Positions 1-39,415 of a stretch of 39,415 bases of DNA are shown in pieces. Made by a program: the position numbers and the translations under genes. Under the pieces are notes generated by a model that was not told the DNA's origin, did no database searches, and saw only the letters and a list, made by a program, of their open reading frames with translations. The stretch spans positions 1-39,415 of the forward strand of contig JBBCAV010000338.1 of the NCBI GenBank assembly GCA_051382305.1, written 5' to 3'. The DNA is from Bdellovibrionota bacterium FG-2 (GTDB taxonomy: Bacteria; Bdellovibrionota; UBA1018). Every line of letters starts with the position of its first letter. The first letter of the stretch is position 1.

Positions 1-93
1 TGGAGGACAGCTTTACTATGCTGAGAGGTGGAGGTCGCGTTCCATGGCTAACTACGCGCCAAAATTATGAAATATGAGTTCACCGAAGACATG

Positions 94-153
94 GCTCTGC
101 ATAATCAAGCGCTCCGCATAACATGGGTTATGCTGAGATCAGCATAACCCATG
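94..153. repeat. Cluster of four GCATAA motifs: 11-bp direct repeat, dif-like site and perfect 15-bp inverted repeat
   Basis: gctctgcataa (94-104) / gctccgcataa (111-121). catgggttatgctga (122-136) and tcagcataacccatg (139-153) are exact reverse complements with a 2-nt spacer. 111-138 reads GCTCCGCATAA-CATGGG-TTATGCTGAGA. Confidence 0.8.
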
Positions 154-1329
154 AAATCTGCTCAGATGCATTCTTGGCTGGGGAACAAGTGCTACGAGCT
201 TCTCCAAAAATTCTAAAGGAGAGAACCGCACAGCCGAGGTGCCGTCACTCCAGTCCTTCTTGAAACGATAAATCAGATCCCCATTGGAAGCCTCGGACAG
301 CCGCCCTTCAGCAATTGGCGGGCGTGCCACATACCGGCACAATTTCTCAAGGCGTTCTTTTTCATCCTTCTCAATGACGGTGTTTGCGTGAAGAGAGAAT
401 CCACCAATAGACGCACAACGCACGCCCTCTTTTAATGGAAGCTCTCCTTCAATTCCAAAGCTCCCCATTTTTCTAACCCGCTGGCCGGCGCGCTCCCCAA
501 GCGCGATCTTGTTTTTGACTGAAGCCCCCTGGCAAAGCTCTATAACTTCCGTAAATTCTTCTTGGTTGGAATCGCCCTCATTACTATGGGGATCTTTATC
601 AACGGGGTATCCCCTTTTCTTTAAAGCCCGCACCACGCGCGTTTGAATGGTCGCGAGTATCTGCTGTACCTCGGCGGTCGTTGGACCCCTAAGCTCGTGA
701 TAGACAACTTGCCCGTTTCCAAAAGGCTCATAATAGACGCCCTCAATCATCAATGTGTGAAAGTGGGGTGCAAGGTTCGCTGAGCCACCAAATAATTGCA
801 CAAGCGTGATCGAGCCAGAATCTCCTTTACGGACCCCCTCGCGCCTCGCGCGCTTACGCTGATAACCGGAAATGGCGCGGATATAGATCCCAAGCACCGT
901 AGATAAGAGATTACTATCGCGAGCCATCCAATACCTTAGAGGCATAGGAAATGAAATCACCCACTGCCGGACAGGTGCCTCTGGAAAAACCCAGTCCGTA
1001 TAAAACGCGGCTTGCTCACTCATGCGGCGGGCTCCACAAGAACTGCAAAAACCACGTTTTTTGCAGGAAAATGCTACTAATTTTTCATGTTTGCACCCGT
1101 CGCACTTTAGACGTACGAACCCATTGGCAAGCACCCCGCAGCCCATGAACGCCTGAAACTCGCGCTTGATATGAGAGGGCAGATACCGCCCTTCTTCCTC
1201 GCGGTCCCGAACAAAGGTGAGCCAATTTTTTTGAACGACCCGATAAAGCAATGCCTGCGTGGGATCGCGCGGACGATAAGAAGCGGCGGGAGACGAGCCC
1301 GCAGAAAAGGCGCTGGCATTGTGGGACAT
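139..1329 (-). pseudogene. IS91-family (HUH rolling-circle) transposase, apparently C-terminally truncated
   Basis: N-terminal Cys-rich zinc-binding region (CDGC...SCKKRGFCSSCG), HUH motif PHFH and catalytic Tyr in RYVARPP. The ORF stops immediately after the conserved RFHGL motif, inside the 122-153 palindrome, whereas family members normally continue. Confidence 0.8.
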
Positions 1330-1456
1330 TCCCCACTGTTAGTGCAAGAACCGAGGCAGCGCCTTACGGCGGGAGTTTCGTTAATAAGCGTTCACTTCTC
1401 GGACTGCAATACCGAAAAGCGGACCTTCTTTCTGTTGGGCGCCCCCCATATCGCAG

Positions 1457-2861
1457 CTAATCCCAGGTTTCTTTCTTCGGAGAAATAATTGCACCCTCAC
1501 CCTGAAGCGCCTGCCTCTTTGCGTATTCTTGAACAATGAAATCAATATCGAGGCAGGCTTCTCCGGCTTCCGATAAATAGCTTTTGCGAATAGCCTTCAA
1601 ACTATCCATGACAACGGCTGGCGAGGTGTCTTTGGGGTTTGGGTCAATAGCCATCTCAGCTCTGATAAGGCCCCAATTAGGGCGCACAACGCTTGAATTC
1701 ACGAACACTTCACCGCGTTTAAGACCCTTTAGTATATTTGGGTGAAGTACAAACTCCTCAACGTTTCGCCGGGACTTCATCCCCGTTTGTCGCTCTCCTG
1801 ACCAAAACCCCTCGTCCTTCACTTGTATCGTTTCCTTGATCGTCGTTTTGGTTCCAAGCATCCCCGCGTAATGTTCAGCATCCTCCGAAGTCTTAACCCC
1901 CGAAACGATCACCGTATTGGCGTTAGCCTCTATTCTGCTCTGAAAATCAGGGCTAATCTCCCTAAGATCCGCCCTTGATTGATGGGCCATCACAATACCG
2001 ATCCCCGCGCCTCGTGCGCGATCCATGAACTCAATAAATTCAGGCGTTGCGAAGCTCGCAAACTCATCAATGACAAGTGTCACCGGAACGACCGCGCTTT
2101 GATCTACCCGCGAATAATGCTCGCCCACAAACTGCATAAGATCCTGCAAGATCAGCTTTCCAAATACGGAGGCTGATTCCTTGAGTTTCAAACTATTCAT
2201 GAGCATGTAGGTGATTCGCCTTTCTTGAATCGCCTCTCTAAAATCAAAGCTCCCGCCCTCTGCATCATGGCTAATCAGCTCGCCTGCGGCCGAGTTAATG
2301 AGCTGATTCAAATTGGCGATCAGGCCCATAAACTTTGTGCGCTCGGTGGATTTATCCATCTGCGCCGCCATGATTTGAACCTCTTCTGAACTCCGGCACC
2401 CCACCCGAGTCATTTCCGCTGCAAACGCCCTGAGCTTTCTTGAGTCGTTGAGCAACTCGTAGATATGCCCCAGATGAAACCGCCTCTTCGACTTCTCACG
2501 ATACTCACAAAGGCCAGAAACCACCGTCATAAGCGCCACACTTGCCACGCTTCGATAAAAACTCTCACTCCACGTCATGGAGTTCATCAAGGCGCTATGA
2601 ATGTCTGAGCGATCCCCATTCTTAATGGGGTTATATGGAACCGATAAATCCCGGTTTGAGAGGCTTAAAAGCCGGATATCGCCCTCACGGCCATAGGTCT
2701 TTGCCGTACCGTAGAGCCAGGCCACGAGATCAAACTCCGCTTTGAAATCCAAGAAAATCACCGCGTGTCCACGCTCGATCCTGTTCTTCATTAAATTTTT
2801 AAGAATCGTCGTCTTCCCGCCGCCCGTAGGTGCGACGATTTCAACGTGATGGCTTAGGTGC
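1457..2861 (-). pseudogene. Type IV coupling protein (VirD4/TraD/TraG-like), 5' end missing
   Basis: Walker B TLVIDEF, RARGAGIGIVMAHQS and ANANTVI motifs. The frame continues upstream of ATG 2791 as HLSHHVEIVAPTGGGKTTILKNL (Walker A) and is then cut near 2861-2869, with no start codon or N-terminal membrane region. Confidence 0.85.
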
Positions 2862-3049
2862 TGTAGTTAGAGTTTAAGGCACTTGAAGCCCGGACAGTTT
2901 GACAGGAGAACCGGGTTGGTAAGGTTTCCTGGTTTTAGTACATTCACTTCAAGGTTCGGTAAGGTTCCTCTGGAAGTTTAGGAAAAAATGATGATTTTTT
3001 CTTCGCGGCCTACCCAGAACACTCACCACGTTGCCCTGAGTGCGACTTC

Positions 3050-4900
3050 TTAATCGTTGCCAATGGTGGACGTCATCCAAACATTTGGAGCGGGCGCAGA
3101 CATTCGAATAAAGTTTTCCCACTCAAAAAGTTTGCATAGCAGATTGTCTCGACGCTCCTTGGATACCTTTTTCGATTTAACTACGAACCCAGCAATGGCT
3201 TCTCGAAGCTGAGTGGCTCGCTCAGTGCTGCCTTTGGAAGCAACCAAAAAAGATTTTTTCAGATCGCGTAAGATCGGGATCGTGAACGCAGGGATGGGAG
3301 TGTTCATGAAGTCGGCGGCGAGTCGTGTACAAGTTGCTTCGGGATGACTTTTGAGTGACCCTGCAAGATCCTGCTCTCGAAGCTTGCCCATCGTATCCCA
3401 ATGGTGGGTGTAGACGGTTTCAAGCTCAGAATACAGCTGGGTCACTGTGTTTTGCTCCGCTAAATGACGTAAAATCCCACCAAAATAGGCGTGTCCATAG
3501 CCCTTTTCCGGGTGTTCTTTGCGTTTTTGCTCCCAGATTGCGGTGGCTCCCAAGATCATATTCGGAGTGAATCGTGAGTTTTGGAGCGCTTTATCAAATA
3601 CATCCCGGTGAGGAGGTGTGGTTTTTTCGGCGGCTTGAGCTATGGCAACTGCCTTCTCGGCAGACACGATGGGCTGGGCTTGCTCATTTTTGAATCGCTC
3701 GGCCATTGCCTTGAGGTTCTCTCGAATCGTGGCCTCTTCCTCGGGGGTGGCTTGCGTGGCTTCATCCATGACTTCCTTCGCACTTTTAAAAGACAAGGAT
3801 TTACGTGGACCGTGATTCCGCATTTGCGTGAAAACCTCTACGAAGGCTTGCGCGATGGAGCGCGACAGCTCCTCGGGCGTTGCACCAGTGACTTCAATTT
3901 TTCCTCCCACCCATTTCTCAAAAATGTTGAAGTTTCCCTCTACAATCCCATTACTTTTAGAGTTCCCAGGAAAAATTTTAATGATCTTTATGTTCAGCTC
4001 ATCGAGGAACGCCCTAATTGCCGGAAGATCCTCTGATAAACGGTTATCCAAGACGATCGCCAGGGGAGCAACCCCCAGCCAATTGCTCGATTCCTTGATT
4101 GCCATGAGCAAATTTTCCGTGTTTTCTCTGCGGTCGATTATTCCCCCAACAATTACGGTCGTCGCTCCATCAATCAGGCATTGCCAAACCCACTCAAAAA
4201 CCTCCCCGTTGATGATGACGATCATGCGCTTGCCGTCACTACCCCACACATGGTTGGGTTTAAATCGCAGGATCTTATCGAGCCCCTTATTTTTGAGGAA
4301 GATCCCACGCGGATTGACGAAGCCCAGACGACGAAGCCAATGAAGGCACTGGCGATAATTCATCCCAATACGCCCTAAAAAATCAGGGTTTTTTTCACAA
4401 AAACGTTTTACTGACTTCGCACCACGCCCACTTCTCAGATACTCATTGGCCAGTTCGACCACGAATTTTGGCAGCTCCTCATATTCTTTCTCGGGCTTCG
4501 CGCCTTCTGCGGCCACAAATTTGGGGAACTTTTTGAGCGTATCAAGTGGGATCTTCAAAATCTGACTCACACACTCGATCGTAAGACCGTAGTGAGATCT
4601 GCGATCTTCGACAATCGCCTTATAGGCCGGGTCAAATTGAATCCGCACCCCATCCTCTCGTGCGTCCGGGTGCTTCACCTGATAACGAAGTATCTCATTC
4701 TCGAATTGATATGTGCGAATCACCTGACACGAAGCCTGATTACAGGGCTTTTGAGGTGTATTTGGCATCCAGCTAAGACGCCTCTTTATCAGTTCTGCCG
4801 CCGCGTAAGCGGCACTTCGCCCAATGCCGAGGGTCGTACAGACGCTCTCCATGGAGCTTCCCGGAGGGAAGCGGTCATGAAGAGAACGAGTTGCAATCAA
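3050..4900 (-). CDS. Large DDE (rve/integrase core) transposase with N-terminal HTH-like region and long C-terminal extension; start uncertain
   Basis: WGSDGK (D1), VLDNR (D2) and SNGIVEG (E) with exact D-35-E spacing. N-terminal helix-turn-helix-like VCTTLGIGRSAAY. The frame is open upstream to 5011; alternative ATG at 4852. Confidence 0.8.
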   Translation of the reverse strand: MIATRSLHDRFPPGSSMESVCTTLGIGRSAAYAAAELIKRRLSWMPNTPQKPCNQASCQVIRTYQFENEILRYQVKHPDAREDGVRIQFDPAYKAIVEDRRSHYGLTIECVSQILKIPLDTLKKFPKFVAAEGAKPEKEYEELPKFVVELANEYLRSGRGAKSVKRFCEKNPDFLGRIGMNYRQCLHWLRRLGFVNPRGIFLKNKGLDKILRFKPNHVWGSDGKRMIVIINGEVFEWVWQCLIDGATTVIVGGIIDRRENTENLLMAIKESSNWLGVAPLAIVLDNRLSEDLPAIRAFLDELNIKIIKIFPGNSKSNGIVEGNFNIFEKWVGGKIEVTGATPEELSRSIAQAFVEVFTQMRNHGPRKSLSFKSAKEVMDEATQATPEEEATIRENLKAMAERFKNEQAQPIVSAEKAVAIAQAAEKTTPPHRDVFDKALQNSRFTPNMILGATAIWEQKRKEHPEKGYGHAYFGGILRHLAEQNTVTQLYSELETVYTHHWDTMGKLREQDLAGSLKSHPEATCTRLAADFMNTPIPAFTIPILRDLKKSFLVASKGSTERATQLREAIAGFVVKSKKVSKERRDNLLCKLFEWENFIRMSAPAPNVWMTSTIGND

Positions 4901-4985
4901 TAATCCCGCTTGCCAACTGGCCGGAGCCTCTTCTATCTTGAAGATTGTGGGTGCCTTTCTTGCCTGCGCGCGGCTACTCGGACGC

Positions 4986-5210
4986 TTACTCTTTCTGTCT
5001 GCTGCTTGCTGCTAATGCCTTCAGTTGATCCGCCACTGTCGGCGTGGATTCGCTCGGAGGGGGAGGCGCTTTACAGCCAAGCGTTGTGCAAAGGTTCTCC
5101 AAATCCCCATCTTTCTGGTAATCCTTGATTGCAGGCTCAAACATCGCAAGAATCGCCGCGTGCAGTGCTTTATTGATTTCGTCTCTATTTCCATCTATTT
5201 TCAGGATCAC
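4986..5210 (-). CDS. 74-aa hypothetical protein between the two transposases
   Basis: GTG start with a strong SD (GGAGGGG) upstream; co-oriented with both transposases and fills the gap between them. Confidence 0.7.
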   Translation of the reverse strand: MILKIDGNRDEINKALHAAILAMFEPAIKDYQKDGDLENLCTTLGCKAPPPPSESTPTVADQLKALAASSRQKE

Positions 5211-5219
5211 GTTTACGTC

Positions 5220-5261
5220 CCCTCCGCTTTGTGTGGCGACAGTTCACCACACAAAGGAGGG
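5220..5261 (-). promoter_or_regulatory. RNA hairpin that sequesters the SD of the 74-aa ORF
   Basis: mRNA CCCUCC-UUUGUGUGGUGA-ACUG-UCGCCACACAAA-GC-GGAGGG gives an 18-bp stem with one G-U pair and a 2-nt bulge. It starts 4 nt after the upstream TGA (5266-5268). Confidence 0.7.
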
Positions 5262-5265
5262 CATT

Positions 5266-6408
5266 TCAAGCCGCGCGATTGATTCGCAAAAGTGCCACTT
5301 TCATAACCTCTGTCCACGCATCATTCTCCACCTTCTCTTTTGAGGCAGGGATCTCCTTGCTCTGGATGGCCGTGTTCCATCCGTAAAGAAATCGATCCGC
5401 AGGAACCGCCCCCTTTGGAAGCCCCATGTGCGTTCGCTCGAAGTTATAAAACCGGAGCCATTCCACGATAGCGGAACTTGCTTCTTCGAGGCTCGCGTAG
5501 AGCTTTACATCGAGGACTTCTTTTTCGATCTGCTTATTGACGTTCTCGATTTTGCCGTTAGAACGTGGGGTTTTGGCCTTAATTTGATCAACTCCGTACT
5601 CCTCGGATATCAGTTTCTGAAAACGATTGATCCCATTCCAACTGTAAAAAGCACTTCCCGCATCCGTTATCAAGGATTGCATTTTTCCGTAGCGGTCCAC
5701 GCATTCCTCGAACGCTTCTATGACTGACTTCATGTTTTCTGAGTCCGTCATCCGGTGGCCGCAAAGAAACCGGCTGAAGTCGTCTTGCAATAAAAGTAGG
5801 TAGACCTTCTGTTTGTTGATGTAAAAATGTTTAAAATCCATGTGGACGAGTTCCAAGGGTCTTACGGCCTCATAACGATTGATCTCAATCTCCTTTATCG
5901 TGGTTTTTGGCGGCGTATAGCCGTTCTCCTCTAAGATTTTTCGCACAGTAGCGACGTTAATCTTGATCCCTGCACGATGAAGTTGATTGCGAATCTGCGC
6001 GGGCCCCAGGCCAGGACGTGAGCGCCACTGATGCAAAACGGCCTTCCACTGCGGGTGATGCCCCTTGTGATAATCGGAGGGGGGCACCACAACAGATCCG
6101 CTTTGCGACTGCACCGCTGATTCGGGAGCGGCAATTGGCTCATGCTCCGTTGATTTTGATGACTGAGATTCACGGCGCAACCAACGATTTACGGTTTCGT
6201 GGCAGATACCGTACTTCTCTCGAAGCTCGTCTAATTTTTTCCCCTGGGCCATCTCAGTGAGAATCGCGCGTTTCTCTGCTGGACCGTACCTGCGACCGCG
6301 ATTTATGGGTTTCTTTTCAGACTCCTTGGCCGTCTTCTTGGCAGCGATTGCTTCCATCACGGCATTAATCAGATCTTCATCACTACGGGACGTCGCATTT
6401 TTAGACAT
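5266..6408 (-). CDS. IS481/IS3-like single-ORF DDE transposase (HTH + HTH + rve), about 380 aa
   Basis: HTH RRYGPAEKRAIL...YGICHETVNRW, second HTH GPAQIRNQL...VRKIL, then VHMDFK, ITDAGS, PRSNGKIE and YNFERTHMGL. Start moved to ATG 6408, which follows SD GAGGAGG. Confidence 0.88.
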   Translation of the reverse strand: MSKNATSRSDEDLINAVMEAIAAKKTAKESEKKPINRGRRYGPAEKRAILTEMAQGKKLDELREKYGICHETVNRWLRRESQSSKSTEHEPIAAPESAVQSQSGSVVVPPSDYHKGHHPQWKAVLHQWRSRPGLGPAQIRNQLHRAGIKINVATVRKILEENGYTPPKTTIKEIEINRYEAVRPLELVHMDFKHFYINKQKVYLLLLQDDFSRFLCGHRMTDSENMKSVIEAFEECVDRYGKMQSLITDAGSAFYSWNGINRFQKLISEEYGVDQIKAKTPRSNGKIENVNKQIEKEVLDVKLYASLEEASSAIVEWLRFYNFERTHMGLPKGAVPADRFLYGWNTAIQSKEIPASKEKVENDAWTEVMKVALLRINRAA

Positions 6409-6600
6409 GGGCTTCCTCCTCGAAAAGGAAACCTCGGCCAACTGCGGCAAATCGTCCGGTCAGATCCGCCCTGCTTGGTGCCTTACGCCGCTAACCAGAG
6501 CAGCTAAGGCTGTGGAAAAATGAACTAAAGCGCAGCATATCCCATCCTGACACCCGACTGGGCGACTCTCGAACCTAGAGTTAATTGGCGGTATTGTCAG

Positions 6601-6626
6601 TGATATAGTAGACAAGCGCGAAAGGA
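6601..6626 (+). promoter_or_regulatory. Candidate extended -10 promoter and SD for the recombinase
   Basis: TGaTATAGT at 6601-6609; AAAGGA at 6621-6626; ATG at 6635. Confidence 0.5.
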
Positions 6627-6634
6627 AGCAAATC

Positions 6635-8212
6635 ATGGATTGGAAGGGTAAAAATAATCGCGCTATCGGCATCCTGCGCGTAAGCAGCAATCGGCAGAAA
6701 GACAACACGTCCCATGACGTTCAAAGGCATGAGGTTCAAGAGTATTGCCAGTTCAACGGCCTTGAACTGACCAAGGTTTTTGAAATTGTTGAATCCGCAA
6801 AGGACTTCGAGGACCGGAAAAAATATCGGAGCGCGATGCTATTTGCCGCCGAGAAAGGTATCCAGCACGTTTTGTTTTATATGTTCGACCGTGAGGCCCG
6901 CAATCTCACCGACAATGAAGAAAATGAAAAGCTCGTCAGGCTCGGTCAAATCGTTCTGCATTATGTGCGTGAGCGAAAAATTCTGCACAAAGAAAGTCCC
7001 GATTCTGACTTTCTGATGCGTGATTTTCATGCGATCCAAAACAAAAATTACAGCCGGGCCTTGAGCGTTAAGGTCAATGACTCAATGAAGAGAAAGGCCG
7101 AAGAAGGTTGGTATCCAAGTAATAGGCCGCCGCTAGGCTATATCTGTAAAGCGTTACTCAACGAAGAGGGCAGAGAACGGAGACGCGGAAAAATCATTGT
7201 CCCAGATCCAAACATGCAAAAACGAGAACAGGTCATTCGAGAGTTTGAGTTGCGAGCCACCGGGCTTTCATTTGAAGAAATCCGTAAACGAGTTATTGCA
7301 GACGGACTTATCCGACCAGAGAAAATCAAAAACTATCATGCTACCGGCATCGAAGGGCGGATTAAGAACCCTTTTTATCGGGGTCAGTTCCTTTGGCAGG
7401 GACAAGTTCATAAAGGAAAACACGAAATAATTATCCCGAACGATATTATCAGAAGGGTGGATGCGACACTCTACAAGAAGAATTTTTCTCGTAGGCCCGA
7501 GGGGGGGCAAGCCGTCCTGGCGGGAGGCTGGCTCATTTGCGGCGACCCAGCTTGTGGCTGCAACATTGTTCATGAACTTAAAACCAAACGCCCCAAAACA
7601 GGTGCCCCTAAACTTTTCAACTACCTCCACTGCACGAACGGAAAAAAAATTCACCCAAATCTGAAAGGAATGCACGTGACCGAGGAAAAAATCTGGAACC
7701 AGCTCGAAGGTGCGTTGGATGCCATTTCCATTTCAAAGGAGTTTGCTGCTGAAATCAGTGAGGCCATGAATAAGGCGCAGCGCAAGACCCAGGACGCAAC
7801 CAAACGCGAAATGGCTCAATATAGAGATGCCCTTGTTGCTTTAGAGAGCGAGGAAGATCAACTGTATGGGGATTTAAAGAAAGGGGTGATTGCCGAACTT
7901 GCCTATCACCGACTTTTAAAACGGGTCCGTGATCAGCGACTTCATTTCAGCAATCTATTGGAGGGTGCGAGTCTCGCCATTTCAGACGCGGGGATGGAAA
8001 CCGTAAAATCTATTCTCGAACTCGCCACGTCAGCGAAATCACTATGGATAGATCGCTCGCCCCAAGAGCGGCGGGACTTCCTTGATGACATACTCTCGAA
8101 CCCGGTCTTGGATGGGACAACTGTGCGATATGAAATAAAAAAACCATTCCGAATAATCTCCGAAATGGCGAAATCTAATGTATGGCGGACCCAAGAGGGT
8201 TCGAACCTCTGA
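6635..8212 (+). CDS. Large serine recombinase (integrase)
   Basis: Catalytic ILRVSSNRQ, DREARN, recombinase domain (PPLGY, NPFYRG, GKHEIII), zinc ribbon (ICGDPACG...YLHC) and coiled coil. The last 30 nt overlap the tRNA 3' end. Confidence 0.93.
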   Translation: MDWKGKNNRAIGILRVSSNRQKDNTSHDVQRHEVQEYCQFNGLELTKVFEIVESAKDFEDRKKYRSAMLFAAEKGIQHVLFYMFDREARNLTDNEENEKLVRLGQIVLHYVRERKILHKESPDSDFLMRDFHAIQNKNYSRALSVKVNDSMKRKAEEGWYPSNRPPLGYICKALLNEEGRERRRGKIIVPDPNMQKREQVIREFELRATGLSFEEIRKRVIADGLIRPEKIKNYHATGIEGRIKNPFYRGQFLWQGQVHKGKHEIIIPNDIIRRVDATLYKKNFSRRPEGGQAVLAGGWLICGDPACGCNIVHELKTKRPKTGAPKLFNYLHCTNGKKIHPNLKGMHVTEEKIWNQLEGALDAISISKEFAAEISEAMNKAQRKTQDATKREMAQYRDALVALESEEDQLYGDLKKGVIAELAYHRLLKRVRDQRLHFSNLLEGASLAISDAGMETVKSILELATSAKSLWIDRSPQERRDFLDDILSNPVLDGTTVRYEIKKPFRIISEMAKSNVWRTQEGSNL

Positions 8213-8260
8213 CCTCCACATCCGTAGTGTGGCGCTCTAATCCAACTGAGCTATGGGTCC
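8183..8260 (-). tRNA. tRNA-Arg (anticodon ACG)
   Basis: Reverse complement GGACCCATAGCTCAGTTGGATTAGAGCGCCACACTACGGATGTGGAGGTCAGAGGTTCGAACCCTCTTGGGTCCGCCA shows acceptor stem, D-arm, anticodon arm CCACA-CTACGGA-TGTGG, GTTCGAA T-loop and encoded CCA. Confidence 0.97.
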
Positions 8261-8281
8261 ACCGATATTTGAAGAATTCCT

Positions 8282-8310
8282 TGATTACACGATCACGGAG
8301 CGGAGCGCAA
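8282..8310 (-). promoter_or_regulatory. Candidate sigma70 promoter of the tRNA
   Basis: TTGCGC-17 bp-TAATCA on the minus strand, about 20 nt upstream of the mature tRNA. Confidence 0.45.
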
Positions 8311-8388
8311 GCTCATCTTTTACTGTTGAAATCTAAAGGAAATTTCACTTCTTCCCTCCGCAACCCCGCCCGGTATAACCTAAAACAA

Positions 8389-8901
8389 ATGCTTAAACCC
8401 TCTGACTGGATCCTTGAACCTCATTCCTGCCCTGGTTTCAAAAAATACGAGCTCGTCTCACATGTCGAAAAGCTCCCGACGATTCATCACACCGAATACA
8501 TTCACATCGAGACGCCCAAACGCTACGGACTACTGAACATCACGGAACACATTGAGCACATTTTGGATCGCTCAAAAGTAATAGATGGGTTGTGCTTTGT
8601 GAGTGTCATGCACATCACAGCGGGCGTTTATGTGAACGATGCCGAGAGCGGACTACTCAATGACATTGCGAAGTGGCTTGAAAACCTCGCACCTTACGGC
8701 CAACCGTATGCGCACCATCAAACCGGTGAGGACAACGGAGACGCGCATCTCAAGAGTTATCTGACGAATCATTCGCTCACGGCGCCTGTTACCCATGGGC
8801 ACCTAGATTTCGGAACCTGGCAGCAAATATTCTATGCAGAATTTGATGGCTGCCGAAACAAGCGCGTGCTCGTGAAAATCACGGGTCTGGCTAAGAACTA
8901 G
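8389..8901 (+). CDS. yjbQ: YjbQ/UPF0047 family protein
   Basis: HITAGVYVND, GEDNGDAHLKS and GTWQQIFYAEFDG motifs. Start reassigned to ATG 8389 because the upstream part of the ORF-track call is tRNA antisense. Confidence 0.88.
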   Translation: MLKPSDWILEPHSCPGFKKYELVSHVEKLPTIHHTEYIHIETPKRYGLLNITEHIEHILDRSKVIDGLCFVSVMHITAGVYVNDAESGLLNDIAKWLENLAPYGQPYAHHQTGEDNGDAHLKSYLTNHSLTAPVTHGHLDFGTWQQIFYAEFDGCRNKRVLVKITGLAKN

Positions 8902-10219
8902 TCTCATCAAGATCAGAATAATCGGTCTCCTGAGAATATTTCGGATCCAAATCCACAGAGCGACCGTCCACACTGCCCTCTAAACCCGCGTAGAGCGCCA
9001 ACACTTCAGAATCCGCGCGAATCGATGCAGGCGTCCACCCCGTAATAAACAGCCCTTTTCCAGAGCGAACGCGCGAGAGCGCCGTATACGCATGCCCTGG
9101 CTCCCAGAGGCCCCGTAAATCCATCACGACGCGATCCAAGGTACATCCCTGACTCTTATGAATCGTTGTGGCCCAAGCAAGATTCAGGGGGAAGTTGGTC
9201 GCGCTCGCGATCTCAACTCCTTCGGCGTTTACGTGTTTGAACGTCGCAGGAACAATTTCTTCATCATCGCCCTCGGAAAGCTCCACAATAATTGCTTCAT
9301 CGTGAATTTTCCTAACCGTTGCGAGGCTTCCATTCACCCAACGACCGGAGGGGTCATTTTGCCGAATCATGACCAGGGCGCCCTCTTTAAGCTGCAACAC
9401 CTCGGGGATCGGCGCGTTGCGCTTTAAGGCTTCGATTCCCGCCTTCTCGCCACTGTATTGTGTTTCGAGCGAAAGAACTTTGCCGCGAACGTTTTCTAAT
9501 TTCTTTAAATTAAAATTCTCAACCGTTGCTCGATGCGGAAAGAGGTGAGTACAGCCCTCCTTTTCACCGACACTAATTCTCCGTGCGTCCAAATAATCGG
9601 CCACTTCGGGGGTCGAACGCCCGTGCCTTACCTCATTGAGAATCGCTAAAAACTCAGCCTCGCGTGACCGGACAATTTCGCGTAAGTAAGCGGGCTTGAA
9701 CCCCGAGTCCTTCCACACATTGGAGCGAAAAGCCCAATCACGGTTCCCCTTGGCATCAGGAACCGGCGGCAGCTGCGCGAAATCACCCACCACATGAACC
9801 TTAAGCCCCCCCCAAGGTCTCGGATCTTTACGGCCCAAGCGCGCAACTTTTTCGGCGGCCTCAAGATCAGTGCCGCGAAGCATAGAGATTTCATCGATGA
9901 TGACTTCTTCGGCTTTTCGAATTCGTTTAACGACGGGTTTGCGCGCAAGTGCCGCCTCAACCGCTTTTTCGGGTCCTCCTTCGAGAATTCCCAATCCAAA
10001 AAAACTATGAAACGTTCGTCCGCCAATCAAGACCGCAGCCGCCCCCGTGGAAGCCAAAATCACGGGGTTTTTTGAGAAATTGTTAATATAATGCCCAATT
10101 AGATGAGATTTTCCAGTGCCCGCAAGCCCCGTCAAAAAAACACAAACGTTTGCCTTAAGAAGCTCAAGGGCGTCTTCTTGGCAGGAACTGAGTTTTTTGA
10201 CCCGAGATTTGGCACACAT
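8891..10219 (-). CDS. Pif1-like SF1B DNA helicase
   Basis: TGLAGTGKS, ASTGAAA, TFHSFFG, IIDEISM, GDFAQLPPV, WATTIHKSQG and YTALSRV motifs. Confidence 0.9.
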   Translation of the reverse strand: MCAKSRVKKLSSCQEDALELLKANVCVFLTGLAGTGKSHLIGHYINNFSKNPVILASTGAAAVLIGGRTFHSFFGLGILEGGPEKAVEAALARKPVVKRIRKAEEVIIDEISMLRGTDLEAAEKVARLGRKDPRPWGGLKVHVVGDFAQLPPVPDAKGNRDWAFRSNVWKDSGFKPAYLREIVRSREAEFLAILNEVRHGRSTPEVADYLDARRISVGEKEGCTHLFPHRATVENFNLKKLENVRGKVLSLETQYSGEKAGIEALKRNAPIPEVLQLKEGALVMIRQNDPSGRWVNGSLATVRKIHDEAIIVELSEGDDEEIVPATFKHVNAEGVEIASATNFPLNLAWATTIHKSQGCTLDRVVMDLRGLWEPGHAYTALSRVRSGKGLFITGWTPASIRADSEVLALYAGLEGSVDGRSVDLDPKYSQETDYSDLDETSS

Positions 10220-10305
10220 ACTCTTAAACGACTATCAAGATGGGGCCGTATCAGCAATACGCGATTGCATCTTCTTTGGGTCTCAAGTTATTGATGGGAG
10301 TAACA

Positions 10306-11199
10306 ATGGGAAATTCCTCAGATCCTCAGTTCCAAGACAAATGCATTAGATGCCTCTCTGTAGGGGGCAACCTCATGGCAACCGCGATTCGTGCGCCCAA
10401 CCTTGTTCAAGAGGCCGCTCGCCGCCACAAACTTGCGCCAATCGAAAGTCAACTTCTCGGAGAGGCACTCATGGGGGGAATCCTCCTTGCGTCCGGCTGC
10501 AAGACCGAAGACCGCGTGAGCTTGTCCGTTAAAGCTCCTGGTTTTTTCAAGCAGGCCGTCGTCGATGCGCTGCCCACCGGGAAGGTGAGGGGGTTTCTTA
10601 CAACACGAGAAGCAACGGGTTTCACTCGAGAACCCGAGATAGCCCCTTGGCATGAAGGGACGCTCTCTGTCGTACGCATGAGACTCGATCAAAAGGAACC
10701 CTATGTAGGAACCGTGCCCGCAATCACAGGCCACCTTGCGAAGGATCTCACCTTTTACCTCACTCAGTCCGAGCAAATTCCCTCTGCTGTTGGACTTGCT
10801 ACCGTGCTTGACCCCCAGAGTGGTTTGGTCAAGACGGCCGGGGCATTTTTGATACAGGTGCTTGCTGGGGCCTCGCACAAGGACATTTCAACGGTTGAAA
10901 ATAACCTCCACGAACTCCACTCACTCGCCTCAGAATTGATTGAGGATCAGGACCCCATCCATCTCCTGGGTAAGCTTTTTAGTGACCTGACTTTTGTCCT
11001 TCTAGAAGAGCGCCCACTTCACTACGAATGCACTTGTTCCAGAGAGCGTATCCTTTCAGCCATCGCCCTTCTCGGAAAAATGGAGCTTGAAGACATGATT
11101 GAAAAAGACAATGGAGCCGAAGTCGGTTGTGATTTTTGTGGAAACCAGTTTCAAATTACTGCCACAGAATTGAAAGGCCTAATTGGACGCACTCCCTAA
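10306..11199 (+). CDS. hslO: Hsp33 redox-regulated chaperone
   Basis: YLTQSEQIPSAVGL motif and CTC...CDFC zinc centre; start at ATG 10306 after GGAG. Confidence 0.93.
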   Translation: MGNSSDPQFQDKCIRCLSVGGNLMATAIRAPNLVQEAARRHKLAPIESQLLGEALMGGILLASGCKTEDRVSLSVKAPGFFKQAVVDALPTGKVRGFLTTREATGFTREPEIAPWHEGTLSVVRMRLDQKEPYVGTVPAITGHLAKDLTFYLTQSEQIPSAVGLATVLDPQSGLVKTAGAFLIQVLAGASHKDISTVENNLHELHSLASELIEDQDPIHLLGKLFSDLTFVLLEERPLHYECTCSRERILSAIALLGKMELEDMIEKDNGAEVGCDFCGNQFQITATELKGLIGRTP

Positions 11200-11542
11200 A
11201 CCGCTTCGCTTGAGCATGATTTGCCTTCACCTCTGCGCCGCCTGCTATGTGGGTTTTGGCGCAACACTTCTTTTTGTAATTTGGGCAAGAAACGCCACCC
11301 AAACAATGCCGGGAGCGAACCCCTGGGTGGCTTCTGCCTTTGGAATGTTTCTCATTTTCTTCGCGCTCCTCATCGAGGGCTTAATTATGGGGCTCAAGAA
11401 AAGAAACGTTACGATCCGATTCGTAACTCAGCTTCTTTGCCTTCTGCTGATTCTTTCGCCTCTTTTTCCTCTCGCTATTCCGGCAATTTGGGGCCTTCGC
11501 TCGGCACCTTCCCGGCTCTGGTTTGAAAAAACCGTGGGTTGA
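11183..11542 (+). CDS. Small membrane protein of unknown function
   Basis: Three or four hydrophobic segments; overlaps the hslO stop. Start uncertain. Confidence 0.6.
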   Translation: MDALPKPLRLSMICLHLCAACYVGFGATLLFVIWARNATQTMPGANPWVASAFGMFLIFFALLIEGLIMGLKKRNVTIRFVTQLLCLLLILSPLFPLAIPAIWGLRSAPSRLWFEKTVG

Positions 11543-11844
11543 TTTACCAAGAGCCTCACGATACGCTACCAGCAAATGCGCAAATCACAAATCGGCTGTA
11601 CTTTAGTTGCCTTAGCGGGCTTTTTGTCAGTTCCGAGGTGGGAGCGGCCCAAATCAAAGTGGCACCAACCCCGGGGGGGGTAACTCCACAAGGGGGTTAA
11701 AAAACGAATACTTAGCATCACCCTGAAAACAGGTCCCATTTTCAAACTATGGAAATTCCTTAATGAATGATCTCTAACTTTGAATTCATTGACCATTTCG
11801 CTATAGTCTCGAAAGTATTAACAAACTACTGAAGGAGAAATCTC

Positions 11845-12210
11845 GTGAAAACTGTTTTTCGTAATTCTAGTCTCATCCTAGTTGTCTCTTTTATGGGCTT
11901 TTCTACATTCGCCCTAGCCGGTGGCCAAAAAAGCTCCCCCGAAGCAATCAAAGAAGGCAGCGCCTTGTTTGCTACTAACTGTGCTTCTTGCCACGGTGAA
12001 AAAGCGGACGGTAAAGGTACTGCCGCAGCAGGCGGCGCCATGAAGCCCGCAAATCTCATGACATTCAAAAGCTCGCCTCAGAAGCTTTTTGATATCATCA
12101 CTAAGGGCAAGAAAGACACAATGATGCCCGGCTTCGACTATCTCACAGAAAAGGATCGCTGGGCCATCACGTTCTATGTCGGGAGCCTTTCCAAAAAATC
12201 GAAAAAATAG
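11845..12210 (+). CDS. Periplasmic monoheme cytochrome c
   Basis: Signal peptide, CASCH heme motif, distal MMPGF, and SD AAGGAG upstream. Confidence 0.92.
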   Translation: MKTVFRNSSLILVVSFMGFSTFALAGGQKSSPEAIKEGSALFATNCASCHGEKADGKGTAAAGGAMKPANLMTFKSSPQKLFDIITKGKKDTMMPGFDYLTEKDRWAITFYVGSLSKKSKK

Positions 12211-12239
12211 CCTTTTCGTTTTTTCTGATCCAGGGAGCG

Positions 12240-12277
12240 GGGGCGAACTCCTTCACATGAGTTCGCCCCACATTTTT
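12240..12277 (+). terminator. Intra-operon hairpin (weak terminator or mRNA stabiliser)
   Basis: ggggcgaactc-cttcacat-gagttcgcccc is a perfect 11-bp stem followed by acattttt. Confidence 0.5.
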
Positions 12278-12292
12278 GTAAAAGGGGCCTGT

Positions 12293-12847
12293 ATGCAACA
12301 CCACGACTCCAGCAATAAGCCGCAAATTTCAGTTCAAGACTTTCTTGGGCGCCGTTCATTTTTGAGCATTCTCATTGCGATCGGGGGTGCAGTCGTAACC
12401 GGCCTTCTTTCGGTCCCCATTGTGCGTTATATTTTTTATCCGGTATTTGCAAAAACCACCGAAATCGGTTGGTCAGAAGTGGGACCCTCTTCTGATTTTA
12501 TCTCTCTCTCCAAGCCTGTAAAAAAAGTGATTCGCGTTGAACAGCGTGACGGCTGGCGAAAAATAATTTCAGAAAAAGCTGTTTACGTTGCGCGAACCTC
12601 GCAAGGGGAGCTTCGCGCGCTCTCTCCCATCTGCCCCCATCTTGGGTGCCCCATTGGCTGGAGCGATGACCTCAATCAATTTAAGTGCCCCTGTCATATG
12701 GGAACTTTCTCGCCTGATGGCACGTGGGTTTCAGGACCCCCTCCTCGCGGCATGGATAGCCTCGAAACGAAGAACGTGGATGGGAAACTTATGGTTAAGT
12801 ACGAATATTTTCGCTCGCTCTCCGCTAAAAAAGAAGTGATGACCTAA
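12293..12847 (+). CDS. Rieske 2Fe-2S subunit of a cytochrome bc complex
   Basis: Tat motif GRRSFL, TM helix, CPHLGC and CPCH boxes, GPPPR; start at ATG 12293 after AAAGGGG. Confidence 0.93.
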   Translation: MQHHDSSNKPQISVQDFLGRRSFLSILIAIGGAVVTGLLSVPIVRYIFYPVFAKTTEIGWSEVGPSSDFISLSKPVKKVIRVEQRDGWRKIISEKAVYVARTSQGELRALSPICPHLGCPIGWSDDLNQFKCPCHMGTFSPDGTWVSGPPPRGMDSLETKNVDGKLMVKYEYFRSLSAKKEVMT

Positions 12848-12848
12848 T

Positions 12849-14276
12849 ATGAATACACTCAAAAAACTTTGGAGCTGGCTCGATCAGCGGGCAAACCTTA
12901 ACAACCTCCTGACCGTGGCGCTTAAGGAGCCCATCCCAGGCGGACCGAGTTGGGCCTATGTCTTTGGTTCTGGGTTAATTTTTATTTTCACGCTGCAGGC
13001 ACTAACGGGCGTTTTGCTCGCGCTCTACTACACACCTTCTGCGGACCACGCATATATTACCATCACGTATATTTCAAAAGAGGTTAGCTCAGGCTCATTG
13101 ATTCGCGGAATTCACTCCTATGGATCAAGTGCCATGGTGATTATGGTCGTCCTTCATTTAAGCCAGACCTTTCTTTGGGGCGCATACAAAGGCCGTCGCG
13201 AAATTCTTTGGCTTTCTGGCTGTGTTTTGCTGACGCTCATTCTAGGAATGTCCTTCACTGGATATCTCCTCCCTTGGGACCAGAAAGCCTATTTTGCAAC
13301 GGCCGTGGGAACCAGTGTCGCGGGTGAAGTTCCCTTTATCGGAGACCTCATTAAACGTTTCATGCGCGGCGGAAACGACATGGGGACCCTGACCCTTTCC
13401 CGTTTTTTTGCAGCCCACGTCCTGTTTATTCCAGCCCTTATTGCAGCTCTCATATCTGTGCACGTCTACCTTTTTAGACGCGCCGGGGCCGCGGGCCCAT
13501 TTACTGCCGACCCTCTCAAGCCCAAAGGGCGTGTGGGCTTTTTTTATCCAAATCAATTACTCATGGATATCGCTCTTGCTGCCCTCATTATCGCCGCACT
13601 CGCGTTCATTGCGGCAACCTACCCGGCCGAATTGGGGCCTCAAGCAAATCCCTCAGACACGCAGTTTCTCGGTCGTCCCGAGTGGTACTATCGTCCGATG
13701 TTTCAATGGCTGAAATATTGGAATTCTCCTTATACACTCATCGGAATCATGGTGATTCCTGCTATCGTGGGCGCACTCCTCGCGGGCGCTCCGTTTCTGG
13801 ATCGCAAACTAGAGCGGCGTCCCTGGAGACGTCCGATCCCTGTCGCGATCTATATCTTCGTACTCGGTGGCCTTACCTTTATGGGCTGGCAAAGCTATCA
13901 TGATGATGACAGTGTCCCCACGATCAAAGCCCAGCTCAAAGCGCAAGATGAAGAAACGCAGCGCACGATGAAAACCCCTTTTGAACCTGAAGTCGCGAGC
14001 ACACTCAAAGTTGATTCGACCTCCACGCAACTCTCCGCTGCTGCTGAGACAGGCAAAGGACTCTTTATACGAAACGCGTGCTTTGCGTGTCATGGACAAA
14101 ATGGCGTCGGAGGTCGTGGTCCTCGCCTGGTTGGGATCGGATCTCGAATGTCTTCTGATCAGGTTTTCGAACTCCTTCGACACCCCAGGCCCAGCATGCT
14201 CGCCGGTGGAATGATTCCCTCTCCGCTTAAAGATACGGACTTGAGAGCGTTGATTGAGTATTTGAAGAGTCTCTAA
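12849..14276 (+). CDS. Cytochrome b fused to a C-terminal cytochrome c domain
   Basis: Heme-ligand His pairs (HSYGS..LHL; AHV..VHV), GYLLPWDQ, PEWY, and C-terminal CFACH with a distal Met. Confidence 0.92.
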   Translation: MNTLKKLWSWLDQRANLNNLLTVALKEPIPGGPSWAYVFGSGLIFIFTLQALTGVLLALYYTPSADHAYITITYISKEVSSGSLIRGIHSYGSSAMVIMVVLHLSQTFLWGAYKGRREILWLSGCVLLTLILGMSFTGYLLPWDQKAYFATAVGTSVAGEVPFIGDLIKRFMRGGNDMGTLTLSRFFAAHVLFIPALIAALISVHVYLFRRAGAAGPFTADPLKPKGRVGFFYPNQLLMDIALAALIIAALAFIAATYPAELGPQANPSDTQFLGRPEWYYRPMFQWLKYWNSPYTLIGIMVIPAIVGALLAGAPFLDRKLERRPWRRPIPVAIYIFVLGGLTFMGWQSYHDDDSVPTIKAQLKAQDEETQRTMKTPFEPEVASTLKVDSTSTQLSAAAETGKGLFIRNACFACHGQNGVGGRGPRLVGIGSRMSSDQVFELLRHPRPSMLAGGMIPSPLKDTDLRALIEYLKSL

Positions 14277-14388
14277 GTGGTGTCATTCAAGCACACCCAG
14301 AGACTTTTTTCATTTTCAGACTAAAATGGATCGTTCGGTGTTTAGCGATATTTTCCAGTAAAGTGGGCACAGAATCTATTTATTCCCC

Positions 14389-14405
14389 TTGGCACAACTC
14401 ATGCT
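14389..14405 (+). promoter_or_regulatory. Candidate sigma54 (-24/-12) promoter
   Basis: TTGGCAC-AACTC-ATGCT has the correct GG-N10-GC spacing and lies 64 nt upstream of ATG 14469. Confidence 0.55.
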
Positions 14406-14468
14406 CAAATAATTGACGGTGGGACCAAGAAGGTCCCAAAAGGTCCAAAACAAAAAGGAGGGACGTAG

Positions 14469-14807
14469 ATGTTCAAGAATTATCTTAGCTACCAGTTTGC
14501 TCAGGGCTTTGATCGCGCCTGTCGCGCTTCAGAAGTGTCTACAAGCGTAAAAGAAAAGCTGGTTCGAAGTTCTGAGAAGATGCTAGATCATTTTGCAAAA
14601 AGCCTCACAGCAAAAGACTCCAGCGAAGAAGCGAAATTCTTCTTTGTCTCACTACTTTGTCTTCGAGATTGTCGGGATATTCTAAATGAATCTGGACTCA
14701 TCGTGCCAGAGATCCAATCCAAGTACGATGTCCTCCACCGAAGACTTGAGCAGCTTTGCCTTTCCGGATGCAAGTCCGAAAGAAACCAGCTTCGACTCTT
14801 GGGATAG
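14469..14807 (+). CDS. Divergent four-helix-bundle family protein
   Basis: Pattern F..YQFA..F.R...KL.RSS...KFF.VSL..LRDC recalls the four-helix-bundle (IVS/bAvd-like) family; strong SD AAGGAGG. Confidence 0.55.
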   Translation: MFKNYLSYQFAQGFDRACRASEVSTSVKEKLVRSSEKMLDHFAKSLTAKDSSEEAKFFFVSLLCLRDCRDILNESGLIVPEIQSKYDVLHRRLEQLCLSGCKSERNQLRLLG

Positions 14808-14825
14808 TCTTGGATTGGTTTGAGG

Positions 14826-15455
14826 CTAAAGATCTTTCAGCAATTCACTAACATGCTCATAGCCCAGCGCCTTAGCAAGAGAATGAAGTGTGAGAATTCG
14901 CGGATTACTCCTACCAGAGAGAATCTCGCGGAGAGTCGATCGAGCCACGCTCGCCTCAGATGCCAGCCAATCAGAAGACTTTCCTTTTTCTTGAAGCTTT
15001 TTGGTAATTCGTGCGCCAAGCTTCTTCAAAAGTACCCTCTCAGAAGTTGCAAGTACGAATCCTTCTTGTGGCGGGGTTCCCTCTTTCGCTAAGCCTGAAC
15101 CCAGTATCTTGTTGATTGCGGCAAAGAAGCGCCCCAGTTCGATGGGCTTTGCGATAACATCAGAAACAGGGTGCTTAATATCCTTAGCTTCTACTGCAGA
15201 AACAATGATGACCGGAATCCGTGAAGCACTCGCCTCTCTATAGAGTTCATCTAAAAACTCCCAACCCGTCATTACCGGCATCATAAGATCCAAAATAATA
15301 AGCTCAGGTTTGGGTGAAGCCACCTGCAAGTGATTCAAAGCCTCACGACCATTGGCCGCAAGGCTCGTATTGAACCCTCGCATCAAAAGTGCCTCACTAA
15401 GGCTTTCACGAATAGCCGCATCATCTTCAACGATTAAAATAGATTGTTTTTCCAT
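14826..15455 (-). CDS. Response regulator: receiver domain plus C-terminal XRE-type HTH
   Basis: ILIVEDD, LDLMMP (phospho-Asp), VSA and KP motifs, then WLASEASVARSTLREILSGRSNPRILTLHSLAKALG. Confidence 0.88.
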   Translation of the reverse strand: MEKQSILIVEDDAAIRESLSEALLMRGFNTSLAANGREALNHLQVASPKPELIILDLMMPVMTGWEFLDELYREASASRIPVIIVSAVEAKDIKHPVSDVIAKPIELGRFFAAINKILGSGLAKEGTPPQEGFVLATSERVLLKKLGARITKKLQEKGKSSDWLASEASVARSTLREILSGRSNPRILTLHSLAKALGYEHVSELLKDL

Positions 15456-15547
15456 AGATATTAGTGCCTTCGAACTTACCTAATCGATTGCATTGTTTCA
15501 AGCGACAAAAGCAGACTAAATTAGCCGGAAAACCCAGCTTTCATTCA

Positions 15548-15576
15548 TTGACGGAATCACAAAAACCCTTCAAACT
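15548..15576 (+). promoter_or_regulatory. Candidate sigma70 promoter giving a leaderless hemerythrin mRNA
   Basis: TTGACG-17 bp-CAAACT, with ATG 7 nt downstream and no SD. Confidence 0.55.
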
Positions 15577-15583
15577 GAGACAA

Positions 15584-16012
15584 ATGACCGACACCGCACA
15601 AAAACTAGCCGCTTTGCAGTGGGACGATAAATTTAGCGTTGGAAATACCGGCATCGATACCCAACACAAGCAGCTTATTTCTCTCATCAACGACCTAAGT
15701 GTCGCCTCGGCCACCGGAAAAGGGCGTGAGATTGTGGGCAAAACGCTTCTGGGGGTTGTCGATTACACCGTGACCCATTTCGCGTATGAAGAAAATCTCA
15801 TGCAGACTCAGGCCTACCCAGATTATGCGGCCCACAAAAAGCAACACGACGATCTCGTTCAACAGGCTTCCGTCCTTGTCGTGAAACAAAAAAGTGGCAC
15901 GACAATGATCTCCATTGAAGTCATGAATTTTCTTATGAACTGGCTCACCCACCACATCAACGGGACGGATAAGAAACTAGGCGCATTTCTACAAACACAA
16001 GGAATCAACTAG
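15584..16012 (+). CDS. Bacteriohemerythrin
   Basis: W...FSVG...IDTQH, HFAYEE, HKKQH and WLTHHINGTD di-iron motifs; start at ATG 15584. Confidence 0.93.
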   Translation: MTDTAQKLAALQWDDKFSVGNTGIDTQHKQLISLINDLSVASATGKGREIVGKTLLGVVDYTVTHFAYEENLMQTQAYPDYAAHKKQHDDLVQQASVLVVKQKSGTTMISIEVMNFLMNWLTHHINGTDKKLGAFLQTQGIN

Positions 16013-16018
16013 TTCCCT

Positions 16019-16885
16019 TTATTCTTTAAATACCGCCTTTTTAAAAATCCAAGACATCAGCCCCACCCTCATCCAGTCGGGGAGTAATCTCCCAACAAGA
16101 TGAAGCAACCAGGCATCGGCCCCAATGAGGGATCGCAAAGGAATCTTCTCACGTTCGCAAAGGTCGGCAATGAGCTTTGAAACTCGTGCGGGGTTTGCCA
16201 AGCGGATCGAAGACGTTTCAAAAGCCGTCCTGAGTGCTCGCGTTCGTTGCGTATACACGGAGGTCGGTAGGTTCGCTCCTTTTCCAAAAATGCAAGAACG
16301 TGCACTAAAATCCGTCTTAAACCCACCTGGCTGAATCAAGCCCACCTGCACTCCAAAAGGAGCAAGCTCAAAACGCAGCGACTCACTCATAGCCTCCAAC
16401 GCATGTTTTGAGGCACTATAACTTCCATAAAAAGGGATCGAATACAGCCCCACAATGCTACTCACGTTGAGTATTTTTCCCTTCGAGAGGCGAAGGAGGG
16501 GGAGTAGGTGTCGAATGAGAAAGGCAGGTCCAAAAAAATTCACATCAAACTGATACCGAAGCTGTTCGGGATCCTGGTCCTCGAGCGCCCCAAACAGTCC
16601 ATAGCCTGCGTTGTTGACCAAAACATCCAATTGGCCCTCAAACCGCTCCTTAAGGAGCCGGAAAACGGTATCGCAGCTCTGCGGATCCTCCAGATGCAAA
16701 TCAACTGCGAATAACTGCTTGTCCCACAACGAAGCCTGATCACTAAAAATCGCCTTAGCCCTCGCTTCGCCCCCCCGAACCCCTGCAATGACGCGGTGAC
16801 CACGCTTGAGCAATTCAGAAACCGCAAGGCGACCAAAACCACTTGAAGCGCCCGAAACAAGAATCACTTTAGAATACATCGGCAA
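16019..16885 (-). CDS. Short-chain dehydrogenase/reductase
   Basis: SGASSGFG, NNAG, YSASK and PGG motifs. Confidence 0.92.
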   Translation of the reverse strand: MPMYSKVILVSGASSGFGRLAVSELLKRGHRVIAGVRGGEARAKAIFSDQASLWDKQLFAVDLHLEDPQSCDTVFRLLKERFEGQLDVLVNNAGYGLFGALEDQDPEQLRYQFDVNFFGPAFLIRHLLPLLRLSKGKILNVSSIVGLYSIPFYGSYSASKHALEAMSESLRFELAPFGVQVGLIQPGGFKTDFSARSCIFGKGANLPTSVYTQRTRALRTAFETSSIRLANPARVSKLIADLCEREKIPLRSLIGADAWLLHLVGRLLPDWMRVGLMSWIFKKAVFKE

Positions 16886-16914
16886 TTGACTCCTTAAGTT
16901 GATTTACGGATAAT
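16886..16914 (+). promoter_or_regulatory. Candidate sigma70 promoter giving a leaderless PilZ-gene mRNA
   Basis: TTGACT-17 bp-GATAAT, with GTG 6 nt downstream and no SD. Confidence 0.6.
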
Positions 16915-16920
16915 TCAAAT

Positions 16921-17772
16921 GTGAAATACCACGTTTCCAAATTTTTAAAATCTCTTGCTTGGGTCTACATTAGTTTTCCTGTTAGCTACATTCTTCTTGT
17001 TGCTGTCTTCTTCAATGTACCTTTTGGCAAATGCATTCTCCTTCTCCTGGACCCCTTTTTCTACTTTGTAGCGATACTAGCAATGCTCGCCGGCTTCGGG
17101 TTTCGGGAGATGCGGCGCTGGAGTTGGTATATTTTTGTCACAGCTAATGTCTTGATTACCTACCACAGTGCACGGCTGGTTATTACTTCTGGGGAAACGA
17201 ACTACAAAGCCTTGGCTTTTTCCTTCTTGCTCGCACTCATCCTTGCAGTCACTTACAAAGTTTCAAATGAAATTCGCGTTCCCTATTTTTTTCCAAAAAT
17301 CAGGTGGTGGGAGAGTAATCCCCGATATCAATTGGCCGTTCCCTCTTCGCTTGAACGAAAAGACCCCAACCAAACAGATCCCAACGCAAAACATCTTGAG
17401 GGTGAGATTTTGGACCTCTCTGTCGGGGGAGTATTCATTAAGCTCAGACAAGAACTTAAAGCAGAAGAGGCAATCACTGTTCGCTTTTCAGCATTAGGAT
17501 TCCCGTTGGCACTCGATGGCACCGTCGTTTGGAAAACTCAAAGTACCGTCACTCATCCCAAAGGGGTTGGGATTAAGTTCTTAGCCGTGGGGAAGAAGGA
17601 GAGGCGAATCCTACACCTTGTCATGCGACAGCTTAGAAAAGTCGCAAGCCTCTATCGCAGATCGCGCTATCTCATCAGCCAAGAAGAATTCCTTAAGCGC
17701 GTCGCCGAAATTGAAGCTCAAACAACCCATCAGGCTCGCCAAATTCGTTCAGGCTCATGGTCCCACAAATAG
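16921..17772 (+). CDS. Membrane protein with a C-terminal PilZ domain
   Basis: About four TM helices, then PRY...DLSVGG...VVW...GVGIKF PilZ pattern. Confidence 0.8.
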   Translation: MKYHVSKFLKSLAWVYISFPVSYILLVAVFFNVPFGKCILLLLDPFFYFVAILAMLAGFGFREMRRWSWYIFVTANVLITYHSARLVITSGETNYKALAFSFLLALILAVTYKVSNEIRVPYFFPKIRWWESNPRYQLAVPSSLERKDPNQTDPNAKHLEGEILDLSVGGVFIKLRQELKAEEAITVRFSALGFPLALDGTVVWKTQSTVTHPKGVGIKFLAVGKKERRILHLVMRQLRKVASLYRRSRYLISQEEFLKRVAEIEAQTTHQARQIRSGSWSHK

Positions 17773-18236
17773 GTGCAAAAAACGAAGTCTCCTCGAGCTC
17801 GAGGATGAAGCAAGCGTTGACCCTCGCGGAGCAAGCGGCTTCTGAAGATGAGGTTCCTGTTGGCGCGCTTATTATCAAAGACGACCAAGTGATCGGCACC
17901 GGTCGAAACCGCAGAGAAGCAGATCAAGATCCTTTGGCGCATGCCGAAATTCTCGCGATCCGCGAAGCCTCGCGCAGCCTGGGTTCGTGGCGACTCCTTG
18001 ATTGCACGCTTTATGTCACGCTTGAACCTTGTCCTATGTGCCTCGCGGCTTGCCAACAAGCTCGAATCGGAAAGGTTATCTATGGAGCGAAGGATCCGAA
18101 AGGGGGGGCTCTCTCCTTGGGGTTAGCGCTTCACGAGGATTCACGAACAAATCACCGCTTCGAGGTCGTATACGAAGAGGATTTAGAGTGTGGCGCGGTT
18201 TTAAGTCGGTTTTTTAAAAAAAAGCGAACTTCATGA
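17757..18236 (+). CDS. tadA: tRNA adenosine-34 deaminase
   Basis: EVPVGA, AHAE, LYVTLEPCPMC and DPKGG motifs; the start may be the downstream ATG (MKQAL). Confidence 0.9.
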   Translation: MVPQIGAKNEVSSSSRMKQALTLAEQAASEDEVPVGALIIKDDQVIGTGRNRREADQDPLAHAEILAIREASRSLGSWRLLDCTLYVTLEPCPMCLAACQQARIGKVIYGAKDPKGGALSLGLALHEDSRTNHRFEVVYEEDLECGAVLSRFFKKKRTS

Positions 18237-19826
18237 GTTCTTGTTAGGGAAAAAACTCATCGCTCGCTCGGTCATCGCGGTGATCGTCAGACTGGGGTTC
18301 ACTCCCAAATTTGCGGGGATCACACTTCCATCGCAAACCCACATATTCTGATAACCAAAGACTTCATGGCGAGGATTCACGACACCCTCTTTTGCTGAGG
18401 CGCCAATTCCGCAACCGCCCAAAATATGAGCCGTGGTTGGAATATTGAACAACACTTCATTGACCGCGCTTTGGGGAATCCCATTAACCTTCTTCGCAAA
18501 GAGCCGCGCAACTTTATGACCAATAGGAATATAGCTCGGCACAGGTTCACTACCGGGCTCTGGAGAAGTCACCATTGCTTTTCGAAAGCCTGTAAAGAGA
18601 TTTCGTCCTAACCGAAAGCGCATCCGATTATCGAGGGTCTGCATGACGAGTAAAATCACGGTATTATTAGCCCATTTAAAATTAGCAAAGAGCTTGAAAC
18701 ACATCATCGGATTTAAAAGCATGAGCCAAAGGAGTTTAAACGGTCGAATCCACGGGATTCCTCCCTCGGTCATAGGAGCGGCTAAGAGTTTCATAAAGCT
18801 TGAGCCCTTAGGATAACGGACCGGCTCAATGTGCGTATGATCATCCGGATGAAAGATCGAAGTGATGGCAACCCCTTCACTATAATCATGATCTTCTGTG
18901 GCGCCGGGTTCCGTGACCCCAAGAAGCGTTTCACTATTGGTTCGAATGCTATCGCCCAATTTATCAGAAAGACGAGGGAGCGAATTTGAAATATTTTTAC
19001 ACCGTAAAAGCAGATCGACCGTTCCTAGAACGCCTCCTGCAAGAATAACTTTTTTGGCTTTAACCGAAGCGCGGTTTTTGAAAAACCAGGCCGTCGAAGC
19101 TTCTGTGACAAGCTCATACCCCTGCGCGCCGTCTGCCGAAAGCGGTTTCACATCGACAACATCGATCTCGGGGATAATTTTTACCCCTAATTTTTCTGCA
19201 AGATAGAGATAATTTTTCTCCAACGTATTTTTTGCGCCATGGCGACAACCCACCATGCACCCCCCGCAATGAATACACCCTTTTCGCATAGGCCCTTTTC
19301 CAAAGAAAAAGGGGTCGGGAACCTCTTTGCCAGGTTCACCAAAAAACACCCCCACGTCGGTCATATGAAACGTATCTTCTCGTCCGAGTTCTTTCGCACA
19401 CGCCTGCATCACGCGATCGACGTAGGTGAGCTTTGGGTTTTTGGTAACGCCCAACATTTTTTTTGCGGTTTCATAATGCGGATCTAGCTCTTTTTTCCAA
19501 TCCGCGAGCGCCTTCCAAGAAGGAGAGTGAAAGACATCATCACTGGGCTTCAAAAGAGTGTTGGCATAGACAAGACTTCCGCCACCCACGCCTGCGCCAC
19601 TCAAAATAAAGACGTTCCTAAAAAGTGTGAGTTTTTGAATTCCAAAACACTTCAAAAGCGGCAACCAAAGATATCGCCGCGCATCCCAATTTGTTTTAGG
19701 GAAATCTTCATCTCTAAATCGCTTGCCCCGTTCTAAGATACAAACGGAGTAGCCCTTTTCCGCAAGGCGTAGCGCCGATACACTTCCCCCAAAGCCCGAA
19801 CCGACAATGACGAAATCATATTCCAT
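18231..19826 (-). CDS. GMC-family oxidoreductase (cholesterol oxidase ChoD-like)
   Basis: GSGFGG FAD motif, GVGGGSLVYAN, CIHCGGCMVGC, TAHILGG and GVNPSLTI; start at ATG 19826. Confidence 0.9.
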   Translation of the reverse strand: MEYDFVIVGSGFGGSVSALRLAEKGYSVCILERGKRFRDEDFPKTNWDARRYLWLPLLKCFGIQKLTLFRNVFILSGAGVGGGSLVYANTLLKPSDDVFHSPSWKALADWKKELDPHYETAKKMLGVTKNPKLTYVDRVMQACAKELGREDTFHMTDVGVFFGEPGKEVPDPFFFGKGPMRKGCIHCGGCMVGCRHGAKNTLEKNYLYLAEKLGVKIIPEIDVVDVKPLSADGAQGYELVTEASTAWFFKNRASVKAKKVILAGGVLGTVDLLLRCKNISNSLPRLSDKLGDSIRTNSETLLGVTEPGATEDHDYSEGVAITSIFHPDDHTHIEPVRYPKGSSFMKLLAAPMTEGGIPWIRPFKLLWLMLLNPMMCFKLFANFKWANNTVILLVMQTLDNRMRFRLGRNLFTGFRKAMVTSPEPGSEPVPSYIPIGHKVARLFAKKVNGIPQSAVNEVLFNIPTTAHILGGCGIGASAKEGVVNPRHEVFGYQNMWVCDGSVIPANLGVNPSLTITAMTERAMSFFPNKNS

Positions 19827-19866
19827 CTCTTTTTTATAGCATGACCCCAAACAAGGTTGTACCCTC

Positions 19867-20349
19867 TTGTTATATATGATGAACGCATCTAATCCTTCGC
19901 TCCATTTTGCCAGTTTATCGTTTAGCGCCTCGGTGGATCAACAAACCGGAAGTCTTTCGGTTTTTGACTTGCTGGAGGAAATTAGAACGCCGCAACTGCC
20001 CATCCAGATTCCGACACTCGTCATTTCTTTGGCGCTTCAAAAGCCGGGTATTGAAAGATTCGATGGAAAAATCCTGATCCACTTTTTTAATCCCGAAGGC
20101 AAACAACAGGCTCTTGGATCGGGCGAACTGCGCATCCCCCCAGAACAGCGAAGAATGAAGGCGGTTTTTCGCCTGGGCGGGTTTCCGATCAATCAATTTG
20201 GCGCTCACCGTTTTGTGGTCTCGTGGATTAACGATCAGGGGACGAAAGTGGGCGAGGCTCTCTTAGATTTTGACGTGATTCAAGTTGCGCAACCTCCTGG
20301 CCAACAGCCGGGGCCTGCTGATAGTGGGAAACCTCCGATGACGCATTAG
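19867..20349 (+). CDS. Hypothetical beta-rich protein (possibly DUF6941-like)
   Basis: Full-length ORF filling the intergenic space; pattern D..TG.LS...F......LP; likely start ATG 19876 or 19879. Confidence 0.6.
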   Translation: MLYMMNASNPSLHFASLSFSASVDQQTGSLSVFDLLEEIRTPQLPIQIPTLVISLALQKPGIERFDGKILIHFFNPEGKQQALGSGELRIPPEQRRMKAVFRLGGFPINQFGAHRFVVSWINDQGTKVGEALLDFDVIQVAQPPGQQPGPADSGKPPMTH

Positions 20350-20358
20350 CGTCGGGTG

Positions 20359-21224
20359 CTAACGTTTGTAGTTTCTGGGCGACGGGTCAATCACTCCAGG
20401 GCCAGTTGAGTTTCCATATCTAGGGTTGATGATTTGATAGGGCCCAGGCCCGGATGTGCCTGGTTTTGGAATCGGGGTCAGGTTCTTTTGAAACTTCGAT
20501 GAGCTCATGCTATCAAGAAACGCGTCTGCACAATAAGTCGCCCCTACTGACTCGATTAGGGCCGGACTCTCCTTACCTTTCTGGTTTTTCGCTTTTACCG
20601 ACCATTTTGAGACAAAGTTCCCATTGGATAGAGGAACCGCACACTTAGCGTCGTACTGAAGGTCCTTCGCAATGCCACCCGCACAAGATTTCACTTGGGT
20701 TCCAATCACAACGAGATTCGCGGCCTGGCATTTTGCGACTTGCGCTTCGAATGTGAGATTCAATTTCGTATCACAACTTGGATCCCAAGTTTGAACGAGC
20801 AGACTTGCTTCAGAGACACTCGAATTCTTGGAAATCAATTTCGGAACCATTGGCAATGCCGTGAGAGAACATGCGGCCTTAGTCCCCCTTCGGTTTCGAG
20901 GGATATTTTTATGCTCGCATATGCGACTCCAGCCGCACCTTCAGGCATTAGATTCCCGTCGTCAGTCACCATGACGGTATTGGGTTCAATGTCGGCATCA
21001 AGATTAGCTTGAAATGAGGTTTGGAATTTAAATTTCTCAGGCCCCTCATTCCATTGCTGAAAAGCCGCTAACGCCTCTTGCGTAAAAGGGTCTTGAGGAG
21101 GAAAGGACTCGGTTGAGAGCTTAAAAAGCGGAGACACACCTTTGCACCATTTTCCGAGAAAAATTTTCCCAGCGATGCTGGTTACTACGTTTCCTACGTT
21201 GAACTGGAAGAGATATGAGCAGTA
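20359..21224 (-). pseudogene. Frameshifted, 5'-truncated gene for a probable secreted Cys-containing protein
   Basis: Two overlapping frames (20835-21224 open without ATG; 20359-~20920) that a 1-nt indel near the C5 run at 20884-20888 would join. Confidence 0.5.
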
Positions 21225-21717
21225 TTATAGCGCTCTACAACGGCAGGCGATCGAGCGCACACTGGATAATCCATCGGCGTTTTCCCTTGTTGCAGGACTC
21301 AACGCAAAATTGCCGCTGATTGAGGTTTTGCCTCTTTTAAAGGCTGTACGGGAGTATATGATTGCTAGTCACGACACGGAGCTTGCGACAAACGCAATGA
21401 AGCTTTCGGCACTTATGCGCAGCCCCGCAAAACAAAACTCGATGCTAACTTAGGAACCGTTTTGGGATGCACTCACCGATGCCTATGGCCAACAACTTGG
21501 AAAGTCCGCTTGGATCACTCTTCACGGTGAGACAGCTTTTCCCGCAGAGCTTCAAGCATCATTTAAGGTTCACATGGACGAGGAGCGTGGCACGAAGTGG
21601 ATGAAAGCATACAAACGTGCGCAAGGTGAGGTCACAGGAACTTGCGATCGGTCAGAGGTGGATCGCCTGGTTCGTGAAGAACGGGCCGTTTTTGAAAAGA
21701 GAAGAAAATCGATATAA
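21142..21717 (+). pseudogene. Hypothetical gene fragment with an in-frame TAG
   Basis: After TAG 21451-21453 the same frame stays open for 87 codons (EPFWDALTDAYG...KRRKSI) to TAA 21715-21717; no good start or SD. Confidence 0.6.
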
Positions 21718-21720
21718 TTA

Positions 21721-23160
21721 CTAAAAAAAACCGACCAGATTAATTTCGTTATCTATCGTGCCAATATAGTGTTTGTTCCGTTTCGATGGGAACGGAGTCA
21801 CAAGGGTAACGAAGATGTGTTTTTTCCGCTTTAGATTAGCGAGAAGCTCTCTTTTACGGGCTCTTATTTTTTGCATTTCGCTTTGACTCATTACGAAGGG
21901 CGAGAAAGTATATTTCATTTCGCAAAGATTAATAGCCTTGTCTGGGCGGTCAATGATCATATCAATCTGAACTTTCTTGTTCTGGAAGCTGAGCACTTGC
22001 GTCGCTAATCCAGAAACGCCAAGCGCGTTAGTAATTTGTTTCGCATGACTTAGGCAGAGATTTTCAAATGCATACCCCAGCCAGGCATTGTATCGAGGGG
22101 TCCCGACTTGTTTCTCCCAATAGGTTTCGTCCCGAAACATTCTGCCAAGTGACTCAACCCAAGCAAGATAAAACAGCGTATATTCATCAATGATACGAAA
22201 CACCCCATCCCGTCTTTTCTTTTCTAACCTGGGTATGAACTGAATGAACTCCGACTTCTCTAGCTCTTCTAGAACTTCTGAAAAGCCTCCGCCTTTTTCC
22301 TTTTTGAGCTTCTCCAACATCTGGGAAGTGGAAAGCCCCGCCCGATTCTTGGCGAGGAGCCGAATGACCTCAACATGCTTTTGATGATCATCAAAAATGG
22401 ATACAAAGAGACGGTCAAATTCCTTCCTGAGTTCTCCATTTAGAGAAAAGAAACTTCGATTGATAAATTGAGTAGCCGACTCCCCTCTTTTGACTTGATC
22501 GAGATAGTAGGCAACTCCGCCAGTCGCCATGTAAATTTCCGCAATTAACTCATCACTTAATTCGATCCCGTGCTTTTCTCGCAAGTATTCTTTCGTTTCT
22601 TTAAGTGAAAACCGTGACAAAGCAATTGATTTTGTAATTCTATTATGAAGTCCGCCCTTGCTATTTATAACCTTTGAAATCATCCAGCTCGCTGCAGAGC
22701 CACAAATCACAAGAACAATATCTTTTCTTTTTGTTGCATACGAGTTCCAAAAATAGTCGAGGGCTTCCAGAAAACCGGATTTTCGCGCGGCCAACCACGG
22801 AAGTTCGTCGAAAAAGATTACCTTTTTGAACGAAGAATCTCTCTTATGGTTTTCGAGGACCTGAGTCAAAAGTTGGAAGGCGTCAGTCCAGGTTTCCGGC
22901 TTGTCCTTGATCCTAATTTTGAACACCCTGCTTAGTTCTTCCGCGAAGTTTTTCAGCTGCGTTTTCAGGCTCCCTTTATGCGTCCCGACAAACTCGAAAT
23001 AGAATGGGTGGTCCCGGAAACACTGCTGAATCAGATAGGTCTTTCCGATCCGGCGTCTCCCATAGATAGCAACAAACTCAGAGCCACGACCTTTATTTAG
23101 ATCGTGTAAGACTTTATGTTCTTCAATTCGCCCGATAAGATCCGCATTTTTTGACATCAT
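21721..23160 (-). CDS. AAA-type (ATPase_2/DUF234-like) ATPase with winged-helix region and C-terminal PD-(D/E)XK nuclease-like domain
   Basis: YGRRRIGKT, FFDELPW, ICGS, TGG and C-terminal QIDMII...LCEMK motifs. Confidence 0.85.
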   Translation of the reverse strand: MMSKNADLIGRIEEHKVLHDLNKGRGSEFVAIYGRRRIGKTYLIQQCFRDHPFYFEFVGTHKGSLKTQLKNFAEELSRVFKIRIKDKPETWTDAFQLLTQVLENHKRDSSFKKVIFFDELPWLAARKSGFLEALDYFWNSYATKRKDIVLVICGSAASWMISKVINSKGGLHNRITKSIALSRFSLKETKEYLREKHGIELSDELIAEIYMATGGVAYYLDQVKRGESATQFINRSFFSLNGELRKEFDRLFVSIFDDHQKHVEVIRLLAKNRAGLSTSQMLEKLKKEKGGGFSEVLEELEKSEFIQFIPRLEKKRRDGVFRIIDEYTLFYLAWVESLGRMFRDETYWEKQVGTPRYNAWLGYAFENLCLSHAKQITNALGVSGLATQVLSFQNKKVQIDMIIDRPDKAINLCEMKYTFSPFVMSQSEMQKIRARKRELLANLKRKKHIFVTLVTPFPSKRNKHYIGTIDNEINLVGFF

Positions 23161-23173
23161 ATATTCTATACCA

Positions 23174-23263
23174 CGCCCTATCTCAATTAAACTATGAGAT
23201 AGGGCTAAATATACGTTATATCTCGCCCTATCTCAATAAAAACACAACATAGGGCAAGATATA
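23174..23263. repeat. Two tandem palindromic units (50-bp period) upstream of the ATPase gene
   Basis: cgccctatctcaat at 23174 and 23224. Inverted repeats: gccctatctca-N9-tgagatagggc (23175-23205) and tatatctcgccctat-N17-atagggcaagatata (23217-23263, 14/15). Confidence 0.85.
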
Positions 23264-23312
23264 AAATAATTGCCAACAAAATAAAAAAGATGCGCTTAAT
23301 AGTTTACAGCTT

Positions 23313-23702
23313 TTAAAGCAGCTTCTCTGCTTCCTCGGGACTCAAGCTCCCACTTGCTACCGCGCGCAGGATCGTGAGGCGAGCCTCCGTTTCGGTCATT
23401 TCTTTAGATGGGGGATCTGTCTTTGCTTGCTGAAGTATTTCAGGAGCCACCGGCTCTTGCGCGCCGACATCCACACCATGCATGGCGTATTGAAGTGCCG
23501 CAAGTTTTTCTCTAAAACCCGGAGGCAGCTCTTTTTCAAACAGCTCTAATTCTTTTCGAACATCAAAGCCTGCCATCATATTGTGCATGAGTCCTTGGAG
23601 ACGTGCGAGCTGATCAGGTGTTAGTGATCGCATGACCTCAGAGATCTGCGCAAGGAGTTTGGGGTCCATTTTGGAGGGATCGGGCATTCCACCGGGAAAC
23701 AT
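23313..23702 (-). CDS. Hypothetical helical protein with a SHOCT-like C-terminal motif
   Basis: Met/Pro-rich N-terminus and C-terminal RLTILRAVASGSLSPEEAEKLL; 14 nt downstream of the methyltransferase. Confidence 0.7.
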   Translation of the reverse strand: MFPGGMPDPSKMDPKLLAQISEVMRSLTPDQLARLQGLMHNMMAGFDVRKELELFEKELPPGFREKLAALQYAMHGVDVGAQEPVAPEILQQAKTDPPSKEMTETEARLTILRAVASGSLSPEEAEKLL

Positions 23703-23716
23703 AGGAGTCTCTCTTT

Positions 23717-24409
23717 CTATTCGCGCTGCAGGCGAATGACAAAAATTTCTTTAGGGACTGGGGTATCAAACGCCTCAAGCACTTCGGTTTGTCCCTTAAA
23801 GCCCAAGACGCCCATCTCATCCGAAAATGCCTGAAGATAGGGACGCGCGGGGTCTGCAATGATGGCCAATCCACCTTGCCTCACCGTCTGAGCCACCACT
23901 TTCGCAACTTGCTTGGTGTGCTGAAACTCGTACAAAATATCACTTCCCATCACCCAATCAAACGTCCCGAGCGCTTCAGCGCTTTGGCGCCAATCGGCGT
24001 GCACATATTGAATCAGGGGGGCAGAATTTAACGCTTTGTTTTTCTCCAAAAACTTTGGAACTTCTGGATGAAAGTCAGCGGCCGTGATCTCCGCACCCAA
24101 ACGTGCCGCCAAAAGGGAAGGGACGGCCAAACCACATCCCAACTCAAGTATTCGTAGACCCGAAAGGCTGCCACCCCTACGACCCGCTTCATAAACAAGC
24201 GAATCCGATAGCGCACGGGCCGATGGCCACACCACACCAAAATAGGGGCAAAGATCTTCTAAAAGACTCGTGTCGCCCGTTTTTTCCAACAGACTAAAGA
24301 GCGCATCAATCGTTTCGTTAAGGTCCTTTAAGCATTCAATTTCAACCCGATGATTGCCAAACTCTTCGGTTTGACGTTTGAGTTGATAGGGGAGTGGGTT
24401 AAGAGACAT
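23717..24409 (-). CDS. Class I SAM-dependent methyltransferase (Methyltransf_16-like)
   Basis: PYFGVVWPSA, LELGCG, GSDILYE and ADPAR motifs. Confidence 0.88.
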   Translation of the reverse strand: MSLNPLPYQLKRQTEEFGNHRVEIECLKDLNETIDALFSLLEKTGDTSLLEDLCPYFGVVWPSARALSDSLVYEAGRRGGSLSGLRILELGCGLAVPSLLAARLGAEITAADFHPEVPKFLEKNKALNSAPLIQYVHADWRQSAEALGTFDWVMGSDILYEFQHTKQVAKVVAQTVRQGGLAIIADPARPYLQAFSDEMGVLGFKGQTEVLEAFDTPVPKEIFVIRLQRE

Positions 24410-24425
24410 CTTAGGGATAACTTAT

Positions 24426-25676
24426 ATGAAAAACTTTCGACATTCACTCTCTTTCCCACTCTCTCTGTCACTCACTCAGTGGATTTTTGTGGGGCTGTTT
24501 TTGGGCTTTGGAATTGGCGTCTTGTGCCCTTCCTGGGTTCCTGCCATTAAGCCGTTTCGCGGACTGTTTTTAAACGGGGTGAAGTGTATTATTGCACCCC
24601 TTATTTTTTCAACCCTGGTCACCGGAATTGCGGGTGCAGGGAGCTTCAAAGAGCTTGGAAAAATGGGGCTACGCGCCTTGATCTATTTTGAGGTCGTCAC
24701 CACGGTCGCACTCTTTGTCGGTCTTGGGGCCGTCAACCTCTTCCGCCCAGGCGATGGTTTGCGCATCGGGGGCATCTTACCCGATGCCGCAGCCAAAGCT
24801 GCTGGTCATTCGGTGAGTTTTGCTGGGTTTATTGAGCATTTGCTCCCCACAAATATCGCGGATGCGGTGGTTCGGGGCGATGTTCTTCAAATCGTAATTT
24901 TTTCCACGCTGTTTGCGCTTGCCACTTTGGCGGTCGGTGAGCGCGCTCGTCCCGTGGTCGCATTTTGTGAAGGCCTTTCTGAAGTGATGTTCCGTTTTAC
25001 AGGATATATAATGTACCTGGCGCCGCTCGGCGTAGGTGCCGCAATGGCTGCAAGCGTGAGCGAGCATGGTTGGCAGGTTATATTCCCGATGATGAAATTG
25101 GTCGGAACTCTTTACCTGGCTCTCATCGTTTTTGTGCTTCTGGTTCTCTTCCCGGTGTGTCGGTTTTTTCACATTCCTATTATTGCGTTCATCAGACAAA
25201 TCAAAGACGCTGTGTTGCTTGCGTTTGCGACAACTTCGAGCGAATCGGCCTATCCTCTGGCGATGAAGTCTTTGGAGGACTTTGGCGTTCCGAGGCGGAT
25301 TTCTAGCTTCGTTTTTCCGCTCGGATATAGCTTCAATCTCGATGGATCGACTTTATATCTTGCTCTTGCGTCTGTTTTTGTCGCCCAGGCTGCTGGAGTG
25401 GAACTCTCCTTTGGACAGCAAATTCTCATGATGCTCACACTGATGCTCACCACTAAGGGTGTAGCTGCCGTGCCGCGTGCGTCGATCGTGGTTTTGTCGG
25501 GAACGCTGGTATCGTTTGGCCTCCCACTTGAGGGAATTGCGCTTATCTTGGGCGTTGATGAATTTATGGATATGGCGCGAACGGCCGTCAATTTACTGGG
25601 AAACTGTGTGGCCACGGCCGTGGTTGCGCGCACGGAAGGGATCGTATTAAAAGTTGGCGGAGACCGGCCCTATTGA
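24426..25676 (+). CDS. Dicarboxylate/amino acid:cation symporter (GltP/DctA family)
   Basis: AFATTSSESA, GYSFNLDGS, KGVAAVPRAS and DMARTAVN motifs. Confidence 0.93.
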   Translation: MKNFRHSLSFPLSLSLTQWIFVGLFLGFGIGVLCPSWVPAIKPFRGLFLNGVKCIIAPLIFSTLVTGIAGAGSFKELGKMGLRALIYFEVVTTVALFVGLGAVNLFRPGDGLRIGGILPDAAAKAAGHSVSFAGFIEHLLPTNIADAVVRGDVLQIVIFSTLFALATLAVGERARPVVAFCEGLSEVMFRFTGYIMYLAPLGVGAAMAASVSEHGWQVIFPMMKLVGTLYLALIVFVLLVLFPVCRFFHIPIIAFIRQIKDAVLLAFATTSSESAYPLAMKSLEDFGVPRRISSFVFPLGYSFNLDGSTLYLALASVFVAQAAGVELSFGQQILMMLTLMLTTKGVAAVPRASIVVLSGTLVSFGLPLEGIALILGVDEFMDMARTAVNLLGNCVATAVVARTEGIVLKVGGDRPY

Positions 25677-28288
25677 AGCGCTTTGGATGCGATTTCAAAA
25701 ACGCCAGGCGAAAGGCCGGGCTTGGCTACAACTCGTTCCAGCTGGGCCTTCATTAAGGATTGCCGAGCAGAATCATATTTTCGCCATGGGTTAAAAAGTC
25801 CAATGATTCGCGCCGAAAGATTGGGGTTACGGGAATCAATATCCATCACCATGTCCGCAAAAAACCGATAAGCCGCTCCATCTTTCGCATGGAACTGATG
25901 AGTGTTTTCGCGCCCAAAACTCGTGAGCACCGCCGAAACCTTATTGGGGTTATTGATATTGAAGACAGGATCATTCATAAGTTTCTTAACTCGATCGAGG
26001 CCGCCAGGAGTCGACGATGCCGCCTGCAAGGAGAGCCACTTATTAATAACTAGGGTATCCCCTTGCCATTTGCTGTAGAAATGCGCAAACGCTTGCTCAC
26101 GCTGGATGGACTCACAGTCGGCCAGGGCTCCGAGGGCCGCCACTTCATCCGTCATATTCTGTCCTTGTTTGAGCTGACCGAGGGCCAGCTCCAGATATTC
26201 TTCCTTCCCGAGCGTCGTGAGATAAGTAAGAGCCGTATTCCGCAGCGATCGGCGTCCAACGGCCTCGGACGTATAGCAGTACTCAGCGGTACTTGCGAGC
26301 GAGCGATACAAACGCAGAAATGCCGCTTCGTTATAGCGCGCGATCTCGCGCAACATGAAGGTTCTTGCTTCATGAATTGCATCCACGTCAATCACCGGCT
26401 GAAGGAGTGCAATGTAATTTTCCGCGGGCAGCGCTAAGAGGCGTGCCCGAAAAGCGTGATCCAGCTTTTCGTTTTCAGCAATACCACCCATTGCGGTGAG
26501 GAACTCGTTATCAATGGTCAGAGGTTTTCCCTCTTGAACACTGTGAATGCCGTGATTAAGGATCCGCATGGCAAGCTTCTGCCCGGCCTCCCATCGGGCG
26601 AAGGAGTCGGGATCATGGGATAGTAAGAACAGTAATTCAGCATCTGAATATTCATATTCAAGATGAACGGGCGCTGAAAAATCGCGCAATAACGAAGGAA
26701 GCGGCTTTTCTTTTAAGCCCGAAAAAACAAAATCTTCTCGCTCCTTCCTAAGATCCAGAACTCGCGTTTGAATTTCATTGCCATGGCGATCCAATAGCCC
26801 TACCGCTAGCGGCAGATGATAAGGTTTCTTCGTGGGTTGCCCCGGCGTGGGCGGGCAGTGCTGGGTGATAGTGAGCGTGAAGGTGGCGGCCTTGGGGTCG
26901 TGTGTGGAATTAACCACAAGAGACGGCGTCCCACTTTGTTCATACCAAGTCTGGCGAAACTGGGTCAGATCCACACCATTTGCCAGCTCCATGGCATGAA
27001 CGAAATCTTCAGTGGTCACGGCTTGGCCGTCAAATAATTCAAAATATTTATCGATCCCTCGTCGAAAGCCTGCGCGTCCCAGCAGCGTCGCAATCATGCG
27101 GATAACTTCTGCGCCCTTTTCGTACACGGTTCGAGTATAAAAATTATTAATTTCAATATAGCTCGTAGGCCGAACCGGATGAGACATCGGTCCGCCATCC
27201 TCAGAGAACTGATAGGTTCTAAGGAGATTGGCGTCATCGATCCGCTTGACCGGACGGGAAGTAACGTCGGCAGTGAATTCTTGATCCCGATAAACCGTGA
27301 GCCCTTCTTTAAGCGAGAGCTGAAACCAATCGCGACAAGTTACCCTATTTCCTGTCCAGTTGTGGAAATACTCGTGCGCCACCACGCCCTCAATACGCTC
27401 GTAATCTACATCCGTCGCGGTGCTCGGTTTAGCTAGAATGACCTTTGAATTGAAAATATTCAGCCCTTTATTTTCCATTGCGCCAAAATTAAAATCATCA
27501 ACCGCGACAATCATAAAAATGTCTAAGTCGTATTCCAGGCCAAATGTTTCTTCATCCCAGCGCATGGATTTTTTGAGCGAACTCATCCCGTGACCCGCTC
27601 GATCCTCATTGCCATGATCAGTATAGATCTCAAGTTTCACCTTCCGACCTGAGCGCGTGACAAAAGAATCATCGGTTCGCGCGAGATCGCCCGCAACCAG
27701 GGCAAAGAGGTAGGCAGGCTTCTTAAAAGGATCGCTCCATCGCGCCCTATGGCGTCCACCGGGAAGATCCGTGGCTTCAATACGGTTTCCGTTTGAAAGT
27801 AAAACAGGGTATTTGAGTTTGTCGGCTACAAGGGTCGTTGTAAAAACCGCCATGACATCAGGTCGATCCAGGTAGTAGGTAATTTTTCTAAACCCCTGTG
27901 CTTCGCATTGGGTACAAAACATGCTCGCGGATTTATAGAGTCCTTCAAGAGTTAGATTTTCTTGCGGCTTGATCCTCGTCACCGTTGCTAGGGTGAAGCG
28001 TTGTGGTACTTTCGTAATTGTGAGTTGGGTCGGCGTCACCTTGTATTGTTCCCCTGAAAGCGGTCGGCCATCAATACTGATGGAGCGCAGCTCGAGGTGT
28101 TCTCCATCCAAAACCAAAGCGGCTGACGGGTTCCTGCTCTTGGGATTGCGATAGTAGCAAACCTGCGCAGTGACATCCGTATGTTCATCTTGAAGATCGA
28201 AATGAAGATCCACGGTTTCGACAAGAAACTCAGGAACAGAATAGTCTTTAAGGAATACGGCTTTTGGTTTTTCGGTTGGAGCGTTCAT
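25670..28288 (-). CDS. pepN: Aminopeptidase N (M1 family)
   Basis: TQCEAQGFR, GAMENKG, HEYFHNWTGNRVTCRDW and VYEKGAEV motifs. Confidence 0.97.
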   Translation of the reverse strand: MNAPTEKPKAVFLKDYSVPEFLVETVDLHFDLQDEHTDVTAQVCYYRNPKSRNPSAALVLDGEHLELRSISIDGRPLSGEQYKVTPTQLTITKVPQRFTLATVTRIKPQENLTLEGLYKSASMFCTQCEAQGFRKITYYLDRPDVMAVFTTTLVADKLKYPVLLSNGNRIEATDLPGGRHRARWSDPFKKPAYLFALVAGDLARTDDSFVTRSGRKVKLEIYTDHGNEDRAGHGMSSLKKSMRWDEETFGLEYDLDIFMIVAVDDFNFGAMENKGLNIFNSKVILAKPSTATDVDYERIEGVVAHEYFHNWTGNRVTCRDWFQLSLKEGLTVYRDQEFTADVTSRPVKRIDDANLLRTYQFSEDGGPMSHPVRPTSYIEINNFYTRTVYEKGAEVIRMIATLLGRAGFRRGIDKYFELFDGQAVTTEDFVHAMELANGVDLTQFRQTWYEQSGTPSLVVNSTHDPKAATFTLTITQHCPPTPGQPTKKPYHLPLAVGLLDRHGNEIQTRVLDLRKEREDFVFSGLKEKPLPSLLRDFSAPVHLEYEYSDAELLFLLSHDPDSFARWEAGQKLAMRILNHGIHSVQEGKPLTIDNEFLTAMGGIAENEKLDHAFRARLLALPAENYIALLQPVIDVDAIHEARTFMLREIARYNEAAFLRLYRSLASTAEYCYTSEAVGRRSLRNTALTYLTTLGKEEYLELALGQLKQGQNMTDEVAALGALADCESIQREQAFAHFYSKWQGDTLVINKWLSLQAASSTPGGLDRVKKLMNDPVFNINNPNKVSAVLTSFGRENTHQFHAKDGAAYRFFADMVMDIDSRNPNLSARIIGLFNPWRKYDSARQSLMKAQLERVVAKPGLSPGVFEIASKALQ

Positions 28289-28487
28289 AGACCAAAACTT
28301 CTCTCAGGATTGATCTACGGGGTCAACCATCAGCACTCACACCCGTCCACTGTAGCTGGATTTACCCAATATATTGCTAACTTAAGCCATAATTTATTTT
28401 CGGCTAATTACGTCTTGTGATTAATTACTAGTTAATATATAATGCACTGAGTCTATGGGGCTTCCGGGGAAACGAGGTTTTGAAAAT

Positions 28488-30101
28488 ATGCGAAAATTCC
28501 CCCAGCTTGTTCTTTCGGCCGCCGCGACTCTCTTAGCGTTCTCCACGCTGTTTCCCGCCCGCGCGGACACATTAATGGTCATCTCAGACTCCGGCGGAAT
28601 GTTTGGCGACAAAAGTCTCAACCAAGCCATGGAGCATTTTGGTGCCGGCCTTGCGATCTCCGCGATGAAAAAGAATTATCGTCGCGTCGTTGATTGGTAC
28701 GCCGCCGATCAGGGCCCAGAAGACGATTATATTGAACGAATCCTTTGGGCTCGCTCCGTCATCGACTCCCAGCAACCGGGTGAAAAAATCGATGTCTTTG
28801 CTATGCAGCACAGCGGTGAGAGTTTTTTGAATCTTGGCCGACAAAAAACCGGCGAAAAGCTGTTCCCTCCAGGAATGATTCGTCGAGTTTTCTCCAGCGG
28901 CTGCTCCAACTGGGGGGATTTTACCGCTAAGGCTGATGGCACCAATCTCGCGGTCGAAAGAAGTTCTTCGGATTTTTCCGGACATATGAAGCGCCTTGGC
29001 GTCGAAGAGTATGTCATTCACGCCAACATGAATGGCACCGGTCCTTTTTCCTATCCGCTCCTTGCCTCCGAGATGGGCATCGGCGGTTCCTGGCTTGAAG
29101 CCGGAAAGCGTGCTTTTGATAAGGCTGATCTCATTGCGGCAGAAGAGTATTTTAAAATCAAGAAACTCGACGGAATTCTAAATCGTATCTCTAATGTATT
29201 ACGGCTCCCTTTTCGCTCCTCAATTCTCGAAGGCTTTATGGCCTTCTTTGGATCTAGACCCGTATTTGGCGGCTCAAAGCTTGAAGAAAAAAGGCCCGTT
29301 TTTGAAGGCCGCAATATGTTCAGCGTTCTCTCTGATCCCGCATACGCTCAAACAGAGGCGATGCTCGCTCCGATTAATGTGTTGAGCCAGATTTTCATAA
29401 AAGATCTCCCTGCGGTTTTTAACGGTCACGAATATTTTGTAAACTCTGAAAAGCTTCAAGCTGATTTTTCAAAGGATCCTGGCTCTCTCTCCGAAGGCGT
29501 TATGGGGGTTGCGGACCTGCTCAAACAGATCCTAGGAGAGGTCGCACGTACGCCACGCGAAGACCTGGTTTGTGTCGATCCCAAGCCATTTCAGGCCTTT
29601 TTAGATGCTTACGCCATTACAGAAGATGGCAAAATTCCTCAATTTGAAAAAGTGTGCATGGAGAAGGTGAGTGCCAAAGAATACACCTTGAGCTGGAAAC
29701 TCAGCGCGCCCAACGGAATTCATTTCCCAGGCTTTGGTGTTTGGCTCGTCAAAGTCCCGGCTAGTAACGACACCTATGGTACTGGGGTAAAACTGAAAAC
29801 GGTTTACCTGCGACGGCACGGCTCCGTGACCCTTCTCACCGAAGATGATCGCACAGGTTTTGTCTTAAAAGGCCTAGGAGTTCGCGCCGAAGGTCCTCGC
29901 CTTTCGGAGTACTTCAAAGTTCCAAACGGCGTGATGCGCTTTACGGTGCGCAGCGCGAGTATGACCGAAAAAGGGGAATTCGCTGCAAAGCTCGGCACCG
30001 TGTTAGGCCCGATCGTTGGCATCGAAGGACGACTCAAAGAGTCTTCTGCTGAAGTTAATACCCTACGGGTGCTTGGGATTCCGTTTAAAATTGCAATGTG
30101 A
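28488..30101 (+). CDS. Secreted hypothetical protein, about 537 aa
   Basis: Sec signal peptide ending ARA-D after ATG 28488 (GAGG upstream); long uninterrupted ORF; no family recognised. Confidence 0.75.
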   Translation: MRKFPQLVLSAAATLLAFSTLFPARADTLMVISDSGGMFGDKSLNQAMEHFGAGLAISAMKKNYRRVVDWYAADQGPEDDYIERILWARSVIDSQQPGEKIDVFAMQHSGESFLNLGRQKTGEKLFPPGMIRRVFSSGCSNWGDFTAKADGTNLAVERSSSDFSGHMKRLGVEEYVIHANMNGTGPFSYPLLASEMGIGGSWLEAGKRAFDKADLIAAEEYFKIKKLDGILNRISNVLRLPFRSSILEGFMAFFGSRPVFGGSKLEEKRPVFEGRNMFSVLSDPAYAQTEAMLAPINVLSQIFIKDLPAVFNGHEYFVNSEKLQADFSKDPGSLSEGVMGVADLLKQILGEVARTPREDLVCVDPKPFQAFLDAYAITEDGKIPQFEKVCMEKVSAKEYTLSWKLSAPNGIHFPGFGVWLVKVPASNDTYGTGVKLKTVYLRRHGSVTLLTEDDRTGFVLKGLGVRAEGPRLSEYFKVPNGVMRFTVRSASMTEKGEFAAKLGTVLGPIVGIEGRLKESSAEVNTLRVLGIPFKIAM

Positions 30102-30137
30102 CGCTTCTTGGACGATGTTGCCCAAGAAGGTAATAAA

Positions 30138-31502
30138 ATGTTAACAAAACCTTTCGAAATAGTATGCCTACTTACTGCGCTAATCGCCACTCCCGGTGCT
30201 TTGGCTGACTTTGATGTCGGCGCCGGCGCCTCGCCATCGGAAAAATTTCAACGGACCTCGTCTGTACTTAATCACTTTGGCACCCCTACAGAGGGAGACT
30301 CTCAACCTCTCGTAGACTTTTGGCGTGAGCAACAAACCATCGATGGGTTCAAAGCGCTGTTGCCTATTTTTGACCCCAAGAAAACGTTTGGGCGCTTTAG
30401 TTCGCTGGAGCAAGACCCTGACGGGGGTTGGACGCTCAATGTTTTTCAGGACAAGGATTCAAAGACTGTCCTGGATTTTTCGATTCCCCTCGCAAAAGAA
30501 GCCCTTGGGCCCGCCGAAGCGTTCCATACCCATCTTCAAATGGCCTCACAAAACCCTTCCGCACTGCTTCTTAGTGGCCTTCGCATCGCGATTGATCCGG
30601 GCCACATGGGCGGAGAAGAGTGGGATCTTAAGACCGGAAAATTCGTGAGCGATGGGCACGGCCACAAAATCAGTGAAGGCTTAATGAACCTCCAGGTTTC
30701 GATGTTACTTCAAAAGGAGTTTGAAACTTTGGGGGCAGAAGTTCTCTTAAGCCACACCTCGCTAGCTCCTGCCACCGCACTTCGCTACGAGAATCTCGAT
30801 GTGTCTCTCTTTGGCGCCCAGCGCTTGGGAGAAAGCACGATGTCAGATTGGTTTCAAAAGCTAATTTCTGGTGCCCTTTCTGGCTCAGCTCTTTTTGCGG
30901 CATTTGAGAAAAGCTCTGATTTGCGCGGGCTTTTTTCTGAGTCTATGCGCGGTTTTTACTTTATCCGAATGGCCGATCTGGACGCACGAAGTGAGACGAT
31001 GATGCGGTTTTCACCGGACATCTCTCTTATTATTCACTTTGATAGTTTGGATTCGCCCGGGGGCTACGACGGCGTAAAGACCTTTATCGACGGGGGCGCC
31101 CTTGCCGATGAATTTGGAACGCGAGATGAGCGCGTTCACTTTGCACAAAACATTTTGGATGCGCGTGCGTGGAGCGCTTCGCGAACCCTCAGCAGTGCCA
31201 TCGCCAATGCACTCAAAACCGAGCTTAAAATTCCGTTTGATGCCAGTACGGGCGGTGGGCTTTCGGTTCCTGTGGAGCCGGGGGTGTTCGCACGAAACTT
31301 GAGGATTTCACGAAAACTTCACAAAACCGCGATGAGTTCTGTGGAGTGCCTCTACTACGATGCGCCCAAGGAGTTTAACGCTCTTCTTGAAAAGAAGTAT
31401 TCGCTTGAAATCGATGGCGTTGATTACTCCTATTCAGAGCGCTTAGCCCAAGTCGTAAAGGGTATCAAAGCCGGGGTCACCGGATTCGTCTTAAACTACT
31501 AA
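30138..31502 (+). CDS. Secreted N-acetylmuramoyl-L-alanine amidase (Amidase_3-like)
   Basis: Signal peptide; IAIDPGH, SEG, IIHFD and VEC zinc/catalytic residues; large insertions between the motifs. Confidence 0.82.
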   Translation: MLTKPFEIVCLLTALIATPGALADFDVGAGASPSEKFQRTSSVLNHFGTPTEGDSQPLVDFWREQQTIDGFKALLPIFDPKKTFGRFSSLEQDPDGGWTLNVFQDKDSKTVLDFSIPLAKEALGPAEAFHTHLQMASQNPSALLLSGLRIAIDPGHMGGEEWDLKTGKFVSDGHGHKISEGLMNLQVSMLLQKEFETLGAEVLLSHTSLAPATALRYENLDVSLFGAQRLGESTMSDWFQKLISGALSGSALFAAFEKSSDLRGLFSESMRGFYFIRMADLDARSETMMRFSPDISLIIHFDSLDSPGGYDGVKTFIDGGALADEFGTRDERVHFAQNILDARAWSASRTLSSAIANALKTELKIPFDASTGGGLSVPVEPGVFARNLRISRKLHKTAMSSVECLYYDAPKEFNALLEKKYSLEIDGVDYSYSERLAQVVKGIKAGVTGFVLNY

Positions 31503-31963
31503 AGCTTCTTGAGCTTTAGTGTCGCCGTGAGAGAAACCGACTCACTCATACTTTTTACAAGATCATGAGAGAGCTCGCCTTTGACGTCGCCGTTTTCGTT
31601 TCTCACGAGATGAATCGCATCAAGCAAGCACCACACATCTGCTTCGCCGTAGCATGGCTCTTTGCTAGAATCGGCCCAAATGTAATTTGAGCTCGGCGCC
31701 CCGTTTCCAGCTATCGTGTTAAAAGAAAAGAAAAGTCCGCCGCGCATGTCTGAAGTCAAGAGCCCCGCCTCAATACCATAGGTTATCGAAGACTCGGCTT
31801 GAGCAACCTCATCGATAAAGAGGACCGCTCCGGTGTATTGAACAGAAGAGTTCTTGAGGTTCAAAACATCTCCCTCATAATTGCCAGCCCACGAAGCAGC
31901 AAAAGCGACAGACGTTGTGGTGAGTGTTAAAGCGCAGACCAAGATCGAAAATAGATTTCTCAT
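31499..31963 (-). CDS. Secreted hypothetical protein
   Basis: Signal peptide ending AFA-A, SD AAAGGAG, beta-rich mature region. Confidence 0.75.
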   Translation of the reverse strand: MRNLFSILVCALTLTTTSVAFAASWAGNYEGDVLNLKNSSVQYTGAVLFIDEVAQAESSITYGIEAGLLTSDMRGGLFFSFNTIAGNGAPSSNYIWADSSKEPCYGEADVWCLLDAIHLVRNENGDVKGELSHDLVKSMSESVSLTATLKLKKL

Positions 31964-32029
31964 ATTTGTACTCCTTTAGAGATAGTAATTTGCACTGGTC
32001 ATATTACGCTATGCGCCCGATGTACAGGG

Positions 32030-32764
32030 CTATTTCCACATCTTAAATACAAGAACCTCAGCCGCAACACCTACCCCCAGCGTCACGCCATCGGTCTCCT
32101 GAATTCCCGCTCCATCTCCCGAGGTGAGGACGGATTCTCCTAGTTTGACCTCGCCCTTCACTACTTGAACCCAAAGGAGTTGATCTGCAGAGCACCTAAG
32201 ATCCCACCTGTCTCCCAATTTCTCCGGCGAGGTGGCAGACGCCCATCGTTTGGCCCAAACCTCCACGTTTTGATGAAGTAAAACCGGCGCGGCCGAAGCG
32301 GGGGGGCCCGCTAGTAACACGGGCGCTACCGCATCCAGCTTTGCCGAGAAGTCGACCTGTTCATATTTCGGCTTAAGACCCTCCTGATTCGGAAGAATCC
32401 AAATCTGATACAAGTGCGTTACCTCTGCCTTCGAGGCATTAAACTCAGAGTGCCGGATCCCACTTCCGGCGCTCATTTTCTGAACTTCTCCAGGCCGAAT
32501 TATACCGTGAGAACCCATCGAATCGCGATGCTCAAGCGCCCCTTCAATCACATAAGTAAGAATCTCCATGTCTTTATGACCATGAGTGGGAAAACCTTCC
32601 CCACCAGAAATCCAATCTTCGTTGATCACTCGAAGCGGTCCAAAACCCATCTGTTCGGGATCAGAATACTCCCCGAATGAAAAACTGTGATACGTCTTCA
32701 GCCAACCGTGATCAAAGTGGCCACGAGCGCATGCTTTTCTAAGAAGGATTTTGGACATATTCAT
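32030..32764 (-). CDS. Pirin family protein (YhhW-like)
   Basis: HGWLKTYHSFSF, GFPTHGHKDMEI, HRDSMG, SAGSGIRHSE and QIWI motifs. Confidence 0.94.
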   Translation of the reverse strand: MNMSKILLRKACARGHFDHGWLKTYHSFSFGEYSDPEQMGFGPLRVINEDWISGGEGFPTHGHKDMEILTYVIEGALEHRDSMGSHGIIRPGEVQKMSAGSGIRHSEFNASKAEVTHLYQIWILPNQEGLKPKYEQVDFSAKLDAVAPVLLAGPPASAAPVLLHQNVEVWAKRWASATSPEKLGDRWDLRCSADQLLWVQVVKGEVKLGESVLTSGDGAGIQETDGVTLGVGVAAEVLVFKMWK

Positions 32765-32768
32765 AACC

Positions 32769-33152
32769 TCACTTTTTGAAGATCGATGCGTAATGATCGC
32801 GATAGCTGTAAGCCAAGAAAACCATCAAGGCCAAGATGACCACCGGCATCGCAATCGTTGCCGGCCCCACTAATAGGAGATGAAAAAGGAATATATTTAT
32901 CGCGATTGGCGCGAGCAAGATGAGGGCGAACGGCAATTGGAATCCCGTAAGAATCATCACACCCGTGATCACCTCAATACTTTTCATGAACGGGAAAAAG
33001 TACCCCGATGCAGCAAGTGCGCCAGCGAACGCCCCTGCCGGGCCAGGCATCGGCGGCATTGGCAAGAAGCCCAAAAAGCCGTTCAATCCAAACACCGTAA
33101 AAATGAGTCCCAATAGTATCCTTGCTCCAATAACTGCATATTTTGATTTCAT
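32769..33152 (-). CDS. DoxX-family membrane protein
   Basis: ARILLGLIFTVFGLNGF and NIFLFH motifs; four TM segments; upstream of pirin. Confidence 0.8.
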   Translation of the reverse strand: MKSKYAVIGARILLGLIFTVFGLNGFLGFLPMPPMPGPAGAFAGALAASGYFFPFMKSIEVITGVMILTGFQLPFALILLAPIAINIFLFHLLLVGPATIAMPVVILALMVFLAYSYRDHYASIFKK

Positions 33153-33225
33153 AAAACGATCTCCTTTGTTGCTCTTATCTTAGCGCGATCCTCAGTTAGA
33201 TATAATATGCAATTTTAAGGACAGA

Positions 33226-33245
33226 TTGTTGCAAATATGCAACAA
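33226..33245. promoter_or_regulatory. Probable LysR recognition site
   Basis: ttgttgca-aata-tgcaacaa inverted repeat containing T-N11-A, between the divergent doxX and lysR genes. Confidence 0.65.
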
Positions 33246-33264
33246 ATAGGGGCGGAGCACATAG

Positions 33265-34224
33265 ATGAAAGATTACAATGATATCGCGGCCTTTGTTGCA
33301 GTCGCTCAAGCGGGCAACTTTTCAAGTGCTGCGCGAAAACTGCAAACTCAAAAATCAACAGTCAGCCGTAAAGTGCTCGCTCTCGAAGAACGGCTCGGAA
33401 CTCCGCTTTTTACTCGGACCACCAGACAAGTCATTTTGACCCACGAAGGAAAGAAGTATCTGGAGCAGATCGAAGGGGCCTACCTACAAATTGACCTCGC
33501 AGAAGACACCACGCTGGGTACCGACACCTATCTCCGCGGTTCGCTTCGAATCACAGCGCCGGTAGTCTTAGGGATTGCACTGCTGCCAGGGGCAATTACA
33601 GAGTTTGCAAGCCTGCATCCTGGTGTCCAAGTTGAGATCCTTCTTGAAGACCGCGTAATGAATCTGATCGAGGAGCGCGTGGACCTTGCGATTCGCACAG
33701 GTGAGCTTGACGATTCGAGCTTGAAGGCACGCAAAATTGGCACCTCGCAGTTTGGGCTATTCGCATCGCCCCGCTATCTCGAGAAAACTCGCGCGAGTCT
33801 CAAGATTAGAAGGCCCCAGGATCTCGTGCAGCATCAATGCATTATGTACTCTCCCTCAGGAGAGGATTTCCCGTGGGTATTTACCCATAAGGAAAGTCGC
33901 GTGAAGGCAAAAATTCGTTCTCAGCTTCGCGCAAACACGCTGGCAATGGCTAAAGAGCTCGCGGGCAACGGTGCCGGCATTGCGCTGCTTCCAGAGTTCT
34001 TGTGTAACGATTCATTGATTTCTGGAGAGCTTGTTCCCGTGTTGCCCCAATGGCGTGCAGAAAAATCAGCTTACTACCTTGTTTATCCAAGTTCGAAAGT
34101 CGATGCGCCTGCGCTTAAAGCGCTGGTGAACCATCTAATCGCCTACTTTGACAACTCCAAAACGACGCATATCCAACCAACTTCCAAAATGGTGAAGTTG
34201 CGGCACGAAGGGTCGGGGCGGTAG
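33265..34224 (+). CDS. LysR-family transcriptional regulator (CrgA-like)
   Basis: N-terminal HTH FSSAAR...STVSRKV..LEERLG..LF.RTTR; substrate-binding domain with DLAIR. Confidence 0.95.
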   Translation: MKDYNDIAAFVAVAQAGNFSSAARKLQTQKSTVSRKVLALEERLGTPLFTRTTRQVILTHEGKKYLEQIEGAYLQIDLAEDTTLGTDTYLRGSLRITAPVVLGIALLPGAITEFASLHPGVQVEILLEDRVMNLIEERVDLAIRTGELDDSSLKARKIGTSQFGLFASPRYLEKTRASLKIRRPQDLVQHQCIMYSPSGEDFPWVFTHKESRVKAKIRSQLRANTLAMAKELAGNGAGIALLPEFLCNDSLISGELVPVLPQWRAEKSAYYLVYPSSKVDAPALKALVNHLIAYFDNSKTTHIQPTSKMVKLRHEGSGR

Positions 34225-34251
34225 GCCTTTAACTTCACATTTTTGGAAGTT
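34179..34251. repeat. 21-bp imperfect inverted repeat spanning the lysR 3' end
   Basis: aacttccaaaatggtgaagtt (34179-34199) and aacttcacatttttggaagtt (34231-34251) are 19/21 reverse complements; each arm is itself AACTTC-N9-GAAGTT. Confidence 0.75.
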
Positions 34252-34313
34252 CCCGGCCGTGCCATCACAGCCGCTTACCGTTTTCCTTGGCTACTTTGGG
34301 CCGGATCTGCAGC

Positions 34314-35900
34314 TCAAAGTTTAAGTGAAATATATTCTTCGTAGGACTTTTCTTGATCAACGACGCCACGAGCGCCCACTTCAATCACCCGGTTCGCAAC
34401 CGTTTGAATGAATTGTTGGTCATGGGACGAAAATAGAATCGTGCCCGGGAAGCGAATCAAACCGTTGTTCACGGACGTAATGGATTCCAAATCTAAGTGA
34501 TTGGTGGGGCCATCCAAAATCAGGACGTTGGCATCGATCAACATCATGCGCGACAGCATGCACCGAACGCGTTCTCCGCCAGAAAGCACCTTTGTTTTCT
34601 TAGTGGCTTCATCGCCAGAGAAGAGCATCCGTCCTAAAAAACCACGAACATAGTTTTCGTTTTGATCCGTCGAATACTGGCGGAGCCAGTCGATGAGGTT
34701 CAGATCTGAATCATCGAAATACTTAGCGTTGTCTTTTGGAAAAAAGGAGCGCAAAGTCGTCACGCCCCAGGTGAAGGTGCCACTGTCCTGCTTCATGTCC
34801 CCCGCCAAAATAGCCAAAAGTGCAGTGACCGCCAGCTCGGTATCTCCAATAAATACGGTTTTATCGCCCTTTTTTAAGGAAAAACTCACTTTATCAAAAA
34901 TCTTTACGCCGTCGATTGATTTAGAGAGATTTTCCACTCGAAGCAGCTGATCACCCGCTTCGCGCTCCGCCTTGAATCCCACGAAGGGGTATTTACGAGT
35001 AGAGGGCCTGATGTCTTCGAGTGTTAATTTCTCCAGTTGCTTCTTTCGTGAGGTCGCCTGGCGTGACTTCGAGGCGTTCGCACTAAAGCGCGCAATGAAT
35101 GCCTTCAGCTCTTCAGCCTTGTCTTCGGTTCTTTTCTTCTTCTCTTGAGACTGCTTTAGAGCCATCTGTGAAGACTCGTACCAAAAATCGTAGTTCCCGG
35201 TGTAAAGCTGAATTTGGCCAAAGTCGATATCAGCCATGTGTGTACAGACTTGATTCAAAAAGTGTCTGTCATGGGAAACCACAATCACGGTCTTATCAAA
35301 ATTAAAGAGAAACTCTTCTAACCAGCGAATCGCTGGAATATCTAAATGGTTGGTCGGTTCGTCGAGTAAAAGAATGTCGGGCTGCCCGAAGAGGGCTTGA
35401 GCGAGCAAGACTTTGAGTTTTTCGTTATCACGCAGTTCGCGCATAAGTTTGTCGTGGAGTTCGGTTTTGATTCCTAATCCCGCAAGCAGTACCGCCGCAT
35501 CACTCTCTGCTTCCCAGCCGCGAAGCTCCGCAAATTGCCCCTCAAGTTCTCCTGCACGCACACCATCGGCTTCAGAAAAGTTCTCCTTCGCATAGAGCGC
35601 GTCTTTTTCTTCAATCACTTGGTTTAGGCGCGGCTCGCCTAAAATAACGGTCTTCAAAACTGAGACGTCATCAAAAGAAAAGTGATCCTGTCGTAAGAAC
35701 GAAATCCGCTCGCCCGGGGTGACCGAGACGGTCCCTTTGTCGGACGAAAGTTCTCCTGATAAAATCTTTAGGAATGTCGATTTGCCTGCGCCATTGGCGC
35801 CGATGAGTCCGTAGCAATTCCCAGGTAGGAACTTGATGTTCACATCGTCGAACAACTTCTGACTGCCAAATCCTAAACTAACGCCTGCGGTGCTAATCAC
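34314..35900 (-). CDS. ABC-F family ribosome-associated ATPase (YbiT/YkpA-like)
   Basis: Two ABC domains (GANGAGKS, LDEPTNHLD; LSGGE, LDGPTNHLD), linker FIARFSANASKSRQATSR, and no TM segments. Confidence 0.93.
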   Translation of the reverse strand: MISTAGVSLGFGSQKLFDDVNIKFLPGNCYGLIGANGAGKSTFLKILSGELSSDKGTVSVTPGERISFLRQDHFSFDDVSVLKTVILGEPRLNQVIEEKDALYAKENFSEADGVRAGELEGQFAELRGWEAESDAAVLLAGLGIKTELHDKLMRELRDNEKLKVLLAQALFGQPDILLLDEPTNHLDIPAIRWLEEFLFNFDKTVIVVSHDRHFLNQVCTHMADIDFGQIQLYTGNYDFWYESSQMALKQSQEKKKRTEDKAEELKAFIARFSANASKSRQATSRKKQLEKLTLEDIRPSTRKYPFVGFKAEREAGDQLLRVENLSKSIDGVKIFDKVSFSLKKGDKTVFIGDTELAVTALLAILAGDMKQDSGTFTWGVTTLRSFFPKDNAKYFDDSDLNLIDWLRQYSTDQNENYVRGFLGRMLFSGDEATKKTKVLSGGERVRCMLSRMMLIDANVLILDGPTNHLDLESITSVNNGLIRFPGTILFSSHDQQFIQTVANRVIEVGARGVVDQEKSYEEYISLKL

Positions 35901-36100
35901 TGTGTACTACCTTTCGAGGAGTGTTTCTTTGGGATTCACACCTTATATGCGACGCGACATTATAGCTAGGACAAATTGCTGCGATGCAGATAAAACTTTG
36001 ACTATTGTGCGGCTGGGGTTAACTTGACTGGAAAGTGCTTAATTTGTAAACAACTACAGACACTTATTGGATTGAGAAATCCATAGCCAACTGAGCATAG

Positions 36101-36946
36101 TTGAACGAAACTTCACGTATGAGCGCACTTCATCTTCCCGGCACCCTTGTAAACGCAGAATGGTTGTCCGCTAATCTGCGGCACCCTGATCTTGCTGTCC
36201 TCGATGCGAGCATGCAACCGGAGCTAGCCGATGGCATCCATTACGGAATTCCTGGGGCGAGACATTTTGATTACGACAAAAAGATTTGCGACCAGAAAAG
36301 CCAGCTGCCTCACATGATGCCTTCTGCCGAAGAATTCGAAAACGAGGTGAGGAAACTCGGAATCAATAGAGCTTCTGTCATCGTTATTTACGACCAGCAA
36401 GGCGTTTACGCTAGTCCTCGTGCGTGGTGGATGTTCAAGGCGATGGGGCATGAGCAGGTCGCGGTTCTTGATGGGGGATTGCCGGCGTGGAAAGCGATGG
36501 GTTTTCCGGTGGAGCCGCTTTCGAGCTCCGTTTTGATTGGTGGATTTAAGGCAAGCCCACGCGATGGCTTTTTTTGTGGCGCCGATTTTGTGGAAAGAAT
36601 CCGGAGCGCACAGGACTGCGCCCTCATAGACGCAAGGTCTGAGGAACGATTTTTGGGCCGTGCACCTGAGCCTCGGCCGGGACTGAGGGCGGGGCATATT
36701 CCGGGTGCGATCAATCTTCATTTTGAACGGGTACAAGAACTGGGACGCATGAGGAGTGCGGCGGAGTTGAAGGTGCTTTTTGATTCGAAAACGAAGGGCC
36801 GCGAAAAGCTTGTATTCAGTTGTGGGTCCGGAGTTACGGCATGCATCCTTGCTTTGGGCGCGACGATTGCGGGGTTCAAAGAAATTACTGTTTACGACGG
36901 TTCTTGGAGCGAGTGGGGAATACCGTCAGTGCGAACGGTGCGGTGA
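36101..36946 (+). CDS. sseA: 3-mercaptopyruvate sulfurtransferase (tandem rhodanese)
   Basis: RAWWM, GHIPGA, active-site CGSGVTA and YDGSWSEW motifs; the start may be ATG 36119. Confidence 0.92.
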   Translation: MNETSRMSALHLPGTLVNAEWLSANLRHPDLAVLDASMQPELADGIHYGIPGARHFDYDKKICDQKSQLPHMMPSAEEFENEVRKLGINRASVIVIYDQQGVYASPRAWWMFKAMGHEQVAVLDGGLPAWKAMGFPVEPLSSSVLIGGFKASPRDGFFCGADFVERIRSAQDCALIDARSEERFLGRAPEPRPGLRAGHIPGAINLHFERVQELGRMRSAAELKVLFDSKTKGREKLVFSCGSGVTACILALGATIAGFKEITVYDGSWSEWGIPSVRTVR

Positions 36947-36991
36947 GCAGCGCCTCGCTTCAACCATATGACATTATGTTTATTTTTAGGC

Positions 36992-37013
36992 TAGCCTGTA
37001 TCGATACAGGCTA
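36992..37013. repeat. Perfect 22-bp palindrome
   Basis: tagcctgtatcgatacaggcta is its own reverse complement. Confidence 0.85.
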
Positions 37014-37161
37014 TACCTCGTGTGCGCCGCTATCCGGATTTCGGAATTGATTAGATTTGGATTCCTATTTCGCGTGAACTAGCTCATCACCTTTCACATT
37101 CCTACGCAATCCTCGGGAAACCGTGTTAAATATCTCGCCATCGGCGCAGAGGGAGATATTC

Positions 37162-37749
37162 ATGAACATCACAGTACTGGCTTGGACCATTTCAACTGGG
37201 CGTTTGCCGCGCCTCCCAAGACTACACGAGCAACACGATCAACTGGTCTCAACTCGCCAAGCAAGACGCTTCATGGCTGTTAGGTATTTTAGAATCCAAC
37301 CACCCAGGAAAAGCGCTGGGTGATCCTCAGTTTTTAGAAAGATTTGAGCAAGCCCGCAAGCTCAGCGCATTATCTGAACAGACAAATGATTTTAATTCCT
37401 ATTATTTTCTCCTGCGCGCGATCGCCAACACCTTTGAGGACATTCATCTTCGCGTTAACCCATTCGATATTAACTCGTTTGCCAGACTGAGAATGCGTTG
37501 GCCTGGTTTTTATGTAAGTTTTCCTGCCGGGGTGATTCACAGTGGGCCCTACGACAAGGCCCAGGTGCTTTCGTGCGACGGAAAAAGTTTGGACGAACTG
37601 TTTGCATCGCACACCTTGCCGTATTACGGAGTGCCCTCGCTTGAATCAAGTCTGTTCCAGTGGGGACCGCGCACCTTTTTGGATTTCGAACTGCCTTGGC
37701 AAAGTCCAATCAAGACCTGCTTGATTCAAAAAGAAGGGGAGAGTGCGCC
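37162..37749 (+). pseudogene. 5' part of an S41-peptidase-like gene, frameshifted and cut by the IS
   Basis: SD GGGAG plus ATG 37162 in one frame. The adjacent frame is open from 37166 and reads INWSQLAKQDA...ESNHPG...DPQF...YYFLLRAIANTFEDIHL...WPGF, as in S41 peptidase N-termini. Ends at the IS terminus (37750). Confidence 0.6.
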
Positions 37750-37766
37750 CATAGGTGATCGGTATT
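37750..37766 (+). repeat. Left terminal inverted repeat
   Basis: cataggtgatcggtatt is the reverse complement of 39399-39415. Confidence 0.95.
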
Positions 37767-37788
37767 ATTCCCTCCAAATTTCGTAGGG

Positions 37789-38148
37789 TTACATTTTTTT
37801 GTCCCGCGGTTTTCGATCCTTCTCCACTTCGACCACTGCAAGCGCCTGACTCAGTTCGAGGATTTTTGTGATCAACTCGTCCAGTCGTCGTCTGTTGTCG
37901 ATCCATTTTTTGATTTGTGATGCCATTTGCGGTGTCACCATTTTTGAACTCAGCTTTCCGCCTACCTTTCGATCCCATAGCCAATAGGGTCCGTGGCGGC
38001 CTTTCTGATCAGTTTGGCAGATACAGTTTTGTTTGCCGCACTTTGAATAAATACTTCGAAGCGTGCCTGGAACTGCCAGATCAAAGTTAGCTAATTGCAA
38101 CTTCAATTCGGTTAGTTTTTTTTCTTGGTTTAGTTTTGTCTTGCTCAT
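37789..38148 (-). CDS. DUF6788-like Cys/His small protein carried inside the IS
   Basis: PGTL...KCGKQNCIC.....HGPYW.W....GK pattern flanked by coiled-coil-like helices. Confidence 0.8.
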   Translation of the reverse strand: MSKTKLNQEKKLTELKLQLANFDLAVPGTLRSIYSKCGKQNCICQTDQKGRHGPYWLWDRKVGGKLSSKMVTPQMASQIKKWIDNRRRLDELITKILELSQALAVVEVEKDRKPRDKKM

Positions 38149-38159
38149 CCCTTTACATA

Positions 38160-38184
38160 TCTGTACATTCTATAAATGTACAGA
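38160..38184. promoter_or_regulatory. Palindromic operator-like site between the divergent IS genes
   Basis: tctgtacatt-ctata-aatgtacaga has perfect 10-bp arms and overlaps a minus-strand TTTAAA-17-TAGAAT promoter candidate. Confidence 0.65.
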
Positions 38185-38204
38185 ACTATTTTAAAGAAAA
38201 TGCG

Positions 38205-39397
38205 ATGAAATTGAAAAAATATCTCGACGAATTGAAGAATCACTTTTGCGAAATTAAAAACGATGACCCAAGGGCAAATATTGGTACTCGCGATTTCATT
38301 GCTACCTTGGTGTTTTGCTTTTCACGGGATAAGGAAAAATGCCGAACGCTGGACTGTATTCGCAAGTTTGTTCAAACCACTCTTTGTATTAACATCAGTC
38401 GTGGGGGTTTTTGGGAGAGGGTTGCCACGCACAAGCTCCAAGACACCATGCGTGGGGTCGTGGCGTCGCTGCTGCAATCGTTCGCGGGTGGACTTGAGAT
38501 CACTTGCGGACTTTTGAAAGTCTTAAGGGTGAGCGGCATACTGCTGCTGGACTCAAGCTCTTCTACGCTCCCAAAGGCGGCTAAGAAGAATTTTCCAGCT
38601 CCGATAAAAAACGTTGTTCCTGCGTCCATAAAACTCCATCTCTGTTTTGACCTCTTTTCTGGCTCGATAAACTGGTTCAAACTTACTCCCGCTAAAAGTC
38701 ACGACCGAAAGAGCTTTCCCCCTTTGCAAAAGCTTATCGGAAAACTCATTATTTTTGATCTTGGATATTGGGATTATCAACTCCTGGCCGACATTAAATC
38801 CATTGGCGCCTTTTTTCTTACGCGGGTAAAAACCAACGCCATCATTCAGGTGATGACGGTTATTCGCGGACTACCCAAGAAGCGCTTCGAGGGCGGTACA
38901 TTACTTAATCGACGACTCCCAAAGAAGAAGAGCAAAATCGTCGAAGTCGTTAGGCGATATGGTACGCAACGAACCTCTTAGTGCCAGCTGAATTAATTTA
39001 CCCACTATATCGACTCCGGTGGCAAATTGAACTGGTTTTCAAAGCCTTCAAAAGTTGTTTCCGACTTGCCGATCTCCCCTCCGCAAATACTCACATCATT
39101 CACGTCCTTATTTATGCGGCTTTGATTGCAGCAATTATTGCATACCCGCTTGCAAATATTCTTGCCCTAGAATTTAAGAAAGAAAAGCGGATGACGCCGT
39201 CTTTCCAACGCTCCGGAATGATCATTGTTCAATGCGCGACGCACTGGGTGGACTTCTTGATTTCCCGATCGCCCGAGGCTGGCGCAATTCTAATCAAAAA
39301 ACTCAAATTACAGAAAAATGAACTCTTCGACCCAAACTGGAAAAGGAGGGAAACATCGTTGGCACGGACGATACGAATGGCAGAGGCTTATGCGTAA
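38205..39397 (+). pseudogene. IS4-family transposase, split by a frameshift near 38950-38980
   Basis: LLDSS (D1) and FDLGY (D2) lie in frame 1; WYATNL and the YREK signature YRLRWQIELVFK lie in a different frame. Start at ATG 38205. Confidence 0.85.
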
Positions 39398-39398
39398 A

Positions 39399-39415
39399 AA
39401 TACCGATCACCTATG
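39399..39415 (-). repeat. Right terminal inverted repeat (last bases of the window)
   Basis: aataccgatcacctatg. Confidence 0.95.

Follow-up and report, generated by a model that had tools for sequence, protein, structure and literature searches.

The window analysed here is the full 39,415-nt stretch of Bdellovibrionota bacterium FG-2 (contig JBBCAV010000338.1), and it contains a single 3644-bp insertion sequence at positions 2859-6502, with its genes on the minus strand (Table 1). The element is bounded by one imperfect terminal inverted repeat pair, and no such repeat lies between the genes. Three co-oriented open reading frames (ORFs) are packed inside it in the order A, S and B, separated by gaps of 55 and 85 bp, and the ORF list of the window holds no further sense-orientation ORF of at least 50 residues between the ends. 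The initial annotation had reported two intact-looking DDE enzymes in one tightly packed operon that lacks an ATPase, and this description is confirmed on each count: the spacing is tight, the catalytic triads of both A and B are invariant in the sequences compared, and neither an ATPase domain nor a nuclease domain is detected by Pfam and NCBIfam in A, S or B. No Rfam family was found within the element, and a promoter and terminator scan returned a number of sites not above that of shuffled sequence.

Table 1. Features of the element and its immediate flanks, in window coordinates.
Feature	Position	Strand	Evidence or remark
Flank CTTAGG on the traG' side; no match to 6503-6508	2853..2858	+	Either another copy's junction or an assembly path across the repeat
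IRR TGCTGTAGTTAGAGTTTAAGGCAC, read inward	2859..2882	+	Aligns to the left terminus at 19 of 25 positions; sole pattern match in this orientation; a 3602-bp repeat contig starts exactly at 2859
Right end region with conserved subterminal blocks (CCGGACAG..., ...GGTTTCCTGGTT)	2859..2940	+	Aligned ends of 8 elements (7 left, 8 right)
Gene B, 616-residue divergent rve-type DDE enzyme with an extra N-terminal HTH region and a ~250-residue all-helical C-terminal domain	3050..4900	-	ORF, alignment, AF2 model, profiles
306-bp stretch holding ORF S, absent from a contig of a close relative	4962..5267		Joint 4961->5268 in a run X1 contig
ORF S, 74 residues, accessory, lineage-specific	4986..5210	-	No Pfam or NCBIfam family
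Gene A, IS481-like DDE transposase, 380 residues from the likely ATG at 6408 (longest ORF 5266..6450 from TTG 6450, 394 residues)	5266..6408	-	ORF, Pfam, NCBIfam, alignment
Left end region, which has these subterminal blocks too and continues into the ribosome-binding site and the start of A	6425..6502	-	End alignment
IRL TGCTCTGGTTAGCGGCGTAAGGCAC, read inward	6478..6502	-	Five other same-genome contigs match to 6502, then diverge; sole pattern match
Target-site duplication copy GCTAAG, recombinase-side insertion	6503..6508	+	Contig joining ...GTAAGCTAA + G2858 to IRR

Local alignment matches IRL and IRR at 19 of 25 positions with a 1-nt gap, so the earlier description of the two ends as dissimilar was overstated; what stands of it is a small conserved left/right difference, in that the motif spacing differs by 1 nt between all 7 left ends and all 8 right ends aligned. 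In the 8 elements, the ~80 bp nearest each tip contain three conserved blocks, the ends of the relatives having been located by alignment to those of the window after a first automatic inverted-repeat search proved uninformative. The 39-kb window contains just two matches to the family consensus terminus pattern, one per end: 6478-6502 (minus strand) and 2859-2882 (plus strand). Moreover, no conserved internal terminus was found after A in the six elements scanned. These data bear on the reading that two independent insertion sequences stand side by side or nested, their pairing being accidental or composite. One stretch of 18 nt (5358-5375) does look like an inverted left terminus (78% complementary), yet it sits within the coding region of A, and the best interior terminus-like matches in the six elements fall at differing, unrelated places. 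Together with the confinement of the terminus pattern to 2859 and 6502, the constant adjacency of A and B in all 27 informative loci and their co-divergence (see below), this makes two independent insertions extremely improbable and upholds the initial annotation, which had seen no termini between the genes and favoured one mobile unit. A composite transposon, or a pair of adjacent insertion sequences, is contradicted because neither transposase gene has termini of its own.

The element is mobile, as evidenced by five diverging left junctions and by GCTAAG at both ends of one copy. The window's genome has five or more distinct left junctions: five other contigs match the left end as far as position 6502 and then diverge, and all five carry TA at flank positions 3-4. 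The perfect 6-bp target duplication GCTAAG flanks one copy, since a run contig that joins ...GTAAGCTAA + G2858 to IRR places it against both ends; this perfect duplication is known from that one contig, which belongs to a sequencing run that is possibly the window's own source. The two flanks in the window contig, CTTAGG and GCTAAG, do not match, and the flanks of five related contigs share the central TA, yet form no perfect duplications; on our assumption, these related contigs with imperfect flanks may be assembly chimeras. A repeat contig of 3602 bp from the same run covers exactly 2859-6460 at a word depth of 85, while the flank word depth is 60.3 on the traG' side versus 11.1 on the recombinase side. 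Because the flank depths differ more than fivefold, the path of the window contig across the element is possibly chimeric, or else several copies may share the traG' flank, which would hint at a larger repeated unit in this genome. No right-end junction contigs were found in the genome bin, and two right-junction flanks recovered from the run's contigs are absent from the bin. A second genome (G401) holds a single assembled copy and gives no further evidence of duplication.

Protein A exhibits an HTH-HTH-DDE layout and matches Pfam rve and rve_3. Its triad D205/D263/E302 (D-38-E; numbering of the 394-residue ORF) is invariant in 39 sequences, and its top NCBIfam model is IS481 (NF033577; E = 3.4e-45, 154.7 bits), a score that lies under the 224-bit equivalog cut-off of that model. 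A GGAGGA ribosome-binding site precedes the ATG at 6408 and is kept in the left ends of relatives. In their source annotations the relatives bear generic names such as "transposase InsO family protein" and "DDE-type integrase/transposase/recombinase".

Protein B is the more divergent of the two. The B of the window has no Pfam match at E ≤ 0.01, PF00665 (rve) included, and reaches a marginal 17.7 bits on the NCBIfam IS481 model; Pfam rve is matched by 12 of the 41 members of the B family (best E = 1.4e-7). Its triad D222/D285/E321 (D-35-E) is nonetheless invariant in these 41 sequences and in 21 distant B-like proteins. An hhalign comparison of the B profile with the A profile gives a probability of 91.7% (E = 8e-7); the alignment starts in the HTH region, extends across the core and keeps the two triads in register, which indicates that A and B are paralogous and very divergent. 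The AF2 model of B has a mean pLDDT of 75.6, and its best Foldseek matches are DDE transposases and integrases (IstA, TnsB and retroviral IN; best E = 7e-4), the low TM values of these matches arising because the model has several domains. In the modelled core the order is strand-strand-strand-helix-strand, with D285 at a strand end and E321 on a helix. A sequence search of solved structures with B returned only chance-level matches. For the C-terminal fold, VIA-align searches with the whole model and with a model of residues 365-616 (pLDDT 78.9) retrieved only generic helical bundles (Z ≤ 8.6). The B profile matches 393 representative clusters at E ≤ 1e-3 and 274 at E ≤ 1e-10. B matches no curated family, and the B-like proteins are without a Pfam or NCBIfam model.

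The 74-residue ORF S behaves differently from its two neighbours. It has no homologue but itself in the protein database, and among 30 related loci a homologue occurs only in one (L032, 57% identity). In addition, a contig of a relative that is ~90-96% identical in DNA skips the S stretch; run X1, from which this contig derives, covers ~8% of sampled words and was used solely for it. S is a dispensable passenger of one sublineage and lies outside the conserved unit, so its earlier placement as a component of that unit has to be withdrawn. As for the conservation of the three-gene order, the A-B part stands in 27 of 27 informative loci, and the small ORF drops out of it.

The linkage of A and B is strikingly constant. 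In 27 of the 30 related loci, B is immediately preceded by A on the same strand, and these 27 are all the loci that include upstream sequence; the other three comprise one 33-residue fragment and two contigs that begin inside B. Within this set, L026 and L045 represent a single stretch, and L033 and L034 a single element placed in two contexts. The adjacency holds at 40-62% identity, and separate homologues with repeats of their own, which the initial annotation had named as the outcome that would speak against its proposal, were not seen among these loci. Of the 22 loci measured, 20 have 8-164 bp between the stop of A and the first B start; the two exceptions are L024, where A and the first candidate start of B overlap by 43 nt, and L032, whose 371-bp spacer is similar to the ~370 bp of the window element. 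The frame offset between A and B varies (0, 1 or 2). Both genes are under purifying selection: among 13 pairs compared, dN/dS ranges over 0.04-0.16 in the 10 computable for A and over 0.07-0.18 in the 12 computable for B, dS being saturated in the rest. Pairwise identities of A and B are correlated among 18 elements (Spearman 0.63, with 0 of 2000 permutations as high), at a mean of 62% for A versus 48% for B.

Two further readings assign transposition to one of the two enzymes. In the first, A is the sole transposase and B a conserved passenger with a non-transposase role, such as a regulator or inhibitor, a target immunity factor or a host-interaction factor built on a DDE scaffold. The higher conservation of A and its recognisable likeness to IS481 fit this reading, as do the large helical domain of B, to which no role is assigned, and a target preference and 6-bp duplication that are IS481-like as PMC10045372 describes that family. 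However, all 41 close and 21 distant family members retain the catalytic triad of B, which a purely regulatory protein could do without; the dN/dS of B is as low as that of A; and A stands beside B wherever a related locus includes upstream sequence. A version of this A clade lacking B was not encountered, on contigs short enough that one could be missed. We therefore consider a passenger role for B unlikely. In the second reading, B is the main transposase or the integrase of the element and A an accessory partner acting, e.g., in end recognition or regulation. The separate and large family of B-like proteins (393 representatives) and the extended ~80-bp ends, which surpass the needs of a plain IS481 end, would suit it, but A retains an invariant triad of its own under the strongest constraint, and the termini and target duplication resemble those of IS481-type elements. 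Such a subordinate role for A appears improbable, with a small chance of being correct.

Related elements are carried by environmental bacteria in a scattered distribution. Five relatives with both ends mapped measure 3392-3695 bp, placing the family at ~3.4-3.7 kb; the contigs of relatives are mostly ~3-5 kb, and relatives occur as stand-alone assembled contigs at ~3.4-3.7 kb. A G402-centred genome scan aimed at distant B-like genes had hits in 3 of 401 genomes, which belong to the same lineage and carry the same elements, and no match to the element appeared among 72,556 plasmid records or the viral contigs searched. The element might be real and already catalogued, e.g., as an ISfinder entry or an emerging group, given that ISfinder and TnCentral lie outside our comparison and that relatives are labelled only generically in their sources. 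Arguing against this, the NCBIfam models of insertion sequences place A below the cut-off and B at a marginal score, so that no curated model accepts the unit, in keeping with the initial annotation; the plasmid records contain no match; and a two-rve or two-DDE insertion sequence was not found in the searchable literature, PMC10045372 included. Prior cataloguing is accordingly a rather unlikely explanation.

Taken together, we read positions 2859-6502 as an autonomous insertion sequence of an apparently undescribed family in which both enzymes would act in transposition, and we give this reading a probability of about 60%. The family would derive from, or be sister to, IS481-type elements. 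Imperfect repeats of ~25 bp, each followed by two conserved subterminal motifs, enclose the operon of A and B, and the entire unit transposes, duplicating 6 bp at central-TA sites (xxTAxx). B has the layout of A enlarged by an extra N-terminal HTH region and a ~250-residue helical C-terminal domain. A and B would most likely work within a mixed transpososome or one after the other: one might, for instance, make an excised or copied-out intermediate for the other to integrate, or, alternatively, the terminal repeat could be bound by one enzyme and the subterminal motifs by the other. The initial annotation had proposed a heteromer with one enzyme per end, or a catalytic enzyme with a targeting or regulatory partner, either of which may apply. 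Cooperation between A and B, whether physical or catalytic, is something we infer; a predicted complex of the two (A residues 15-394 and B residues 1-606, each with its alignment) scored 0.00, which is evidence neither way. The stricter proposal is that the mixed transpososome is obligate and that its two enzymes share out the work by end (terminal/subterminal or left/right) or by step; it is a tentative one that we hold at somewhat below even odds.

To our knowledge, described bacterial DDE elements encode one transposase, or one together with a non-DDE helper (an ATPase, a nuclease or a small DNA-binding protein). If our reading is correct, two distinct, catalytically intact-looking DDE enzymes kept under selection within one end pair would constitute a new transposition solution and a natural system for studying how two DDE active sites divide the chemical steps or the two ends. 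If a mixed transpososome does form, the second DDE enzyme would stand in for the ATPase or nuclease that serves as partner in all described multi-protein DDE transposons, and the ~390 B-like clusters would mark an overlooked class of two-DDE elements. The B-like proteins would, moreover, be an unannotated transposase family to add to genome annotation. Because the element is compact (3.4 kb) and both its ends and its target duplication are defined, it is directly testable in a laboratory host.

One of the closest known systems is the IS481 family. Its members are ~1-1.3 kb long with one ORF, TGT tips are found in IS481 proper, and IS481 itself targets NCTAGN, of which the central-TA target here is reminiscent. 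The element shares with this family the best curated match of A and the HTH-HTH-DDE layout, as well as terminal inverted repeats and a 6-bp target duplication; duplications of this length are made by the majority of IS481 members, and TGT tips are stated for the eukaryotic IS481EU relatives, according to PMC10045372. Yet A stays under the equivalog cut-off of the family model, the element here has 3.4-3.7 kb and a second linked DDE gene in place of the single-ORF format, its tips start with TGC rather than the TGT of IS481 relatives, and its conserved subterminal motifs extend to ~80 bp. With IS3 the element has in common two consecutive co-oriented ORFs within one inverted-repeat pair and an rve catalytic core, and both A and B match the IS3 model weakly or in part. 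However, in IS3 a small OrfA, an HTH protein, precedes an OrfB in an overlapping frame, and a -1 programmed frameshift fuses the two; here the upstream gene encodes a complete DDE enzyme, and since the genes lie 8-164 bp apart in 20 of 22 loci with a variable frame offset, a conserved IS3-like frameshift fusion is impossible.

The multi-protein DDE systems Tn7 (TnsA+TnsB+TnsC), Mu (MuA+MuB), IS21 (IstA+IstB), Tn552 and Tn5053 likewise imply more than one element-encoded protein. Their ends, as here, contain several conserved motifs instead of a simple repeat, and the best structural matches of B are IstA of IS21 and TnsB of Tn7. These systems combine one DDE enzyme with an AAA+ ATPase, to which Tn7 adds a restriction-enzyme-like nuclease; in the present element, by contrast, no AAA+ ATPase is found and one DDE enzyme is paired with another. 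Tn554 and the "recombinase in trio" elements carry several paralogous tyrosine recombinases in one element. Although their tyrosine chemistry differs from the DDE chemistry here and they are unrelated in sequence, they offer an analogy in which paralogous recombinases of the same superfamily are kept together, which would suggest joint action.

The element carries three ORFs, A, S and B, co-oriented on the minus strand, and re-mapping of the ORFs returned the gaps of 55 and 85 bp recorded in the initial annotation. The likely start of A is preceded by a GGAGGA site. A matches Pfam rve and rve_3, and its top curated (NCBIfam) model is IS481 (E = 3.4e-45; 154.7 bits, below the 224-bit cut-off). 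For B, Pfam yields no match at E ≤ 0.01, and NCBIfam gives IS3 and IS481 at a marginal level only; S matches nothing in either database. The two triads that had been read as intact, D-38-E in A and D-35-E in B, are both invariant in family alignments: D205, D263 and E302 in A (39 sequences; 38 residues between D263 and E302), and D222, D285 and E321 in B (41 family members, 24–71% identical to the window's B; 35 residues between D285 and E321).

Features of the element and its surroundings (window coordinates)
Feature	Position	Strand	Remarks
IS91-family transposase unit	92–1464	minus	gene 139–1329; Y2_Tnp + Zn_Tnp_IS91
traG/virD4-type coupling-protein gene	1457–2858	minus	TraG-D_C, TrwB_AAD_bind; N-terminal side cut by the element's right end
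Gene B	3050–4900	minus	616 aa
ORF S	4986–5210	minus	74 aa
Gene A	5266–6450	minus	ORF; likely start ATG 6408, giving 380 aa
Region of large serine recombinase gene and tRNA-Arg(ACG)	6635–8260		Resolvase + Recombinase domains
tRNA-Arg(ACG)	8183–8260
PIF1-like/AAA_30 helicase gene	8891–10219	minus

Profile comparison and structure prediction point to B being a DDE enzyme that is distantly paralogous to A. Pfam rve is matched by 12 of the 41 B family members and HTH_Tnp_1 by 8 of them. In a profile-profile comparison (probability 91.7%, E = 8e-7), A and B aligned over 250 columns that begin at the HTH region and extend across the core, and the two triads fell in register. In the AF2 model of B (pLDDT 75.6), the predicted core runs strand-strand-strand-helix-strand-helix-strand-helix, with D285 at a strand end and E321 on a helix. 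With this model, Foldseek ranks IstA, TnsB, retroviral integrases and Mos1 highest, at E-values that are weak (best 7e-4) because the model has several domains. Residues 370–605 are modelled as all helical, and fold comparison with the whole model and with a separate model of residues 365–616 (pLDDT 78.9) returned generic helical-bundle matches only (Z ≤ 8.6).

A and B are strictly linked, diverge together and are both under purifying selection. A protein search with B gave 85 matches (30–100% identity), mostly on contigs of ~3–5 kb, the rest on shorter ones and three much longer, labelled from Bdellovibrionota, Planctomycetota and Bacteroidetes bins; a search with A gave 161, many on contigs of the same lengths. 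We fetched 30 related loci (10 from genomes, 20 from metagenomes), among which L026 and L045 are the same stretch, while L033 and L034 represent a single element in two different contexts. In 27 of the 30, tblastn places A immediately upstream of B and on its strand; the other three comprise one 33-aa fragment (L029) and two contigs whose sequence starts within B (L048, L049). The A stop is separated from the first B start by 8–164 bp in 20 of 22 loci measured; in L024 the first candidate B start overlaps A by 43 nt, and in L032 the distance is 371 bp. The A/B frame offsets vary across these 22 loci, which excludes a conserved frameshift fusion. Across 18 elements, pairwise identities of A and B are correlated (Spearman 0.63; 0 of 2000 permutations as high), A being the more conserved (mean 62% versus 48%). 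Among 13 pairs at 72–89% B identity, dN/dS is 0.04–0.16 for A (10 pairs) and 0.07–0.18 for B (12 pairs), dS being saturated where no ratio was computable. Two loci, L028 (contig C32 of genome G376) and L037, have A and/or B frameshifted or interrupted, so decayed copies exist beside intact ones.

The three-gene order proposed in the initial annotation holds for A and B and not for S, which has a homologue in 1 of the 30 loci only (L032; 57% identity over 69 residues). A protein database search with S found nothing beyond S itself. In another run, X1, the contig of a close relative (~90–96% identical in DNA over eight aligned pieces) joins 4961 to 5268, skipping the 306 bases that hold S. S thus belongs to one sublineage as an accessory insert and is no core part of the unit.

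The limits of the element were set within the window's genome, a bin of 433 contigs that is 85% complete. Five other contigs follow the window to 6502 and then diverge, fixing the left tip there; read inward, this terminus matches the plus strand at 2859 at 19 of 25 positions with one gap, so the element spans 2859–6502 (3644 bp). When the ends of 8 elements are aligned (7 left, 8 right), a conserved terminal block, TGC..T.G.TAGC....AAGGCAC, stands out, followed by two subterminal blocks, CCGGAC.. and CCGAGG.TTCC, within ~80 bp at both ends. The ends differ by a small but conserved asymmetry, the TAGC-AAGG spacing being one base shorter in 8/8 right ends than in 7/7 left ends. In the 39-kb window, the family-terminus pattern matches at 2859 and 6502 only. 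One weak terminus-like stretch (5358–5375) lies within A, and the best interior matches fall at unrelated positions among six elements scanned, so there are no termini between the genes, as the initial annotation had held.

Insertion is at TA-centred sites: TA occupies positions 3–4 of the adjoining hexamer in 6/6 left-junction flanks of the window's genome and in 14/15 flanks of related contigs. In run X2, which contains the window and may be its own source, a 3602-bp contig spans exactly 2859–6460 at word depth 85. In one X2 contig, the letters leading up to the right terminus read ...GTAAGCTAA and then G2858, so GCTAAG abuts the right end; window 6503–6508 is likewise GCTAAG, which gives the recombinase-side copy a perfect 6-bp duplication. 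Another right junction in X2, on a 472-bp contig of depth 7.75, has ...AACG+TAG and one differing letter at its end; on the letters read, it fits the CGTAGA flank of contig C119. The window contig's own flanks lack a matching duplication (CTTAGG versus GCTAAG), and it joins a traG/virD4-side flank at depth 60.3 (a 1.6-kb contig) to a recombinase-side flank at depth 11.1. The traG/virD4 frame enters the right terminus directly, with its Walker A codons (2809–2838) in frame, and its N-terminal part is absent on the element's other side. The contig path may be a chimera formed through the repeat; otherwise, several copies have the traG/virD4-side flank in common.

Fragments also occur in the genome. 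Contig C28 (1257–1328) carries just the outermost 72 bp of the left end (window 6431–6502) followed by unrelated sequence, a truncated or solo end; in X2 this piece has word depth 91.4, versus 85 for the element body. Contig C121 (1–64) is identical to window 3439–3502 within B and is joined to unrelated genes, which makes it another copy of B, truncated or rearranged. The IS91 unit is repeated as well (C358, 92.6% identical over 1339 bp; C238, partial), and the window's first 127 bases recur without mismatch where two other contigs end. The serine recombinase gene adjoins tRNA-Arg(ACG), and together they look like the edge of an integrated island that received the element. The helicase gene has the tRNA and a UPF0047 gene as neighbours; the listed start of the UPF0047 ORF (8182) overlaps the tRNA gene, so that its true start is probably further downstream.

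Among 1.84 billion, the B profile matches 393 representative clusters at E ≤ 1e-3; 274 of them remain at E ≤ 1e-10, and 92 do so at E ≤ 1e-30. Of ten distant members, on 2.7–5.3 kb contigs, none reaches the cut-off of any Pfam or NCBIfam family, and D, D and E are invariant when 21 distant members, a set that overlaps the ten, are aligned. A language-model atlas lists 25 clusters without a name, most of them from Thermodesulfobacteriota and Myxococcota. Within the window's phylum, 3 of 401 genomes searched carry the element, the window's own included, a patchy distribution that fits horizontal spread.

Taken together, A and B form one mobile unit of two DDE genes with shared ends that makes 6-bp duplications at TA-centred sites. 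Both enzymes probably act in transposition. The main rival reading, in which A alone transposes the element and B has another role, has the invariant B triad counting against it. The mechanism proposed for IS3- and IS481-type enzymes is copy-out/paste-in by way of a circular intermediate; it is established for the IS3 family and assumed for IS481, and it comprises two distinct synaptic steps. If both enzymes act, these steps could be split between specialised paralogues, and the multi-motif extended ends with their conserved left/right difference would leave room for two DNA-binding specificities.

There is a substantial chance that the element represents a new mode of DDE transposition. The initial annotation knew of no family with two rve enzymes, and full-text searches, with supplementary files and ISfinder/TnCentral entries outside their reach, found no such insertion sequence. 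The element lacks the ATPase of IS21, Mu, Tn7, Tn552 and Tn5053, an absence already pointed out from the sequence. It is not IS3-like, since its upstream gene encodes a full DDE enzyme and the two genes are not fused by a frameshift. According to the available text of PMC10045372, 6-bp duplications are made by the majority of IS481 members, and every autonomous IS481EU family encodes one protein only. In the way it works the element resembles an IS481-type insertion sequence, yet it departs from that family in curated model score, in its number of ORFs (a single one in IS481) and in size.
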